Source of the DNA: Syntrophorhabdaceae bacterium | GTDB taxonomy: Bacteria; Desulfobacterota; Syntrophorhabdia; Syntrophorhabdales; Syntrophorhabdaceae | Direction: 5' to 3' | Length of the DNA: 64,000 nucleotides | NCBI GenBank assembly: GCA_963666485.2 | Contig: CAXXUO010000001.1 | Span: forward strand, 416,001 to 480,000 | Shown here: piece by piece, positions 1 to 64,000 of the stretch | Position numbering within the stretch: position 1 is the stretch's first letter | How the letters are laid out: the number at the start of each line of letters is the position of its first letter | Notes under the pieces: generated by a model | Told to the model about the DNA's origin: nothing | Seen by the model: only the letters and a program-made list of their open reading frames with translations | The model's database searches: none | Program-made: the position numbers and the translations under genes

Positions 1-525
1 TTCAAGATCGTTGACGAAAATAACGTGACCGTGAAAGCCGGCGAGCCGGGCGAACTGTGCGTCCGCGGGAACGGCGTCATGCGCGAATACTACAAAAACC
101 CCGAAGCGACGAAGAAAAGCCTTATCGACGGCTGGCTCATGACCGGCGACATGGCGCGTGTAGACGAAGACGGATTCATCTGGCTCGTCGACAGGAAGAA
201 GGACATCATCATCACCGGCGGCGAGAACGTCTTCCCCGTCGAAGTCGAGGATTTCTTCTATACCAACCCGAAGATCAAGGACGCCGCAGCGATAGGCATT
301 CCCGATGACCGCCTTGGCGAGATCGTCACCGTCGTTATCGAGCTCAAACCGGGCGAGACAATGACCGAAGAAGAAGCGATCAAGTTCTGCGAGCCGCTGC
401 CGCGGTACAAGAGGCCGAGGAAGGTCTTCTTCGCCCCTGTGCCCCGCAACCCGACCGGCAAGATCGAGAAACCCAAACTGAGAAAGCAGTTCTCAGGCAT
501 GGAAGAGGCATTCAAGGTCAAATAA
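1..525 (+). CDS. Acyl-CoA synthetase / AMP-binding enzyme, C-terminal part (5' end lies before the window)
   Basis: Adenylate-forming motifs GELCVRG, GWLMTGDMA, DRKKDIIITGGENVFP and PRNPTGKI. The frame is open from base 1. Confidence 0.9.
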   Translation, partial: FKIVDENNVTVKAGEPGELCVRGNGVMREYYKNPEATKKSLIDGWLMTGDMARVDEDGFIWLVDRKKDIIITGGENVFPVEVEDFFYTNPKIKDAAAIGIPDDRLGEIVTVVIELKPGETMTEEEAIKFCEPLPRYKRPRKVFFAPVPRNPTGKIEKPKLRKQFSGMEEAFKVK

Positions 526-543
526 GGAACGAAACGTACGGAA

Positions 544-573
544 GGCCGGGACGAAAGTCCCGGCCCTTCTTTT
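544..573 (+). terminator. Rho-independent terminator
   Basis: GGCCGGGAC-GAAA-GTCCCGGCC hairpin followed by CTTCTTTT, just after the synthetase stop. Confidence 0.75.
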
Positions 574-600
574 ATAAACTCGTTCGGAAGAGGATCGAAA

Positions 601-1293
601 GTGTCTCCAAAAAAGCGTACCCTCGAAGAAACAATCGGCTACCACTTCAAAAACAGGGAGTTGTACAATCAGGCAGTGACCCACAGTTCCTGCTTCAATG
701 AAAAGAGGGATGCCAAGCGCTCCGATAATGAAAAACTTGAATTCCTGGGCGATGCGATCCTCAACACGGTCATCAGCGTAATCCTCTACAAGCGCTTTCG
801 CGGCAGGGACGAGGGCTTCCTGAGCAATGCCCGCTCGAGCCTCGTGAAGCGCGAGACGCTCACCGCCATTGCCAAAGAGATCAACCTCCACCATCACATG
901 AGCTACGGGAACGGGGACGGGGTGGTGCCCGAAGAGTCCAAGGTCCTCTCGAACATGATGGAGGCCCTGATCGGGGCCCTGTACCTCGACAGCGGAATCC
1001 GCAACACCACGAAAGCCATTCGGAAACTCTTTCTGCCCTATTTTACCGAAGAAAAGCTCACCGAAAAGAACCCCAAGAACATCCTGCAGGAGCTTTCCCA
1101 GAAGAAATGGGGAATGCTCCCCCGGTACAAGTTCCCCCGCAAGATCAAGGACGGTTTCGCCGTCATGGTCTTCGTCGGAAAGGATTTCAAGGCGCGCGGC
1201 ACCGGGAAAAGCAAAAAAGAGGCCGAGCAGACGGCGGCGCGTTGCCTTTTGGAAGTACTGGCGGAGCAAGAGCGGGAAGAAGTGACCTGCTAA
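601..1293 (+). CDS. rnc: Ribonuclease III
   Basis: NEKLEFLGDA signature, EALIGALYLDSG, and a C-terminal dsRBD (GTGKSKKEAEQTAA). Confidence 0.95.
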   Translation: MSPKKRTLEETIGYHFKNRELYNQAVTHSSCFNEKRDAKRSDNEKLEFLGDAILNTVISVILYKRFRGRDEGFLSNARSSLVKRETLTAIAKEINLHHHMSYGNGDGVVPEESKVLSNMMEALIGALYLDSGIRNTTKAIRKLFLPYFTEEKLTEKNPKNILQELSQKKWGMLPRYKFPRKIKDGFAVMVFVGKDFKARGTGKSKKEAEQTAARCLLEVLAEQEREEVTC

Positions 1294-1296
1294 AAC

Positions 1297-1363
1297 CGTA
1301 AAACGCAAGACGTAAAACGAAAGCGATTAGTCACATCTTGCGTCTTGCGTCTTGCGTTTTACG
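1297..1363. repeat. Inverted heptamer-repeat pair (ACGCAAG / CTTGCGT units)
   Basis: cgtaaaacgcaagacgtaaaacg pairs with tcttgcgtcttgcgtcttgcgttttacg. The right arm encodes the lnt C-terminus. Confidence 0.8.
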
Positions 1364-2856
1364 ATCATTCCCACCGCAATCATCCCTACCAGCAACCCCA
1401 GACATACGACGATAAAATAGTCCCCATGCCTCACATAAAAGGTTTGAGTATTCTTCAGTGCGTACTTTCCGCGCAGCACCTCTTCCGTGAAAATCGGGGT
1501 CTTGCCCTCAATGCGTCCCCGCGGGTCTATTATGGAGCTGATGCCGGTGTTCGCGGCCCGCAGGATGTACCTGTCGGTCTCGATCGCACGGAAGACGTAG
1601 AAGGCGAAATGCTGGTACGGGGCGGATGTCCTGTTGTACCATGCGTCATTCGTCAGGTTGACGAGGACCTCAGCACCCTGCCGTACGGTCTCGTTCGTAA
1701 TGTAGGGGAAGATGCCCTCAAAGCAGATGAGGACGCCGATCTTGCCCACGTCCGTTTCGATGGGAAAGTGCCCCTCGCCGGGCTTGAAATCGGCGCCTAT
1801 CGCCGTCAGTTTCGCGAGGAACGGGAAGTAGGAGACCACCGGGGTGTATTCCCCGAACGGAACGAGGTGGACCTTGTTGTATATCCCGGTCGTATAGCCG
1901 CCGGAGTCGACATAGCGGACCGTGTTGAGCAGGTTGCCGGTGCTCAGGATCCCCACGGTGCCATAGAGCAGGCGGGACTTGAGCAAAACGGGGACGGATT
2001 TCACGTACCTGTACGCGGCCGGGTCCTTCTCAAGCAGGAACGGCATGGCCGTCTCCGGCCATATGATGATGTCCGCCCCCTGTGCGAGGCCGAAGCTCAG
2101 CCGGTAATACTTGTTCACCGTCATCATCTTGGACGATTCGTCCCACTTGATGTCCTGACCGATATTCCCCTGGACGATCGCGGCCTCGAATTTGACAGGG
2201 TCCCGGTCCTTGAGCCTCACGAAGCCGTATGCGAGGGACGAGGCAAAAAGGGCGGCGATAATAAGGGTGAAGATAACGGGTATCCTCCGGCGGGCCCACA
2301 CCGAGCAGATGATCCCGTTCACCGCAACGATGAGGAAAGAAATAAAGAACGTCCCCGTCACGGACACGACCTCGATCAGATGGAGAAAACCGAACTGGGA
2401 ATGGCCGAGGTATGACCAGGGGAAACCCGTCATGACCACGCCGCGCGCATATTCAAGGATGACCCATAGGGGCGCTGCCGCAAGGTAGACCGGGACGGAT
2501 GCCCTCTTCTCCAGGAAGGCGCAAGATAGCGTGAAAACACCCGAGTAAAGGGAGAGGTATGCAACGAAAAGGACGAGTATCAGGATGCTTAAGGGGATGT
2601 TGATCCCGCCGTACTGGTTCATTGCCACAACGACCCAGTAGATCGTCCCGAGCCAGGCAACGACGCCGGCCGCACAGCCCCTGAAAAAGGACAGACGCAG
2701 GTTGTCTTTATCGATGCTGTATAAAAGCGGCACAAGGGCGATAAAGGCGAGCGGGGAAAGGGATACGGGCGGCTGGACGGTAATGAGCAGGACTCCCGAG
2801 AGCATGGCAAGCCCGTACTGTTTCATGATCTTAGAAAAAAAGCCAGAGCCCGCCAT
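1327..2856 (-). CDS. lnt: Apolipoprotein N-acyltransferase
   Basis: Multi-TM N-terminus, GFPW, QGNI, WPETA, KVHLVPFGEY, ICFE, TNDAW and RAANTGIS nitrilase-fold motifs. Confidence 0.95.
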   Translation of the reverse strand: MAGSGFFSKIMKQYGLAMLSGVLLITVQPPVSLSPLAFIALVPLLYSIDKDNLRLSFFRGCAAGVVAWLGTIYWVVVAMNQYGGINIPLSILILVLFVAYLSLYSGVFTLSCAFLEKRASVPVYLAAAPLWVILEYARGVVMTGFPWSYLGHSQFGFLHLIEVVSVTGTFFISFLIVAVNGIICSVWARRRIPVIFTLIIAALFASSLAYGFVRLKDRDPVKFEAAIVQGNIGQDIKWDESSKMMTVNKYYRLSFGLAQGADIIIWPETAMPFLLEKDPAAYRYVKSVPVLLKSRLLYGTVGILSTGNLLNTVRYVDSGGYTTGIYNKVHLVPFGEYTPVVSYFPFLAKLTAIGADFKPGEGHFPIETDVGKIGVLICFEGIFPYITNETVRQGAEVLVNLTNDAWYNRTSAPYQHFAFYVFRAIETDRYILRAANTGISSIIDPRGRIEGKTPIFTEEVLRGKYALKNTQTFYVRHGDYFIVVCLGLLVGMIAVGMIVKRKTQDARCD

Positions 2857-2904
2857 ACCGATGTAAACCTCCGTTACGAAATGATGCCGTTCTTTTGTTC
2901 CCGG

Positions 2905-3366
2905 TCAGGAAAGTTCAGCCGCGAGCGCCAGGAAATCGGGGTCGTCACGAACGAGCCCCATCAGTTTTTTCTCCCGGTACCGCATCTTCCGCGCCTCGGG
3001 GCCGCCCCCGACGTGATCATATCCCAGGATATGCACGAGGCCGTGGACGATAAGGCTAAGGAGCCTTTCGTAAAAAGGGATACCGGCGTTGCGGGCCTCC
3101 TCGGCGGCGCGCTCAACCGAGACGATTATGTCCCCGAGGGCCTCGCCGGGCATGCCGTCGAGATAGGAAAACGAGATCACGTTGGTCGGATGGTCTTTCC
3201 CGAAGAATTCCCTGTTCATGACGGTGATCTTCCTGTCATCAACAAGAAGAATGCTCAGGTCCCTATCCTGAAGCTTTAAAGAGGCCAGTAATTCCCCGGT
3301 TACGCTCGCGATTCGCTTTCGCTCGATCTTCATCAGTCTTTGGGAGTTTTTTATCAGTACCGCCAT
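2905..3366 (-). CDS. ybeY: rRNA maturation endoribonuclease YbeY
   Basis: PTNVISF, GDIIVS and the HGLVHILGYDH zinc motif. Confidence 0.95.
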   Translation of the reverse strand: MAVLIKNSQRLMKIERKRIASVTGELLASLKLQDRDLSILLVDDRKITVMNREFFGKDHPTNVISFSYLDGMPGEALGDIIVSVERAAEEARNAGIPFYERLLSLIVHGLVHILGYDHVGGGPEARKMRYREKKLMGLVRDDPDFLALAAELS

Positions 3367-4969
3367 TCTGTGTCCTTTCCGGATATTCGACGCGATGATG
3401 GAAGATTCCGATGAGAATGGTGATGAAGCTCCTCTGGATCGCGTGGAGGTCCTTCAGCGTCAGCTCGCATTCGTCAAGCTGGCCGTCAAGGAATATGTTC
3501 TCGATGATGCGCTGCACGTGGAGCTCGATCCTTTTTGGTGTAGGATCGTCGAGCACCCGGGAAGCGGCCTCCGCGGCATCCGCCAGCATGATGATGCCGG
3601 CCTCTTTTGTCTGGGGCTTCGGGCCCGGATAGCGAAAATCCTTTTCCTCGATGACATGCAGCGACGGGTCTTCCTGCTCTTTCGCCTTGGTGTAAAAAAA
3701 GCTTGTGAGCGATGTGCCGTGATGCTGTTTGATAATAGCGGTCAATTTGCGCCCGAGCTTGTATTCTTTCGCGAGTTCGACGCCTTCCTTGACATGGGAC
3801 ATGATTATGAGGGAGCTCATGCTCGGGGTGATGCCCGCGTGGGCGTCATCCCCGGCCACCCTGTTCTCTATGTAATAGCGGGGCATCTTCAATTTTCCAA
3901 TGTCATGGTAGTATGAAGCGACCCGGGTCAAAAGCGGATGGGCCCCGATGGCCTCCGCGGCCGCCTTCGACAGGTTGCCCACTACGATGCTGTGATGGTA
4001 CGTCCCCGGGGCATTGAGCATCATGTCGCCCAGCAGCGGGTGTTCGAGGTTGGCAAGTTCCAGGAGCTTGATATCGGTCGTATAATCAAATATGTTCTCG
4101 ATGACCGGAAGGATGCCAAGCACGATGAAACTCCCGGCGATCCCGTTGATGAGAACGAGTGTGACCCTTAAAGAGACACTGCCGGCCGACCGCCCCGTAA
4201 AGACATCGCTCGCAAGCATGAAAAGGCACATCAGGAAGGCCGTGTAGAGCCCGGCCTTGAGTATCGTGTTCCGGTTTTCGCATTTCCCGGAAAAATACGC
4301 CCCCAGTATCGAACCGGCGAATGTGTAGAGGAAAACCCTGAGGCTGTTCTCAAAAGCGAAGGCGAGCGTCGCGGCGTAGACAACCGAAAAGATGATCGCG
4401 ATCTCTGAAAAGAGCACGATACGGATAACCATCGCAAAGACAAAAACAGGGATGACGTAGAAAAGATCTTCGAGACGGCTCTGCGCGTAGCTCTCGAAGA
4501 TCAGGTAGAACGATTTGACGAGAACTACGCAGAACACGGTGAATATCGCGCAGAAGACGAGGTCTCTCTTCGACAGGTAGAATTTTTTTATGTTCTTCTC
4601 GGAGTATTCATACAGGATCGCGACGAGCAGGAAAAGTAGTACGAATACAGCCAGGAATTTCTTCACGACGAAGAAGTCGCGGCGTTCGAGGCTATTGTAT
4701 GCCGCTATTTTTCCCATCTGGCCCGCCGTGATCCTCTCGCCTTCGCGTACAATAACCTCTCCGCGCTTGACGGTGATGTCCGTTCCCGGAACGGTGAAAT
4801 CAATCGGGGCCTTTAAATTCTCCCGCGCGATATCGCCGAGCTGGTATTCGACCATGAAAAACGGGTTTTTGACGCTGACGAGAAGCGCTAACGCCACGGC
4901 AAGGCTGAGGAGGATCAGGAGCTTCCCGTAGCGCACGTACGAGGGAGGTTTATCCTTTCCATTCTGCAT
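3263..4969 (-). CDS. 7TM-HD (HDIG) membrane phosphohydrolase, PgpH-like
   Basis: APGTYHHS, YYHDIGK, HHGT, FRYPGPKPQTKE and MLADAAEAA motifs, multiple TM helices, and the phoH-HD-ybeY-lnt gene order. The tail overlaps ybeY by about 100 nt. Confidence 0.9.
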   Translation of the reverse strand: MQNGKDKPPSYVRYGKLLILLSLAVALALLVSVKNPFFMVEYQLGDIARENLKAPIDFTVPGTDITVKRGEVIVREGERITAGQMGKIAAYNSLERRDFFVVKKFLAVFVLLFLLVAILYEYSEKNIKKFYLSKRDLVFCAIFTVFCVVLVKSFYLIFESYAQSRLEDLFYVIPVFVFAMVIRIVLFSEIAIIFSVVYAATLAFAFENSLRVFLYTFAGSILGAYFSGKCENRNTILKAGLYTAFLMCLFMLASDVFTGRSAGSVSLRVTLVLINGIAGSFIVLGILPVIENIFDYTTDIKLLELANLEHPLLGDMMLNAPGTYHHSIVVGNLSKAAAEAIGAHPLLTRVASYYHDIGKLKMPRYYIENRVAGDDAHAGITPSMSSLIIMSHVKEGVELAKEYKLGRKLTAIIKQHHGTSLTSFFYTKAKEQEDPSLHVIEEKDFRYPGPKPQTKEAGIIMLADAAEAASRVLDDPTPKRIELHVQRIIENIFLDGQLDECELTLKDLHAIQRSFITILIGIFHHRVEYPERTQNGGTDKKLPKTDEDRAKANRERNRGITGLFKASG

Positions 4970-5954
4970 TCTTGGACCCCTCCAATTCCAGCCGCCGCGC
5001 CTCGTATGCCTTGATTATCTTCTGCACCAGGGGATGGCGCACAACGTCTTTTTCGGTAAAATGCACAAATTTTATCCCTTTGATATCCCTCAGGATAGTC
5101 CTTACCTCCACGAGCCCGCTCGTTTTTTTGTCGGGAAGGTCGATCTGGGTGATATCGCCGGTGATCACGGTCTTCGATGAGAACCCGAGCCGTGTGAGGA
5201 ACATTTTCATCTGTTCGGAGGCCGTATTCTGTGCCTCATCGAGTATGATAAAGGCATCGTTGAGCGTCCTGCCGCGCATGAACGCGAGAGGCGCTATCTC
5301 TATGACGCCCCTTTCTATCAGCCGTGTCGCCCTGTCCATGTCGACCATGTCGTACAGGGCATCGTAGAGCGGCCGCAGGTACGGGTTCACCTTCTCATAC
5401 ATGGTCCCCGGAAGGTACCCCAGCTTCTCACCCGCCTCGATCGCCGGGCGCGTAAGAACGATCCGCGAGACCTCCCTTCTGTAATAAGCCGCCAGCGCCA
5501 TGGCCATGGCGAGGTAGGTCTTGCCGGTTCCCGCGGGCCCGATGCCGATAACGACATCATATTTTTTCATGGCGTGCACGTATTGACGCTGGTTCTTGCT
5601 TTTGGGCGTGATGAGCTTTTTCGAGCCGGCTATGTAGACCTGGTCTTTTTCGATATCGGGTGTCGCCTGGTGGGCGTTCACGACAAACCTCACCGCATGG
5701 TCGATATCGGAGGCGCTGACCGGAAAACCTTTCTTTACAATACCATGGAGCTCGTTAATGACCTTCCCCGAATCCTCGATATCCTTCTTGCCGCCGATAA
5801 GGGTCAGGTGGTTTCCCCGGATGCTCGCCTTGATATTGAAATATTTCTTGAGATATTTGATGTTTTCTTCACGCGGCCCGAACAGACTTCTCGCCACGTT
5901 TATATCATCGAAGGATAGTCGTAAAAATCCTTCATCAGTTTTCTCTTCCAACAA
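4950..5954 (-). CDS. phoH: PhoH family ATPase (KH-PhoH / YbeZ)
   Basis: GPAGTGKT, RPAIEAGEKLGYLPG, AFMRGRTL, DEAQN and GDITQIDLP. Confidence 0.95.
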   Translation of the reverse strand: MLEEKTDEGFLRLSFDDINVARSLFGPREENIKYLKKYFNIKASIRGNHLTLIGGKKDIEDSGKVINELHGIVKKGFPVSASDIDHAVRFVVNAHQATPDIEKDQVYIAGSKKLITPKSKNQRQYVHAMKKYDVVIGIGPAGTGKTYLAMAMALAAYYRREVSRIVLTRPAIEAGEKLGYLPGTMYEKVNPYLRPLYDALYDMVDMDRATRLIERGVIEIAPLAFMRGRTLNDAFIILDEAQNTASEQMKMFLTRLGFSSKTVITGDITQIDLPDKKTSGLVEVRTILRDIKGIKFVHFTEKDVVRHPLVQKIIKAYEARRLELEGSKNAEWKG

Positions 5955-6042
5955 TCCTCTCTTTCTCCCGTAATATTAATCATTAATATAGCACAAATCA
6001 CCATTTTGCAACAGAATCTTAGCTAATCGGAAAAGACTGAAG

Positions 6043-6346
6043 GACGCCCTCTCTCGCCCGTTCGTCGCTTGCGCTCCTCTCTAGAGTCCCCAGAGTTCGC
6101 GGAGAAAGGCGGAGGCCGCGGGAGTCCGGAGCCGACCAGGCTCCCGCGGCACTTCGATCCTGCCCTTCAGGCAGGATGGACCGCTTGGACCGTTAATTTC
6201 CTTGTATTGTTTTTTTCTTTTCCTCGGCGAAGCCGATGAAAGCGCCGGCTGGTCGTGGTCGGCTCCGCGACCAGCCGGCAAAGTCTTTTTCCTTCGCAGT
6301 TCTCTGTGTTCTCTGTGAGCTCGAGCGAAGCGGGCGAGAGGGTGTC
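6043..6346. repeat. About 300-bp structured palindromic element (MITE-like or structured RNA) in a divergent promoter region
   Basis: Terminal inverted repeats ctctcgcccg (6051-6060) and cgggcgagag (6331-6340). Internal hairpins gccgcgggag..ctcccgcggc and gccggctggtcg..cgaccagccggc, plus a ttctctgtg tandem repeat. Confidence 0.6.
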
Positions 6347-6404
6347 TTTTCTTTTCACCGTGAACTGTTTGAAATTGCAGATGGATTTGTATAGAATATG
6401 CGTC

Positions 6405-7646
6405 ATGCATAAGGTCCTGATCATTGACGACGAAAAGAATATCCTCGACTCGCTTTCGGCGGTGCTCGAGGATGAAGGCTTTGCGGTATCCCGGGCCATG
6501 GACGGCAAGCAAGGCCTGGCGATCTTTGACAGCGAGGCCCCGGACGTGGTCCTTCTCGATGTCTGGATGCCCGAGATGGACGGGATCCAGGTGCTCAAAG
6601 AGATAAAGACCAGGGACAACGACGCGCGGGTCGTCGTGATATCGGGCCACGGGACGATATCGACCGCGGTCGAGGCGGTCAAGATGGGGGCCTACGATTT
6701 CCTCGAAAAGCCGCTTTCCATCGACAAGGTACTCGAAGTGGTGTATCGCAGTATCGGCGCGGATTCCCCTGAGTCACCCGATGTCAAGGATTTCAAGTTC
6801 GAGGCGTCACCCGGGGTCGAGGTCAGGCAAAAAACGATCGGGAAAAGCACGGTCGTGTATGGCGTCGGCCTTCATTCCGGCGTCAAGACAGGCATGATCC
6901 TCCTGCCCATGCCTGAAAACACCGGCATCATCTTTGAAACGATACCTGACGGCGAAAGGATCCCGGCGTATATCGACTATGTTTTTTCAGTCGGGTATGC
7001 CTCATCGCTCAAGGGCAAGAACAACATCGTTCGCACGGTGGAACACCTCCTGTCGGCCTGCCACATGTATGGGATCACGAACCTCCTCGTCAAGGTGAGC
7101 GAAGAGGTCCCCATCCTCGACGGATCGGCGATAGAGATCTGCACCAAGATCGATGAGGCAGGGATAGTCACACAGTCCGACGGCATTCAGCCGCTCGTCA
7201 TCGCGGACAGGGTCGAGCTCGGGAATCTTCAGAACGGAAAGTACATCGTGGCAGAGCCGTCCGACTCCTTCGAGATCAATTACCATCTCGAGCAGGCAAA
7301 ACCCATCGGCACCCAGGATTATCGCTTCCGCGGCGACACCAGGGATTACGTCGCGAACATAGCCCCCGCACGGACATTCGGTTTTTTGAAAGATTTCGAG
7401 CAGCTGACCAAGATGGGTCTCGGCACCGGCGGAAGGATAAACAATTTCATCATTATCGGTGACGATGAGGTCATAAACACAAAGCTGCGTTTTGACGATG
7501 AGTTCGTGCGCCACAAGGTGCTCGACCTCATCGGCGACATATACCTTCTCAATCGCCCCATTATCGGGAAGATCACCGCCCGCCAGACCGGCCACGTGGA
7601 AAACATCGCACTGGTAAAGGAATTGAAAAACCGGTTCCTAAAATAA
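6405..7646 (+). CDS. lpxC: Response-regulator receiver domain fused to UDP-3-O-acyl-GlcNAc deacetylase (REC-LpxC)
   Basis: N-terminal IIDDE..LLDVWMP..ISGHG..EKP receiver. C-terminal GVGLHSG, TVEHLLSA, PILDGSA, IAPARTFGF, HKVLDLIGD and GH LpxC motifs. Single frame; ATG 6405 chosen as start. Confidence 0.9.
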   Translation: MHKVLIIDDEKNILDSLSAVLEDEGFAVSRAMDGKQGLAIFDSEAPDVVLLDVWMPEMDGIQVLKEIKTRDNDARVVVISGHGTISTAVEAVKMGAYDFLEKPLSIDKVLEVVYRSIGADSPESPDVKDFKFEASPGVEVRQKTIGKSTVVYGVGLHSGVKTGMILLPMPENTGIIFETIPDGERIPAYIDYVFSVGYASSLKGKNNIVRTVEHLLSACHMYGITNLLVKVSEEVPILDGSAIEICTKIDEAGIVTQSDGIQPLVIADRVELGNLQNGKYIVAEPSDSFEINYHLEQAKPIGTQDYRFRGDTRDYVANIAPARTFGFLKDFEQLTKMGLGTGGRINNFIIIGDDEVINTKLRFDDEFVRHKVLDLIGDIYLLNRPIIGKITARQTGHVENIALVKELKNRFLK

Positions 7647-7650
7647 AAAT

Positions 7651-7782
7651 CGTTCCACGTTCCACGTTCCACGTTCCACGTTAAGAGACCTGATATCCCA
7701 ATAAATGGCGGGAACCTTTACAACAATTATCGTGAAATTCTTTGTCTTTTAACGTGGAACGTGGAACTTGGAACGTGGAACG
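7651..7782. repeat. Inverted heptamer-repeat pair (TTCCACG)x4 ... (CGTGGAA)x4 between convergent genes
   Basis: 7651-7682 and 7751-7782 are near-perfect reverse complements. Confidence 0.9.
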
Positions 7783-7786
7783 GTCT

Positions 7787-8485
7787 TTATCTTTCCACCA
7801 CATCCTTCTTCCCCTCCGGCTTGTAGATGAACTTGCCGTCGTTGATCGTTGGATTTACCTTGATGTCGGAGAATTCTATCGTGTTGATGTTTCCGGTGAA
7901 TTCGAGGATCTCTATTTTCCTCAAGAGGTTGTTCTTATCGATCCAGAGCTTTGCCAGGTTGACGGACGAGTCTTTTTTCGGGACGAGCTCGAAATACTGC
8001 ATTCCGGCTATCATGCTCTGCTGTTTGACCGTGAAGAGGTTGTCGATGCGGGCAATGTCCTCGACGAGGTCGAAGAAGGTCCCGCCTGTCTTTTCTGCGC
8101 TTACCTTATTTTTCAGGACAAAAGGCTTGTCATCTTCTTCCTGCCACATGTACCGACCGTCATAGAGAAAGAGCTTTCCTTTCGGCTTCGTGTATTTCCA
8201 GATGAATCCCTTGTGCCTCTTGAAAAAGAAATCACCGTCTGCATCCCGTATCTTCTTAATGCTCGCGACGAAGATCTTCTGGTGAAACGACGCCTCCAGG
8301 GAATTTATGCCCGCATACGTTTTTTTAAGGGAATCGAACGGGGACGCTGCCCCGCCCGTTTTTGACTCTTGAGCTATGGACGGCTGTCCTATCAGAATAA
8401 AAACAAAAACCGTGCAAAGAACTGCCCCGACCAACCTCAGATCCGCTTTCTTCCTGCCCTTTCTGTTCATCAATGCTCCGTTCAT
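7787..8485 (-). CDS. lolA: Outer-membrane lipoprotein carrier LolA family protein
   Basis: Signal peptide, SLEASFHQ, FIWKYTKP, YDG, NTIEFSDIKVN..F; directly downstream of ftsK. Confidence 0.85.
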   Translation of the reverse strand: MNGALMNRKGRKKADLRLVGAVLCTVFVFILIGQPSIAQESKTGGAASPFDSLKKTYAGINSLEASFHQKIFVASIKKIRDADGDFFFKRHKGFIWKYTKPKGKLFLYDGRYMWQEEDDKPFVLKNKVSAEKTGGTFFDLVEDIARIDNLFTVKQQSMIAGMQYFELVPKKDSSVNLAKLWIDKNNLLRKIEILEFTGNINTIEFSDIKVNPTINDGKFIYKPEGKKDVVER

Positions 8486-10530
8486 CGTTTTAATACCTCG
8501 CGGGGCTTTACTCCGTCGGACGGCCCGACGATGCCCTCCTGCTCCATACGCTCTATTATGCGGGCGGCCCTGTTGTACCCTATGCGGAACCGCCTCTGGA
8601 CCATGCTTATCGAGGCCTCACCTTTCTGCGACACAAATTCCACCGCTTCCTGGTATTTCTCGTCATCGAGGGCCTCGCCCTCGTCTTCCTCTTCCTTTTC
8701 CTCGAGTATCTCGTGATGATACGTCGGGGCGCCCTGCTGCTTCAAGAATTCCACGATCCTCTTGATCTCGCCTTCCGAGACGTACGAGCCGTGAAGCCGC
8801 TGAAGCCTGCCGATGCCGGGACTCAAGAACAGCATGTCGCCGTAGCCGAGAAGGCTCTCCGCGCCGTTCGTGTCCAATATGGTCCTTGAATCGACCTTCG
8901 AGAAGACCTTGCATGCCACGCGGGCGGGAAAATTGGCCTTTATGATACCCGTCAGGACATCGACGGACGGCCTCTGCGTCGCGAGGATGAGATGAATGCC
9001 CGACGCCCGGGCCATCTGTGCGAGCCGGGCGATATATTCCTCAACCTCCTTGGGGGAGACCATCATGAGGTCGGCAAGCTCGTCAATGACGACGACGATA
9101 TACGGCAGTGCCTCGCCTCCCTCGCGGGTTATTTTATGATTGTATTTCTCGATATTGCGCACGCCCTTCTGCGCCATCATGCCGTAGCGCCTCTCCATTT
9201 CGTCCGTCATCCATCGCAGGGCCGTCTTCGCGTTCCGGGCGTTCGTCACGACCGGCAGGAGAAGGTGCGGGATGCCCTCGTAAAAGGAGAGCTCGAGCAT
9301 CTTGAGGTCGATCATCAGGAAGCGGCAGTGGGCGGGGGTCGCCTTGAAGAGAACGCTCAGGATCATGCTGTTGAGCGAGACGGATTTCCCGGAACCGGTC
9401 GCGCCGGCGACGAGAAGGTGCGGCATTTTCGCCAGGTCCGCCACAAATGATTCTCCGGCTATTGTTTTTCCCAGCACCAGAGTGAGGTGCGATTGAGATG
9501 ACGAGAATGTCTTCGATTCGATTATCTCCCGGATATACACCGTTTCCCGGTCCTTGTTCGGTATCTCGATGCCGACGACCGCCTTTCCCGGTATCGGGGC
9601 GATGATCCGTATCGAGACCGCGCTCAAGGCCATGGCGAGATCGTCGGACAGGTTGGATATCTTGCTTACCTTGACGCCCGGCGCCGGCTCGAATTCGTAC
9701 ATGGTGATGACAGGGCCGGGCCTGACCTCCGTGACCCGCCCGTCGATCCCGTAGTCTTTCAGCTTCTTTTCGAGGATCGATGCGTTGGCCTGGATGGAGT
9801 CCTTGTCTATCTTCGTCTCTTTTTTCTCTATGGTATCGAGCAGCGACGTGTCGGGAAGCTTGTACGGCCCGATCTCTTTGAAAAATTCAAATGTTTCCTG
9901 GACGGCGGCGGCGGCTTTCTTTTCCGCCGGTTTTGCTGCCGGAGGCTCGTCCTCTTTTTTCTCCTGCGTCACTTTTATTTCACGCCGGCGCTCGGCCTTC
10001 TTGCGCCTCGCGATGCGGTCTTCGATGATCCCCAGGATCGGGGCCTGCACGATCAGGAAGGCAGATATCAAAAGGAGGACGACTGCGATGAGAATGGTAC
10101 CGAACCTGCCGAAAAAGTTCATGAGCGCCTTCTCGAGGATCGATCCGAGAAAACCCGAGAATTCGAGCGGCATGCCCCGAAGGTGTATTCTGCCTATCAG
10201 CACCTGGAGGAGCATGCCAATCGAAAGAAAGAACATCACGAGGCCGGACGAGAAGACGATGATACTGGGCGGGTCCTTTTTCCTGACGTAAAATATCCCG
10301 AAAACAAGGGCGAACGAGATGAGGACATAGCTCATCAGCCCGACCAGCTGGATCAGTACATCCGAAATGTACGACCCCGCCTTGCCGCACAGGTTGCGGG
10401 CCGACGTGTCTGTTACCGTGTGGAACGACGGGTCGAGGGGATGATAGGACAGCAGGCTGACAAAAAGGAAGAGGAACACCCCGATCAGGGCCACGCCGAG
10501 CATTTCTTTTTTCAGATCAGACAGGTTCAT
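8482..10530 (-). CDS. ftsK: DNA translocase FtsK
   Basis: 4TM N-terminus, MPHLLVAGATGSGKSV, IDELADLMM, ATQRPSVDV, and a gamma domain (RIGYNRAARIIE). Confidence 0.95.
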   Translation of the reverse strand: MNLSDLKKEMLGVALIGVFLFLFVSLLSYHPLDPSFHTVTDTSARNLCGKAGSYISDVLIQLVGLMSYVLISFALVFGIFYVRKKDPPSIIVFSSGLVMFFLSIGMLLQVLIGRIHLRGMPLEFSGFLGSILEKALMNFFGRFGTILIAVVLLLISAFLIVQAPILGIIEDRIARRKKAERRREIKVTQEKKEDEPPAAKPAEKKAAAAVQETFEFFKEIGPYKLPDTSLLDTIEKKETKIDKDSIQANASILEKKLKDYGIDGRVTEVRPGPVITMYEFEPAPGVKVSKISNLSDDLAMALSAVSIRIIAPIPGKAVVGIEIPNKDRETVYIREIIESKTFSSSQSHLTLVLGKTIAGESFVADLAKMPHLLVAGATGSGKSVSLNSMILSVLFKATPAHCRFLMIDLKMLELSFYEGIPHLLLPVVTNARNAKTALRWMTDEMERRYGMMAQKGVRNIEKYNHKITREGGEALPYIVVVIDELADLMMVSPKEVEEYIARLAQMARASGIHLILATQRPSVDVLTGIIKANFPARVACKVFSKVDSRTILDTNGAESLLGYGDMLFLSPGIGRLQRLHGSYVSEGEIKRIVEFLKQQGAPTYHHEILEEKEEEDEGEALDDEKYQEAVEFVSQKGEASISMVQRRFRIGYNRAARIIERMEQEGIVGPSDGVKPREVLKR

Positions 10531-11282
10531 ATACTCTTATGACGCCCTGCCGGTGCCGTTCCGGTCCCGGCCTTGACTGATACCCCCCTTGCCATGAGGG
10601 CCTCTATGTTAACCCTCACATCATCCATCACGCGCGTCTTCTGCGACCGGTCCATGCCCTCGAGGACCATGGGGTCACCGATCTCGATGTATATTACCCC
10701 TTTTTGACGGGGAAGAGAACTGCCTTTTGGCTGGAGCACGCTCGAACCGTAAATACCGATGGGAACGACCGGGACCATCGCGCGCAGCGCAAGGGTGAAG
10801 CCTCCCTTTTTGAAGGGCAGGAGCTGGCCGTCGGCGCTTCGGGTGCCTTCGGGAAAAATGATAATGTTGGTCCCTTCCCGTATCTTCCGCGATGCCTCTT
10901 CAATCGCCTTGAGCGCTTCACGCGCATTTTCACGGTCAATGCTGATGTAGCCCGCTTTTTTCATTGCCCAGCCGACAACCGGGATCGAGAAGAGCTGCCT
11001 TTTCGCGATCCATTTAAAGGAAAGGGGCAGCCAGGCGAGCAGCGCGTAGATATCCAGGGCGCTTTGATGATTGCACATAAAGACGTAGGGTGGTGACATG
11101 ATGCGCTCAAGGCCGTCGACCCTGACCTCTATCCCTGCGACGGCGAGATACATACGCGCCCAGGCGCGGGCAAGACGGTGGATGGTCTCCTGGCAGTCGC
11201 CGAACAGCGCGATGAAGAGCGCAAAAAAGGACATGGTGAACGTCGAGGTGGCGAGCCATACGGCGGCGGCGGCCTTTCTCAT
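10527..11282 (-). CDS. plsC: 1-acyl-sn-glycerol-3-phosphate acyltransferase
   Basis: NHQSALD, FPEGTRS and PFKKGGF motifs. Confidence 0.9.
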   Translation of the reverse strand: MRKAAAAVWLATSTFTMSFFALFIALFGDCQETIHRLARAWARMYLAVAGIEVRVDGLERIMSPPYVFMCNHQSALDIYALLAWLPLSFKWIAKRQLFSIPVVGWAMKKAGYISIDRENAREALKAIEEASRKIREGTNIIIFPEGTRSADGQLLPFKKGGFTLALRAMVPVVPIGIYGSSVLQPKGSSLPRQKGVIYIEIGDPMVLEGMDRSQKTRVMDDVRVNIEALMARGVSVKAGTGTAPAGRHKSI

Positions 11283-12055
11283 CGAACGAGGCCCTCGAGG
11301 GCGTCTACGATCCCGGTTATCTCCGTCCGGACCACCTGATCAATATCATATGGGGATATTCCCTTCCTGTCGGCTTCGGCTATCTTCTCGTTCTGAGACA
11401 CGTAGCCGAGGATGGGAAGGTCCCCGAGATTTTCCCGGATAAAATCCTTGTCTTCAAGACCGTTTATTTTATTCCCCACCACGTAAACTTTTTTTATGCC
11501 GATATCATCGGCGAGCTTTTTTACCTGCCGGGCCGTCTTGAAGCTCCGCCTGCCGGGTTCGACGACGACAATGAGGGCGTCGATATATTCGGTGGTACCC
11601 CTGCCTAAATGTTCGAGCCCCGCCTCGAGATCGACTACGACGTATTCATCGCGTTCGATCATGACGTGGGACAAGAGGCTTCTCAAAAGGGCGTTCTCCG
11701 CGCAAAAGCAGCCGCCCCCGCCCTGGGGGATGCTCCCGAGAACGATGAGGCGGACGCCTTCCCTCGTCAGGGAAAACCTCTCGGGTATGTCATCGACACG
11801 GGGGTTCAGCTTGAAGAAGGAACCGTATTCCCCCTTTTTCGCCCCGGTCCTTTCGGCTATGAACTCCTCCATCGATGCCAGGGGCTTTATCTCGCTCACA
11901 CTCTTTTCATCGATCCCGATCGCGCTCGCGAGGTTTGAATCGGGATCGGCATCGATCGCGATCATCTTCTTGCCGCGATCGGCGAGGATCCGCGCCATGA
12001 CACCCGCAAGCGTCGTCTTTCCCGCTCCACCTTTCCCTGAAACAGCTATCTTCAT
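11279..12055 (-). CDS. cooC: CooC/AcsF-type nickel-insertion ATPase
   Basis: MKIAVSGKGGAGKTT, DADPDSNL, GGGGCFC (CxC) and DLEAGLEHLGRGT. Confidence 0.85.
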   Translation of the reverse strand: MKIAVSGKGGAGKTTLAGVMARILADRGKKMIAIDADPDSNLASAIGIDEKSVSEIKPLASMEEFIAERTGAKKGEYGSFFKLNPRVDDIPERFSLTREGVRLIVLGSIPQGGGGCFCAENALLRSLLSHVMIERDEYVVVDLEAGLEHLGRGTTEYIDALIVVVEPGRRSFKTARQVKKLADDIGIKKVYVVGNKINGLEDKDFIRENLGDLPILGYVSQNEKIAEADRKGISPYDIDQVVRTEITGIVDALEGLVR

Positions 12056-12127
12056 CTCTTCCTTCGATGAAAAGGTATCATCCTTTGTAAAGCGTTGTCA
12101 ATGCTGGCTAAATCAGGCTTTTCGCAA

Positions 12128-13171
12128 TCACTTCAGGCCGTTTTCCCCGCCGGATACGTGCTCCACGAGAAGTTCCTTCTCCTCGGGGGTCGCGATGATG
12201 ATCAGGCTCATTTCGCCTTCTATGATCGTATCCGGGTACGGGTTGTAGACCCATTCACCGCTCTTCTTACGGGCCGAGATCAGCATAAGGTTGCCTATCA
12301 TCTTGAAATCGATGTCCTTCACCGGTCTGCCGATGAACGGGGAATCGGCCGGGACATGGACCTCCTCCACCCTCATGGGAGAGTACTTGTCGCGGAGCAT
12401 CATGTCGAGGAATGAGGTAACGTGGGGGCGTATCATCTCGGACGCCATCCTCAGGCCGCCGATAAAGTTAAGCGCAACGACCGAATCGGCCCCTGCCCTT
12501 TTCAATTTGTCGATATTTTTCGTATCGTTGCAGCGCGATACGATCCTGAGCTTCGGGTTCAGCTGCCGGGCGGTCAGTGAAATAACGATGTTGTCGTTGT
12601 CGGAGTCGGTTGTCGCATAAAGCCCCTGGGCATGCTCGATCATGGCCTTCCAGAGGATCTCGTTCTCCGTCGCGTCGCCGACGACCAGGTCCGCATCGAT
12701 ATTGTTCGCCTTGAACACGTCCATCTTCAATTCATCATGGTCTATGGCAACGAAGGGTCGCTTTGTCAGGTACATTTCATGGACAACATAGAGGCCGACC
12801 ATCCCTATGCCGCACACGATATAATGGTCACGCATCTTGCCGATCCTGTTTTCCATTTTCCTCCTCCTGAAAACCTTCCTCAGTTCGCCTTCTATAATGT
12901 ATGCGGCAAGCGTGGTAAAGAGATATGCGATCGCACCCGCCCCGATGAAAACGTAGATAATGGTGAATATTTTGCCGAGAGGGTGGTGTTCGACGCCGAT
13001 GATGTCCCCGTAGCCGACGGTCGTGATCGTAATGGCTGTCATGTAAAGCGCGTCAAGGAAGCTCTTCTCGGGGCCACCTATGATCTTGAACCCGATCGTG
13101 CCGGTCGCGATCACGATCAGGATGATCCCCATGATATTGCGGAGCTTTTTCGGAATTATCTTGAAAAACAT
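12128..13171 (-). CDS. Potassium channel protein (2TM pore + RCK/TrkA-N + TrkA-C)
   Basis: TTVGYGD selectivity filter and HYIVCGIGMVG Rossmann motif. Confidence 0.9.
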   Translation of the reverse strand: MFFKIIPKKLRNIMGIILIVIATGTIGFKIIGGPEKSFLDALYMTAITITTVGYGDIIGVEHHPLGKIFTIIYVFIGAGAIAYLFTTLAAYIIEGELRKVFRRRKMENRIGKMRDHYIVCGIGMVGLYVVHEMYLTKRPFVAIDHDELKMDVFKANNIDADLVVGDATENEILWKAMIEHAQGLYATTDSDNDNIVISLTARQLNPKLRIVSRCNDTKNIDKLKRAGADSVVALNFIGGLRMASEMIRPHVTSFLDMMLRDKYSPMRVEEVHVPADSPFIGRPVKDIDFKMIGNLMLISARKKSGEWVYNPYPDTIIEGEMSLIIIATPEEKELLVEHVSGGENGLK

Positions 13172-13314
13172 GGCTCATTATAGCACGGAGCATTATTTCA
13201 GGGAATATTATTAAGAAATTTTCCGGGGTCTTGACGCAGGTAGCCCGGTGTCTTATTTTCTGTATGTTGTTTTTCCCAGAATCGTAAAACTAAGCAATAC
13301 GAGGAGATCCGAAA

Positions 13315-15222
13315 ATGACTAGCGAGCGCATGGAATTCAGGACAGAGGTCAAACAGCTTCTCGATCTCATGATCCATTCTCTCTATTCCCACAAGGAAGT
13401 GTTCTTACGGGAGCTGATATCCAACGCTTCGGATGCCATCGACCGGGCCCGTTATGAATCCCTCACCAACAGCACCATCCTCGAGGGCGGCGGGGCATGG
13501 AAGATAAAAATCAGCCTCGACAAGGACGCGGGCACGCTGACGGTCAGTGACAACGGCATCGGCATGGACCATGACGAAATAATAGAATCCTTAGGGACCA
13601 TCGCCCGCTCCGGCACGAAGGAGTTCCTGGAGGCCCTGAAACGGGAAGATGTGAAGGACAACCCGGAATTGATCGGCCAGTTCGGCGTCGGTTTCTATTC
13701 GTCCTTCATGGTGGCGGACAAGATCACGGTCATGTCGCGCCGCGCAGGGACAAAGGACGACAAAGCGATCAAGTGGGAATCGACCGGCGACGGCACCTTC
13801 ACGGTCGAAGAGGTAAAGAAGGATACCCGCGGCACCGATGTCGTCCTCCATCTGCGTGAAGAAGAAAAGATCTATGTGAGCGAATGGGAGATCCGCAGCG
13901 TCGTCAAGAAATATTCCGACTTTATCGAGCACCCCGTTGTCATGGATGTCGAGAAGGAAGTCGACAGCGAGATCAAAAAGGGTGAAAAGGTAAAGATAAA
14001 AGAGGAAGAGACGCTCAATTCGATGAAGGCGCTGTGGCTCAAGGACAGGTCCGAGGTCACCGACGAGGAATACAACGATTTCTACAAGCACATATCCCAC
14101 GATTTCCACCCGCCGGCAAAGGTCATCCACTACAGGGCCGAGGGCACGTCTGAATTTGCCGCGCTCATGTTCGTGCCGTCGATAGCCCCCGTCAACATGC
14201 TCTACCGCGATTTCAAGTACGGCCCGATGCTGTACGTGAAAAGGGTCCGCATCATGGACCATTGCGAAGAACTGCTGCCGCAGTACCTGCGTTTCGTCCA
14301 GGGCATCGTCGATTCGTCCGACCTTCCGCTCAACGTATCGCGCGAGATCCTGCAGAACAACCGGCAGGTCGATATCATCAAGAATTCCGTGACGAAGAAG
14401 ATCATCGATACATTCGAGGAGATGAAGGAAAAGGAATACGACGAATACCTGAAGATCTACAAGGAATTCGGCCGCGTCCTGAAAGAGGGTATCCACTTCG
14501 ATTTCTCCCGCAGGGAAACGATCGCGGACCTGCTGCTTTTCGCGACCACCAAATCGGATGACGGTAAATTCAGGACCCTCAAGGAATATGTCGACGACAT
14601 GAAGGAAGGTCAGGAAGACGTCTACTACATTGTGGGCTCGTCACTCACGGACGCCGCGAACTCGCCCTACCTGGAGGCGTTCCGGCAGAAGGGCTTCGAG
14701 GTCATCTTTATGACCGACGACATCGACGACTTCATCTTTAACGGCTTCGAGTACAAAGGCAAGAAGTTCCACTCGATCACACGCGGCGACATAACGCTCG
14801 ACAAGGAAAAGACCGTTCAGATCGAGGAGACCCGGAAAAAATATGAAAAGCTCATCGATCTCATCAAAGGCACGCTGGCGGAGGATGTCAAGGACGTGAG
14901 GCTCTCCGGCAGGCTTACCGATACGGTCTGCTGCCTCGTTGCCGACGAGGGCGACCTCGACCCCACAATGGAGCGCCTCTTGAAAGCCATGGGCCAGGAC
15001 GTGCCTCCCATGAAGCGGATACTCGAGCTCAACCCGACCCACCCCCTCTTCGCCGCCATGAACAAGGCCTTTGAGCAGGACGAACACAGCGAAGAGCTTA
15101 AAGACTACATACGCCTGCTGTACGATCAGGCCCTCGTCCTCGAAGGCTCGAAGCCCAAGGACCCTGCGGCATTTTCGAAGGCGATAGCGAAATTGATGGT
15201 GGAAGCGGCGAATAAAACGTAA
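13315..15222 (+). CDS. htpG: Molecular chaperone HtpG (Hsp90)
   Basis: YSHKEVFLRELISNASDA, DNGIGM, IGQFGVGFYS and DLPLNVSREILQ. Confidence 0.97.
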   Translation: MTSERMEFRTEVKQLLDLMIHSLYSHKEVFLRELISNASDAIDRARYESLTNSTILEGGGAWKIKISLDKDAGTLTVSDNGIGMDHDEIIESLGTIARSGTKEFLEALKREDVKDNPELIGQFGVGFYSSFMVADKITVMSRRAGTKDDKAIKWESTGDGTFTVEEVKKDTRGTDVVLHLREEEKIYVSEWEIRSVVKKYSDFIEHPVVMDVEKEVDSEIKKGEKVKIKEEETLNSMKALWLKDRSEVTDEEYNDFYKHISHDFHPPAKVIHYRAEGTSEFAALMFVPSIAPVNMLYRDFKYGPMLYVKRVRIMDHCEELLPQYLRFVQGIVDSSDLPLNVSREILQNNRQVDIIKNSVTKKIIDTFEEMKEKEYDEYLKIYKEFGRVLKEGIHFDFSRRETIADLLLFATTKSDDGKFRTLKEYVDDMKEGQEDVYYIVGSSLTDAANSPYLEAFRQKGFEVIFMTDDIDDFIFNGFEYKGKKFHSITRGDITLDKEKTVQIEETRKKYEKLIDLIKGTLAEDVKDVRLSGRLTDTVCCLVADEGDLDPTMERLLKAMGQDVPPMKRILELNPTHPLFAAMNKAFEQDEHSEELKDYIRLLYDQALVLEGSKPKDPAAFSKAIAKLMVEAANKT

Positions 15223-15424
15223 GGCGTGAGAGCGTAAGGCGTAAGGCGTTTTCCTCTTATCGTCATACCGGCGAAGGCCGGTATCCAGTATCGTTTCTTA
15301 ATTGAGACCGGGGTCACGGCATCTTATTCAACCCTGGATTCCGGCCTTCGCCGGAATGACGGCACTACTTATACGAAAAAATATAGACGGGGTGAGGGAA
15401 ACCGTCAGCCGTCAGCCGTTAGCC
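15218..15424. repeat. Composite repeat region: heptamer arrays (CGTAAGG; CCGTCAG) flanking an inverted pair of CGTC-type REP palindromes
   Basis: cgtcataccggcgaaggccggtatccag (15261-15288) and ctggattccggccttcgccggaatgacg (15334-15361), between convergent htpG and dnaJ. Confidence 0.8.
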
Positions 15425-15433
15425 GGCCCCTAT

Positions 15434-16531
15434 TTATTCAAAGAACTCCATAAACTTCTCTTTAAACCCCTTCCTCGTTTTCGGCGAGGTATCTTTGAAT
15501 TCCTCGGCCATCTCCTCTACGAGGCTCTTCTGGCGGTCGGTCAGTTCCGTCGGTATGACGATGTTGAGGTAGACGAGCTGGTCTCCCCTGCCGTACGAGT
15601 TCGCTTTATTGACGCCGAGGCCTTTCAGCCTGAAAACCTTGCCCTGCTGGGTGCCGGGCGGGACCTTCAGAATGGACTCGCCTTCTATGGTGGGTATCTT
15701 TATCTCTCCGCCGAGGCATAGCAGGGGGAACCCCACGTCGACCTGGACCACGATGTCATCGCCTGCCCGCTCGAATACGGGATGTTCCTTGACCTGCAGC
15801 ACGACGAAAAGGTCGCCGGGGATGGTGTCCCCGAACTGCTGCATCCCTTCGCCGCGCAGCTTGAGCCGTGTGTTGCCGTCGACACCGGGCGGGATCTTCA
15901 CCTTGAGTTTCCGCTTGGTCTTGACGCTTCCCCTGCCCTTGCAGTTCTTGCAGGGGTTCTTTATTATCTTTCCCTCACCGCCGCAGTATTCGCATGTCCG
16001 GTTGATCGTGAAGAAACCGTGGCTTTGCCGGACCTGGCCCCTGCCCCCGCAGTACTTGCAGGCAATGGGCTCGTGACCGGGCTCCACGCGCGAGCCGTTG
16101 CAAACGGGGCACCTTTCTTCCTTGGGTATCTCGATCTCTTTTTCACCACCGAATACAGCCTCTTCAAACTCAATGGTCAGGTTATACCTGAGGTCGCTGC
16201 CCTTTCTCTGGCGTGGCCTCTGATTCCCGAAGAAATCGCTGAAAAGGTCATTGAAAACGGAATCGAAATTTCCCTGGAACCCGAAATCAAACACGGAGCC
16301 CATGTCGCCGGCGGTGCCGAAGCGCTCGTAGTGGCTCCTCTTCTGGGCATCTCCGAGGACCTCGTAGGCCTCGTTTATTTCTTTAAATTTTTCTTCGGCC
16401 TTGTGGTCGCCGGGATTGCGGTCAGGGTGATATTGAAGTGCAAGCTTTCGGTACGCCTTCTTTATCTCTTCGTCGGTAGCCTCGCGCGATACGTTGAGGA
16501 CCTCGTAGTAATCCACGTGCGTGCGTCTCAT
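15434..16531 (-). CDS. dnaJ: Chaperone DnaJ
   Basis: J-domain HPD motif, four CxxCxGxG repeats, and a C-terminal substrate-binding domain. Confidence 0.97.
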
Positions 16532-16584
16532 TCACTGCCTTTCTTTGTATTACCGGATAGAAAAAATGCCTTCTTTCGCTACTT

Positions 16585-17205
16585 TTAGTTTTCGGTTTCA
16601 GGTCTTTTTGAAACACCCACCCGGGATGGCCTGATCAGCCTGTCATTGAGCAGGTATCCCCTCTGGAGCTCCGAGACAACGGTATCAGGTTCGACATCGT
16701 CATGTTCCTCCTGGAACATGGCCTCATGATAATTGGGATCGAACTTCCGGCCCATCGCCTCGACCGGTTTTACGCCGGCCTTTTCAAGGACCTTGAGAAA
16801 TTCGCTCAATATCAATTTAACCCCGTCATGGATAGACTTGTAGTCCTCGGTTGACTCTGAATGTTTCAGTGCCAGCTCGAAATTGTCAAGAACGGGGAGA
16901 AGCTCCTTGATGAGCGTTTCATTCCCGAACTTCAGGGTATCCTGCTTCTCTTTTATCTTGATCTTCTTGAAATTCTCGAAATCGGCCTGCATGTAAAGAA
17001 TGCGGTCTTCGAGGGATTTTATCTTCGCATCTTTTTCCTCGATCTCCTTCCTTACCTCTTCGGGAAGATCCTCTTTTTTCTTCTTCTTTTTATGGTCTTC
17101 GTGTTTATGGTCTTCGTGCTTATGGTGATGACCTTTCTCCCCGGGCGCCTCTTCCGGCGTGTGTTCGTTCTGTTCAGCGTTCAGGTCTTTATTTTTTTCG
17201 TTCAT
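16585..17205 (-). CDS. grpE: Nucleotide exchange factor GrpE
   Basis: ADFENFKK, LLPVLDNFE, FDPNYHEA and GYLLNDRLIRPSRV. ATG 17205 is preceded by GAGGA. Confidence 0.95.
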   Translation of the reverse strand: MNEKNKDLNAEQNEHTPEEAPGEKGHHHKHEDHKHEDHKKKKKKEDLPEEVRKEIEEKDAKIKSLEDRILYMQADFENFKKIKIKEKQDTLKFGNETLIKELLPVLDNFELALKHSESTEDYKSIHDGVKLILSEFLKVLEKAGVKPVEAMGRKFDPNYHEAMFQEEHDDVEPDTVVSELQRGYLLNDRLIRPSRVGVSKRPETEN

Positions 17206-17216
17206 TGCCAGATTCC

Positions 17217-18260
17217 TCACATTGTATTGAATAGATCCGTCACTGCCCGGGCAGTGTAGCCGACAATGGGGATAAGACGCGAATAGTCCATTCTCATAGG
17301 CCCTATGATGCCGAGAATCCCGTAGCTGTCACGATCGATCCTGTATGCGGACGCGATGATGCTCATTTCCTCCATGCCCTTCATGTCGTTCTCGCTTCCG
17401 AGAATAACATTTATGCCTTCCTTGCTCTGGTATTGATCGAGCAGGTGCATAAGCCGCTCCTTGTTCTCGAGGGCCTTGAACAGTTCCTTGAGTTTCTCGA
17501 CATCGGAAAACTCGGGGATGCCGATCATCTTCGATGCCCCTTCTATGTATACTTCACGCTCGTCTTCATCACCGACGAGCATGTCGAGGGTGTCCTGTAT
17601 CTTCTGGTACAGGTTCCGGAAGGTCTCCCTGTCCCTGTGAATGTCCTGAATGATGTGTTCTTTCATCACGTGAAAGGGCAAACCGGAGAACCGCTCGTTC
17701 ATATAGTGTTTCATATCGTCGAGCGTGCCCTGCTTGATATCTTCGCTCGTATCGACAAACCTCCTGTGCACCATCCCCGATGTGGTCACAAAAACGATGA
17801 GGATGGTGTACTGCGACATCCTGACAAACTCCACTTCCTTGAAGAGCATGGTCTCGACCCGCGGCTCTACCACGATGCTCGGAAATCGTGCGATGGCAGC
17901 GAGAATGCGCGAAGCGTCCGCCATCACCTCTTCGGTGTACGCATAGCGGATCCGCGACATGGTCTCGAGCGCCCTGAGCTCTTTCTTCCCGGGAAGGCCC
18001 GGGACGGGCAGGCTGTTGACGTAGTATCGAAAGGCCTTCGGCGTCGGAACGCGGCCTGCCACCGCGTGGGGCTTGTAGAGAAACCCCAGTTCCTCGAGTT
18101 CGCCCATGATGCTCCGGATCGTGGCCGAGCTCACTTTTTTCTTCATCAATTTTGCTATCGTTGTCGAGCCTACAGGCTCGGCATACACGATATAGTTCTC
18201 CACGATGAGCTCGAGGACAGACCTGTCTCGTTCATTCAAAATATCGCTCAACCCTTTCAT
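17217..18260 (-). CDS. hrcA: Heat-inducible transcription repressor HrcA
   Basis: EPVGS, SSATIR, GRVPT and GIIGPMRMDY. Confidence 0.93.
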   Translation of the reverse strand: MKGLSDILNERDRSVLELIVENYIVYAEPVGSTTIAKLMKKKVSSATIRSIMGELEELGFLYKPHAVAGRVPTPKAFRYYVNSLPVPGLPGKKELRALETMSRIRYAYTEEVMADASRILAAIARFPSIVVEPRVETMLFKEVEFVRMSQYTILIVFVTTSGMVHRRFVDTSEDIKQGTLDDMKHYMNERFSGLPFHVMKEHIIQDIHRDRETFRNLYQKIQDTLDMLVGDEDEREVYIEGASKMIGIPEFSDVEKLKELFKALENKERLMHLLDQYQSKEGINVILGSENDMKGMEEMSIIASAYRIDRDSYGILGIIGPMRMDYSRLIPIVGYTARAVTDLFNTM

Positions 18261-18271
18261 ACTGATACAAT

Positions 18272-18300
18272 AAGTTAATTATCCCGGCTGTCTTTGTCAA
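18272..18300 (-). promoter_or_regulatory. Possible sigma70-type promoter of hrcA
   Basis: TTGACA-17 nt-TAACTT on the minus strand, 11 nt before the hrcA ATG. Confidence 0.35.
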
Positions 18301-18339
18301 GAAATTGGATTAAATACAACAAATTAAGGAATGAAGGCC

Positions 18340-18762
18340 TTACGCGGTTATCTCGAACGTCGACGTTTGCGAGCCCCGGAACGAACTTGCCTCGCTGTAC
18401 CTCTTCATGGCATACCGGTTGATCTGCACATCGTAGGGACCAAACGACCTCGTACTCTGAATGGTTTCGCTACTTAATGACATACCGGCAGCCGCGGCGG
18501 CAGGGTTCACATCGGGCAGTCCGGCGACGCCGGCTTCGGAGACAGGCATCCGGGCGGGTAACTGGTCCCCCTGCAAGGAGGTGTCGGACCGTTTCGACGA
18601 GATGGTGACCTGGTCCCCGCTAAATGCAACGACGAATGACGGGACGGTCTGTTGAGAAGCCCCTTCCTCGCGTTCGCGCCGGGATTGGGCGGTGCCCTGC
18701 GAACGGGACAGTACGGGCAGGCTATTTGCCGACCAGTCATCACGCGCAACTATACCGTTCAT
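18340..18762 (-). CDS. Hypothetical low-complexity protein
   Basis: Fills the gap between hrcA and nudC. Ser/Gln-rich with a DQVTIS motif. Start uncertain. Confidence 0.5.
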   Translation of the reverse strand: MNGIVARDDWSANSLPVLSRSQGTAQSRREREEGASQQTVPSFVVAFSGDQVTISSKRSDTSLQGDQLPARMPVSEAGVAGLPDVNPAAAAAGMSLSSETIQSTRSFGPYDVQINRYAMKRYSEASSFRGSQTSTFEITA

Positions 18763-18881
18763 TTCCAAAATTGTAACACGTATTACATATGAATACCAGA
18801 AAAATATAATATTGTACCCTGACAAAGTCATGTCCGGTGCGTTGTTCTTGACTTTCGGATGCCCATGAAGTATCTGATTTC

Positions 18882-19712
18882 ATGCCTCCGACGGATCAGA
18901 GTAAGAAATTTGTAAACCTTGCGGGGGATGCCTACGCCTATATCGTCCGTGACCAGAAGGTTCTCGTCGATCACGCGGGCGCCAGGCCTGCAATTCCCCG
19001 CGCCCGGGCGGTTGCCGGATTGGGCATTGATGCCTTTGACGGTTACAATATCGGCATGCGCGATGGCGCGGCCTGTTACGCATACAGCGTACCTGCTGCT
19101 GTCGAAGCCCCTCCGGGGATGACTTTTACCGGCCTTCGGCGGTCGTTCGGCGTCCTCGACCCGGAAGATTATGCCATGGCCGTAAAGGCCATGGGGATAC
19201 TGAACTGGGACAGGACGTGCCGGTTCTGCACTTCCTGCGGCTCAAAACTGGCACGCCTCCCCGATATGTTCGCGAAGCGCTGCGAAGCGTGCGGATTTAC
19301 GATGTTCCCGAAGATTTCCCCTGCCGTGATCGTGGCGGTTGAGAGAGGCGACACCCTCCTTCTCGCCCGTGCCAGCCGGTTCGCCGAGAATTTGTACAGC
19401 GTCCTCGCCGGTTTTACGGAACCCGGCGAATCGCTCGAGGACACGGTCCGGCGGGAAATAAAGGAAGAGGTCGGCATAGAGGTCAAGAACATCCGGTATT
19501 TCGGGAGTCAGCCCTGGCCCTACCCCGACTCGCTCATGATCGGCTTCACCGCCGAATGGGCCTCGGGCGAGATCGCGATAGACGATGATGAGATCAACGA
19601 CGCGCGATGGTTCACCGTTGAAGATATGCCGCTTATACCGGATAAAGTGAGCATTGCCAGGGAATTGATTGATAATTTCATAAAAAAACAGGCGATAGGC
19701 GATAGGCGATAG
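18882..19712 (+). CDS. nudC: NAD(+) diphosphatase / NADH pyrophosphatase
   Basis: Zinc ribbon FCTSCG..CEACG, Nudix box GFTEPGESLEDTVRREIKEEVG, and SQPWPYPDSLM. Confidence 0.95.
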   Translation: MPPTDQSKKFVNLAGDAYAYIVRDQKVLVDHAGARPAIPRARAVAGLGIDAFDGYNIGMRDGAACYAYSVPAAVEAPPGMTFTGLRRSFGVLDPEDYAMAVKAMGILNWDRTCRFCTSCGSKLARLPDMFAKRCEACGFTMFPKISPAVIVAVERGDTLLLARASRFAENLYSVLAGFTEPGESLEDTVRREIKEEVGIEVKNIRYFGSQPWPYPDSLMIGFTAEWASGEIAIDDDEINDARWFTVEDMPLIPDKVSIARELIDNFIKKQAIGDRR

Positions 19713-19773
19713 GCGATGGGTAACAGGATCCGGTCCGTCGGTTTTTGTTTTTCCCATTGCCTATTGCCCCTAT
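19690..19773. repeat. Heptamer array (AGGCGAT)x4 with a degenerate inverted arm
   Basis: aggcgataggcgataggcgataggcgatggg overlapping the nudC stop, then cccattgcctattgcccctat. Confidence 0.8.
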
Positions 19774-19778
19774 TATCT

Positions 19779-20738
19779 ATGAAAGCCATACTTTTTGACG
19801 GACAATTAAGGGTTGTTGACGTTCCGAAACCGGTCCCCGCTCCCGGCGAAGCGCTTATCCGGGTCACCATGGCCGGGATTTGCAATACGGACCTCGAGAT
19901 CATGAAGGGCTACCTCGGGTTCCAGGGTATAATCGGGCACGAATTTACGGGGGTTGTCGAGGCAACGGCCGGGGACGCTGCGAACATGACGGGTAAACGG
20001 GTCGTCGGCGAGATCAACTGCGGCTGCGGCGTCTGCGACCTGTGTTTAAGCGGACTTGGCAAGCACTGCCCCCGGAGGACAACGCTCGGCATCTCGGGGA
20101 GGCAGGGCGCTTTTGCTGAATATACGACCCTCCCCGCGGAAAACCTTCATGAGATACCCGATAGTCTCAGCGATGAACAGGCCGTCTTCACGGAACCGCT
20201 GGCTGCCGCATTCGAGATACTCGAGCAGGTCGCGGTCGGGCGCGGACAGCGTGTGCTCGTACTCGGCGATGGAAAGCTGGGCATCCTGTGTGCGCTGACG
20301 CTGAACTTGACCGGTGCCGATGTCTCACTTGCCGGCAGGCATCCGGGTAAACTGGCCATAGCGGCCGGCCAGGGCATATCCGCCCGTCTCGTGAATGATA
20401 TGCCGGAAGAAAGCATATTCGATGTTGTCGTAGAGGCAACGGGCAGCACACAAGGTCTCGAAAGTGCAATTACATACACGCGGCCCCGCGGGACGATAAT
20501 CCTCAAAAGCACCGTGGCCGACAGCCGCCCGGTCGACCTTGCCCCCATCGTCATCAACGAGATCACCGTCATCGGATCGCGCTGCGGCCCGTTCGAGCCG
20601 GCCATCCGGGCGCTTGTGGACGGATCGATCGATGTCAGGCCCCTTATCACGGCCCGCTACCCGGCGGCAGATGCCATGAAAGCTTTTTCGGCAGCCCGGG
20701 ATAGGTACAGCCTCAAGGTCCTTATCGATTTCAGGTAA
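19779..20738 (+). CDS. Zn-dependent alcohol dehydrogenase (MDR family)
   Basis: GICNTD, GHEFTG, CGVCDLC..HC, GDGKLG and GSRCGPF. Confidence 0.9.
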   Translation: MKAILFDGQLRVVDVPKPVPAPGEALIRVTMAGICNTDLEIMKGYLGFQGIIGHEFTGVVEATAGDAANMTGKRVVGEINCGCGVCDLCLSGLGKHCPRRTTLGISGRQGAFAEYTTLPAENLHEIPDSLSDEQAVFTEPLAAAFEILEQVAVGRGQRVLVLGDGKLGILCALTLNLTGADVSLAGRHPGKLAIAAGQGISARLVNDMPEESIFDVVVEATGSTQGLESAITYTRPRGTIILKSTVADSRPVDLAPIVINEITVIGSRCGPFEPAIRALVDGSIDVRPLITARYPAADAMKAFSAARDRYSLKVLIDFR

Positions 20739-20816
20739 CCCACGTCACATCTTTCATTCCAGCCCTTAAAACGGTATATTTATGTACGATACAAAGGCGC
20801 TATTACAGGAGAAGCC

Positions 20817-21509
20817 GTGACATCTTCGATTCGCACATACGATCTCTGGAAAGAATACGAGACAGGGGGGCACGACGGGATCGCGCTGAGGGGAATAGAT
20901 CTCGACATCGCCCGGGGGCAGATCATTGCACTCCTCGGGAAGAGCGGCTCGGGCAAGACGACGCTCCTCAATCTCCTTGCCGGCCTCGACGAACCGACGC
21001 GGGGACGTGTCGAAATAGACGGGATGGACCTCAAGGGCCTCGGGGAAAAAGGCCGGACAGAGCTGCGCCGCAACAAGCTCGGTTTCGTCTTCCAGTTCTT
21101 CAACCTGCTTCCCACGCTGACTGCCATAGAGAACGTCACGCTCGCGCTCGAACTCGCGGGGAAACCCGATGAGAGGCGCGCCCGGGAGTCGATCGCACTC
21201 GTCGGCCTTGCCGGCAAGGAAGACCGCTATCCCCATGAGCTCTCCGGCGGCGAGCAGCAGCGCATCGCGATCGCCCGCGCCCTTGTGAAAAACCCCCCGA
21301 TCATCCTTGCTGACGAACCGACGGGAAACCTCGATTCGCACACGGGGACGCAGATCCTGGAGCTGCTCACCGGCCGCTGCCGCGAATCCGGCACCACGCT
21401 CGTCATGGTAAGCCATTCCCTGAAGACCTGCGAATATGCCGACCGCATCCTGCGCATGCTTGACGGCCGGATCTTCGAAGAGGAATCCTGCGAGGGCCTG
21501 GCCCCTTGA
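20817..21509 (+). CDS. ABC transporter ATP-binding protein (LolD/MacB type)
   Basis: GKSGSGKT, LSGGEQQR and ADEPTGNLD. Confidence 0.93.
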   Translation: MTSSIRTYDLWKEYETGGHDGIALRGIDLDIARGQIIALLGKSGSGKTTLLNLLAGLDEPTRGRVEIDGMDLKGLGEKGRTELRRNKLGFVFQFFNLLPTLTAIENVTLALELAGKPDERRARESIALVGLAGKEDRYPHELSGGEQQRIAIARALVKNPPIILADEPTGNLDSHTGTQILELLTGRCRESGTTLVMVSHSLKTCEYADRILRMLDGRIFEEESCEGLAP

Positions 21510-23995
21510 AAAGAGTGCTGCGCTCCTTCCTTCGGTACCTGGCACGGCGCAAGAGCCTCGCCATCCTCCAGCTTCTCGGCATTGCCTTCGGCGTGGCCGC
21601 GGCTGTCGGGATGACCCTTGCCTCCCGGTCGGCCCTCGAAAGCATGGAGAATGCCGTCGACTTTTTGAAGGGGGGGTCGACGCATACGATAGCGCGCCCG
21701 GCAGGCCCGATGGAAGAGGGAATGCTTGTCAAACTCATGCGGGACCCGGCAGTCAAGTACTTTGCGCCTGTCATCGACAGGAAGGTGCGGCTCCCGTCGG
21801 GAGACCAGATACGGCTCCTCGGCCTCGACCCGTTCCTCGATAAGAATGTCCGTTCAATAACAGCACAGATCGCAGCTTCGGCAAATTCAACAGGCCGTGA
21901 CGCAGCTTTCACGTCATTTGTGCTCGATCCCCGCACAATACTCGTTGATGACAGCGTGGCAAAGACGGCACATATCAGTGCAGGACAGGACCTTATAACA
22001 ACACAGGGCCCTCTCAAGGTGGTACAGGTCTTTGGCAACGCGTCCGGGGAACCGCTCGTGATCATGGATATAGGGTATGCCCAGGATTTTTTCCGCATGG
22101 CAGGGTATATCGACAGGGCCGACCTCGTCGTAACGGATGAAGAAGGTCTGCGGCAGCGCTGGTCGCATGGTTTTGTCATCGAATCCAACCAGCAGAAGGC
22201 GCAGACATTATCTTCCCTGCTCGGGGCATTCAAGCTGAACCTCCAGGCATTGTCCCTTCTAGGCCTTTTTGTCGGCATCTTCCTCATATATAACACGGCA
22301 ATGTTCACCGTGGTCTCGAGGCGCAGGGACGCCGGGATACTGCTCTCCATCGGGGCTTCCCGGGGGCAGGTGACCGTGGCCTTCCTCGTCGAGATCCTCG
22401 TGCTCGGCGTCACGGGAGGGGCGCTTGGCGGGATAATGGGGTATTTCCTGAGCAAGTTCCTCGTTCAGATAGTGGGCAGCACCATCAGCAGCCTCTATTT
22501 TTTCCTGCAACCCTCGGCCCTCCCCTTCACATCCTGGAATGTCACCGGGGGGATATTGCTGGGATGCGCGGCCAGCATCGTGGGGTCACTGCCGCCCCTT
22601 ATCGAGCTTCGCCGCATCCAGCCGGTCCTCGTATTGCGGGGCAGGACCGCTTCGCGCTCGGCATCGAAGAGGATGAAGGTTATCGGGATGGCCGGGGTCT
22701 TTTGCCTTGCCCTCGCGCTGACCCTGTTCCTTTTGTCATTTCTCAATGTCTATATAGGTTTCGCCGGTGCTTTCGCATTTCTCTTAAGCGCCAGCCTCTT
22801 TGCCGGTTTTGCGATAATAGCGGGCGTGCCTTTCCTGAAACGGCTTTTCGCACGCGTGATCGGCCTCGCGGGCAAGATAGCCATCGGCAACATCCGGGAA
22901 AACCTGGGAAGGACATCCGTCGCCGTCGCCGCGTTCATGATAGCCCTGTCCATGTCGATCGGCCTGTCATCGATGATAGACAGCTTCCGCCACTCGCTCA
23001 TATGGTGGATGAACGGCCAGCTTCGCGCTGAGGCATACATATCGACAAAGGCTGACGTGACGGTGCCGCTCGAGGCGTACGATGAATTGAAGAAGATCCC
23101 CGGTATCAGCGGCATAGACGTTTTTCGCAATGTATCCATATCATTTCAAGGGAAACCGGCCGGCATAACGTCGATCGATGCCGCCGTGCTTCAAAAATAT
23201 TCAAAGTTCTCGTGGCTCGAAGGCTCGGACAGGTCCTGGGATGACGTCAGGCGCGGCGATGTGATCATATCGGAAAGTTTCAGCTTGAGGTTCAAGGTAA
23301 AAACCGGTGACAGGATCACGATCGATACGTCCCGGGGCCCGGCGACGCTCCGGGTGGCCGGGGTCTATTACGATTACGCCTCGGAGCACGGCGTCATCAT
23401 GATAGACCGGTCGTTGTACATCAAGCTCTTCAATGACAGCACGATAAACAGCCTGGGTGTCTTTATCGACGCCCCGGAACCCGAAAAGGCACAGATCCTG
23501 GAGAAAGCCCGTCAGCTCGCCCATAAATACGGCCTGCCCTTCTTTCCCCGCGGGCAATTCCACAACCGTATCCTCGGCATCTTCGACAGCACGTTCGCCG
23601 TGACGCAGTCCATGCGTATCATAGCGGTCATCGTGGCATTTTTCGGGATAGCGGGAGCGTTGATGACCCTTTTCGTCGAGCGCCAGAAAGAGTTCGGCAT
23701 ATACCGCGCCCTCGGGTTTACCACGGGTGATGTCGCAAAGATAACGGTCGCGGAAAGCATCGGGCTCGGGCTCATCAGCTTTTTCATGAGCACTGTCGTC
23801 GGGACGGTCTTTGCCTTCATCCTCATCCGGGTGATAAACCGCCAGAGCTTCAACTGGACCATCTTCTATCATTTCACGGCCCAGCCCTACCTGGTAACGT
23901 TCCTGACCGCCGTCGCGGCAAGTGTAGCGGCGTGCGCGTACCCTTTGTGGTCTGTGATCAGGAAATACCCGATAATGCAGATAAGGGAAGAATAG
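21506..23995 (+). CDS. ABC transporter permease with duplicated FtsX/MacB domains (AttF/G-like)
   Basis: Two TM + periplasmic + FtsX repeats (RRRDAGILLSIGAS; ERQKEFGIYRALG); overlaps the ATPase stop. Confidence 0.88.
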   Translation: MKRVLRSFLRYLARRKSLAILQLLGIAFGVAAAVGMTLASRSALESMENAVDFLKGGSTHTIARPAGPMEEGMLVKLMRDPAVKYFAPVIDRKVRLPSGDQIRLLGLDPFLDKNVRSITAQIAASANSTGRDAAFTSFVLDPRTILVDDSVAKTAHISAGQDLITTQGPLKVVQVFGNASGEPLVIMDIGYAQDFFRMAGYIDRADLVVTDEEGLRQRWSHGFVIESNQQKAQTLSSLLGAFKLNLQALSLLGLFVGIFLIYNTAMFTVVSRRRDAGILLSIGASRGQVTVAFLVEILVLGVTGGALGGIMGYFLSKFLVQIVGSTISSLYFFLQPSALPFTSWNVTGGILLGCAASIVGSLPPLIELRRIQPVLVLRGRTASRSASKRMKVIGMAGVFCLALALTLFLLSFLNVYIGFAGAFAFLLSASLFAGFAIIAGVPFLKRLFARVIGLAGKIAIGNIRENLGRTSVAVAAFMIALSMSIGLSSMIDSFRHSLIWWMNGQLRAEAYISTKADVTVPLEAYDELKKIPGISGIDVFRNVSISFQGKPAGITSIDAAVLQKYSKFSWLEGSDRSWDDVRRGDVIISESFSLRFKVKTGDRITIDTSRGPATLRVAGVYYDYASEHGVIMIDRSLYIKLFNDSTINSLGVFIDAPEPEKAQILEKARQLAHKYGLPFFPRGQFHNRILGIFDSTFAVTQSMRIIAVIVAFFGIAGALMTLFVERQKEFGIYRALGFTTGDVAKITVAESIGLGLISFFMSTVVGTVFAFILIRVINRQSFNWTIFYHFTAQPYLVTFLTAVAASVAACAYPLWSVIRKYPIMQIREE

Positions 23996-25161
23996 TGAAA
24001 AAAAGGTTCAAGGTTCAAGGTTCAAGGTTCAACGGTAAAAAATGGTTCCACGTTCCACGTTCCACGTTCCACGTTATTCTCTTTTGTCTTGTCATGGTGG
24101 TACCGGTAGGGGTGGCGTACGGAGGGGAGTGGAAGAAGGCGGAGGGGGTGAGGCAGTGGTCTTTTCCGAGAGACCATGGGAGCCATCCTGAGTACAGGAC
24201 GGAGTGGTGGTATTTCACGGGGAACCTCGCGGATGCGGCGGGAAGGAAATACGGGTACCAGCTGACATTTTTCCGGTATGGATTGGCCCTCAAGCCCCGG
24301 GATCCCGGGAACCCCTGGTCGGTGCGGGATATTTATCTCGTCCATTTCGCAATGACCGATGCATCGAATAACACGTTCCGTTATACGGACCGGGTTTCAC
24401 GCAAGGGGCCGGGGCTCGCGAGTGCGGATGAACGGAAAATGAACGTCGATGTTCTCGGCTGGTCGGCCGTCATGGATAAAAATCTTATACGGCTTAAAGC
24501 AGCCTTCGAGGGGATGGAGATAAAGCTGGACCTCATCCCGGTAAAAGCGCCGGTGCTGCACGGCCGGCAGGGCTTGAGCAAAAAAGGGCCAATGCCCGGC
24601 CAGGCATCATATTACTATTCGTTCACAGACCTGAAAACAGCGGGATCTATCAAGCTGCCGGGCATTCAGGGTGAAACTGCCGTCACCGGTACGAGCTGGT
24701 TCGACCAGGAGTTCGGCTCAAACCAGCTTTCCGCCGACCAGGCGGGGTGGGACTGGTTCGCCCTGCACTTAAGCGACGGGCGAGACCTCATGATCTATAA
24801 ACTTCGCAAAAAGGACGGGGCAGTCGAGAAAGAATCCTCCGGGACACTCGTCGAGCCGGACGGTACATCACGCACGGTTGTCCTTTCCGACATGACCACG
24901 GATATCCTCGGATACTGGAAGAGCCCGAAAACGAAAGGAAAATACCCGGCCGTCTGGCGCATCCGGGTCCCTTCCGCGCATATTGACGTTACGGTAAAAC
25001 CCATCGTGGCCGGCCAGGAACTGGCCAATACCGTGTCCTCCGGGATCACTTACTGGGAAGGCGCGGTCGAAGGTACGGGAGCCTCGAGAGGAAAGGAAGT
25101 TAAAGTGCAGGGATATGTCGAACTGACCGGGTATGCCGGCTCCATAGGAGGGACGTTTTAA
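23995..25161 (+). CDS. Secreted lipocalin-like AttH / CrtC-family protein
   Basis: FPRDHGSHPEYRTEWWYFTGNL, SYYYS, WFDQEF, GWDWFALHL, YWEG and GYVELTGY. GTG start overlaps the permease stop; the true start may be further downstream. Confidence 0.85.
   Translation: MKKRFKVQGSRFNGKKWFHVPRSTFHVILFCLVMVVPVGVAYGGEWKKAEGVRQWSFPRDHGSHPEYRTEWWYFTGNLADAAGRKYGYQLTFFRYGLALKPRDPGNPWSVRDIYLVHFAMTDASNNTFRYTDRVSRKGPGLASADERKMNVDVLGWSAVMDKNLIRLKAAFEGMEIKLDLIPVKAPVLHGRQGLSKKGPMPGQASYYYSFTDLKTAGSIKLPGIQGETAVTGTSWFDQEFGSNQLSADQAGWDWFALHLSDGRDLMIYKLRKKDGAVEKESSGTLVEPDGTSRTVVLSDMTTDILGYWKSPKTKGKYPAVWRIRVPSAHIDVTVKPIVAGQELANTVSSGITYWEGAVEGTGASRGKEVKVQGYVELTGYAGSIGGTF
24003..24075. repeat. Heptamer arrays (AGGTTCA)x4 and (TTCCACG)x4 at the 5' end of the attH-like gene
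   Basis: Tandem 7-mers read directly from the sequence; the frame stays open through them. Confidence 0.85.
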
Positions 25162-25264
25162 TTCCGGGAATAAGGTGTAAATTCAATCATTCTCTACAAT
25201 AATCACCTATGATGCATGACTTCATCGTGAGCCCGAACCTGCAATAATCTGCCGCAGGAGGTGC

Positions 25265-25405
25265 ATGATGAAAAAATTCTTTTTTGTCCTCGTTCTATTA
25301 TTGGCATTGTTTTTTTGCGTTAATACCGCAAAAGCCGATTGCTGGTTCGACCTGTTTTGCATCGTTTGCGATGACGGGACTTTTATTTGCGATGACCCTT
25401 TTTGA
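25265..25405 (+). CDS. Small secreted Cys/Asp-rich peptide, 46 aa (not in ORF track)
   Basis: GGAGGTG RBS. Translation MMKKFFFVLVLLLALFFCVNTAKA-DCWFDLFCIVCDDGTFICDDPF gives a classic signal peptide with an AxA cleavage site. Confidence 0.7.
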   Translation: MMKKFFFVLVLLLALFFCVNTAKADCWFDLFCIVCDDGTFICDDPF

Positions 25406-25732
25406 AAAGTGTCCGGTTTTCTCCGGGCCCTATATGTTATTCCGCAGCATGAGTTCCACCGGTGGGGGGTTGCGATAATACCGGTTCTTCAGATAGGGGT
25501 GGCCATATTTGACGACACCCTTATTGTGCTGCTGGAAATGTTTTTTTGTGTCGATACCGCAAAAGCCGATAGTCTGTTTTGCATCGTTCTTGAGGACGGG
25601 ACTGTTATTTGCGATTGAAAAGTGCCTGGTTTTTGCTCCGGGACCCTATATGTTGTTCCGGAGCATGAGTTCCACCGGGTGGGGGTTGAGATAATACTGG
25701 TTCTTCAGATAGGGGTGGTCATACTTGAGGAC
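25308..25732. repeat. Imperfect tandem duplication (about 215-230 bp period) of the peptide gene plus the 3' end of the DUF1722 gene
   Basis: 25308-25515 aligns with 25539-25732, with scattered substitutions and small indels. Confidence 0.85.
25520..25618 (+). pseudogene. Truncated, degenerate second copy of the Cys-rich peptide gene
   Basis: Reads LIVLLEMFFCVDTAKADSLFCIVLEDGTVICD*. It lacks the original start and RBS and two of the four mature Cys. Confidence 0.55.
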
Positions 25733-26590
25733 GTAGTGGTTGAGAAGGGTCACGGGTACTATAAGGGGTATGAAACCCCGGCGGTACCGGTCTATTATTT
25801 CAAGGAGCTCTTCTTTTTCCGCGTGTTCCAGGTCCTTCTTGAAATACCCCATGATATGCTGGAGAACATTGGTATTCTTGGCAACCGTGGCAATGAGGCG
25901 CAGCGCTTCCACCAAGGTCACGCAATATGTATCCATTGTCCCCGTGTCTTCGATCTTCACGTGCGCGACGATCTTCCCGAGCTGCGCCAGGTGCTTCGGG
26001 CTGTGCGCCATGATGAGGTACTTGTGGCGGGTGTGAAAATCTATAAGCCCGGCTGCAGTGTATGCACGCCCGGCAAACTCCTGCCAGCGCCGGTACACGA
26101 AAACGCGCTCGACAAAATTTTCCCGAAGTCCCGGGTCGTGCAGCCTGCCTTCGTCCTCGACGGGGATAAGGGGGAATTTCCTCATGAATGCGGCCGCGAA
26201 AAGGCCCGTTCCGCTAGAGACCGGCGGTTTCGCATCCCGGTATATTTTAACCCCGCGCATGCCGGATGACGGCGACTTGCTCTTGAATATGAAGCCGGAT
26301 AACCCGAAACGTTCCAACTGATCCAGTTTTTGACGTGACCATTCGTGCATCCGGGCAGTATGGTCGATACCCGTGCGGACCGTCACCAGCCGGGGATCTC
26401 CGATATCGCCCGCGAGATGCATGGGCTCCCGGGGAACGGGAAGGCCGCACTCCACCTCGGGACAGACCGGAACATAGGAAAAAAATTTGCCCAGGGTATC
26501 CGTAATGAACCTGTCATGCTTATGCCCCCCGTCGTACCGCACCTTCTCCCCGAGAAGGCAGGCGCTCACGCCGACCGTTATTTTCTCCAT
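25646..26590 (-). CDS. DUF523 (TudS-like) + DUF1722 (YbgA-family) protein
   Basis: VSACLLGEKVRYDGGHK, VCPEVECGL, KSKSPSSG, FHTRHKY, NVLQHIMGYFKK and QYYLNPHP. Confidence 0.9.
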   Translation of the reverse strand: MEKITVGVSACLLGEKVRYDGGHKHDRFITDTLGKFFSYVPVCPEVECGLPVPREPMHLAGDIGDPRLVTVRTGIDHTARMHEWSRQKLDQLERFGLSGFIFKSKSPSSGMRGVKIYRDAKPPVSSGTGLFAAAFMRKFPLIPVEDEGRLHDPGLRENFVERVFVYRRWQEFAGRAYTAAGLIDFHTRHKYLIMAHSPKHLAQLGKIVAHVKIEDTGTMDTYCVTLVEALRLIATVAKNTNVLQHIMGYFKKDLEHAEKEELLEIIDRYRRGFIPLIVPVTLLNHYVLKYDHPYLKNQYYLNPHPVELMLRNNI

Positions 26591-26759
26591 GCCCTGCACG
26601 TCTCTATCTTAAGTCTTTTAACCCACAGGATTCAAGAGGCCTGTTCAACGTTAAGAACTATTCCCTTTAAAAATGGTGGAACGTGGAGCCTGGAACGAAT
26701 CTTTTTCCTTTTCTTTTTTTATGCTATGATTGCCCTTATCGTATTAAAAGGAGGCAAGC

Positions 26760-27071
26760 ATGAAAAGGGCAATTATTGCCATCAGTGTTTTTGCGTTCGT
26801 TTTTGCTTTTGTGCTGACGGGGCATTCACTCACCCCTCAACCTCCAAGCGGCCAGAAAATTGAAAAGTTCACCGGGAGAGTCACGTCAGTCAACCTGGAA
26901 GATTCCACAATCGTCGTTCAATCGGCGAAGGCGGGCATGACATTCAATGTGAAGGGGGCCAAGCTCAAAGGGTATAAGATGGTTGCCAACATAAAGGAAG
27001 GCGACAGGGTGACGGTCCAGTATGTCATGCACGAAGGAAAGGCGACAGCGCGTACGGTGACCAAAAAATAG
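26760..27071 (+). CDS. Small exported OB-fold-like protein
   Basis: AGGAGG RBS, signal peptide, and GRVTSVN..IKEGDRVTVQY beta pattern. Confidence 0.75.
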   Translation: MKRAIIAISVFAFVFAFVLTGHSLTPQPPSGQKIEKFTGRVTSVNLEDSTIVVQSAKAGMTFNVKGAKLKGYKMVANIKEGDRVTVQYVMHEGKATARTVTKK

Positions 27072-27092
27072 GTTGCGCCAAAAAAAAGCAAT

Positions 27093-27123
27093 AAAAAAGC
27101 CGCCTTAAAGGCGGCCTTTTTAT
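27093..27123. terminator. Bidirectional Rho-independent terminator
   Basis: AAAAAA-GCCGCCT-TAA-AGGCGGC-CTTTTTATT between convergent genes. Confidence 0.8.
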
Positions 27124-27136
27124 TCGATTCAACTTT

Positions 27137-27472
27137 TCAGGCGCTGCATCCGGAACCGCAACCGCCGTCGCTCGATGCGCAGCAATCATCGCTTTTGGAC
27201 AACGCGGATTTCAGCAGAAACCCCTGGCCCATGGCCGATTCGATGAAATCGATGCTGATCGGCTTGGCATCTTCAAAGAGTTTCTTGTCGATAACGAACT
27301 GCACTCCGTGCTCGGTAAATGTTTCGTCGCTCGCTAACGGCCCATCCAGGGCCATGCCCAATGAGGGCCCCGCTCAGCCACCCTCGGTCATCATGATCCT
27401 GACCGACTGTGGGTCTTTTCCTTCGAGGATCTTTCTTATTACTTCCCCAGCCTTTTCTGTAACTTCGAACAT
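27137..27472 (-). CDS. HesB/IscA-like selenoprotein (111 aa, Sec33)
   Basis: AAGGAG RBS. Translation MFEVTEKAGEVIRKILEGKDPQSVRIMMTEGG-[TGA 27376-27374]-AGPSLGMALDG...; the TGA sits at the conserved GGC/GGU position and is followed by a hairpin. Confidence 0.9.
27337..27373 (-). promoter_or_regulatory. Putative SECIS element of the HesB-like gene
   Basis: UGA-GCGGG-GCCC(UCAUU)GGGC-AU-GGCCC(UGGAU)GGGCC; the apical loop starts 25 nt after UGA. Confidence 0.7.
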
Positions 27473-27616
27473 ATTGTCTCCTTTTCCCGAGGACTTAAAA
27501 GCGGCACTTTTTCAGGTGCCGTGTCACATAAAGATATACACAATAATTTATTTGTCAATACCGGAACTGTAACCTCTGGATAAGACAAGATATTTACCTC
27601 ACCCGAACCGGGCGGT

Positions 27617-28489
27617 TCAGGCTATCCGGTAAAGTTCCGGATCGCAGGCAATGAGACCGTCTTTTACCAGCACGTCGAGTATGGGCTTGAGACGCCCGGG
27701 CGCACACCCGGTCGCCCGGGCAATGTCGTCGGCCGATCTGCCGGAACTGCCCATGAGCAGCCTCAAAACCATTCCCCTTATCTGCCTGTCGGAGCCCTCG
27801 AAGCGGGATTGCCGGGAATAATGCGCACTCTTCCTGTTCGGGTTTGCAGCGATACCGGCGAGGTATGTTCCATAATCCATGAGCGCATAGTACCAATCGC
27901 GGGCGTGTGACCGGTCAAGGGTCGCTTCGACGAGCGGGACGATCTCGTTGTCCATAACCTTGTCTTTGCCCGGAAAAAAGTGATGGATGAAGACCCGCCT
28001 GATGTTGGTCTCGATAAAAACGACCGGCAGGTTGAACGCAAATGCCATGATAGATCCAGCCGTCGCATCCCCGATACCGGGCATCGCCCGCAAAAGTTCC
28101 CGGCCGCGCGGCAAGGCCCCTGCGTATTCATCCACCACGGTCCCGGCAATCTTTTTGAGGGAAAGGGCCCTCCTGTTATAGCCAAGTCCCTGCCACGCAT
28201 CGATAACATCGCTCAAAGGGGCAGCCGCAAGACTGCTGAAATCGGGGAACCTTTCAACGAACGGGGTGAATTTTCCCACCACCCGCTGAACCCCTGTCTG
28301 CTGCAGCATGATCTCGGAAACGACGATCCTGTACGGGGTAATATCGTCCCTCCACGGGAATTCCCGCTTATTGTCCCGGTAAAATTCAGTAATATTCCGC
28401 CGGAAACCTGCAATTTCGGTACGTGATAGAGATGATTTGGCCTTGCCCTGCTTTTTCGAACTACGGTCTGATTCCGGTCTCTCAGTCAT
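27617..28489 (-). CDS. mutY: A/G-specific adenine glycosylase (MutY-like, HhH-GPD)
   Basis: FPWR, YRIVVSEIMLQQT, WQGLGYNRRA, MPGIG, ETNIRRV and ALMDYG. No [4Fe-4S] Cys motif. Confidence 0.85.
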   Translation of the reverse strand: MTERPESDRSSKKQGKAKSSLSRTEIAGFRRNITEFYRDNKREFPWRDDITPYRIVVSEIMLQQTGVQRVVGKFTPFVERFPDFSSLAAAPLSDVIDAWQGLGYNRRALSLKKIAGTVVDEYAGALPRGRELLRAMPGIGDATAGSIMAFAFNLPVVFIETNIRRVFIHHFFPGKDKVMDNEIVPLVEATLDRSHARDWYYALMDYGTYLAGIAANPNRKSAHYSRQSRFEGSDRQIRGMVLRLLMGSSGRSADDIARATGCAPGRLKPILDVLVKDGLIACDPELYRIA

Positions 28490-28643
28490 CGTGATACTGC
28501 GCGACGTCTTCGTCGGTCAATTCGGGAAGTTCACGGATTATGTCACAGATACAAAGTTTGATGGTTGGCGTATTTTCGGGGTCGTAGACATGGAACATGA
28601 TCTTTGCATCCCCGGCTTCATCATTTCTTTTGCTGTCCGTCAT
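28482..28643 (-). CDS. Small hypothetical protein, 53 aa (not in ORF track)
   Basis: MTDSKRNDEAGDAKIMFHVYDPENTPTIKLCICDIIRELPELTDEDVAQYHDD. Fills the uppP-mutY gap; its stop overlaps the mutY start (ATGACTGA). Confidence 0.55.
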   Translation of the reverse strand: MTDSKRNDEAGDAKIMFHVYDPENTPTIKLCICDIIRELPELTDEDVAQYHDD

Positions 28644-28665
28644 GGATGCAGTATAAGCATTCCGC

Positions 28666-29463
28666 CTACATGCGCGGCACGAGGGTAAAAATAACGATCA
28701 GCAGGGCGAGCCCGATACGGTAATACGCAAAAAGATCGAGTGTATGGTCCTTGAGGTAGGTGATGAGGAATTTTAGGCTGACCGCCCCGAATATGAAGGC
28801 AGACAGCATCCCGAAAATATAGAGCCCGATCACATCGCCGTGAAACTGCACGTGCCTCGACTCGTAGATCGCAGAGCCAAGAATTATCGGGATAGCGAGC
28901 ATGAATGAAAAATCGACCGCCTCGCTCTTCCTGATGCCGAGAAATATCGCCATGGTTATCGTGATGCCGCTCCGGGAAACACCGGGCACGAGGGCTATTG
29001 CCTGGGCTATGCCGATGGCGATCGCGATAGGCATCGTGATGTCGCTCCTGTCAACCGCCATCCGCTCGCACAGGATCATCAGGATAGCGACGAGGGCGAG
29101 CATGAATGCTGCAATGATGGGTGCGCGCAGGTAATGTTCTATGACGTGCTTTCCCAGGAAACCTGCGATCACGGCGGGAAGGGTCGCGATTATTATCTTG
29201 AACAGCATTGACCGGGTGCCTCTGCCGTCCCGAAAATCCACCAGGCCTTCTATGACCATGCGCGTAAATTTCTTTCCGTAGAAGACGAGCACCGCGAGCA
29301 AGGTCCCGAAATGGAGCATGACATCGTACGTGAGCGGATTGACATTCGCTTCCGATATCTTAAAAAACCACGGGATGACGATCAGGTGTGCGGAGCTGCT
29401 TATGGGCAGGAATTCGGTTATCCCCTGAATGCCCCCCATGATAATACTCTGAAGCAATGTCAC
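28666..29463 (-). CDS. uppP: Undecaprenyl-diphosphate phosphatase
   Basis: QGITEFLPISSSAHL, HFGTLLA, PGVSRSGIT and FAYYR. Confidence 0.95.
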   Translation of the reverse strand: MTLLQSIIMGGIQGITEFLPISSSAHLIVIPWFFKISEANVNPLTYDVMLHFGTLLAVLVFYGKKFTRMVIEGLVDFRDGRGTRSMLFKIIIATLPAVIAGFLGKHVIEHYLRAPIIAAFMLALVAILMILCERMAVDRSDITMPIAIAIGIAQAIALVPGVSRSGITITMAIFLGIRKSEAVDFSFMLAIPIILGSAIYESRHVQFHGDVIGLYIFGMLSAFIFGAVSLKFLITYLKDHTLDLFAYYRIGLALLIVIFTLVPRM

Positions 29464-30221
29464 GAGATTCCTCCTGGCAGAAACCGGAGGCCAAGCTCGA
29501 GTGAGTCGGTATTGAGCGACGACGGTATCGGAGGCAGAGGCTCCACCGCCCGCAATACGCGAAGGACGGATTCGTCATAGACCCTGTTGCCGGAACGCTT
29601 CTCAATGTTTATATCGACGATCCTGCCGTCTTTCCTGATCTTTATCATGACAATGGTTTCCAGGTCTTTTTTCTGTGCCATGCCCGGGACGTTCCAGGCC
29701 CCCTTTATCTTCTCCCAGATATCGAGGAGGTATTTCTGCAACGCAGGATCAAGAGGCTTTCCGCCGCCGCCGCTTCCCGGCAACCCGCCGCCGCCGCTTC
29801 CCGGCCCGCCCGGTCCCGCTTTGGCAACGTCGATGTAGTCGGTTTTCTTCCGGATATTCCGGATCCTCTCCTGAAGATTGTCGACCTCTTCCTTGCTTGC
29901 CTTTGGCTTCAGTTTCTTCTTCGACAGGGAAACTTCGTCTTCCTTCTGCATCGGCTGCGGTTTTTTGGTCGGGACTTTCTTTTCCTTGATCGCCGGGGCC
30001 GGCTTGTCGGGTTTCTGCTTCGGCTCCGGTTTTGCCTGGGCCTTCGGCCCGCCTCCGCCGCCGCCGAGATTGCCGGCGCTGCCGACGAGGTTAACCGAGT
30101 ATGACCCGGAAAGATCTATCTTTTTTGACGAAAATTTTATCGGGATGGAAAAAGCCGCAATGACAACGATATGAAGGGCCACCGACACCGCAAGCATTTT
30201 GTACCAGGTTTCTTCACTCAT
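29460..30221 (-). CDS. tolA: TolA/TonB-family energy transducer
   Basis: SVALH TM anchor, Lys/Pro-rich linker, and a C-terminal domain (SGNRVYDESVLR). Confidence 0.8.
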   Translation of the reverse strand: MSEETWYKMLAVSVALHIVVIAAFSIPIKFSSKKIDLSGSYSVNLVGSAGNLGGGGGGPKAQAKPEPKQKPDKPAPAIKEKKVPTKKPQPMQKEDEVSLSKKKLKPKASKEEVDNLQERIRNIRKKTDYIDVAKAGPGGPGSGGGGLPGSGGGGKPLDPALQKYLLDIWEKIKGAWNVPGMAQKKDLETIVMIKIRKDGRIVDINIEKRSGNRVYDESVLRVLRAVEPLPPIPSSLNTDSLELGLRFLPGGIS

Positions 30222-30624
30222 TTTTGTCCAGCGGCTTCGTTACGATGTTGACCTTGTCAACACCGGCTTCCCGTATCGTTCCCATGCATTTCACGACGAA
30301 CCCGTACGGTACATCTTTATCGGCGCGAAGATATATCTCTTTCTTGTCTTTGTTTGCGAAAAGGAACTGGATCGCCTGTTTCAGGTCCTTGAACTCGATC
30401 TTCTTTTCGTTGAGGATGAGCCGCTGGTCTTTCGTCACGTTAAGGATTTGCGGCTCTTCTTTCGTCGGCAGTGCCCGTGCCGTGACATTCGGGATGTCTA
30501 TCCCGAGCCCGTGCTGCATCATCGGGGCCGTGATCATAAAGACGATGAGAAGAACGAGCATGACGTCGACCAGAGGGATGACGTTGATCTCGGATAATGG
30601 TCCCTTTGTATCGCGTGTTTTCAT
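30214..30624 (-). CDS. tolR: TolR/ExbD protein
   Basis: EINVIPLVDVMLVLLIVFMITAP and LRADKDVPYG. Confidence 0.9.
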   Translation of the reverse strand: MKTRDTKGPLSEINVIPLVDVMLVLLIVFMITAPMMQHGLGIDIPNVTARALPTKEEPQILNVTKDQRLILNEKKIEFKDLKQAIQFLFANKDKKEIYLRADKDVPYGFVVKCMGTIREAGVDKVNIVTKPLDKNE

Positions 30625-31292
30625 TTTTCCAGGATGTTGAGCAGATACATAGATGCATTTTCCATGCGGGAGAGTATCCTTTTCAGCCGTCCCAGGAAAT
30701 AGTTGTAGGCGAGAACTGCCGGAATGGCGGTCGCAAGGCCGAGGGCGGTAGCGATAAGCGCCTCGCTTATGCCCGGCGCCACGACTGCAAGGCTTGTCGT
30801 ACCCCGGACACCAATTTCACGGAATGAATCCATGATGCCCCACACCGTACCGAAAAGTCCAATGAACGGTGCCGTATTCGCGGTCGTCGCAAGGAAGGAA
30901 AGCCGTCTCTCGAGTTTGACCGACTCCTCTGCGATCGCTATCTTCAGCATGTTGTCGATAGCGGGCATATCTTCCTTGCTCAGTCTGCCGGGGTTGTCCT
31001 TTTGCCTCGATGTGACTTCCTTGTAGCAGGCGAGAACAAGGCGGTAAAAGGCGTTGTCCTGGCTGTCCCGGTATACGGATATCAGCTTCTTGAAAGAGTC
31101 CGCCTCTTTCACGGCCCGGAAGAACCGCTCGCCTTCCGACTCGGTCCGGCCATACTGGCGGAATTTCATGAAAATGATCGTCCACGTTACGATCGAGAAG
31201 AAGAACAGGATCACCATAACGACCTTGGCCATAGGCCCGGCGCCAAGGATCATCCCCATCAAGCCGCTTGAATAAATGTTTGCACTTTCCAT
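30621..31292 (-). CDS. tolQ: TolQ/ExbB protein
   Basis: APFIGLFGTVWGIM and VAPGISEALIATALGL..AIPA; start uncertain. Confidence 0.9.
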   Translation of the reverse strand: MESANIYSSGLMGMILGAGPMAKVVMVILFFFSIVTWTIIFMKFRQYGRTESEGERFFRAVKEADSFKKLISVYRDSQDNAFYRLVLACYKEVTSRQKDNPGRLSKEDMPAIDNMLKIAIAEESVKLERRLSFLATTANTAPFIGLFGTVWGIMDSFREIGVRGTTSLAVVAPGISEALIATALGLATAIPAVLAYNYFLGRLKRILSRMENASMYLLNILEK

Positions 31293-31376
31293 TTTTGGAC
31301 TAGAGATTACAACAAACAACCACGCTTGTAAAGAAAAAGGGGCCATTATTTCGTAAGACACGGGAATAACAAAAAA

Positions 31377-31407
31377 GTTCCACGTTACACGATCCACGTT
31401 CCACGAT
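31377..31407. repeat. Degenerate (TTCCACG)n heptamer array
   Basis: gttccacgttacacgatccacgttccacgat. Confidence 0.6.
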
Positions 31408-31475
31408 CAAAGAAAAGGCGAAAGGCAACAAACGGAAACAAGGTCCCTCTAATCTTTCTATTGCGCCCGTATAGC

Positions 31476-34028
31476 TCACGCCCCGTTTTTCGTATCGAGC
31501 ACCTGGCGCAACACGATGGCCAGTTCTTTCCTGGCAATAGGCTTTGTGAGGAACTGTTTTATACCGGGCGCCTTCGTTTTTTCGGCGGAGAGCGCCTCGC
31601 TATATCCCGTGCATATAATGACGGGTATGTCCGGCCTTATATTGAGGATGTTTTCGGCCAACCTTTTTCCTGTTACGTCCGGCATGGCATAGTCAGTAAT
31701 AATAAGGTCATAATGCTGGGGGTCGGTTCGGAATTTTTTCCACCCTTCATTTCCGCCACTGGCCGAAATCACCGTATAACCGAGACGTTTGAGAGTCTCC
31801 GATATCATTTCCAGAAACGAGGATTCGTCATCCACCACAAGTATCTTTTCCTTCCCGCGAGGAAGCTCGACATGTTCTTCTATTGCTTCCGATACGCCCG
31901 TACTCAAGGGAAAAAATACCTTAAATGTTGTCCCGTTGCCCTTCTTGCTGGCTACTGTGATCCCTCCCTCATGAGACTGTACGATCCCAAAGACGACAGA
32001 GAGGCCCAAACCTGAACCCTGTCCAGCTTCTTTGGTTGTGAAGAACGGATCGAAGACTTTCTTGATAATACCTGCAGGTATTCCATGCCCGGAATCACTG
32101 ACACAGAGCTCAAGATACTTGCCCGGCCCCATGTCAGGGCAGGGCACTCGTCTTCTTGACGTGAATTCTCTTTCCGACACCTCTATCCTGATCGTCCCAT
32201 GGTAATTCCCTATTGCCTGGGCGGCATTGGTTGCCAGATTCATAATGACCTGCTGTACCTGCGCCGGATCGCCTAACATTGGTCCGGAGACAGTCTGAAA
32301 ATCAGTTTTCAAGGCTATTGTGCTCGGCAGGGAACCCCTCAGGAACCTGATAGTTTCTTTCACCAGCGGGACGAGATGCATCGGGCCTCTTTGCATTTCG
32401 CTTTTCCTGCTGAAGGTCAATATCTGCCTCACAAGATCACGTGACCGGTGGCATGCTTTGATAATGTTCTCAAGGTTTCGCCTGGCGCTGTCGTCCATGA
32501 CATCGTCCATGACCAGTTCCGCATTGCCCAAAATGGTTGCAAGCATATTATTGAAATCGTGGGCAATACCGCCGGCGAGTGTGCCGATAGCCTCCATCTT
32601 CTGCGCATGGAGGAGTTGCTTTTCGGCCTGAACGCGCTGTTTCATCTCCGACAGGAAACTATTGTATGCCTTTTCTACTTCTTCAGTCCTTTGCTTCACG
32701 CGCAATTCCAGCTCGTCCCGCGATCTGCGGAGATCGTCCTCCATCTCCCTGCGCTCCGTAATATCTTGCAGGGTCCCGAAAACACGGAACGGAACCTCCT
32801 CGCGGGTCCTGATAACTTCTCCCTTCGAATGCACCCAGCGAACAATCCCATTCGGACGGACAATTCGAAAAGTTACATCATATAAAGATATACCGGCGAT
32901 CGCGTCATGCAATGCCTTTTGTACATTCGGCCGGTCTTCGGGATGTATATGATCAAAAAAGAACTGTCCGTCAACATTGCACGTCCCGGGCTCAAAGCCA
33001 AAGATACGGAACATTTCATTGGACCAGATGACCTTTTGTGAAGGCAATTCGCGCTGCCAGTGCCCTATATGTCCCATCTCCTGCGCGCGGGCAAGCATTA
33101 TCTGGCTTTCCCTCATCGCTCCTTCCATCTGTTTGCGCCGGCTTATGTCTTCCGATGTGCCCAGGATATAGAGAAATTTCCCGCTATCATCATAGACGGG
33201 ACGAGCGCTTAAGGATCCCCACACGATGCTTCCGTCCTTACGGCAAAACCGGGCTTCAAAATTATCCAGAAAACCCTGCTTCTTCAGGAGACCAAAAGCC
33301 CGATCCCGATCTTCCGGGTCGCAATAGATCTGTTTACCTATATCATTGACGGAATCCAGGAGGTCATTCAACGAATCATACCCAAGGTTCCGTATCGCGG
33401 CGGGGTTTGCGGTGAGAAATCTTCCCTCGGGACTCGTACGGTAAAGGCCGATCGGAATGATCTCGAAAATATCCCGGTATTCTTTTGTTATTTTTTCCAA
33501 CTCCTCTTCGACCTGCTTGCGTTCCGTAATATCGATCTCTGAGCCGTCCCAGACGAGCATACCGTCAGCCTGATAACGCGGTCTCGAGATGTATTCGAAC
33601 CATCGGACACGGCCGCTCGGCAATCGCAGGGGCACCTCGATATGCAGGATGCTCAGATTCTTCGCTGCTTCTTCCTCGCGTTCCTTCACGAACGCGCGAT
33701 AATCGGGCAGGACCTGCCCATAGATCTCGTTTGCGTCCGCCAATACTCTTTCCGCAGTTGTTTCGTTCAGCCTTTCCACCGCATGTGAAACATACGTAAA
33801 GCGCCTGCCGCCTTTATCATCGGCGATCAACTGGTAGATCATGACATTAGATAGATTATCCGTGATAAAATGAATTCGATCGTCGCTTTCCCTGAGCTTC
33901 TGTTCCATCTCTTTACGGCAGTCCGATTCCATTTCGAAACGGACCTTCATGTCTTCGATGACCGCCTGAAGCTCCCGGATCTTCCCCCGTGCCTCACGTA
34001 ATTTATCAGGGAGAGTATCTCGCGCCAT
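31476..34028 (-). CDS. Hybrid sensor histidine kinase (3 PAS/PAC + HisKA + HATPase + REC)
   Basis: DITERK PAC ends, GGIAHDFNN H-box, FDPFFTTK..GSGLGL, and a VVDDE..TDYAMP receiver. Confidence 0.93.
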   Translation of the reverse strand: MARDTLPDKLREARGKIRELQAVIEDMKVRFEMESDCRKEMEQKLRESDDRIHFITDNLSNVMIYQLIADDKGGRRFTYVSHAVERLNETTAERVLADANEIYGQVLPDYRAFVKEREEEAAKNLSILHIEVPLRLPSGRVRWFEYISRPRYQADGMLVWDGSEIDITERKQVEEELEKITKEYRDIFEIIPIGLYRTSPEGRFLTANPAAIRNLGYDSLNDLLDSVNDIGKQIYCDPEDRDRAFGLLKKQGFLDNFEARFCRKDGSIVWGSLSARPVYDDSGKFLYILGTSEDISRRKQMEGAMRESQIMLARAQEMGHIGHWQRELPSQKVIWSNEMFRIFGFEPGTCNVDGQFFFDHIHPEDRPNVQKALHDAIAGISLYDVTFRIVRPNGIVRWVHSKGEVIRTREEVPFRVFGTLQDITERREMEDDLRRSRDELELRVKQRTEEVEKAYNSFLSEMKQRVQAEKQLLHAQKMEAIGTLAGGIAHDFNNMLATILGNAELVMDDVMDDSARRNLENIIKACHRSRDLVRQILTFSRKSEMQRGPMHLVPLVKETIRFLRGSLPSTIALKTDFQTVSGPMLGDPAQVQQVIMNLATNAAQAIGNYHGTIRIEVSEREFTSRRRVPCPDMGPGKYLELCVSDSGHGIPAGIIKKVFDPFFTTKEAGQGSGLGLSVVFGIVQSHEGGITVASKKGNGTTFKVFFPLSTGVSEAIEEHVELPRGKEKILVVDDESSFLEMISETLKRLGYTVISASGGNEGWKKFRTDPQHYDLIITDYAMPDVTGKRLAENILNIRPDIPVIICTGYSEALSAEKTKAPGIKQFLTKPIARKELAIVLRQVLDTKNGA

Positions 34029-34207
34029 CACGACACCTCACACTATTTTGGCAATCGATCTATTAAAACAATATCACAAGAATGGAAATTCGGAGCACAA
34101 TTTACACCGTACACAGCAAGCATGCAGTAAAAGCCGGCCCAACCCCAGCCTTCAGCCTCCATTCCACCGCCTGCCAACGCTGAATACCTCCATCAAGGAG
34201 CCACCTT

Positions 34208-34453
34208 AAGAGAGCGCATAATTGAATTCGGCATTTTCCGGCCCCGGATTGGCCCGAAATCGAGAGTACGTCGACGATTTGGCCCGCCCCAGTGAACGAA
34301 GAGAGCGCATAATTGAATTCGGCATTTTCCGGCCCCGGATTGGCCCGAAATCGAGGCGCCAAGGCCGAGCAAACCGGAAGCGTACATTTGTACGCTGAGG
34401 ATTTGCGACGCCGCAGGCAACGAAGAGAGCGGGCCAATCCGGGGCCGGAAAAT
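34208..34453. repeat. Palindromic element with a duplicated 57-bp end
   Basis: 57-bp exact direct repeat (34208-34264 = 34299-34355), 24-bp perfect inverted repeat (34324-34347 / 34430-34453), and a central agcgtaca-tt-tgtacgct palindrome. Confidence 0.85.
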
Positions 34454-34480
34454 AAAACCCCCTGGTTGGGTGCCAGGGGG
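34449..34480 (-). terminator. Rho-independent terminator (minus strand)
   Basis: CCCCCTGG-CACCCAA-CCAGGGGG followed by TTTTATTTT. Confidence 0.75.
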
Positions 34481-34528
34481 AAGGGGGGTTATTATGAGAA
34501 GCTTGTGGAGGTGAATTTCGAAGTTATT

Positions 34529-34649
34529 ATGTGAAATATTGCACGTTGTTCTAAATTTACTTTCGTGCGTTCATCATAATGAACAAATACGGCATAACAA
34601 TGTTCCCAACTTCAAAGGCCATAGTGTCATTATGTGAATTATTTCCCAT
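34529..34649. promoter_or_regulatory. Two Rex-like operator palindromes (34529-34546 and 34632-34649)
   Basis: ATGTGAA-ATAT-TGCACGT and ATGTGAA-TTAT-TTCCCAT versus the Rex consensus TTGTGAA-N4-TTCACAA. Confidence 0.4.
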
Positions 34650-34660
34650 ATCTTGATGGT

Positions 34661-34689
34661 ATATTAATGCATGGGTACCTTTTTGTCAA
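34661..34689 (-). promoter_or_regulatory. Sigma70-type promoter
   Basis: TTGACA-17 nt-TAATAT on the minus strand, in an AT-rich context. Confidence 0.6.
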
Positions 34690-34720
34690 CTAATTTTTTT
34701 TATCACATAGAAACGGATAC

Positions 34721-35833
34721 TTACGAGATCATCAGAGGCAGTTTATCCGCAAAAAGATACCCCTTCAGGGTGGGTATTATCCGTTCGCCCTCGATCCTGA
34801 AGAATCCGGAATCACAAAGTGCGGTGATGCGCTCTCGGGAAGGCGGCGGAACGATATCCCGAACATGTATCCCCCACATGGTCCGGGAACCGAAGAGAAT
34901 TTTTTCGAGGTTCATCTGGCTGTACGATAAGTCCTCCGAACCCCCGACCGGGGTACGGCCTGCGTGCACAAATTCGAGATACGTGCCCACGTCCCGGACG
35001 TTCCACCATCTTGTATTATCTCCAAATGAATGGGCGGACGGCCCGAGCCCGAGGTACGGGGTGTGCTGCCAGTATTTTACGTTATGGCGTGCGACCTTTT
35101 CACTTCCCCGCGCAAAATTGGACACCTCGTAATGGACAAATCCCGAGCCGGTGAGATATTCCGATGTGCCGACAAAAAAGTCCGCCCCGAGCGCATCGTC
35201 CGGCATCGGGAACCTTCCCTCTTTGGCCAAACGCGCGAACGCGGTCTGTCCCTCGACGGTAAGCTGATAACATGAAAGATGGTCCGGCTGAAACGATAGA
35301 GCCCTTTCCACCGTCTTCAGCCAGGCCTCGATCGATTGACCGGGCAGCCCGTACATGAGGTCGATTCCAAATTCAAGGAAGCCGGCCCCGGCGACCGCTT
35401 CCGCGGCGGTGAGCGCCTGCCTCGCCGTGTGGCGCCTGCAAAGGAACCGGACCTCATCGTCCGCGAATGACTGTACTCCAAGGCTTATCCTGTTCACGCC
35501 GAGAGATCTGTAAAGCCGCAGCCTTTCCGGGGTGACGTCGTCAGGGTTCATCTCCACCGTCACTTCTGTTTCGGGTAGGAAATGGAATATGCTGTTCAGG
35601 CCCGTGATGAGTTCCGTTATCTGCCTGTCGCCGAGCAGCGATGGTGTTCCCCCGCCGATGTACAGGGAATCGAACCCGTCGGGCCCGGGATACATCCGGG
35701 CCTCCCGAAGGAGGGCCTCGCACCACCCGTCGATAAGGGATGTGTCCGTTATGGAATAAAAATCACAATAAGGGCACTTCGTTTTGCAGAAGGGCACGTG
35801 GACGTAGAGACCGGGGAGGTCCGTTCTATTCAT
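34721..35833 (-). CDS. hemW: Radical SAM heme chaperone HemW
   Basis: [31 protein letters not shown] and HNVKYW; start overlaps the lepA stop. Confidence 0.92.
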
Positions 35834-37622
35834 CGTCTGTCTTGAGGGCTGCGAGGAATGCGCTTTGCGGTATCTCGACATTACCCACGATGCGCATGCG
35901 TTTCTTTCCTTTTTTCTGTTTTTCGAGGAGCTTCCTTTTGCGGGTAATGTCGCCGCCGTAGCACTTCGCCGTGACATCCTTCCGGTACGCCGAGACCGTC
36001 GAACGGGAAATGATCTTGCCCCCGATAGCACCCTGTATCGCTATCTTGAACTGCTGCCGCGGGATCTCGTCTTTGAGCTTCTCGCATACCTTCACGGCAC
36101 GGTCGCGCGCATTGTCCTTATGCACGAGGATCGACAGGGCGTCGACCTTTTCACCATTCACGAGTATGTCGAGCTTCACGAGGTTGCTCTCGCGGTAATC
36201 CGTTATCTCGTAATCGAATGAACCGTATCCCTGCGTGATGCTCTTGAGTTTGTCATAGAAGTCAAAGATGACCTCCGCGAGCGGCAGATCGAATGTCACC
36301 TCCACCCGGCCGGGTGTGGGATAGCTCAAATGGGAGTTTACGCCGCGCCTCTCCATGCAGAGCTTCATCACCGCACCGACATATCTTTCCGGTATCAGGA
36401 TGCTTGCCCTGATGTAGGGCTCCTCCGAACTTTTTATCTGGCCGGGATCGGGGTAGTACAGCGGGTTGTCGACGTCGAGCCGGGTCCCGTCATCCAGAAA
36501 AAACCGGTACTGCACGCTCGGCGCGGTCATGATGATGGACTGGTCGAACTCGCGCTCGAGCCGCTCCTGTACGATCTCGAGGTGAAGAAGGCCGAGATAG
36601 CCGCAGCGGAAGCCCTGCCCGAGTGCGGCGGATGAATCCTTCTGGTATACGAGTGAGGCGTCGTTGAGCTTATATTTCTCGAGCGCCTCGAGAAGCGATT
36701 GGTAATCGTCGGAAGCGATCGGGTAGATCGATGAAAAAACGACCGGCTTGACATCCTTGAACCCGGGAAGAGGCTCCGGGGCGGGGTTGGCGTCGAGGGT
36801 AATCGTGTCCCCTATCCGTGTGTCGCTCACCGTTTTTATTCCTGCAATAATATAGCCGACCTCTCCCGCGGACAGGTCTTTTTGCGGTTCCCGGTTGAGG
36901 CGGAACACCCCGACCTCTTCAACGCGGTAGGTCGTGCCCTGCGACATCAAGCGTATGATGTCCCCCTGTTTTACCGTGCCGTCAAATACCCGGCAGCTGA
37001 CGATGGTGCCCCTGAATGAGTCGTAATGGGCATCAAATGTCAGGGCCGTCAGCGGTTTGTCGGGGTCGCCCGTGGGCGGTGGTATCCTCTCCACGATGGC
37101 CTTGAGGATGTCCTCGATACCGGTGCCTTCCTTGGCCGAGCAGAGGATGGCCGTTTCGGGGTCGAGGCCAAGCTCGGCATCTATCTCGTTCTTCACCCGT
37201 TCCACGTCAGCGACCGGCAGGTCGATCTTGTTTATCACGGGGATAATGACAAGGTTGTGCTCGAGCGCCGCATAGAGGTTCCCGAGTGTCTGCGCCTCGA
37301 CGCCCTGCGCCGCATCGATGAGCAGGAGCACCCCCTCGCACGATGCGAGGGCCCGTGACACCTCGTAGGAAAAATCCACGTGGCCCGGCGTATCGATGAG
37401 GTTCAGCTCATATTCCTGCCCGTTCTCATCGACATACGGCAAGTCGACGGTCTGGCTCTTGATCGTGATGCCGCGCTCGCGCTCGATATCCATCGTGTCC
37501 AGTATCTGGTCTCGGAACTGCCGGTCCTCGACCAGGTGTGTGTACTGGATAAGGCGGTCGGCAAGCGTTGATTTGCCATGATCTATATGGGCTATGATGC
37601 TGAAGTTCCGTATATGCTTCAT
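35826..37622 (-). CDS. lepA: Translation elongation factor 4
   Basis: [28 protein letters not shown] and [23 protein letters not shown]. Confidence 0.98.
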
Positions 37623-37650
37623 TTGACTGGGGCTTGCGCCGCCCCTTCCC

Positions 37651-37995
37651 TTACCTTTTCACTATTTCGACATCGACTTCGCCCCCGAAAACGTCGGCGA
37701 GTTCCCTGTTAAGACTGATCATATCGTCTTCTTTCTCTGCTTCAATCACAAGTTCCCGGTCATCCAGGACCTTCAGTTTCCCGTACTTCTTCACGACATC
37801 TATCACTTTCTTCGGATCGGTCGTGACCCACCCTTTCATTCTTTTGACCAGTTCTTCCCCGTTAAAGGACCTTTCGATAGTGAGGTCGACCCTGCGCTTC
37901 TTTGCCTCCCAACCAACCAATGCCGGCTGGGCAACCATGGGCGTCACCGGATCATGCATGGCCGCGCACCTGAACCACAATTTTGCCCTGACCAT
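37651..37995 (-). CDS. Hypothetical protein, 114 aa
   Basis: Strong GAGGAGG RBS, normal composition, co-oriented with lepA. Confidence 0.75.
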
Positions 37996-38068
37996 AACGC
38001 ACCCTCCTCGATAAGCATTGAGAAAAACAACATTAAATTAATGGTTTATAAGGGGAAAGTCAATGAAG

Positions 38069-38260
38069 AACGGCGTACGGCTGACGGCGTAAGGCGTACG
38101 GTGAAACGGGAAAAGCAAAAGGCAAAGAAAAGACGAAAGGCGAGGAAGAAAGTCCCGCTTATTCCAAAGGAACATTAGCGGGTTTGGGTACTTCCCGAAC
38201 ATAGCATAAAACCTGAGGCGGTTTTTTCCGTACGCCGTACGCCGTCAGCCGTACGCCGTT
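38069..38260. repeat. Inverted heptamer-repeat pair (CGGCGTA / TACGCCG) with an AAAGGC-type array
   Basis: cggcgtacggctgacggcgtaaggcgtacgg (38071-38101) pairs with ccgtacgccgtacgccgtcagccgtacgccg (38228-38258). Confidence 0.85.
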
Positions 38261-38487
38261 TAATTTTTCGCTCTCCAGCCCTTTTTCTCGAGACAAATCC
38301 TTGTCCCGTCGTTGACGGCTGCTCAGGTGTCGGGGAGGCCGCGGACTGCGAGGTCCTTTCTCACCTGGGCCTCGCAGGCGGTCCTGTCTTTTTCGAAATC
38401 ATCCCCGGTCTTGCCGGGCTTGGTGTATACGGTCGCGCAACCTGCGAGAAGCATGGCGGCCGCAAATAATAGCAGGGTCCTTTTCAT
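38260..38487 (-). CDS. Small lipoprotein with an in-frame UGA: candidate selenoprotein (75 aa, Sec55)
   Basis: MKRTLLLFAAAMLLAG-C-ATVYTKPGKTGDDFEKDRTACEAQVRKDLAVRGLPDT-[TGA]-AAVNDGTRICLEKKGWRAKN*. Has a lipobox and GGAG RBS, and a SECIS-like hairpin follows the TGA. Confidence 0.7.
38289..38322 (-). promoter_or_regulatory. Putative SECIS element of the small lipoprotein
   Basis: 8-bp stem CGGGACAA(GGAU)UUGUCUCG; the loop starts 22 nt after UGA. Confidence 0.65.
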
Positions 38488-38541
38488 GAAATACTTAACT
38501 CCGGATAGGTATTCATTACAGTGCCCTTAACGGGCAGGCAA

Positions 38542-39429
38542 TCACTTGAAATCAACGGTAACGGGGTTGTTGAATTCCAGCTTCAGGCCCTCTATTCCCT
38601 TTACCATTGATTTGATCTCTTCAACCGATTGAGGCTGCGCCTCGTTTATTTTTTTCAGAAGCGCTGCATCGCCGACCAGTTTCCCGAAATCCATGTCGAT
38701 AAGCGTTATCTTCTTGTCCGTACGATATGTCGCGTTCGTGCTCACTATGTCGCCCATCATGTTGAGGACGATGCTGACCTTCATGTCCTTGAACATCGAT
38801 TTCATCATCTCGACCGCATTCGGGTCTTCGGCTTCGTCTTTTTTCTTGGCCTCGTCCTTCTTATCTTTCTTGTCTTCCGTTTTCGGCGGCGGCATCGTTA
38901 CCGAAAGCCGTGAAACCGGGCCTTTCTTGAATGCAAACTTTATGTTGTCATCCGCCGCCGCGCTGGCGTCATCTTTCTTTGAATCGCCCGGCGTCTTCTT
39001 GCCCGGGTTCTGATTGAGGGTCACCTTGCTTATGTCATTGAAACTGTAGATGGCCGTATATCCCGAGGCCGTTTTGGTCTTTGCCGGTTTTGCCGAGACG
39101 AACTTCACGCCTTCGCCGTAGTCCTTCGCATTGGTCTTCGCTTTCTCCATCATTTCGTCTATGAAAGAATCGTCCCCCTGCGGTTTTGCGCTTTCGGCCT
39201 TCCCCTTGTCTTCTCCCGCCGCCTCGTTCAAACCCTTTGTCAGGCCCTGCATCATCTCTATAAAGGAATTTCCCATGAGCACCGTCTCTTCAATCGTGCC
39301 GCTGCCGTCGGGCTTGATGTTCAATACCATGTTGTCCTGTATGCACCCGGAGAGAAGAAATATCGCGGCGCAAACGGCACTTAATTTCAGGGTCATCCAA
39401 AAACGGTGCGGCTTTTTCGCTGCGGTCAT
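38542..39429 (-). CDS. Hypothetical lipoprotein
   Basis: GGAGG RBS, lipobox LSGC, and IKPDGSGT motif. Confidence 0.8.
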   Translation of the reverse strand: MTAAKKPHRFWMTLKLSAVCAAIFLLSGCIQDNMVLNIKPDGSGTIEETVLMGNSFIEMMQGLTKGLNEAAGEDKGKAESAKPQGDDSFIDEMMEKAKTNAKDYGEGVKFVSAKPAKTKTASGYTAIYSFNDISKVTLNQNPGKKTPGDSKKDDASAAADDNIKFAFKKGPVSRLSVTMPPPKTEDKKDKKDEAKKKDEAEDPNAVEMMKSMFKDMKVSIVLNMMGDIVSTNATYRTDKKITLIDMDFGKLVGDAALLKKINEAQPQSVEEIKSMVKGIEGLKLEFNNPVTVDFK

Positions 39430-39508
39430 GGGGCATCCTCCTGAAAGGGCTTTCAATCTTGAAAAACTACCACATGCTATCAATGCGGACAGGGCGAGTC
39501 AAGACAAT

Positions 39509-40534
39509 TCACGGGGACGTGATGCCCTGCATATCGGGGATATCACCGGGCGTGCGCTTTCTGTATCTCGGGTATGTCCGGCCAAGCTCGTCGATGACCT
39601 CGATGAGCCCCTCCTTCGTGCCCGTCCGGAAAGCCCTGTTCCGCAAGGGCCGCAGCCCCCCGAGACCGCGCGTATACCAGATGAAGAACTTGTGAAAGAG
39701 ACCGACCCCCCGTTTTTCACCCCAGTGCTCAACGGCCATATCCAGGTGGCGTTTCATGACAGCGATGCGCTCGGATACGTCGGGCCTCGGGATGATCGTC
39801 CCGTCCGTCATGTAGCGTATCGTCTCGGTGAATATCCACGGGTTGCCGAGCGCCCCGCGGGCGATGGCGACGCCGTCGCAGCCCGTTTCGCTGAACATCC
39901 TGCCGATCTTCTCCCGCGAGAGATTATCCCCGGAGGCTATAACCGGTATCCTGAGCGCCTGCTTTACAGCCCTGATGACCTCGTAATCCACCATGCCGCT
40001 GTATCCCTGCACTTTTGTCCTGCCGTGAATGAAAAGGCAGGCTATGCCCGCATCCTCGGCACGCAGGGCCACATCCCGGGCGTTCACCGAATCGGCATCC
40101 CACCCCGCCCTTATCTTGACGGCGACAGGAACGGGGCTTTGCCGGACAAGGGCCGAGAGGATCCCGGCGAGCCTCTTCGGCTCCTTCATGAGGGCCGCGC
40201 CCTTCCCTTTGCGCGTGACCTTCGGCGACGGGCATGCGGCGTTGAAATCCACGAGGTCGACGGCCCGCCCGTCAAGTCGCTCTATGGCGAGCGGTACCTG
40301 CGATTCGCTGCTCCCGAGGAACTGCACCCCGAGCGGTGAGTCTTCCGGTGACGATGAGAGCATGTGCGTCGTCCGCTTGTCTCTTTGCGATATCGCATTG
40401 ATGTCGATCATTTCCGTAAAAGCCAGCGGCGCGCCGAACGAGCGGCTGATAAGCCTGAACGGCAGATCGCTCACCCCGGCCATGGGGGAAAGCATGACGG
40501 GAACGGGAAGCGAGATAGCGCCGATCTTGAGCAT
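39509..40534 (-). CDS. dusB: tRNA-dihydrouridine synthase DusB
   Basis: SPMAGVSD, NAACP, VKIRAGW, IHGRT and ARGALGNPWIF. Confidence 0.92.
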   Translation of the reverse strand: MLKIGAISLPVPVMLSPMAGVSDLPFRLISRSFGAPLAFTEMIDINAISQRDKRTTHMLSSSPEDSPLGVQFLGSSESQVPLAIERLDGRAVDLVDFNAACPSPKVTRKGKGAALMKEPKRLAGILSALVRQSPVPVAVKIRAGWDADSVNARDVALRAEDAGIACLFIHGRTKVQGYSGMVDYEVIRAVKQALRIPVIASGDNLSREKIGRMFSETGCDGVAIARGALGNPWIFTETIRYMTDGTIIPRPDVSERIAVMKRHLDMAVEHWGEKRGVGLFHKFFIWYTRGLGGLRPLRNRAFRTGTKEGLIEVIDELGRTYPRYRKRTPGDIPDMQGITSP

Positions 40535-40548
40535 GTCTATTGTAACCA

Positions 40549-40664
40549 CAGGCGAGGGGCAATAGGCAATAGGCGATGGGAGAAAATTCTTTTGATCATC
40601 TATTACCCATCACCTATTACCTATTACCCGATAACCCATTGCCCATCGCCTATCGCCCCTCGCC
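40549..40664. repeat. Inverted heptamer-repeat pair (AGGCAAT / ATTGCCT-type) in the divergent dusB-glyQ region
   Basis: aggcgaggggcaataggcaataggcgatggg pairs with cccattgcccatcgcctatcgcccctcgcct; internal ctattac units. Confidence 0.8.
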
Positions 40665-40728
40665 TGTCTTATTTAAAATCATTGATAATTCGCCGTTTCC
40701 TGTGTTATAAAAACGAGGATTTTTTGAC

Positions 40729-41601
40729 ATGTACTTTCAGGACCTCATACTTGCACTGCAAAAATTCTGGGCTGAACGGGGATGCATCGTCCAGCAGCCC
40801 TATGATATGGAAGTCGGGGCAGGCACTTTTCATCCCGCCACTCTGCTTCGGTGCCTCGGTCCCGAACCATGGAACACGGCCTATGTCCAGCCGTCGCGCA
40901 GGCCTGCCGACGGACGCTACGGTGAGAACCCCAACCGTCTCCAGCACTATTACCAGTTCCAGGTCATCATGAAGCCCTCGCCGAAGGATATCCAGAACAT
41001 CTACATCGAAAGCCTGAAGAGCTTCGGTATCGATACCGGGTACCACGACATACGCTTTGTCGAGGACGACTGGGAATCACCGACGCTGGGCGCCTGGGGG
41101 CTCGGCTGGGAGGTGTGGCTCGACGGCATGGAGATCACCCAGTTCACCTATTTCCAGCAGGCGGGAGGGATCAACCTTTCCCCCGTATGCGTGGAGATCA
41201 CGTACGGCATCGAGCGCATCGCGATGTACCTGCAGGACGTCGACAACGTGTACCACGTGAAGTGGAATAAAGATATCCTCTACGGCGACGTCTTCCTCGA
41301 ACCGGAGAAGGAATTTTCCATATACAATTTTGAAGAATCCGACCCCGTCATGCTGAGAAACCTTTTCGACACATTCGAGCGTGAAGGGGAGAAACTTATC
41401 AAGACGCGGGGGCTCATCTACCCGGCTTACGACTTCTGTCTGAAATGCTCGCATGTCTTCAACCTTCTCGATGCCCGCGGTGCGATCAGCGTCACCGAGC
41501 GCGCCAATTACATTGCGCGGGTCAGGAATCTCGCGAAGATGTGCGCGGAACTTTACGTCCAGAAGCGTGAAGAACTCGGCTTCCCCCTGCTCAAGCAATA
41601 A
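40729..41601 (+). CDS. glyQ: Glycine--tRNA ligase alpha subunit
   Basis: [32 protein letters not shown] and [19 protein letters not shown]. Confidence 0.98.
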
Positions 41602-41649
41602 TACGGCTCCGTATCGGAGTGGCTTCAATACGTTGCGAAGGAAAGGAAC

Positions 41650-43725
41650 ATGAGCGAATTTTTGCTTTTAGAGATCGGGACGGAAGAGATACCGGCCCGG
41701 TTCCTCGAGCCGGCCAAAGAAGGGCTCCTCAAGCTCGTCCGCGACACGTTCACCCAGTCGCGGATAGGCTTCGGCGCCGTAAATATACAGGCGACGCCGC
41801 GCCGCATGGCGCTTTTTGTCCAGGACGTCGCGGAAAAACAGGAAGAGACCGTTACCGTGAAGTTCGGGCCTCCCTACAACCGCGCATTCGATGAATCCGG
41901 AAACCCGACAAAGGCCGCCATCGGCTTCGCAAAATCGCAGGGCGCTGAGGTCGGCGACCTGACCAAAGGCATAAAAGACAACGTCGAGTTCGTAACGCTC
42001 GAAAAGCTGGAAAAGGGTGAACCCACCATCGATATGCTCCCCCGGCTTCTTCCGGACATTATCGCAAAGATCCCCTTCCAGAAGAAAATGCACTGGGGGT
42101 CGGAGACCTACGAATACGCGCGTCCCATCCAGTGGGTCATGTGCATACTGGGCGGCCGGGCGATAACGTTCCCCGTTGCGGACGTGGTGAGCAAGCCTGT
42201 CACGTTCGGCCACCGGTTCCTGTCGAGCGGCCCGATCGATATCAGCCATCCCCTCGACTACGTCGATGCGCTCAGAAAGAACTTCATCATAATAAATGAA
42301 GATGAGCGCCTCGAGATCATACGGGACGGCATAGCCAGGATCGAGAAAGAAACGGGAGGCCAGGCGATCAGGGACGAAGAGCTCGTCAGGGAGATCCTCT
42401 ACATAACCGAATATCCTTATCCCCTCAAAGGCTCTTTCGAAGAGGTGTACCTCACCATACCGAAGGAGGTCCTCGTCAATGTCATGAAGGCCCATCAACG
42501 GTACATCCCGATCGAAGACTCAACGGGCAGACTTTTGCCTTATTTCATATTCTTTGCCAACACCGTCCCGAAGGACGATGCAAACGTCGTCCGCGGCAAT
42601 GAAAAGGTCCTTCGGGCACGCCTTGCGGACGCCCGGTTCTTCTTCGACGAGGACAGAAAAATAAAACTGGCGGACCGTTTCGAGCGCCTTTCCTCCGTCG
42701 TTTTCCACGTCAAACTGGGAACACTGAAGGACAAGATGGACCGGGTTAAAAAGATCTCACTCGATCTTGCCTCCCTTGTTGACCCGTCGGCAGCGCCGCG
42801 GCTCGAAAGGCTTGTCCCGCTCATGAAGACCGACCTTGCGACGCACATGGTCGGCGAGTTCCCGGAATTGCAGGGGACGATGGGGCGGATATACGCCGCG
42901 CTCGAGGGAGAAGATGCCGAGGTGGCGAGCGCCATCGAGGAACATTACCTGCCGACAGGCGGGATGAGCAGCCTCCCGGAGACATCCGTCGGCTCAATAG
43001 CGGCGATCGCTGACAAACTCGATTCCATCGTCGCGTTCTTCTCGGTCGGCATCAACCCGACGGGGAACCTCGATCCTTACGCGCTGCGCCGCCAATCGCT
43101 TGGCATTATCAAGATAGTGATCGACCGTGCCTTGCTGCTGCCCCTCCAGGCGATCATCGAGAAAGCCTACGAGGCGGGAGCGGGCATACAGAAGAGGCTC
43201 CCTCTCGACGAGGCGCGGGCCTCTATAACCGAGTTCATATCCACCCGCTTCAAATTCGCCATGCTGGAAGAAGGCCACAACCAGGACTTCGTCGAGAGCG
43301 TCCTGCCCTGCGTTGCCGCCGATATTTACGACGGGTACACGCGGCTTATGTCCCTCGAGACGCAAAGGTCCATGGAAGATTTCCAGAGACTTATGGTCGG
43401 CTTCCGCCGGGTGTATAATATTACGAAGCAGATCACCGGTGCCGCACCCGTTGATCCGGCTGTGCTCTTCCTCGACGAGGAGAAAGAGCTGTTCCGGCTT
43501 TACTCGGCCAAAAAAGATACCTTCTTCAGCCATGTGAAAGAACGCGACTATGACAATGCGCTTGCCCTTCTTGTCGGCTTCAAGGAAACGATCGACAATT
43601 TCTTCGATAAGGTCTTCGTCATGGACAAGGACGAAACCGTCAAGACGAACAGGCTCGCATTGCTGACGCATATAAAAGATATGTTCTTGACCTTTGCAGA
43701 TTTCTCAAAGATACACTTCGAATAA
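41650..43725 (+). CDS. glyS: Glycine--tRNA ligase beta subunit
   Basis: LLEIGTEEIPA, TPRR, RARLADARFFF, MVGEFPELQG and DPYALRR. Confidence 0.97.
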   Translation: MSEFLLLEIGTEEIPARFLEPAKEGLLKLVRDTFTQSRIGFGAVNIQATPRRMALFVQDVAEKQEETVTVKFGPPYNRAFDESGNPTKAAIGFAKSQGAEVGDLTKGIKDNVEFVTLEKLEKGEPTIDMLPRLLPDIIAKIPFQKKMHWGSETYEYARPIQWVMCILGGRAITFPVADVVSKPVTFGHRFLSSGPIDISHPLDYVDALRKNFIIINEDERLEIIRDGIARIEKETGGQAIRDEELVREILYITEYPYPLKGSFEEVYLTIPKEVLVNVMKAHQRYIPIEDSTGRLLPYFIFFANTVPKDDANVVRGNEKVLRARLADARFFFDEDRKIKLADRFERLSSVVFHVKLGTLKDKMDRVKKISLDLASLVDPSAAPRLERLVPLMKTDLATHMVGEFPELQGTMGRIYAALEGEDAEVASAIEEHYLPTGGMSSLPETSVGSIAAIADKLDSIVAFFSVGINPTGNLDPYALRRQSLGIIKIVIDRALLLPLQAIIEKAYEAGAGIQKRLPLDEARASITEFISTRFKFAMLEEGHNQDFVESVLPCVAADIYDGYTRLMSLETQRSMEDFQRLMVGFRRVYNITKQITGAAPVDPAVLFLDEEKELFRLYSAKKDTFFSHVKERDYDNALALLVGFKETIDNFFDKVFVMDKDETVKTNRLALLTHIKDMFLTFADFSKIHFE

Positions 43726-43737
43726 AAGGAGGAGCAC

Positions 43738-46521
43738 ATGGCAAAAAACAAGATGGTATATTTCTTTGGCGGAAAAAAATCCGAAGGCAGCCTGAAGCTC
43801 AAGAATCTCCTGGGCGGAAAAGGTGCCGGTCTCGCCGACATGTCCAACCTCGGCATACCTGTTCCTCCGGGCTTCACTATCACGACCGAAGTTTGCACCC
43901 TCTTCTATGAAAACAAAGGGAAGCTTCCGAAAGGCCTCGACAAGGAAGTTGCTGAAAATATCAAGAAGGTCGAAAAGATCATGGGCGCGAAGTTCGGCGA
44001 CCCCAAAAACCCCCTTCTCTTCTCCGTCCGTTCCGGCGCGCGCGTCAGCATGCCCGGCATGATGGACACCGTCCTCAACCTCGGCCTCAACGAAAAGACC
44101 GTCGAAGGCCTTGCGAAGCTGACGAAGAACCCCCGTTTTGCCTATGACTGCTACCGCCGCTTTGTCCAGATGTACGGCGACGTCGTCCTCGGCCTCAAGC
44201 CGGAAAAAGAGGGCGAGCATGACCCGTTCGAGGTTATCATCGACAAGAAGAAGAAACAGCGCGGTACCACATCGGACACGGACCTCACGGTCGATGATCT
44301 CAAAGACCTGGTGAGCGAATTCAAGAAGACGATCAAACAGCGCCTTCGCGTGACCTTCCCGGAAAATCCCATGGACCAGCTGTGGGGCGCTATCGGTGCG
44401 GTCTTCAAATCATGGAACACCGACCGTGCCATCGCCTATCGCCAGCTCAACGATATCCCCGGCGACTGGGGTACGGCCGTCAACGTGCAGTGCATGGTCT
44501 TCGGGAACATGGGCGAGGATTGCGGTACGGGCGTGGCATTCACGAGAAACCCGTCATCCGGTGAAGATGCATTCTACGGCGAATACCTTATTAACGCCCA
44601 GGGCGAGGACGTCGTCGCGGGCATCAGGACGCCGCTTCCCATAAACAAGAAGCAGAAGACGGACAAATCCGTGAAGTCGCTCGAAGAGGTCTGGCCGGGC
44701 ATTTACAAAGAGGTCATCAAGATACGTGACACACTCGAGAAGAACTACCGCGATATGCAGGACGTCGAGTTCACGATACAGAATAAGAAGCTCTGGATGC
44801 TCCAGACACGGACCGGCAAGAGGACCGCTTTCGCGGCATTCAAGATTGCCGTCGACATGGTCAGGGAAAAACTCATCACAAAGGAAGAGGCCCTGATGAG
44901 GGTCGAGCCGGACCAGTTAAACCAGCTGCTTCGCCCGATCTTTGACCCGAAGGAAAAAGAGAAGGCACTGAAATCCGGGAGCCTCCTGTCGAAAGCCCTC
45001 AACGCGGGGCCCGGCGCAGCAGCAGGCAAGGTTGTCTTCAACGCGGCCGATGCGGAAACATGGGCGGCCCGCAAGGAAGACGTTATTCTCGTCCGCATCG
45101 ATACATCTCCAGAAGATATCCGCGGAATGAACGCCTCCCAGGGCATCCTCACGTCCCGCGGCGGCATGACAAGCCATGCAGCACTCGTCGCCCGCCAGAT
45201 GGGCAAGGTGTGCGTGGCCGGGTGCGGCGATCTGGACATTGATTACGCGAAAAAGGTCATCCGCGTGAATGGCAAGACCATCAAAGAAGGGGACTGGGTA
45301 TCCATCGACGGGACCACGGGAGAAGTCTTCCAGGGAAAGATAAAGACAATCCCGTCGGAAGTTCTCCAGGTCATGATCGACAAGACGCTGAAGCCGGCAA
45401 AATCCCAGATTTACCGCGATTTCGCGCTCCTTATGAGCTGGGCTGACGAGGCCCGGAAGCTCGGCATCAGGACAAACGCAGACCAGCCCGACCAGGCCGC
45501 CATCGCGGTTGCGTTCGGCGCCGAGGGCATCGGCCTGTGCAGGACCGAGCACATGTTCTTCGAGGGCAACCGCATCGACGCGGTCCGCGAAATGATCATC
45601 GCCGATGACGAGGCGGGGCGGAGAAAGGCACTGGCAAAACTCCTTCCCATCCAGAAGAAAGACTTTGTCGGCCTGTTCCAGGTCATGAAGGGCCTCCCCG
45701 TGACGATCAGGACCCTCGACCCGCCGCTGCACGAGTTCCTTCCGCACACCGAAAAAGAGATGCGCCTGCTCGCAAAGCAGATGGGCATATCCTACGAGAA
45801 AGTCCTCGCCAAGGTAGACAGCCTCCACGAGGCGAACCCGATGCTCGGGCACCGCGGCTGCCGCCTCGGCATCACCTTCCCGGAGATCACCGAGATGCAG
45901 GCGAGGGCCATTTTCGAGGCCGCCGTCGATGTAAAGAAGAAAGGCATAAATGTAAGACCGGAGGTCATGATACCGCTTGTCGGCAACGTCAACGAGTTGA
46001 AGCTCCAGAAGGATATAGTCGTAAAGGTCGCAGAAGAGGTCCTGAAAAAGAACAAGGTAAAGATCGATTACATGATCGGGACCATGATCGAGATCCCGCG
46101 GGCTGCCATAACTGCGGACGAGGTGGCCAAGGAAGCCGAGTTCTTCTCATTCGGCACCAATGACCTGACCCAGATGACGCTCGGCATGAGCCGTGACGAT
46201 GCCGGTAAATTCCTCGGCGATTACGTCCAGAAGGAGATATATGCATTCGACCCGTTCCAGAGGATCGATGAGGGCGGCGTGGGAAGGCTTATGGAGATCG
46301 GCGTCGCATTGGGGCGCGGCGTGCGCAGGGACCTCAAGGTCGGCATCTGCGGCGAGCACGGCGGAGAACCCAATTCCGTCGAATTCTGCCACCGGACCGG
46401 GCTCAATTATGTCAGCTGCTCCCCGTTCCGCGTGACGATCGCAAAACTTGCCGCAGCACGGGCCGCAATAAAGGAAAAACAGTCCAAACCCGCTAAGAAG
46501 AAGGCTGCAAAGAAGAAATAA
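43738..46521 (+). CDS. ppdK: Pyruvate, phosphate dikinase
   Basis: [54 protein letters not shown] and GICGEHGG. Confidence 0.98.
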
Positions 46522-46547
46522 GGGAACTCTACGGTCAGACATTCATC

Positions 46548-46578
46548 AGGACCCCGCGATCATTCGCGGGGTCCTTTT
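46548..46578 (+). terminator. Rho-independent terminator
   Basis: AGGACCCCGCGA-TCAT-TCGCGGGGTCCT followed by TTT. Confidence 0.85.
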
Positions 46579-46725
46579 GCATCACCTGATCGCCCGGCGC
46601 GCCGACCCTCCGGAAGATTTCTGCATCATTAACGCGAAGCCCTTGAAATAACGGGATAATTTAGGGGTTGCTTTTCAAGGGCCATCCGTAATAAACAGTA
46701 TACGGTCAGGGCGCCACAATACCTC

Positions 46726-49700
46726 ATGAAAGATCCGATATCCTCTCTTCAAAAAGATGCCGAAGGCCTCGCAAGGCATATCCTCAGTCGCCATGATTTT
46801 GCGGGTCCTGAGGCTGATGGCGCGGTGCCGGTCGCAGCCGATCTCATACGCGCCCTTGCCGACAGCATAAAAATGATGCAGCCTGCCACCTTCCTCAATG
46901 CCGTTGCCCTCAAACGGGATGAAAGGGCTTCCTTTGTCGACGGTTTCGTCTCAATGCTTGAAGAAGCGGTTATGGAATGGGACATGATATCGCGCCAGAC
47001 ACGCTTCCTCTGGAGTGTTTTCCACGAGGCCCGATCGCAGTCCGTCGTGCCCGGGGAAAATCACGACGAGGGACAGCTGCTGCCGGGTTCCGAACAGTTC
47101 CTGGCCGATATCGCCGACCGTATCCCCGGCATCATTTTTCAATTTTACGCAAAGAACGACGGAACGATGGGGATATCTTATTTAAGCGGCCGGTCTTTCG
47201 AGATCTTTGGTGATGATCCGGCCCCTTCTGAAAGGCTTGACTTTTTTCTTTCCCATGCGGCCCCGTCCTGCAGGCAAGACCTGCTTGAATCGATACAGAA
47301 TGCGGTTGCCAACGAAACTGATTGGGAGTTTGAAGGCGAATACATCAAGGATTCCGGTGAATCCGTATTCTTCTCGGGAAGGTCGACCCCTGTGAGGACC
47401 GGTGACACCCTGCTTTTCACAGGCGTTCTCCTCGACATAACAGCCCGCAGGATAGCTGAAACAAAACTTGTCGAGAGCGAACGAAAATTCAGTGTCATTG
47501 CCGACCTTATGCCCCAGGTCATCTTTGAGGTCGACGAAAAGGTGAACGTCGTTTTTATCAACAAGCGGGCGTTCGAGCTCTTTGGTTACGAGGAGAGCGA
47601 TTTCCCGGAGGGTTTCAATTGCTTCGAGCATATCGCACCGGAAGATCATGCGCGGGCGATGGAAAATATCGAGAAGCTGGCCCGGGATGATGAGTCGTTC
47701 GGAAATGAGTATACCGGGATCAGGAAGGACGACACCCGATTCCCGATCATGATCTACGCAAGCAGGGTCATGCAGGATGGCCGGCTGAAAGGGTATCGCG
47801 GCATCGTCGTTGACATAACGCGGAGAAAACAGGCGGAAGAAGCGGTGAAGGAAGGCGAGGAACGTCTCCGTCAGATCATCGACCTGGTCCCCCACTTTAT
47901 ATTCGCAAAGGATGCGGACGGAAGGTTCATACTGGCGAACAAAGCTGTTGCTGGCGCATACGGTGTCGAGGTCGACGACCTTATCGGCCAGCTGGATCCC
48001 CGTTCTTTCTCGTCCGACCATCAAAGATCCGCCCTGCAGGATGATCTCGAGGTGATCCATAAGGGAACGTGCAAATATATACCGGAAGAAATCATTACGG
48101 ACGCACAGGGGAATATCCGGCATCTACAGACAATCAAGATCCCTTTCACGTTTTCGGGTACGCAGGCGCCCTCTCTTCTCGGGGTGTCCGTCGATATAAC
48201 GGAGAGAAACACAGCCCTGGAAGCCTCAAGAAAAAGCGAGGAGAGATTCAGGAAATATTTCGAAGTCCCGCTCATCGGGGTAACGATCCTCGATCCTTCG
48301 GGGAAATGGCTGGAAGTCAACGACAAATTTTGCGAAATGGCCGGGTATTCCCGCGACGAACTTCTTTCGATGAAATGGCAGGATATCACGCCTCCGGAAG
48401 ATCTGTCCCGGGAAATGGAGAAATACCTTATCTTTCTCGAAGACAGTTCCGCTTCCGTAGCGACCCGCGAAAAGAGGTATCTCCGCAGGGACGGGACCTT
48501 GATCGATGTTATCATTGCAACCCATTGCGTGAGGAAAGACGACGGCACGCCTGATTACTTATTGTGTGTCATCCAGGATATATCGCTCCGGAAAGCGGCT
48601 GAACGGAAAATGGCCCGGTCGGAACAGGAACTGCTCACCATTCTGTCCGCGTCGCCCATAGGTATCGGAAGGGTCCGCGACCGCGTGGTTGAATGGGTCA
48701 ATGAATCGTTATGCGCTATCTCCGGCTATTCGCTGGAGGAATTTACCGGGCGTGATACGAGCTATCTTTATTCAACCCTGGCCGAATACGAAAGGGTCGG
48801 CGAGCAGATCTACCGGGAAGGACAGGCCGAAACACAATGGGTAACGAAAGACGGCCGCATTGTCGATGTCTTGCTCCAGGTGTCACCGGCTGACAAGGGT
48901 GCGTATATATGCACGGTCACCGATATGACGCGCCTGAAGCGCGCGGAGGACTCCCTGAGATTCACACAATTTTCCGTGGACAGTGCCCTCGACAATATCT
49001 ACTGGATGGACGGCGGCGGCCGGTTCGCCTATGTCAATGACAGCGCCTGCAGGTCTACGGGATATAGCCGGGAAGAGCTCCTGTCGATGTCGATCCATGA
49101 CCTCGACCCGAACTACCCGGCTGAAATGTGGCCTCAGATGTGGGAGAAAATTATCAGGACGGGTTCGCGCCAGTTCGAGTCCATGCATCGAAGAAAGGAC
49201 GGCTCCCTTTTCCCTGTCGAGATAAACGTCAGCTATCTCTCTTACGACGAATTCCAGTACGCGTGTGCCTTTACCCGGGACATAACGGAACGCAAGCGGG
49301 CCGAGGAGGCCCTGCGCGAAAGCGAGGAGCGCTGGCAGTTCGCCCTCGAAGGGTCCGGCGATGGCCTGTGGGACTGGGATGTGCCGGGGAAAAAAGTGTA
49401 TTTATCAAAGCAGTATAAGGAAATGATCGGTTTTGCCGACGACGAGTTCCCGGACTCGCTTGGGGAATGGGAAAGCCGCCTTCACCCTGACGATAAAGCC
49501 GATGTTTACGCAAAACTGAACAGCCACCTTGAAGGCAAGTCGCCGGTATACATCAGCCAGTATCGCCTCAGGTCGAAGGACGGCTCTTATAAATGGATCC
49601 TGGACCGGGGCAAGGTGATCACCCGGACCGAGGACGGCAAGCCGCTTCGGGTCATCGGCATCCACACGGACATCACGGAGCGCAAGCACCTTGAGTCGCA

Positions 49701-50835
49701 GCTTCTCCAGTCCCAGAAGATGGAGGCGGTGGGAACGCTCGCGGGCGGGGTCGCGCACGACTTCAATAACCTTTTGAGCGCCATCATGGGGTACGCCAGC
49801 CTTCTCCAGATGAAGATGGACAAGCATGACCCTCTTTACTCCTACGCCGCTCACATCCTGACATCGTCGGAAAAGGCGGCGAACCTTACCCAGAGCCTGC
49901 TTGCCTTCAGCCGCAAACAGGTCATAGACCTCAAGCCCATCGCCTTGAACGACACGGTGGAAAAACTGCACAAACTCCTCGAACGCCTTATCCCCGAGGA
50001 TGTCGAGTTCAAGGTCCAGAAGATCGATGAGCGCCTGATCGTCATGGCCGATGTGGGACAACTCGACCAGGTCATCATGAACCTCGTCACCAATGCCCGT
50101 GATGCCATGCCCCGCGGGGGGAAACTGACCATACGGATAGACCGGGCGGCGGCGAACAGCCGCTTCATGACGACAAACAAGAATGTCGATCTCTCCGATC
50201 ATGCACTCATCGAGATATCGGACACCGGCGTCGGCATGGACAAGAAAACGATCGAAAAGATATTCGAGCCATTCTACACGACCAAGGAACTGGGCCGGGG
50301 GACCGGGCTCGGGCTCTCCATCGTTTACGGCATCATCAAACAGCACAACGGGTACATAGATGTCCGGAGCCAGCCCGGAGAAGGAAGTGTTTTTTCGGTC
50401 TATCTGCCGCTCGTCTGGATGGAGCCCGAGGACGACCGCGACATCTCGCAGATCGTCGGCGGGATAGAGACAATATTGATCGCCGAGGACAACAAAGAAC
50501 TATGCCAGCTTTCGACAAGGGTCCTCCGCGATCACGGGTACAGCGTCCTTGCCGCCATGGACGGATCCGCGGCCGTTGACATGTTCCGCCGACATTCCCA
50601 GGAAATAGCCCTCGTGATCCTCGACGTCGTCATGCCAAAAATGAACGGCAAGGAGGCATACGAGGCCATCAAAAAGCTTGACCCCTCCGCGAAGGTCATT
50701 TTCACCAGCGGGTATACGGATGACATCATCGTCGAAAGAGGCGTCGAGAACGAGCAGTACGACTTCCTGAACAAGCCCCTCACCCCGGCTACGCTGCTTA
50801 GGAAGATACGGGAAGTGCTGGATAGAAGAACGTAA
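46726..50835 (+). CDS. Cytoplasmic hybrid sensor histidine kinase (about 7 PAS/PAC + HisKA + HATPase + REC)
   Basis: Seven PAC-type ends (DIT.RK), GGVAHDFNN, FEPFYTTK..GTGLGL, and an AEDN..LDVVMP receiver. Confidence 0.93.
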   Translation: MKDPISSLQKDAEGLARHILSRHDFAGPEADGAVPVAADLIRALADSIKMMQPATFLNAVALKRDERASFVDGFVSMLEEAVMEWDMISRQTRFLWSVFHEARSQSVVPGENHDEGQLLPGSEQFLADIADRIPGIIFQFYAKNDGTMGISYLSGRSFEIFGDDPAPSERLDFFLSHAAPSCRQDLLESIQNAVANETDWEFEGEYIKDSGESVFFSGRSTPVRTGDTLLFTGVLLDITARRIAETKLVESERKFSVIADLMPQVIFEVDEKVNVVFINKRAFELFGYEESDFPEGFNCFEHIAPEDHARAMENIEKLARDDESFGNEYTGIRKDDTRFPIMIYASRVMQDGRLKGYRGIVVDITRRKQAEEAVKEGEERLRQIIDLVPHFIFAKDADGRFILANKAVAGAYGVEVDDLIGQLDPRSFSSDHQRSALQDDLEVIHKGTCKYIPEEIITDAQGNIRHLQTIKIPFTFSGTQAPSLLGVSVDITERNTALEASRKSEERFRKYFEVPLIGVTILDPSGKWLEVNDKFCEMAGYSRDELLSMKWQDITPPEDLSREMEKYLIFLEDSSASVATREKRYLRRDGTLIDVIIATHCVRKDDGTPDYLLCVIQDISLRKAAERKMARSEQELLTILSASPIGIGRVRDRVVEWVNESLCAISGYSLEEFTGRDTSYLYSTLAEYERVGEQIYREGQAETQWVTKDGRIVDVLLQVSPADKGAYICTVTDMTRLKRAEDSLRFTQFSVDSALDNIYWMDGGGRFAYVNDSACRSTGYSREELLSMSIHDLDPNYPAEMWPQMWEKIIRTGSRQFESMHRRKDGSLFPVEINVSYLSYDEFQYACAFTRDITERKRAEEALRESEERWQFALEGSGDGLWDWDVPGKKVYLSKQYKEMIGFADDEFPDSLGEWESRLHPDDKADVYAKLNSHLEGKSPVYISQYRLRSKDGSYKWILDRGKVITRTEDGKPLRVIGIHTDITERKHLESQLLQSQKMEAVGTLAGGVAHDFNNLLSAIMGYASLLQMKMDKHDPLYSYAAHILTSSEKAANLTQSLLAFSRKQVIDLKPIALNDTVEKLHKLLERLIPEDVEFKVQKIDERLIVMADVGQLDQVIMNLVTNARDAMPRGGKLTIRIDRAAANSRFMTTNKNVDLSDHALIEISDTGVGMDKKTIEKIFEPFYTTKELGRGTGLGLSIVYGIIKQHNGYIDVRSQPGEGSVFSVYLPLVWMEPEDDRDISQIVGGIETILIAEDNKELCQLSTRVLRDHGYSVLAAMDGSAAVDMFRRHSQEIALVILDVVMPKMNGKEAYEAIKKLDPSAKVIFTSGYTDDIIVERGVENEQYDFLNKPLTPATLLRKIREVLDRRT

Positions 50836-50842
50836 GGGGGTT

Positions 50843-50873
50843 AACGGCTAACGGCTAACGGCTAACGGCTAAA
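50843..50873. repeat. Heptamer array (AACGGCT)x4
   Basis: aacggctaacggctaacggctaacggctaa. Confidence 0.85.
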
Positions 50874-50887
50874 AGATTTTTTACAGG

Positions 50888-51146
50888 TGTAAACGTTCCG
50901 ACCTTGCAGGACAATCCCTTCCGTATAATCCCTAACCTCCATCTTCCGTCTTCCCGGCCCCCGAGCCGGGACCCAAGGTTTTTCTTTTTGGTTTTTCAAA
51001 AACATAAATACTAAAAAAACAGAACCTTGGGTCCCGGGTCAAGCCCGGGAAGACGATAAAAATACGTTAAGTACAAAGCCGGCCTGCCAGAATGTGACGC
51101 TGGTTACTTCATTTAATTTTTGTCCTGGAAGATCGGAACCTTTACA
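50888..51146. mobile_element. Putative MITE (259 bp) with a nested REP pair
   Basis: 27-bp terminal inverted repeats with 3 mismatches (TGT..ACA ends), flanked by ACAGG direct repeats at 50883-50887 and 51147-51151. Confidence 0.7.
50947..51055. repeat. Inverted pair of CGTC-type REP palindromes
   Basis: cgtcttcccggcccccgagccgggacccaaggtt ... aaccttgggtcccgggtcaagcccgggaagacg, around an AT-rich spacer. Confidence 0.8.
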
Positions 51147-51227
51147 ACAGGAAAAATACCACATATCGGGAAGTATTTAGCGCGGGGGACATCTTTTTTA
51201 AATTTTTTTGACAGGTGAGGAGAAGCC

Positions 51228-51875
51228 TTACGCCTTACTATTCTTCAATTTGTGTTTCAGAAACTCGATAACCCCCGGCATTATTGACAATATGATTATT
51301 GCAAAGATGACGAGCGTGAAGTTGCGCTTGACCATGGGGATGTTGCCGAAAAAGTAACCGGCATAGGCGAAGGCGCCGATCCACAGGATGCCTCCGATGA
51401 CGTTATAGCTGATGAACTTTCCGTAGGTCATGCTCCCTATCCCGGCGACGAAGGGGGCGAAAGTCCTGATGATGGGGACAAAACGGGCGATGATGATCGT
51501 CTTCCCGCCGTATTTTTCGTAAAACTCATGCGTCCTGTCGAGGTATTTCCTGTTCAGGAACCGGACGTTCTCGTTGTGGAACACCTTCGGTCCGACTATT
51601 TTCCCTATCCAGTAATTGACCGTATCACCCAGTACCGCTGCGACAGACAGCAGGACAAAAAGCCAGAACACGTTGAAATCGCCGCGGGCCGCAAAGGTCC
51701 CGGCCGCGAAAAGAAGGGAATCCCCGGGCAGTAAAGGTGCGACGACGAGACCCGTCTCGCAGAAAATGATCAGGAAAAGTATCAGGTACGTCCAGACCCC
51801 GTAACTGCGTATCAGTTCGCTTAAATGAAGGTCTATATGAATGATGAAATCGATAACCAGCTTGATAAAGTCCAC
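51228..51875 (-). CDS. dedA: DedA family membrane protein
   Basis: IFCETGLVVAPLLPGDSLLF, LGDTVNY and ARFVPIIRTFAPFVAG. Confidence 0.93.
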   Translation of the reverse strand: MDFIKLVIDFIIHIDLHLSELIRSYGVWTYLILFLIIFCETGLVVAPLLPGDSLLFAAGTFAARGDFNVFWLFVLLSVAAVLGDTVNYWIGKIVGPKVFHNENVRFLNRKYLDRTHEFYEKYGGKTIIIARFVPIIRTFAPFVAGIGSMTYGKFISYNVIGGILWIGAFAYAGYFFGNIPMVKRNFTLVIFAIIILSIMPGVIEFLKHKLKNSKA

Positions 51876-52048
51876 CGCCTAACCTCTCCTTTTCGCCTTG
51901 CACGTTCCGCTGAAAAATTCCCTGTATACTACACTTTGATGCTTACCCAAGTCAATGAAATGGTTGGCCGTTATTTTTTTGCCCTTCACCTTGTAGTTGC
52001 CACTGCTCTGCCTTATACTATCAACACCTTGAAGCAAAAGGACGTCAG

Positions 52049-54235
52049 ATGCCCGAAAAAATAGAGCTTCCGATCACCGGCATGAACTGTGCCGCCTGTG
52101 CCGCCCGTATCGAGAGAGAGCTCAATAAAATGGAGGATGTGAAAGAGGCGCGGGTCAATTTTCCCCTCAAAAAAGCGGTCATCATGCCGAAACATGACCT
52201 CGAGTTGAAAGAGGTCATTACCCGCATCCGCGACATTGGGTACGACGTCGATATAGAAGGCGATATCACGGTCCGCGCTAAAAAGGAAGAAGCCGAACTT
52301 CGGAAGGATTTTACCTGGTCAATTCTTTTAAGCATCCCCATCATGGTCTTTTCCATGTGGATGGTGCTTCCCTACAATAACTATATACTCCTCGTGCTTA
52401 CCCTGCCCGTGCAATTCTATTTCGGCCTGAGATTCCACAGATCGGCCCTTGCAAACCTCAGGCATTTCACCGCGGACATGAACACGCTCATCTCGGTGGG
52501 AACGTCGGCCGCCTTCTTTTACAGCGCTTTCGTGACATTCTTCCCGCACGTCGTCATGGCAGCGGGCGTATCGATGATGACATATTTTGATTCAAGCGCC
52601 ACCATCATCTCGCTCATACTTCTTGGCAGGTATTTTGAATCGAAGGCCAAGACCAGGACATACACGGCCATAAAGCTGCTCTACGAGCTCGCGCCGAAGG
52701 AGTGCATCGTCCTGAAAGACGGGACCGAGACACGCGTACCGACGGATTCCCTCGAGGTCGGGGACATGGTGCTCATCCGGCCGGGTGAAAAAGTCCCGAT
52801 AGACGGCACGGTCGTGGAGGGGAACACGTATGTCGACGAATCAATGATCACGGGAGAGAGCATGCCGGTCCACAAGGCGCCGAAAAGCGAGGTGATCGGC
52901 GGGACCATTAACGGAAAAGGCTCGGTCACGATCAGGACGACGCGTATCGGTGCCGACACGGTCCTCGCGAAGGTGATCCGGCTTGTCGAGGAGGCCCAGT
53001 TCACGAAAGCGCCCGTCCAGCGGCTCGCTGACAGGGTGGCGGGCGTGTTTGTCCCCATAGTCATCGGGATCGGCATCTGCGCCTTTATCGTATGGTTTTT
53101 CTTTGGACCCGAACCAAAGGTCACGAATGCCGTCCTTTCCTTTGTAAGCGTCCTTATCATAGCGTGCCCCTGTGCTCTCGGCCTCGCCACGCCAACGGCC
53201 ATCATGGTCGCAACCGGAGTGGGTGCGAGGCGGGGGATCCTCATTAAGAGCGCCGAGGCCCTCGAGCTGACCAACAGGACCCGCCATGTCCTTTTTGACA
53301 AGACCGGGACCCTTACCGAAGGAACGATCGTCCTGGCGGATATCATCCCCTTCGACCATTGTACGGATGAAGAGGTCCTCCGGATAGCGTACAACCTCGA
53401 GCGGCCTTCCGAGCACCCCTTTTCCGAAGCACTGAGAAAAAAGACGCAGGAGATGAACATCCCGTCGGCCGGCGTCGACAACTTTGAGGCGATTGCGGGA
53501 AAAGGGATCAGGGCAACGGTAGACGGGACAGTTTACCGGATGGGGAACAGGACCTTCTACGAAGATGAAGGAGGCGCCCTCGACGAAAAAGTACTGCACG
53601 TTTATGAAGAAAAAGAGAACTCGGCCGCTTCGCCGGTTATCCTGTGGGACGACTCGGGCATAATAGCCCTTCTGACCTTCAGCGATACCGTGCGCGAAGA
53701 ATCGGCCGGCGTTGTGACCGAACTCAAGAAAATGGGCATCGACCCGGTGATGATAACAGGCGACAGCCAGAACGGGGCGCGATCGATAAGCTCGCGGGTC
53801 GGGATCGACACGTATTTCTCCCGGGTCCTTCCGGACGGGAAGGCATCGATCGTGGAGGATTTCAAAAAGAGGGGCGTCACCATCATGGTCGGGGACGGCA
53901 TCAATGACGCGCCGTCGCTTGCGGCCGCCGACATCGGCGTCGCCATGGGCAAGGGCACGGACATAGCCATAGAATCGGCGGACGTGGTCCTGATGAAAGG
54001 TCAGCTGTCGCGGCTCGTCAGCCTCATAAAGCTCTCAAAAAAGACGATCAGGATCATACGGCAAAACCTGTTCTGGGCGTTTATCTATAACGTTCTCGGA
54101 ATACCCATCGCGTTCGGCGCACTGTATCCTTTCTTCGGTATAAGGCTCGAGCCGATATTCGGCGCGGCCGCTATGGTCGTGAGCTCCATCTCCGTGGTGA
54201 GCAATTCATTAAGGCTCAGGCTGTTCAAAGACTGA
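52049..54235 (+). CDS. copA: Copper-translocating P1B-type ATPase
   Basis: GMNCAAC metal-binding domain, TGES, CPCALGLATP, DKTGT, SEHP, GDGINDAP, YN and MxxSS. Confidence 0.93.
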   Translation: MPEKIELPITGMNCAACAARIERELNKMEDVKEARVNFPLKKAVIMPKHDLELKEVITRIRDIGYDVDIEGDITVRAKKEEAELRKDFTWSILLSIPIMVFSMWMVLPYNNYILLVLTLPVQFYFGLRFHRSALANLRHFTADMNTLISVGTSAAFFYSAFVTFFPHVVMAAGVSMMTYFDSSATIISLILLGRYFESKAKTRTYTAIKLLYELAPKECIVLKDGTETRVPTDSLEVGDMVLIRPGEKVPIDGTVVEGNTYVDESMITGESMPVHKAPKSEVIGGTINGKGSVTIRTTRIGADTVLAKVIRLVEEAQFTKAPVQRLADRVAGVFVPIVIGIGICAFIVWFFFGPEPKVTNAVLSFVSVLIIACPCALGLATPTAIMVATGVGARRGILIKSAEALELTNRTRHVLFDKTGTLTEGTIVLADIIPFDHCTDEEVLRIAYNLERPSEHPFSEALRKKTQEMNIPSAGVDNFEAIAGKGIRATVDGTVYRMGNRTFYEDEGGALDEKVLHVYEEKENSAASPVILWDDSGIIALLTFSDTVREESAGVVTELKKMGIDPVMITGDSQNGARSISSRVGIDTYFSRVLPDGKASIVEDFKKRGVTIMVGDGINDAPSLAAADIGVAMGKGTDIAIESADVVLMKGQLSRLVSLIKLSKKTIRIIRQNLFWAFIYNVLGIPIAFGALYPFFGIRLEPIFGAAAMVVSSISVVSNSLRLRLFKD

Positions 54236-54243
54236 CCCGCCGG

Positions 54244-55107
54244 TTATTTCTGCTGCTCGTCGAAATATTTCCCGTTTACCTCCCATCCGATGACAGCAAA
54301 ATCGGCATGTGAGGTTGCAAGCGGATCCGACTTCCAGGAAAAACCGAGTGACGGCACGCTTACCTTTGCTTCCGCCTCGGCCTTTGCCCGGAACCCCTCA
54401 AACCGGAAATGTTTCTGCTTATCCTCGATAACGAGCGCCTCCGGCATCGCTGTCCATACAACCTTCAGGCTCATCACCGCGGGCACATACCGGGCTGTGA
54501 GTTCCGGCCATTTCGGCTGGTCGATGACCGGTGTAACGATCTCAAGGGTCGCCTGTTTCGCGTCGGGCGAGACGGTGAGGCTGCCCTTTGGCACGGGGGC
54601 AACCCAGTACAGCCCCGAAGGCGCGATAGCAGGATGAAAATCGTGGATCTTTTTCCCCCCGGCGACCGCCGGGCCCTCAAAGAGGGTGAGTCATATATGG
54701 GAAAATGTTCCCGCGTGCTCCTGCCGGCCCGCGAAATATTTCCCCTCCATGAAGGAAAAATCGGTGCTGGGGGCCCCGAACGCTATGCGGTTGCCACGAT
54801 CATCAGTTCCCATTCCGGTAAAGGCGTTGCTTCGCGCCACGTGCCCTTTGAAATGGTATATGCTCGACGGTTCCATGCCCGGTCCCGGCGATTGGTTCTG
54901 GCTCCCATTCTTGTCAAGCCAGGGTATCGGGAAAGGATCGCTGCCCCCGTTTGAGGGTTCGCTCCACTCTTCGGCGGTCTGACCAATCCCGTGGTTCGCA
55001 AAAAGAAGGGACGCCCCGGCGATAAGGAGCACGCCCGATCCCATCATTTCGCGCCTCGTCAGACCGTTGATCCCGCCAGGTCTCTTTTTACCGGAATACT
55101 CCATCAT
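54244..55107 (-). CDS. Tat-signal protein with an in-frame UGA: candidate selenoprotein (about 287 aa)
   Basis: Track ORFs 54691-55107 and 54244-54594 are in one frame, separated only by TGA 54693-54691 (HAGTFSHI-U-LTLFEGPAVAGGKKIHDFHP). LTRREMM Tat motif. The AAGGAGG RBS favours ATG 55104. Confidence 0.75.
54658..54690 (-). promoter_or_regulatory. Putative SECIS element of the Tat-signal protein
   Basis: UGA-CUCA-CCCUC(UUU)GAGGG-CCCGGC(GGUC)GCCGGG; the GGUC loop starts 23 nt after UGA. Confidence 0.7.
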
Positions 55108-55238
55108 GGGCCTCCTTCGATCTTTGGTAACATTATCAAAATACTAATCATTTTCCTGCTGCGGGCAAGCATTCCGCCTCGTCCGGCCTTGCAGGGCTTT
55201 CCTTCCGGTACCCGAGACTGTGTCCCAATAAGCCATTA

Positions 55239-55394
55239 CGTCATTCCGCCGGCTTTTGCGGCGGAATCCAGCGTCTTTATCTTCTTTATCCAACTCCATG
55301 GGGAGAAGCATAGTTGTGGCTGTTATCCTATCTTACTGATATTATGGGAGAACAAAACACCAAAGACACTGGATCCCGGCAAGCCGGGATGACG
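55239..55394. repeat. Inverted pair of CGTC-type REP palindromes
   Basis: cgtcattccgccggcttttgcggcggaatccagcgtctt ... aagacactggatcccggcaagccgggatgacg. Confidence 0.75.
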
Positions 55395-55543
55395 GGATGT
55401 AGTTTATATCCATAATTTCCGCACTTCCCTGTGGGAATAAAGACTCTGACACCCGTGGTTTGCCTGGAAATCTATGTACGTTGTAGAATATAGAGGATAT
55501 GTTACAATTCTCGGATAGACCTATTATCAAGGAAGGGGGAGTC

Positions 55544-55981
55544 ATGAAGATACCGGAGTATATTACAAAAGTCGAGGTCACAAGATTCTGCAAGGAGCTG
55601 AAGATCAGGGATTGGGCGAAACTGAAAACCGCGAAGGTATTGCCAAAAGAAGCGAAGGCCATCCTTGCCGCGGTGAACGAGTCAAAGATGAACATCGATC
55701 CGGAAGAATTCCTCAAAGGTCTCGAGGTGGAACTCGAGCACGGCGTCAGGTTCAAGGATGCCAATATCACCAATAACCACCCTCTGGTCACCGGCAAGAT
55801 CGTCATCGCCCATCTCAAGGAGTCCCTGGACTATTACAAGCTTCTCGAAGTAGCGGAGCTTGAGGGCGACCTGCATAAGGCCGTGGTAGCAGGGGATATG
55901 AAAAAGATAAAAAAGGAATACAAGAAATTGGCGCTGGCGAAGATAATTCTGGCGAAAACGGTGGCGGCGCAGGTGAAATGA
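55544..55981 (+). CDS. DUF5661-like protein
   Basis: GLEVELEHG..NIT..TGKIVIAHLKE..DYY motif; GGGGGAG RBS. Confidence 0.75.
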   Translation: MKIPEYITKVEVTRFCKELKIRDWAKLKTAKVLPKEAKAILAAVNESKMNIDPEEFLKGLEVELEHGVRFKDANITNNHPLVTGKIVIAHLKESLDYYKLLEVAELEGDLHKAVVAGDMKKIKKEYKKLALAKIILAKTVAAQVK

Positions 55982-55984
55982 AAG

Positions 55985-56083
55985 CGGTTCTGCGTTCTGC
56001 GTTCTGCGTTCTAGGCTCTGCGTTAGAAAATAAACCTACAATTAGGCATAAAACGTAGAACGCGGAACGTAGAACGCGGAACG
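55985..56083. repeat. Inverted heptamer-repeat pair (GTTCTGC / AGAACGC-type) between convergent genes
   Basis: gttctgcgttctgcgttctgcgttctaggctctgcgtt ... aacgtagaacgcggaacgtagaacgcggaacgc. Confidence 0.85.
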
Positions 56084-56091
56084 CTTCGCGA

Positions 56092-56781
56092 TTATCGCAG
56101 CATCTCTTTTAACACGTTAAGAGCTTCGTTGCTCGTCGGGTCGAGGGACAGGGCTTTTTGCGCATTTTCTATCGCCTCGGCTATCGCGCCGCTTTTTATG
56201 AGGACCCGGGCGAGGCCGATGTATGCCTTTGCATTGTCCGGGTTTTCCTTGATCGCATCACGAAAGACCCCCACCGCGTCCCGGACATCCCCTTTGCGCG
56301 CGAGGCCCGTCGCGACCGCGACGAGAACGTTTGACATATCGTCCTTCACCTTCTTGCCCTTCGGGCTCGAGGACATGATCTCCCGGACGTATGTCAGCGA
56401 ACTCTCGAAATTCCCCTTTCCGAGTTCATCAAAGGCTGCTCCCATGAGGGCATCGAGAAGTATGTCGAACGCCTGCGACTTGAAATCATCCGGCGACAAA
56501 CGGTAGGCCTGGCGCAAGGCAGGCAGCGCCTTTCCATAGTTCTTCATAGTGAGATACGTCCTGCCGAGGTACAACTGGGCCTCATAATAATCGGGCTCCC
56601 TCTCCGCAGCCCTCTGAAAAAAAGGCAGGGCACTGTCAAATTTCCCCTGGTTGAAAAGGTTGAGCCCGGCATTAAAATCCGCCCTGGCCTCCGGGCTTGT
56701 CCCAACTCCGGCACAGGAAACGAGAAAGATGGCTGCAACAGCCAGTATTAAAAAGCCTGATAAAAAACCTTTAAAATTCAT
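56092..56781 (-). CDS. Tetratricopeptide-repeat lipoprotein
   Basis: Lipobox LVSC and TPR helices (AQLYLGRTY, AYIGLARV, ALSLDP). Confidence 0.85.
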   Translation of the reverse strand: MNFKGFLSGFLILAVAAIFLVSCAGVGTSPEARADFNAGLNLFNQGKFDSALPFFQRAAEREPDYYEAQLYLGRTYLTMKNYGKALPALRQAYRLSPDDFKSQAFDILLDALMGAAFDELGKGNFESSLTYVREIMSSSPKGKKVKDDMSNVLVAVATGLARKGDVRDAVGVFRDAIKENPDNAKAYIGLARVLIKSGAIAEAIENAQKALSLDPTSNEALNVLKEMLR

Positions 56782-56827
56782 GAAACATGCTCCTGCACAA
56801 TGTCCTCGTCATCCCTTCGCTCTCGCC

Positions 56828-56943
56828 GTCATCCCGGGCTTGACCCGGGACCCAAGGTGTTGCCTTTGTTTTGATACTTATAAAACCATCAAAAAAATAC
56901 AAAAAAACAAAACCTTGGGTCCCGGGTCAAGCCCGGGATGACG
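56828..56943. repeat. Inverted pair of CGTC-type REP palindromes
   Basis: cgtcatcccgggcttgacccgggacccaagg ... ccttgggtcccgggtcaagcccgggatgacg; nearly identical to the 50947-51055 pair. Confidence 0.85.
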
Positions 56944-57043
56944 AAATTTGGGGCCTGAATGACGGTAGCTGGGGCCAGGATAACTTATAGCTGGGCCCGG
57001 GATGATGGATAAAAGCCCACCCATCGCTGATTGCCTTTATCCG

Positions 57044-57157
57044 TTCGCCCATTGCCTTTCGCCTTTTCCCTTTTCTCTTTCGCCTTTTGCCTTTTGCCTT
57101 TTGCCTTTTGCCTTTTGCCTTTCGCCGTTAGCCGTACGCCGTTAGCCGTACGCCGTT
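57044..57157. repeat. Long compound heptamer array: (GCCTTTT)n, then alternating GCCGTTA / GCCGTAC
   Basis: About 16 consecutive 7-mers immediately after the ydbL-like stop. Confidence 0.9.
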
Positions 57158-57160
57158 CCC

Positions 57161-57748
57161 CTACTTCTTCTGCCATCCCCCCTGATCGTTCTGTATCCAC
57201 CAACCGGACTGTGACTTGTCACGCCAGCTGTTTGCGAATATCTTCTGGATCTTCGGCAGGGAGTCGGCGCCGAGTTTGTTCGCGCGCATGATCTCATTGT
57301 AGAGGGCGGTGCGGTTATTGTTCTCCGCGCCCATGACGCGGTTCAGGTCGGCCTTTTCCTTCAGGTTGAGGCTGCCCGTATCCCGCTGTTCCAGCATCCC
57401 CATATTGTTCTCGCCTATAGCGCCTTTGTCGTAGAAATTCTTCAGCTGCGGATAATTGTCTTTCATCGCTTGCTTGAGACTGCGTATGGCGGGTGTGGAA
57501 ACATCGATATTGATCTGGGCATGCGCCTCAGTTGGCCCGATCAGGCCTTTCAGCGAATCGAAAAGCCGGCTCTGCTTGTCGCTCTTTTTCTCTTCGGGCT
57601 GTTTCTGGTCCTTTGTCCCGCGCACATCGTCGACTATCTCGTCCGCCGCCTTCTGAATGGCTGCAGCCGGGAAATATATATTGACCGTGACACACGCCGC
57701 GAACAGTATCATGAAACTCAATGCCAGGTGACGTAATTTTCTGATCAT
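57161..57748 (-). CDS. YdbL/DUF1318-family lipoprotein with a YnbE-like N-terminus
   Basis: AAC lipobox + VTVNIYFPAA, GAIGENNMG, AENNNRTALY and GWWIQ..G.W. Confidence 0.8.
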   Translation of the reverse strand: MIRKLRHLALSFMILFAACVTVNIYFPAAAIQKAADEIVDDVRGTKDQKQPEEKKSDKQSRLFDSLKGLIGPTEAHAQINIDVSTPAIRSLKQAMKDNYPQLKNFYDKGAIGENNMGMLEQRDTGSLNLKEKADLNRVMGAENNNRTALYNEIMRANKLGADSLPKIQKIFANSWRDKSQSGWWIQNDQGGWQKK

Positions 57749-57770
57749 TGGATCCTCCTTTGTAAATCCC

Positions 57771-60410
57771 TTAGTTGACCTTTATTGTCGGGCCGGTCCC
57801 ATCCTTGCTCTTATGGAAGACCCGGCCTATCCTTTCCTGCATATCCTTGAAGCTTACCATATTCCGGGGGTCCCTGTTGACAACATCTATCCCCCGCAAA
57901 AAAGCCCTTCGTATCAGGTATTCCTTGCCGCCTTCGACAATCTTTCCCCTGATATTAAAATTGTCGTTTTCCAGCGTGCACCTGATCCCGATCCTGCTGT
58001 AAGGATACTCCTTGAAGAACTTGTTGATCCCGCTTTTCAGGATCGCCCCGATACCCCCGGTCCCCGTCCCCAGTATTGAAATGTTCTCGATCGCGTCGAC
58101 CGACACCTTGCGCGGCACGCCGCGCGCCTTCACGGTATCGAGATCGAAAACAAAACGGGAGGGCTGGCCGTACTCGACCTCGAGGTCTTTCATGGAGCCT
58201 TCGATAATTCCGGTTATCTTCCCGATCTTGATCGTCTCCGTTATTTTCCCGAGGTCTATGTTGCTGAATACGATATCGCCCCCTATCCTGCGCGAGGGCG
58301 CAAAAAGGTCCCTGGCGTACATATCGAGCACCTCGATCCTGCCGCCGAAGATGTCGACGGACATGCCGCCCTCGGTCTTCAGTTCACCGTTCTGGTAGGC
58401 GACCATCGGAAAACGCGCCTTCACGCTGCCGGGAAATGTAAGGCCGGTAAGGTCGTTGAGCAGCCGGGGAAGATCGATGCCCGTTACCGTCCCGGCAAAA
58501 GAGAACCGGGGCGACTCGCCGAGCACGTCCTTCGCGACCACGTCACGGATGCGTACCGCCCCGCCGTAAAAAGGAACGGAGATCACTCCCGTTGCGATCA
58601 CGTCAGTCCCTGAGGCAATAACGGGTATCTTCAGCTCGGGAAGGTTGTATTCCCCTTTTCTGAACCCCGAGATCGTGATCCAGCCCGGTCCGTGCTGTTC
58701 ATCCTTTGGACCGGTGCCCGCCTGCCCCGCAGACGCAAGGTCGAACGGGACGTCGACCTCCAGGGCTTTGACATCAAGAGCCAGGGCCGGAAGCGTGAGC
58801 GACGACGCTGCCAGCCTGATATTTCCTCTCGCTTCCCGTTTCTTTTCAAAGGATGCCAGCGAAACATCCGCGCTTAAGCTGCCGTCGGCGGCAATACCCT
58901 TGAGCGACGGCGCGGTTTCGGCAAGGTAGGCTGACAGGAAATCGGATACGATCCTCTTTATCGCCATGTCCCGGGCAGATACATGGAAACGCCATCCCTC
59001 CCTGCCAAAGTAGCCGTCATATGAGTATTGGCCTGTGTTGAAGAGGTCGCACTCCCCTTTGATCCGCGACCCGGCCTTGCTGCTTGTCAGGATGTCCGCA
59101 TTTGTCGAGAAACCGGCACGCTCCTTGGACAGGTCCTTATAGTACTTGCCCCAGAGATATTCCCCCGAGGATATCCGCGACGATACCTTGAGCGATGTGT
59201 CCTTGTCCCCCCGCGGCACTGTAAAATTCATAATGACGAGCCCGTTTATCCCCTGCGCCGCCTTTGAGCCGTCGGGCGATGCAAATCCGCCCTTCTTAAT
59301 GTCCATGGTGAGGTTCCCGGAAAGGGATGGCGACCCGCCGGAAAGCGTGCCGGCCATACGGCCTTTCAGGGCACCCCGGCCCTCGATCGACCATTTCTTC
59401 GCCTCTTCCTGTGTCATCAGGGATTTTGCCATCGAAAAGACGCTCGAAAAGTTGAGCTCGCGTGTCTCGAGCGCTGCAGTTATGGGCATCGTCCCTTTAA
59501 GCTTGAGGCGGGCGGCACCGTTAAGCGTACCAATGCCGGGCATGGTGATCCGGATATTATCGGAGGAAAGATCGCCGGTTTTCGTATCGTACCGGGTATC
59601 TATGCCAATAGCGGAATTCTTGAGAAGCGCCTTCCCGGAGTCCGCGAGGAGCGCAAATTCTTCAATGCCGATGGCCGACCGCACAATAACAATGCGGTCT
59701 TTTTCAAATTGAACGGGGACTATAAATTTCAACCCCTTCATCGTGACCTTGCCGGCCGCGAACACCCCTATATCCAGCTCGATGGTCCCTTTTCCCAGCA
59801 TGTCGGGGAAGATCCCGGTCAGCTTGAGCGTGCCCTTACATTTTCCCGTTACGAAGAATTCGGACTTTTCCGGTTCATTGACACCAACGAGTCCCGTGAA
59901 TGAGAGCGTCCCCCCGCGCTCGGGGGAGAAATCTTTCACCGTCAGGTCGATCTTTTTCAGGTCGATCCGCGTGTTCGACCCCTTGAAGAGGAGCGTGAAT
60001 TCCCCGTTCTCCATGGTGAGCAGGCGGACCGCCGGTATTTTCTTTATGAATGACAGGTCGGTTTCCGTTTCCTTCTTATCCCCGACGCGTATGCGTATCT
60101 TCGCGTCTTTGAGACGTATCCTTTCGACCTCGCCGCGAAAGACCTCCTTCGGCGTTGTATTCACCGTGAGGCGGGAACTCGTGAAGATAAAATTCTGATT
60201 GCGCGTATCAGCGAAGGTGAAACCTTTCAGGTCGGCCTTTACCAGGGGAAAGAAGAAGAAAGACTCGGCATTGACATCGTAACCATAAAGGGGGCCGCTC
60301 AGCATCGCGACGGAACGGAGAAGAAGGGGGGTCCTTGCAAGGACGGCAAGGCCTGCCGCACATACACCGACGAGGACAACGATCGTCAGGATGAATCTCT
60401 TGTTCCTCAT
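57771..60410 (-). CDS. AsmA-like / YdbH-type intermembrane bridge protein
   Basis: N-terminal TM anchor, long beta-rich body (FYGG, IFGG, GIIEG), and adjacency to the ydbL-like gene. Confidence 0.7.
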   Translation of the reverse strand: MRNKRFILTIVVLVGVCAAGLAVLARTPLLLRSVAMLSGPLYGYDVNAESFFFFPLVKADLKGFTFADTRNQNFIFTSSRLTVNTTPKEVFRGEVERIRLKDAKIRIRVGDKKETETDLSFIKKIPAVRLLTMENGEFTLLFKGSNTRIDLKKIDLTVKDFSPERGGTLSFTGLVGVNEPEKSEFFVTGKCKGTLKLTGIFPDMLGKGTIELDIGVFAAGKVTMKGLKFIVPVQFEKDRIVIVRSAIGIEEFALLADSGKALLKNSAIGIDTRYDTKTGDLSSDNIRITMPGIGTLNGAARLKLKGTMPITAALETRELNFSSVFSMAKSLMTQEEAKKWSIEGRGALKGRMAGTLSGGSPSLSGNLTMDIKKGGFASPDGSKAAQGINGLVIMNFTVPRGDKDTSLKVSSRISSGEYLWGKYYKDLSKERAGFSTNADILTSSKAGSRIKGECDLFNTGQYSYDGYFGREGWRFHVSARDMAIKRIVSDFLSAYLAETAPSLKGIAADGSLSADVSLASFEKKREARGNIRLAASSLTLPALALDVKALEVDVPFDLASAGQAGTGPKDEQHGPGWITISGFRKGEYNLPELKIPVIASGTDVIATGVISVPFYGGAVRIRDVVAKDVLGESPRFSFAGTVTGIDLPRLLNDLTGLTFPGSVKARFPMVAYQNGELKTEGGMSVDIFGGRIEVLDMYARDLFAPSRRIGGDIVFSNIDLGKITETIKIGKITGIIEGSMKDLEVEYGQPSRFVFDLDTVKARGVPRKVSVDAIENISILGTGTGGIGAILKSGINKFFKEYPYSRIGIRCTLENDNFNIRGKIVEGGKEYLIRRAFLRGIDVVNRDPRNMVSFKDMQERIGRVFHKSKDGTGPTIKVN

Positions 60411-60546
60411 GGGACTCCCGGAGGAGGCCCGCGGGTCTGCGGGCCGTTTCGGCCGCCTGCGGCGGCAGTTTCAAGTTTCGAGAGAATGCATCATGAATAA
60501 AGACGCCAGCCTCTCTTGTCTTTCAGTATTATATCCGTTATTGTAG

Positions 60547-62826
60547 TTGAAGGCTATGCCTTTGGCTCTTATTTTTTCACTGATCGTCCTCGGTTTTTCC
60601 GGGATCGTGGCGCAGACGGTCCTCATCAGGGAAAGCCTTATCATTTATGGCGGGAATGAGCTTTCCCTGGGGATCATCATCGGTGCGTGGGTTATCTGGG
60701 AAGCACTCGGAGCGTATGCCGGGGGACGCGTGCCGCAAGGCGATGAACGGGTGCCGGGGGGTCTTGTCACCGCCAACATAGTGTTCGTCCTTTTCTTCCC
60801 GGCAACGATAGCGGCGATACGGACACTCAAAATAATCATCGGGCTTCCGCCCGAGATGTCTCTCGGGATCACATCGATCTTTTTCTCATCACTCGTCATA
60901 TTCCTGCCGTGCGCGACCACCCACGGTTATGCTTTTACCGCGGCATGCCGCATGTACGAGCGCTCGTCCGCACCAGGGGGACAGCCCGCGGCCCGCGGCT
61001 ACTTCTTCGAGATGGCCGGGACTGTCATCGGCGGCATTGTTGTGAGCTATATTCTCCTGGCCCGGCTTAACCCGGTCCGTATAGCTTTCCTCGTATTCGG
61101 AATTATGTCATTCGCGTGTTTTGTCCTCGGTCTTGGCCGGACGCCTCCCGGGACACGGCAGCGAAAGGCTTTCACTGTTGGAGGTCTCCTCCTGACCACA
61201 GCGGTTGTGGTATGCACGGCGTCCGGCCTCGATACCTTCATCGAGAACCGGTCGATCAGTGCGGAATGGCATGGCCGCACCATCGTATCGTACCGGAATT
61301 CACCCTATCAGAACATTGTCGTCACGAAAGAACAGGAACAGTACACGTTTTTCACCGACGGGACGCCGGCCGCGACCCTGCCGACACCCGATATTGTCCG
61401 TATCGAGGAGATCGTCCATATACCCGGCCTGGCGCACGGGTCGCCCCGGGAGGTCCTTATCATCCACGGGGGGGCCGGCGGGGTTATAAGCGAAATGTTG
61501 AAATACCCGGTGCTTCGCCATATCGATTACGTCGAGATAGACCCTGAGTACCTTGACACCATAGCGCGTTTTCCTTCCGGGCCTGTCAGGTCGGAGCTCA
61601 CCGACGGGCGGGTACGGGTCCATTACACGGACGGGCGGCGCTTTGTCAAAGAAACCACCGGCAGGTACGATATCGTGCTTTCCGGTATCCAGGCCCCCCG
61701 CACGCTTCAGGCCAACAGGTTCTTCACCTCGGAATTCTTTCGTGAGATCAGGAATATACTCAAACCGGGCGGCATATTCATATACACCCTGCCCGGTTCT
61801 CTCGCTTATTATGACCGGGAGCTCAAGGACATGAACGCATCGATACTGCTGACCGCCAGGGAAGTCTTCGGAAGCGTCGCTATCGTTCCCGGGGAAGAGA
61901 ACATATTCATGGCATCCCCCGTGAAGACGGCGCTCGATCTTTCCCCCGACCTGATGGATAAACGGCTCAAGGAATTCCGCCTCCCGCTCAAGCTCATCTC
62001 CCTTCCCCATCTTTCCTACCGTCTCGACCCGGAGAGGCCGGCATGGTTCCAGTCAGCGATACGGGACTCCCGGGCAAGGGCCAATCACGACCTGGCCCCG
62101 ATGGGCCTGTGGTATACGCTCGCTTTTGACAACGCCCTCCATGACCCCTCGTTGCGGCGGTCATTTGCATTGCTCGAAAAATATGGCTTCCTGTTCCTCC
62201 TCCTCGCGAGCTCCTGCGTTGCTGCGGCCGGCTTTGCCTTAAGCCGAAGGTCCGCCGCCGCTCCCGTCTGCTTCGTCGCATTGACAACAGGCTTCGGCGC
62301 GATGGTGCTCGAATTGCTGCTCATATTCATATACCAGGTATGGTCCGGCTATGTCTTCCACGAGATAGGGATGCTCATCACGATGCTCATGACCGGTATG
62401 GCGCTCGGCGCCCTCGCAGCAGGGAAGTGCCTCAAAAAGTTCGCGACCGCCTTCCGGGCCCTAATCGCAACGGAGGCCGTCCTTGCAATAACAGGCCTTA
62501 TCGTGCCCGCCATATTCCTGATCACCGGCATCTACCGGGGACCGGGCCAGTTATCCGCGCGCCTCCTGTGCATGCTGCTCCTCTTCCTGTCAGGGTTCTT
62601 CGCAGGGATTGAATACCCCCTTGCGGTGGACGCATACAGGAAGGTGCATCCAAAAAGAACGGCGGTGGGGCCTGTCTATGGCCTCGATCTTATCGGGGGT
62701 TTTGCCGGGGGGGTTGCCGGGGGGTTCTTCCTGTTCCCCGTCATGGGCCTCGCAAAAACCTGTGTCTTTCTGTTTGCGATCAAGGTGTGCGCCATTCTTA
62801 TGCTGTTATCTGCCAGGCAAAAATAG
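60547..62826 (+). CDS. Membrane-bound spermidine-synthase-like protein (TM - SAM-binding fold - TM)
   Basis: GNELSLG, SPYQNI, VEIDP, DGRRFV and NRFFTSEFF..LKPGG, with many flanking TM helices. Confidence 0.85.
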   Translation: MKAMPLALIFSLIVLGFSGIVAQTVLIRESLIIYGGNELSLGIIIGAWVIWEALGAYAGGRVPQGDERVPGGLVTANIVFVLFFPATIAAIRTLKIIIGLPPEMSLGITSIFFSSLVIFLPCATTHGYAFTAACRMYERSSAPGGQPAARGYFFEMAGTVIGGIVVSYILLARLNPVRIAFLVFGIMSFACFVLGLGRTPPGTRQRKAFTVGGLLLTTAVVVCTASGLDTFIENRSISAEWHGRTIVSYRNSPYQNIVVTKEQEQYTFFTDGTPAATLPTPDIVRIEEIVHIPGLAHGSPREVLIIHGGAGGVISEMLKYPVLRHIDYVEIDPEYLDTIARFPSGPVRSELTDGRVRVHYTDGRRFVKETTGRYDIVLSGIQAPRTLQANRFFTSEFFREIRNILKPGGIFIYTLPGSLAYYDRELKDMNASILLTAREVFGSVAIVPGEENIFMASPVKTALDLSPDLMDKRLKEFRLPLKLISLPHLSYRLDPERPAWFQSAIRDSRARANHDLAPMGLWYTLAFDNALHDPSLRRSFALLEKYGFLFLLLASSCVAAAGFALSRRSAAAPVCFVALTTGFGAMVLELLLIFIYQVWSGYVFHEIGMLITMLMTGMALGALAAGKCLKKFATAFRALIATEAVLAITGLIVPAIFLITGIYRGPGQLSARLLCMLLLFLSGFFAGIEYPLAVDAYRKVHPKRTAVGPVYGLDLIGGFAGGVAGGFFLFPVMGLAKTCVFLFAIKVCAILMLLSARQK

Positions 62827-62857
62827 TATAATCGCAGGAAATGGGCAAGGTTCCATA

Positions 62858-63976
62858 ATGAACGACCGGATGAAAAGACGGGATTTCCTGAAGATGGCCG
62901 GCCTCGTGCCTCTTATGATCTCGCTCGGTCCCGGTGTAGCCTCGGCTGTCCAGCAGGTCCCCGGGCACCAGGAGGCCAGGTATTACAAAAAGGGCCCCGC
63001 AAGAGCGGTGGATTGCCTTCTGTGCCCCCGCCAGTGCAGCCTTCCCGATGGCGAAACGGGGTTCTGCCGGGCACGCCGGAATACAGGGGGAAAGCTCTAT
63101 TCTCTCGGTTACGGCTGGCCGTGCGCGGTCCATGTCGACCCCATCGAAAAGAAACCGTTCTCCCATGTGCTTCCCCGGACATCTTCCTTTTCCCTTGCCA
63201 GCGCCGGGTGCAACTTTCGCTGCAAATTCTGTCAGAACTGGCAGATATCGCAGGTGTCGCCCCTCGAAACGAACAACATGAAAATGTCCCCGGACGACGT
63301 CGTCAACGCCGCCGGGCAAAAGGGCTGCAGGAGCATCGCCTATACCTACAGTGAACCTTCCAATTTTTACGAGTACATGCTCGATATCGCGAAGATCGCG
63401 CGCAAGCGCGGCATATTGAACGTGTCGCACAGCAACGGCTATATCAACCAGGCACCGCTCAAAGAACTCGCGAAATACATGGACGCCGTCAATATCGACC
63501 TGAAAGGCTTTTCATCGTCCTTCTACGCCACGATGTGCGAGGGTGAGCTTGAACCGGTCCTTTCAACGATAAAGACCCTCAAGCGCTCCGGGGTCTGGGT
63601 GGAAATAACCAATCTTGTCCTGCAGGGATACAACGACGACGAGAAAATGATAAAGGCCATGTGCACGTGGCTTGTCAAAGAAGCCGGGGCCGACACTCCC
63701 GTCCATTTTTCCCGTTTTTATCCCATGTATAAACTGACCGGCGTCTCCCCGACACCCGTGAAAAGCCTCGAGCGCGCCCGGGAGATCGCGATCGCTTCGG
63801 GCCTGAAATTTGCCTATGTAGGAAATATCCCGGGCCATACAGGGGAAAACACCTACTGCCCGAAATGCGGCAAACTCCTTGTGCAAAGATCGGGCTATAA
63901 TGTGCTTGCCAACGTCATAAAAGACGGTACATGCCCTGATTGCTCGACACGGATAGGAGGCATATGGAACCGATGA
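62858..63976 (+). CDS. amrS: AmmeMemoRadiSam system radical SAM enzyme with a Tat-like signal
   Basis: CLLCPRQC..GFC, DPIEKKP, GCNFRCKFCQNWQISQ, YTYSEP, HFSRFYP and TYCPKC; N-terminal KRRDFLK. Confidence 0.92.
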   Translation: MNDRMKRRDFLKMAGLVPLMISLGPGVASAVQQVPGHQEARYYKKGPARAVDCLLCPRQCSLPDGETGFCRARRNTGGKLYSLGYGWPCAVHVDPIEKKPFSHVLPRTSSFSLASAGCNFRCKFCQNWQISQVSPLETNNMKMSPDDVVNAAGQKGCRSIAYTYSEPSNFYEYMLDIAKIARKRGILNVSHSNGYINQAPLKELAKYMDAVNIDLKGFSSSFYATMCEGELEPVLSTIKTLKRSGVWVEITNLVLQGYNDDEKMIKAMCTWLVKEAGADTPVHFSRFYPMYKLTGVSPTPVKSLERAREIAIASGLKFAYVGNIPGHTGENTYCPKCGKLLVQRSGYNVLANVIKDGTCPDCSTRIGGIWNR

Positions 63977-64000
63977 TAGTAAAGAGACGCGTCTACCCGC
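63973..64000 (+). CDS. Start of the next gene (truncated by the window edge)
   Basis: ATGA overlap with the amrS stop and a GGAGG upstream; only 9 codons are visible. Confidence 0.4.

Follow-up and report, generated by a model that had tools for sequence, protein, structure and literature searches.

In a 64,000-nucleotide stretch of DNA from a Syntrophorhabdaceae bacterium, called the window below, we found a gene for a 75-residue lipoprotein whose UGA codon 55 is, judging from sequence comparisons, very probably decoded as selenocysteine (Sec). The gene apparently founds an uncatalogued family of very small seleno-lipoproteins in the order Syntrophorhabdales. The recoding is of the standard SelB/SECIS type, and UGA55 would be read as Sec through a SECIS-like hairpin located 22 nt downstream. 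The features of the gene, in positions of the window, are as follows.

38260..38487, minus strand: predicted seleno-lipoprotein gene, 75 codons plus TAA with one in-frame TGA, from translation of the frame
38499..38502, minus strand: GGAG, likely ribosome-binding site, 11 nt before the ATG
38487-38485, minus strand: start codon ATG
38437..38487, minus strand: predicted signal peptide II ending in the lipobox LAG-C17, from the sequence and the invariance of C17
38374..38376, minus strand: codon of Cys38, in helix 1, predicted disulfide partner of Cys65 and invariant in the family alignments
38323..38325, minus strand: in-frame TGA, codon 55, putative Sec (TGA in 37 of 72 homologues, Cys at the site in homologue L024)
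38289..38308, minus strand: SECIS-like hairpin within the coding region, arms 38308-38301 and 38296-38289, loop 38300-38297
38293..38295, minus strand: codon of the invariant Cys65, inside the 3′ arm of the hairpin
38262-38260, minus strand: terminal TAA

The initial annotation had described an unannotated 75-aa lipoprotein with an in-frame UGA and gave no strand; the gene stands, and it lies on the minus strand. As that annotation noted, the TGA at codon 55 cuts the frame to 54 aa, and the ORF list shows the 54-aa piece only. Reading with translation table 11 gives this 54-aa ORF, and readthrough gives 75 residues, with a translation ending ...PDT*AAVNDGTRICLEKKGWRAKN (the asterisk is the TGA of codon 55). 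The ribosome-binding site that had been claimed was found as GGAG 11 nt 5′ of the ATG, and GGAG or GGA(C/G) precedes most of 14 genes of the same genus. The signal peptide has a basic MKR start, a hydrophobic run and a lipobox (L14-A15-G16-C17) with an invariant C17. The LPAM_1 match of the protein is weak (E 0.035, under the cut-off of the model). The LAG-C lipobox, Cys38 and Cys65 were all seen in the translation as proposed, and the protein is probably lipidated at Cys17.

The search for homologues covered 101 genomes and returned 81 matches in 58 genomes, of which 72 were examined; the nine left out were a duplicate TGA copy in genome G021 and eight weak matches listed without stops. An in-frame TGA is kept in 37 of the 72 homologous genes, all from the order Syntrophorhabdales and one of them frameshifted, and an internal TGA is absent from the remaining 35. 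In 36 genes from 33 genomes and two families the frame is intact and the TGA lies 10 or 11 codons ahead of the last Cys; these genomes are related to each other and are not independent samples. The internal stop in family members is always TGA, never TAA or TAG. Indels are in frame in 36 of the 37 TGA genes, and the homologues end 21-30 codons past the TGA, the TGA itself counted. Among 401 genomes of the phylum there were 16 matches, and TGA forms occurred solely in Syntrophorhabdales.

A conserved TGA or a Cys at position 55 had been suggested as the sign to seek in relatives, and both were found: the TGA in the 37 genes above, and Cys in L024, the only order-level homologue with Cys at the exact TGA site. 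The other Cys forms of the order are shifted by 1-5 residues. L024 nests within the TGA clade of the genus (support 99/95) and has lost the hairpin (4/7 pairs remain); therefore, it reads as a Sec-to-Cys reversion. Its host genome (G012) retains selA, selB and tRNA-Sec. A Cys at the exact TGA site is also present in cluster P0015 (21 members). Support for the Sec clade is moderate (81/80), on a tree of 58 columns.

Many genomes of the genus carry both a Sec and a Cys version of the lipoprotein. The genome analysed here also possesses a Cys-only paralogue of RVCDE type (L039, G000:C9:392153-392341, minus strand). In genome G002, a second TGA-type copy (L054, G002:C18, near 37469-37627) keeps the hairpin intact but is shifted out of frame by 1 nt between TGA and hairpin, and represents a pseudogene or an assembly error.

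The hairpin consists of an 8-bp stem with one G-U pair and a GGAU loop, with 22 nt between the UGA and the loop, as first described. The model of bacterial SECIS elements given in the legend of Fig. 2 of PMC13188914 comprises a loop of 3-9 nt, a stem of 4-16 bp, a spacing of 16-37 nt, G in the first two loop positions and an energy of at most -7.5. The hairpin fits every term of this model (loop 4, stem 8, GG, spacing 22, and -8.5 kcal/mol for the 20-nt hairpin). As a single sequence it is modestly unusual. For the 56-nt stretch with the hairpin z was -3.14 (equal stability in 1 of 200 shuffles), but for the 43 nt past the UGA by themselves it was -1.06 (24 of 200). Of the 960 long open frames of this genome that end in TGA, 19 passed a similar hairpin test (stem of at least 7 bp).

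Conservation puts the hairpin well beyond chance. All seven core pairs of the 18-nt hairpin are present in 30 of the 36 intact TGA genes, with 4-6 pairs in the other six, and in none of the 34 non-TGA homologues scored (L070 and L054 were left out of this scoring), which ties the hairpin to the TGA. The distance from UGA to loop is 22 or 25 nt in all 36 TGA genes. Further loci came from a metagenome scan seeded on the pattern upstream of the TGA (37 loci) and from a viral scan (one locus), from which 3 incomplete and 10 duplicate loci were dropped; some of those kept may overlap the genome set. The TGA was present in 21 of the 25 distinct complete loci, and 7/7 pairs were found in 21/21 distinct TGA genes versus 0/4 non-TGA genes, which have 3-5 pairs.

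Codon use within the hairpin is frozen in the TGA genes, with ACA for Thr in 33/36, TGT for Cys65 in 34/36 and CTC for Leu in 36/36. For Cys38, outside the hairpin, TGT and TGC are used 18 times each among the same 36 genes. In 14 same-genus genes pS was 0.029 within the hairpin versus 0.58-0.65 outside. The stem barely varies among family members and two-sided covariation is almost absent, so the case for a SECIS element rests on the frozen codons and on the loss of the hairpin in non-TGA genes. In the plain 7-bp register there were no two-sided changes and shuffles were not beaten (500 of 500). If a U of the 3′ arm is bulged out, the register accommodates one A-U to C-G change, which does not fit the plain 7-bp stem, in two sequences of one genus (L033 and L052, genus g3); it is probably a single event. 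SelB would bind this hairpin.

Selection at the protein level was measured in the 14 same-genus genes, which are free of indels. The pN/pS was 0.33 upstream of the UGA and 0.23 downstream outside the hairpin, with 0.31 over the five codons after the UGA and 0.18 past the hairpin. The codons after the UGA are thus kept as protein, the outcome that had been named as a check on the reading. Mean identity was 0.80 over the 60 nt after the UGA versus 0.27 after the terminal stop. The C-terminal 'C..KGW' motif named in the initial annotation turned out to be real: C38, C65, G70 and W71 show no variation in either family alignment (40 and 47 members). Three of these four residues (C65, G70 and W71) lie downstream of the UGA.

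These data bear on a rival reading, by which translation truly ends at the UGA, the product is a 54-aa lipoprotein and the downstream DNA is an RNA element for stability or termination derived from a longer ancestor. We regard it as very improbable, although the hairpin is conserved at the DNA level and all 13 database proteins that match the single query end at the UGA position (query coverage 72%). Databases store the cut form, and the C-terminal motif is missing in 18 of 69 short representatives, and 16 of these 18 end where the UGA would fall. However, the codons after the UGA outside the hairpin vary synonymously while the amino acids are kept (pN/pS 0.18-0.31), and the Gly of KGW is written with four different codons. 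The in-frame indels and the exclusive use of TGA likewise speak against a stop, and a 54-aa product would be without the family-invariant C65, G70 and W71.

The genome possesses the genes required for Sec insertion, including selA, selB and a Sec-type selD, and a tRNA-Sec scoring 73.7 bits, above the cut-off. An in-frame TGA is also carried by selD itself, by two mvhD/flpD genes and by one formate dehydrogenase-type gene of this genome. Among the 33 genomes with the TGA gene, selB was found in 30; the other three have selA, and two of those have tRNA-Sec. Since 91 of the 101 genomes have selB, its co-occurrence is necessary yet not discriminating. A separate region of the genome (G000:C3:1-52000) has a GC content of 0.60-0.72 versus 0.55 for the genome and carries an additional selA together with a selB-like gene; this region may be of foreign origin, a contaminant or the result of misassembly.

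Reading of the UGA as Trp, Cys or another ordinary residue, by a changed genetic code or leaky readthrough, could appeal to the open frame alone and is even harder to credit than a stop, because the only tRNA called with a TCA anticodon in this genome is the tRNA-Sec, 960 of its long frames terminate at TGA, 7 of the 36 TGA genes also use TGA as terminal stop, and the residue aligned in a homologue is Cys, not Trp. An alternative genetic code was rejected on the TGA-ended frames, the anticodon and the terminal TGA codons. Assembly error was excluded because the TGA recurs in 33 genomes, and a pseudogene was rejected together with it, as selection persists past the TGA. No variant appeared in contigs from two runs of a single sample, which may be the source sample.

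The surroundings of the gene in the window include the following features.

38542..39483, minus strand: upstream neighbour, a 313-aa predicted lipoprotein (LSGC) that ends 54 nt before the gene
37651-37995, minus strand: 114-aa ORF of no known family between the gene and lepA, conserved in the genus
38228..38260, no strand assigned: dispersed REP-like repeat directly 3′ of the TAA, with 31 genome copies at up to 4 mismatches

The order dus, 313-aa lipoprotein, seleno-lipoprotein gene, 114-aa ORF and lepA is conserved in the genus. The 313-aa lipoprotein precedes the gene in 11 same-genus loci and is adjacent to it within the genus only; it has no Pfam or NCBIfam match, and its nearest Atlas clusters are unnamed. 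Beyond the genus the gene neighbourhood is not conserved and is uninformative on function. The 33-nt REP-like repeat, with units of CCGTACG type, occurs in the window at 38228-38260 (plus), 38069-38101 (minus) and 57125-57157 (plus), and the first two form an inverted pair between the seleno-lipoprotein gene and the next gene. The repeat at 38228..38260 is no part of the Sec signal. Elsewhere in the window (54244-55107, minus strand), an ORF with a twin-arginine-like leader has one in-frame TGA at 54693 and a strong hairpin (-11.6 kcal/mol) 21-22 nt past it, and is a second candidate exported selenoprotein.

An AlphaFold2 model of the protein (40 sequences, U modelled as C) has a mean pLDDT of 87.9 and consists of a strand (20-22), a helix (28-49), a second helix (55-68) and a strand (72-74). 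The initial annotation had placed Sec55 in a loop between two helices. The two helices are predicted by the model, whereas the mid-loop position is not, as residue 55 is the first residue of helix 2. In an antiparallel hairpin with its turn at 50-54, C38 would face C65, in keeping with a structural disulfide; the invariance of both residues and the register of the hairpin point to a putative Cys38-Cys65 bond. Sec would then occupy the tip, remote from the lipid anchor and apart from the disulfide. The Cys paralogue L039 models with the same elements, its extra Cys being the second residue of helix 2 (pLDDT 69.1). Foldseek gave no match for the model at E up to 0.001, and the best VIA-align Z was 4.6, with nothing significant; such absence of a match does not show a new fold.

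Sec or Cys is present between C38 and C65 in all 71 intact order-level homologues, a set that was gathered by similarity to the query and may favour Cys-bearing members. The forms of the tip among these 71 are U alone (30), CU (4), CxxU (2), a single C (27) and CxxC-containing (8). An extra Cys is absent from 39 of 51 distant full-length representatives, so elsewhere the scaffold can do without a thiol at the tip. A helix start favours thiolate or selenolate reactivity. From its constancy in the order and its absence in most distant members, the Syntrophorhabdales branch appears to have added, and to keep, a reactive chalcogen at the helix start. Four homologues (L072, L083, L086 and L087) form a Cys-rich subfamily with three extra Cys (C...CxxC) at the tip; their genes adjoin flavodoxin-like and metallo-beta-lactamase-fold genes.

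For the function, we consider it plausible, at slightly less than an even chance, that the selenol is an exposed redox nucleophile that forms a reversible Se-S or Se-Se bond. The selenol would lie exposed in the cell envelope, on the tip of a hairpin of two helices stapled by the predicted disulfide. Most members have no partner Cys, and the tip selenolate would form this bond with a partner in the envelope or with a small oxidant or sulfur species.

Less likely, though still worth weighing, is that Sec is recoded and that the selenol captures soft metals (Hg, methylmercury, Cu, Ag) with high affinity, or passes them on, on the cell surface of an organism that methylates mercury. The mercury methylation gene hgcA is present in this genome (G000:C9:149370-150317, plus strand) and in 29 of the 33 genomes with the TGA gene, compared with 31 among the 55 remaining genomes of the order; kinship and genome size confound this count, so that its Fisher p of 0.002 overstates the link. 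The link of hgcA to the TGA gene is thus enriched, not obligate, and confounded. Four genomes that are 90-100% complete (G003, G011, G013 and G015) have the TGA gene and no hgcA match, and hgcA is common in genomes without the TGA gene. Haft and Gwadz (10.1101/2022.07.06.499078) connect motifs similar to the CU and CxxU variants with metal handling, but no metal-handling gene was found among the recurrent neighbours scanned. Just upstream of hgcA in this genome, aragorn called an odd 95-nt tRNA-Ala(agc) (C9:148918-149012), possibly a false call.

A purely structural role, with Sec recoded and Sec or Cys forming a diselenide or disulfide dimer or a covalent tie to a fixed envelope partner, is similarly doubtful. 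In most members the Cys and Sec residues of the mature part add up to an odd number, with exactly one extra in 57 of the 71, and some distant relatives (P0036, P0120 and P0122) have two extra Cys, one per helix, placed as a second staple would be. The CxxU, CxxC and CU variants, however, fit a redox pair better, and selenocysteine is costly to make and usually catalytic.

More speculatively, and on the unlikely side, the protein may represent a new class of miniature envelope selenoproteins, in which a 59-residue lipid-anchored helical hairpin presents a single naked selenolate outside the cytoplasm, without an enzyme scaffold, for covalent capture (Se-S, Se-Se or Se-Hg), and acts as a selenium-gated switch. 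Helix 2 and Cys65 are both encoded past the UGA, so that folding could require a supply of selenium. On this reading, a genome would in many cases have a paralogue with sulfur alone in addition to the selenium form.

No sequence family of Pfam, NCBIfam 20.0, PHROGs or PDB fits the query above cut-off. The alignments of 40 and 47 family members gave weak matches only, to models of non-selenoproteins, mostly lipoprotein ones. None of the 119 families in Table 1 of a 2026 review (PMC13188914) fits, as judged by the names in that table, and neither 'lipo' nor 'syntroph' occurs in its text. By term search, no such family was found in deep-Sep (PMC12013277, text and four supplements) or in the text of SelCysML (PMC13745706). 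A term search of the text and part of the supplement of BSepDB (PMC13326102) likewise found no such family. No match was found among the families of Haft and Tolstoy 2025 (10.1128/msystems.01417-24) as listed in Table 1 of PMC13188914. A literature search also found no description of such a small lipoprotein selenoprotein family.

If the reading is correct, the bacterial selenoproteome gains a family unrelated to the thioredoxin-like and metalloenzyme families that dominate the lists. It has been invisible to annotation, its close homologues being stored as 54-aa 'hypothetical' proteins or lost to length filters. The mature chain has 59 residues, so Sec, Cys and Ser versions are chemically synthesisable. 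As the U, C, CU, CxxU and CxxC variants share one scaffold, and include a Sec-to-Cys reversion, the family offers a clean model for what selenium adds over sulfur, and this model would sit in the envelope of syntrophic, often mercury-methylating anaerobes.

Similar to the lipoprotein gene, the SelB/SECIS genes of the same genome (selD, the two mvhD/flpD genes and the fdh alpha-type gene) have a UGA with a hairpin inside the coding region, and they share its tRNA-Sec, SelA, SelB and SelD. At -8.5, the apical hairpin of the lipoprotein gene exceeds the selD and mvhD hairpins in strength (-4.5 to -6.9) and resembles that of fdh (-9.5). However, selD, mvhD/flpD and fdh belong to known enzyme families, whereas the lipoprotein is a 59-residue mature chain with no catalytic fold match. 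A thioredoxin fold was not found either, since this chain models as two helices and two 3-residue strands, and CxxU occurs in only 2 of the 36 Sec members.

The claim of a novel seleno-lipoprotein holds for the family and not for the category, because lipoproteins with Sec, SaoX and SaoC (NF040735, NF040734), have already been described in the SAO system (10.1101/2022.07.06.499078). They are also exported lipoproteins of anaerobes, with TU or CU motifs and Cys homologues. However, SaoX is an ABC substrate-binding protein, SaoC (~158 aa) ends in CC or CU, and both are encoded in a nine-gene operon, whereas the gene described here has no conserved operon and its product does not match their models. 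Other small selenoproteins with 1-2 Sec appear in Table 1 of PMC13188914, namely KCU-star/DUF466 (NF033934), UXX-star (NF041114) and selenobacteriocin (TIGR04081). The lipoprotein does not match the models of these either, and differs by its lipobox and by an internal Sec at a helix start.

Matches to phage exclusion lipoproteins (Cor, E 0.13; T5 Llp, E 1.1) and to EexN (E 0.015) are weak, N-terminal and far under cut-off, and the PHROG Cor family was matched by 1 of 47 members. In annotated phage records there was no tblastn match, and one IMG/VR homologue was found, without the third Cys. The nearest ESM Atlas clusters are unnamed proteins of 76-79 aa, two of them mostly viral. In the long match P0047 the two-Cys domain occurs three times, with no further domain. 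The long matches P0042 and P0054, considered as clues to fusions, were rejected, as they look like chance repeats. The lipoprotein is a member of an unnamed family of small lipoproteins of bacteria and phages with the pattern 'Y-x-K/H-P-G...DF..D...C...C...KGW'. This family has 75 representatives at E up to 0.001, in which C17, C38, C65, G70 and W71 are invariant. Most of its distant members lack a third Cys, whereas a Sec or Cys at the tip is typical of the Syntrophorhabdales branch.

Follow-up and report, generated by a model that had tools for sequence, protein, structure and literature searches.

A gene split by an in-frame UGA very probably encodes a Tat-type exported selenoprotein of an uncatalogued superfamily

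A gene that looks split, within a 64,000-nucleotide stretch of Syntrophorhabdaceae DNA (hereafter the window), is almost certainly one gene whose UGA encodes selenocysteine (Sec). Positions 55107..54244 very probably make up one intact gene encoding a selenoprotein with a Tat-type export signal, a member of a superfamily that has not been catalogued. Conservation and context show one gene, a recoded UGA, a hairpin, Sec machinery in the carriers, an export motif and no match to a known family; that the inserted residue is Sec we infer from these sequence-level data. In the mechanism we propose, SelB and tRNA-Sec would decode UGA 54693-54691 as selenocysteine, with insertion directed by a hairpin of the bacterial SECIS type 17 nt downstream; a twin-arginine signal would send the folded product to the periplasm; and the mature part would form an up-and-down beta barrel in which Sec139 sits in a long strand beside the strand carrying His155-Asp156. 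The superfamily comprises at least two deep clades (A, with the window gene, and B), both of which keep Sec almost without exception. The features are as follows.

54244..55107, minus strand: full putative selenoprotein gene, one frame with a lone TGA; conservation among homologues spans residues 13-287
55111..55118, minus strand: Shine-Dalgarno GAAGGAGG, read from the sequence, lying 3 nt before the first ATG and 6 nt before the second
54997..55059, minus strand: putative twin-arginine signal region, residues 17-37, TRREMMGSGVLLIAGASLLFA, with the motif T-R-R-E-M-M and then a hydrophobic stretch
54871..54951, minus strand: conserved N-terminal segment of the mature protein, NGGxDPxPIPWLDKNGSxNQ...EPS, nearly invariant at columns 53-82 in A3 and predicted with low confidence
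54247..54870, minus strand: predicted all-beta barrel domain, residues ~80-287, from the AlphaFold2 model, with the same topology in the clade-B model
54691..54693, minus strand: UGA codon 139, probably read as selenocysteine; TGA in 80/80 genome loci and 80/80 clade-B metagenome loci, with the Sec columns aligned in hhalign
54658..54673, minus strand: SECIS-like hairpin, stem CCCGGC/GCCGGG with apical loop GGUC (54667-54664), 17 nt after the UGA, from folding and the family equivalent

One reading frame across a conserved UGA

The gene runs for 287 codons to a TAA stop, with Sec as codon 139; it starts at ATG 55107, which a strong Shine-Dalgarno precedes, and the next ATG, at 55104, is a possible alternative. 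An ATG-initiated ORF (55107..54691, 138 aa) and a GTG-initiated ORF (54594..54244, 116 aa) share this frame on the minus strand, and direct reading bears out the claim of the sequence-only reading that the sole stop between them is TGA 54693-54691. The 32 codons that link the TGA to the GTG ORF, LTLFEGPAVAGGKKIHDFHPAIAPSGLYWVAP, were described there as normal protein and prove to be among the most conserved of the family, while inspection of the sequence upstream of GTG 54594 found no Shine-Dalgarno, in agreement with the remark that the downstream ORF has no convincing ribosome-binding site. Across the junction the residues read ..GTFSHI-U-LTLFEGPAVAGGK. The read-through product of 287 aa contains no Cys, so its description as cysteine-free stands for the window orthologue but not for most relatives, which carry Cys elsewhere (for example in VARC and TCQLEA). 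A promoter and terminator scan of 54000-55600 returned nothing useful for the minus strand.

Homologues were examined at the codon level, where either TGA or Cys at this column, with homology on both sides, had been named as the supporting pattern. TGA occupies the same column in all 80 clade-A genome loci, which are 50-76% identical to the query in protein sequence on both sides of the UGA. These loci come from MAGs labelled as approximately nine phyla, the labels being Syntrophorhabdus, other Deltaproteobacteria, Nitrospirota, Acidobacteriota, Verrucomicrobia, Gemmatimonadaceae, Dormiibacterota, Limnocylindrales and Betaproteobacteria. The sister clade B, at ~35% identity, likewise has TGA in 80 of the 80 soil-metagenome loci examined, and hhalign joins the two clades with probability 100 and E 4.7e-42 over 252 columns. 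Retention of TGA in 80/80 plus 80/80 homologous loci is more than chance would give. Cys at the Sec column is rare: it is confined to two clusters, P0009, whose 10 members come from several sources, and P0201, whereas TGA forms number in the hundreds. Gly, Ser or Glu stands there in some full-length relatives (P0005, P0080, P0081), which indicates that a folded product does not strictly depend on Sec or Cys. In 57 of 78 cases the database homologue stops exactly one residue short of the Sec column.

These data bear directly on the readings in which the UGA is not a Sec codon. That the gene is broken by a nonsense mutation, by decay to a pseudogene or by sequencing error would fit the two ORFs that standard gene calling yields, as well as a second stop inside the signal region of locus L069 and the missing RR region of L041, L057 and L073; some of these copies may indeed be damaged or mis-assembled. 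The same TGA with conserved flanks in 160/160 loci nevertheless rules this reading out, and its probability is negligible. A relative of ~94% identity, from a run of another study, also spans the codon, and none of its 40 listed differences falls at 54691-54693, 26 further differences lying outside that list; contigs of runs X1 and X2, identical over 54100-55268, represent one sample, possibly the window's own source, and thus are not independent support. Just as negligible is the chance apposition of two separate in-frame genes, for which the GTG-initiated ORF of 116 aa would speak. It is ruled out by the conservation of the linker codons (LTLF..IHDFHPPIAPSGLYW) and the missing Shine-Dalgarno, by the halves, whose independent occurrence had been named as a refuting pattern, never appearing in another frame or order among the 160 loci, and by both structure models, which place the two halves in a single barrel.

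Somewhat less remote, but still very improbable, is that UGA 139 is read as ordinary Trp, Cys, Arg or Gly through near-cognate or suppressor decoding, since Trp does appear at the column in database proteins P0002-P0004, P0006-P0008, P0082, P0145 and P0156. Sense codons of this kind had been flagged as the pattern to look for, and they trace to gene calls: for P0003, P0006, P0145, P0156 and P0082 the only sources are JGI or Logan gene calls, the contigs measuring 1.1-6.5 kb, and JGI is likewise the source of the remaining Trp forms, whose contigs span 1.1-2.4 kb. P0002 is all but identical to locus L040, where the codon is TGA, and the clade of P0145 has TGA in 80/80 loci. P0082 set aside, the Trp forms are, as judged from these sequence sources, gene-calling artefacts. 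Nor is TGA reassigned in the carriers, because the same genes use it as their own terminator in 43/80 clade-A and 18/55 clade-B loci. The Sec machinery of the carriers and a hairpin conserved at SECIS distance, described next, also argue against an ordinary residue and for Sec.

A SECIS-like hairpin and selenocysteine machinery in carriers

The sequence-only reading had pointed to a GC-rich stem, CCCGGC/GCCGGG, with a GGUC loop starting 23 nt after the UGA. This hairpin, directly 3' of the UGA and with a G-containing apical loop as in bacterial selenoprotein genes, is part of the minimum-free-energy fold of the window sequence, and its UGA-to-loop spacing compares with the 16-37 nt of the bSECISearch model. 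Its energy is unexceptional for a G+C-rich stretch (z = -1.38; 12 of 200 shuffles fold equally well), and it sits one codon out of register with most relatives. The family equivalent shows compensatory changes. In clade A the loop, GGC or GGU, begins 20 nt after the UGA, and the hairpin is present in the per-sequence minimum-free-energy fold of 70/77 rows, with three pairs that change on both sides (GC/AU; AU/GC/UA; CG/AU). Compensatory cells number 73 versus 33.1 +/- 4.2 in shuffles (0/500 reach 73), and the covariation score is 0.322 versus 0.05-0.125 for slid partners. Two of the five covariation measures are not above shuffles (both-side-changed pairs, 3 versus 3.6; further pair types, 6 versus 6.8), and since the paired columns lie within coding sequence, amino-acid covariation (P..V versus Q..A) is confounded with RNA pairing. 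Most clade-B loci also place a G-rich-loop hairpin at this offset, several of them with a different peptide encoded there. Compared with other windows of the same gene, the 45 nt 3' of the UGA fold better by 4.6 kcal/mol in clade A and by 4.1 kcal/mol in clade B. On the 81-row alignment RNAalifold recovered no consensus pair, and on 77 rows it recovered just the three G-C pairs that are invariant. Rfam, scanned with 54560-54760, returned chance rows only and no SECIS family.

The machinery needed to use such a signal is present. The window's own genome encodes selA and selB (two copies each), selD and tRNA-Sec, so that all of selA, selB, selC and selD are represented, and its selD has an in-frame TGA of its own. 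Among the other carriers, where selA alone was tested, selA occurs in 30/30 genomes versus 2/14 control genomes. The expectation that TGA versions reside in Sec-competent genomes is supported, as is the central claim of a hidden Tat-type exported selenoprotein, which now has behind it TGA in 160/160 loci, rare Cys forms, the Sec machinery and a covarying hairpin.

Export signal, predicted barrel and possible roles of Sec139

The twin-arginine signal noted earlier, T-R-R-E-M-M followed by a hydrophobic region, is readily seen in the window, and a Tat-like [x]RRx[hydrophobic][hydrophobic] motif recurs in 74/80 clade-A loci. Profile models capture it unevenly: the window protein reached no TAT-signal model in Pfam and NCBIfam scans, Pfam TAT_signal was found in 9/80 clade-A members, all below the cut-off (best E-value 0.0052), and the clade-B locus L107 scores 20.8 bits against TIGR01409, above the cut-off of 16.7. 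These motifs suggest that the product may be exported by the Tat pathway.

The AlphaFold2 model of the window protein has a mean pLDDT of 77.7 overall, mostly >85 from residue 80 and <50 for residues 62-71; an independent clade-B model, with pLDDT 86.4, has the same beta topology. In these predictions Sec would lie in the long strand 129-144, with H155 and D156 in the following strand of a mature protein of ~25 kDa. Clade A shows no variation at H137, U139, D156, H158 or M120 and very little at H155; clade B also keeps D116, M120 (at least 90%), U139, D156 and mostly H155. H137 becomes F and H158 becomes N in clade B, some of whose members lose H155 as well (QVASIDPGN, QIVDLNPGN), and H131 is variable. 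Of the proposed site, only Sec139, Asp156 and mostly His155 (at least 90%) are superfamily-wide. The earlier proposal of a metal site formed by Sec and four nearby His does not survive as a family feature: no His-rich ligand set is common to the superfamily, H137 and H158 belong to clade A and H155 alone is near general. This lowers the specific His/Sec site, not metal binding generally.

What the protein does is best discussed as a set of graded possibilities. The leading, tentative proposal is a stand-alone periplasmic enzyme whose reactive centre would be Sec, working as a selenolate that is either redox-active or nucleophilic and aided by Asp156 and His155 on the barrel surface or in its cavity. 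A less probable alternative accepts the selenoprotein but has Sec139 act together with His, Asp or Met residues as ligand of a metal or cofactor that is acquired in the cytoplasm. Such cytoplasmic insertion would explain Tat export, a Tat-type signal being typical of cofactor-bearing proteins; the residues invariant in clade A and largely kept in clade B could supply partners, the near absence of Cys forms suits a demanding ligand role, and metal genes lie near a few loci. Against it stand the F and N at positions 137 and 158 and the H155 losses in clade B, the lack of a match to any metal-binding family, PDB sequence or fold, and the small minority that metal genes make up among heterogeneous neighbours. 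A function other than that of a free-selenolate enzyme or a Sec-ligated metal or cofactor is unlikely. A broader and doubtful extension is a class of obligate-Sec periplasmic enzymes whose barrel, perhaps assembled on a metal or organic cofactor that Sec139, Asp156 and His155 would hold, would fold in the cytoplasm before Tat export and would catalyze a reaction beyond the reach of Cys; such chemistry would explain why UGA is kept in both clades at ~35% identity and why Cys forms are few.

In the genomic neighborhood, all-against-all clustering of flanking ORFs found no conserved partner in the 80 clade-A or 80 clade-B loci; the best clade-A cluster, an upstream ORF that we take to be DUF302-like, covers 9 loci, and Pfam on 78 of 158 chosen flanking ORFs gave heterogeneous results. 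P-type ATPase ORFs occur in 5/80 clade-A loci and a multicopper oxidase at L038, so the convergent Cu-ATPase beside the window gene is a local arrangement, as had been suspected when it was called a possible coincidence.

Relation to catalogued selenoproteins and known folds

To place the protein, we compared it with family, structure and selenoprotein collections. Pfam and NCBIfam gave no match to the window protein at E <= 1, and on seven relatives and all 80 A3 members only TAT-signal models matched. A profile search of PDB sequences returned chance rows only (E 1.6 and 1.8), Foldseek against the PDB gave no match at E <= 0.001 for either model, a wide fold search with VIA-align gave generic barrels only for both, and a protein-atlas search with the natural Cys homologue P0009 produced no usable lead (best score 0.82). 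A 2026 catalogue lists 119 prokaryotic selenoprotein families, each with an InterPro, NCBIfam or Pfam signature (PMC13188914, Table 1). None of these showed a signature match in the Pfam/NCBIfam scans, families defined only by cd or PTHR identifiers lying outside that comparison. Judged by sequence signatures, neither Pfam nor NCBIfam nor the 2026 catalogues contain the superfamily; its separation from catalogued families is drawn by signature and not by sequence comparison. The earlier impression that the protein resembles no known selenoprotein family is upheld on this basis.

Because gene callers split or truncate the gene nearly everywhere, stopping at the UGA in 57/78 database homologues and entering a false Trp in others, a widespread family has stayed invisible in annotation. 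Its recognition adds an exported selenoprotein with a non-thioredoxin fold, frequent among lineages of soil and peat, in which, to our knowledge, selenium use has been little studied. Because two deep clades retain Sec almost totally, the family lends itself well to asking what selenium can do that sulfur cannot, and if the obligate-Sec reading were true, it may stand for a selenium-dependent activity that is common among soil and peat Acidobacteriota, Nitrospirota and syntrophs but has gone unseen. In practice, annotation gains an HMM, and at ~25 kDa the protein offers a manageable target for expression, structural work and metal analysis.

Among known systems, predicted hypothetical selenoprotein families such as deep-Sep DG/DW/DF, GOS_B, GOS_C, Tso and Sao (PMC13188914, Table 1; BSepDB, PMC13326102) are recognized by the same features, a conserved in-frame TGA and a downstream hairpin in Sec-using bacteria. 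Those families carry signatures, whereas neither clade here matches any model, the comparison being by signature and not by sequence. Published searches, according to PMC12013277, lean on plentiful Cys homologues, whereas the present superfamily has two Cys clusters. By fold, the closest systems are up-and-down beta barrels, soluble and membrane: the 8-stranded outer-membrane proteins NspA, OmpW and OmpA, the Diels-Alderase barrels CghA and Fsa2, AttH (2ich), 25-phosphosteroid lyase, and the TbpB and hemophilin barrels; the outer-membrane barrels are marked by a hydrophobic belt that faces the lipid and an aromatic beta-signal at the C-terminus. Among selenoenzymes, the formate dehydrogenase alpha subunit (FdnG/FdhA, TIGR01553) and the periplasmic [NiFeSe] hydrogenases are Tat substrates. 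FdhA and the hydrogenases are among the families in Table 1 of PMC13188914. The present protein differs from them: it resembles them in neither sequence nor domains, lacks a Mo/W-pterin or Ni-Fe domain as well as genes for partner subunits, and is all-beta with a small mature part; what it would share with them is recoding by UGA and SECIS, the twin-arginine route and one essential Sec.

Reading frame, Sec machinery and the UGA column

The gene under study was read on the minus strand as two open reading frames.

55107..54691, minus strand: upstream ATG ORF, 138 aa (ORF reading)
54594..54244, minus strand: downstream GTG ORF, 116 aa, in the frame of the ATG ORF (ORF reading)
55118-55111, minus strand: strong Shine-Dalgarno GAAGGAGG before the first ATG (sequence reading)

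The sole stop separating the two ORFs is the TGA at 54693-54691, and the frame translated through it gives 287 residues (Sec139 at the UGA), with T-R-R-E-M-M followed by a hydrophobic stretch. Inspection upstream of GTG 54594 revealed no Shine-Dalgarno comparable to that at 55118-55111. The sequence-only reading, which proposed a Tat-exported selenoprotein here, had described one frame, a single TGA, a hairpin, a twin-Arg motif and no Cys; on re-reading the window, every point was correct. Contigs from runs X1 and X2 are identical to the window over 54100-55268; they represent one sample, possibly the window's own source, and are not independent support. A ~94% identical relative from another study's run spans the codon, and none of its 40 listed differences (66 in total) falls at 54691-54693.

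The Sec genes expected of a carrier by the sequence-only reading are all present in the window's genome, G000 (99% complete), which contains tRNA-Sec, two selA, two selB and a Sec-type selD.

G000:C3:23114-24217, C3:19439-19567, C1:229872-230966 and C4:168614-168754, strand not given: selA and selB copies, both selA full-length (genome search)
G000:C2:512556-513467, strand not given: selD with an in-frame TGA (..FVRGGG-U-ASKIGPGDL..; genome search)

A selA and a selB sit near each other on contig 3, with the remaining copies apart; Sec machinery in duplicate is unusual. The selD encodes selenophosphate synthetase in its Sec form, a known selenoprotein type. Scoring selA only, we found it in 30/30 other carrier genomes (in pieces in one, G009) vs 2/14 control genomes.

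A database search yielded 78 homologues out of 1297 candidates, 57 of which stop exactly one residue short of the UGA column, the signature of a stop codon common to many organisms. Scanning one genome per species gave 91 relatives, and all 80 retained as clade-A loci have TGA at this column (73 by a first pattern, 7 by later inspection), with the protein conserved on either side, a pattern that the sequence-only reading had named as support; the same holds for the 80 retained loci of the sister clade B (47 + 26 + 7 over three passes). The latter clade was reached from an exhaustive profile search (E ≤ 0.001; 655 representatives, mostly halves ending or beginning at the UGA column) through three full-length distant proteins of ~35% identity (P0145, P0156 and P0201), with which a metagenome scan found at least 472 relatives among the 600 pattern matches listed. 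In clade B, PIPGG replaces PIPWLDKNG and F-x-F-I-U-L-D-L-Y is present; profile-profile comparison with clade A gave probability 100 and E 4.7e-42 over 252 aligned columns, with the Sec columns matched. Clade-A genes terminate in TGA (43 loci), TAA (20) or TAG (17); with TGA as genuine terminator in 43/80, it is not reassigned in these organisms.

By MAG label, the clade-A majority is Acidobacteriota (Acidoferrum, Sulfotelmatobacter, Angelobacter, Bryobacteraceae, Terriglobales), alongside Syntrophorhabdus and Syntrophorhabdales (identity up to 76%), other Deltaproteobacteria including Syntrophaceae and Desulfomonilaceae, Nitrospirota, Verrucomicrobia, Gemmatimonadaceae, Dormiibacterota, Limnocylindrales and Betaproteobacteria. 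Of 401 genomes sampled from the window's phylum, two carry the gene (the window's and one congeneric), with one TGA each; this patchy distribution suggests horizontal spread. In locus L069 (4001-4840) a second stop falls within the signal-peptide region, and in L041, L057 and L073 the gene is intact apart from the missing upstream RR region; damage to these four copies, or misassembly of long-read MAGs, may be the cause.

Some database proteins show a residue other than Sec in this column. For the Trp forms P0003, P0006, P0145, P0156 and P0082, the source is a JGI or Logan gene call on a contig 1.1-6.5 kb long; P0002, P0004, P0007 and P0008 are likewise JGI calls from short contigs. Locus L040, near-identical to P0002, has TGA as the codon, and the clade of P0145 has TGA throughout; the JGI Trp forms are most likely TGA codons that a gene caller, applying an alternative code, rendered as Trp. 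The Logan form P0082, on a 6.5 kb contig, is set apart from this reading. Such calls in public metagenomes can conceal selenoproteins and create false Trp homologues. Gly (P0005), Ser (P0080) and Glu (P0081) each occur at the column, and Cys, for which the sequence-only reading had advised looking, is found in the P0009 cluster (10 members; ENA, JGI and Logan) and P0201. Genuine non-Sec alternatives are few; Sec/Cys pairs thus do exist, rare as they are.

The hairpin downstream of the UGA

54673-54658, minus strand: hairpin CCCGGC-GGUC-GCCGGG, loop starting 23 nt past the UGA (minimum-free-energy fold)

The hairpin noted by the sequence-only reading recurs in the minimum-free-energy folds of the window and of 70/77 clade-A rows, and at the same offset, with a G-rich loop, in most clade-B loci. 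Its energy in the window is ordinary for this stretch (z = -1.38; 12/200 shuffles fold equally well). The clade-A form is a 7-bp hairpin beginning 16 nt past the UGA with a GGC or GGU loop (e.g., GGGGACC-GGC-GGUCCCC and GGGGCA-GGC-UGCCCC); an additional codon is present in the window and the three relatives nearest to it, where the hairpin is displaced ~3 nt.

Covariation was counted on a hairpin structure that we named ourselves, in an 81-row alignment. Both partners change in three pairs (GC/AU; AU/GC/UA; CG/AU), no excess over the shuffled 3.6, and further pair types (6 vs 6.8) show none either; compensatory cells number 73 vs 33.1 ± 4.2 in shuffles (0/500 reach 73), and the covariation score of 0.322 exceeds those of shuffles (0.167) and slid partners (0.05-0.125). 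RNAalifold predicted 0 pairs on the full 81 rows and three invariant G-C pairs only on 77 rows. Because the paired columns are coding, RNA pairing is confounded with amino-acid covariation (P..V vs Q..A). Clade B provides independent support for the RNA element: the hairpin is kept in several loci with quite different peptides (FARPGGVQ, FTDSAESNQ, FKGPPAEDFSNQ). For the 45 nt past the UGA, folding is also more favourable than in the gene's other windows, by 4.6 kcal/mol in clade A and 4.1 kcal/mol in clade B, with median ranks of 0.09 and 0.17. An Rfam scan around the UGA and hairpin returned no matching model. Within the first 50 nt past the TGA, many clade-B loci (L089-L168) have an outer helix, CUGGAUC with GAUCCAC/G, enclosing the SECIS-like hairpin in a two-tier stem longer than that of clade A.

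Protein and genomic neighbourhood

Pfam, NCBIfam and PDB-sequence searches with both clades revealed no relative except TAT-signal models. A Tat-like RR motif is found in 74/80 clade-A loci and another RR in 1 more; the 5 without RR have a truncated or damaged 5' end. TIGR01409 scores above cut-off in clade-B locus L107; since no TAT model matches the window protein, we infer its Tat export at the motif level only. AlphaFold2 models of both clades are all-beta, with long strands in the same order (window: pLDDT 77.7, pTM 0.75, confident from residue 80 onward; clade B: pLDDT 86.4, pTM 0.82). Sec139 lies in predicted strand 129-144, and the next strand carries H155 and D156.

Clade-A invariants include D65, K66, Q72, R92, D102, T115, D116, M120, R128, H137, U139, T141, D156, H158, W168, D196, R235 and E276; common to both clades are E79, D116, M120 (≥90%), U139, H155 (≥90%), D156, P159, G165, W168, D196, E276, N278 and G279. 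The absence of Cys holds for the window product and fails for most relatives, which have Cys elsewhere (VARC, TCQLEA) at non-conserved positions; the clade-A alignment contains no conserved resolving Cys.

52049-54235, plus strand: P1B-type heavy-metal (Cu-type) ATPase with an N-terminal GMNCAAC metal-binding domain (CxxC) and a CPC motif (sequence reading)

This ATPase is convergent to the selenoprotein gene, with stop codons 9 nt apart, a local arrangement not kept in relatives, as the sequence-only reading suspected. No conserved neighbour gene was found in the flanks of either clade; Pfam, applied to 78/158 flank ORFs, gave functionally unrelated matches: Kup (adjoining L009 and L010), methionine synthase, isocitrate/isopropylmalate dehydrogenase, regulators, a few pyridine-nucleotide-disulfide oxidoreductases, one AhpC/thioredoxin-like protein, one multicopper oxidase and two P-type ATPases. 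The commonest neighbour, in 9/80 clade-A loci and mostly directly upstream on the same strand, is a ~160-aa ORF (..IDLPLKILVWED..; L070:3452-3931), which may be DUF302-like. Upstream of the gene, window 55239-55279 is a ~40 nt segment with the palindrome TTCCGCCG..CGGCGGAA, where word depth is 60-500 vs ~7-8 in the flanks and many X1, X2 and X5 contigs end or begin; this resembles a short palindromic repeat scattered through this genome and related ones.

Function and place among selenoprotein families

We conclude that this is very probably a real, intact selenoprotein gene, and that it belongs to a widespread family of predicted exported beta-barrel proteins, divided into two clades and with Sec nearly obligate. 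Its function is proposed with low confidence: the protein may be a periplasmic enzyme in which Sec acts as a reactive selenolate, with D156 and H155 assisting. A Sec-ligated metal or cofactor site is a less likely alternative. H137 and H158 are invariant in clade A and not shared with clade B, so the His-rich site of the sequence-only reading is not a superfamily feature. Some other function is slightly less likely again.

A literature search found no paper on this selenoprotein family. The part of PMC13188914 consulted tabulates 119 families, each with an InterPro-type signature and none of them for Tat or periplasmic beta barrels; nowhere does its text use the words periplasm, Tat, Acidobacteri or Syntrophorhabd. 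As described in the deep-Sep excerpt (PMC12013277), screens need known Sec homologues or at least 2 Cys homologues among top matches, a filter that would miss a family in which Cys forms are nearly absent. BSepDB, by the portion of PMC13326102 seen, was assembled from earlier-reported families (111 in total). The family would therefore lie outside current catalogues, as set apart by signature scans and text rather than accession-level sequence comparison. The recoding mechanism is ordinary for bacteria; what is new is the protein family, together with its chemistry.
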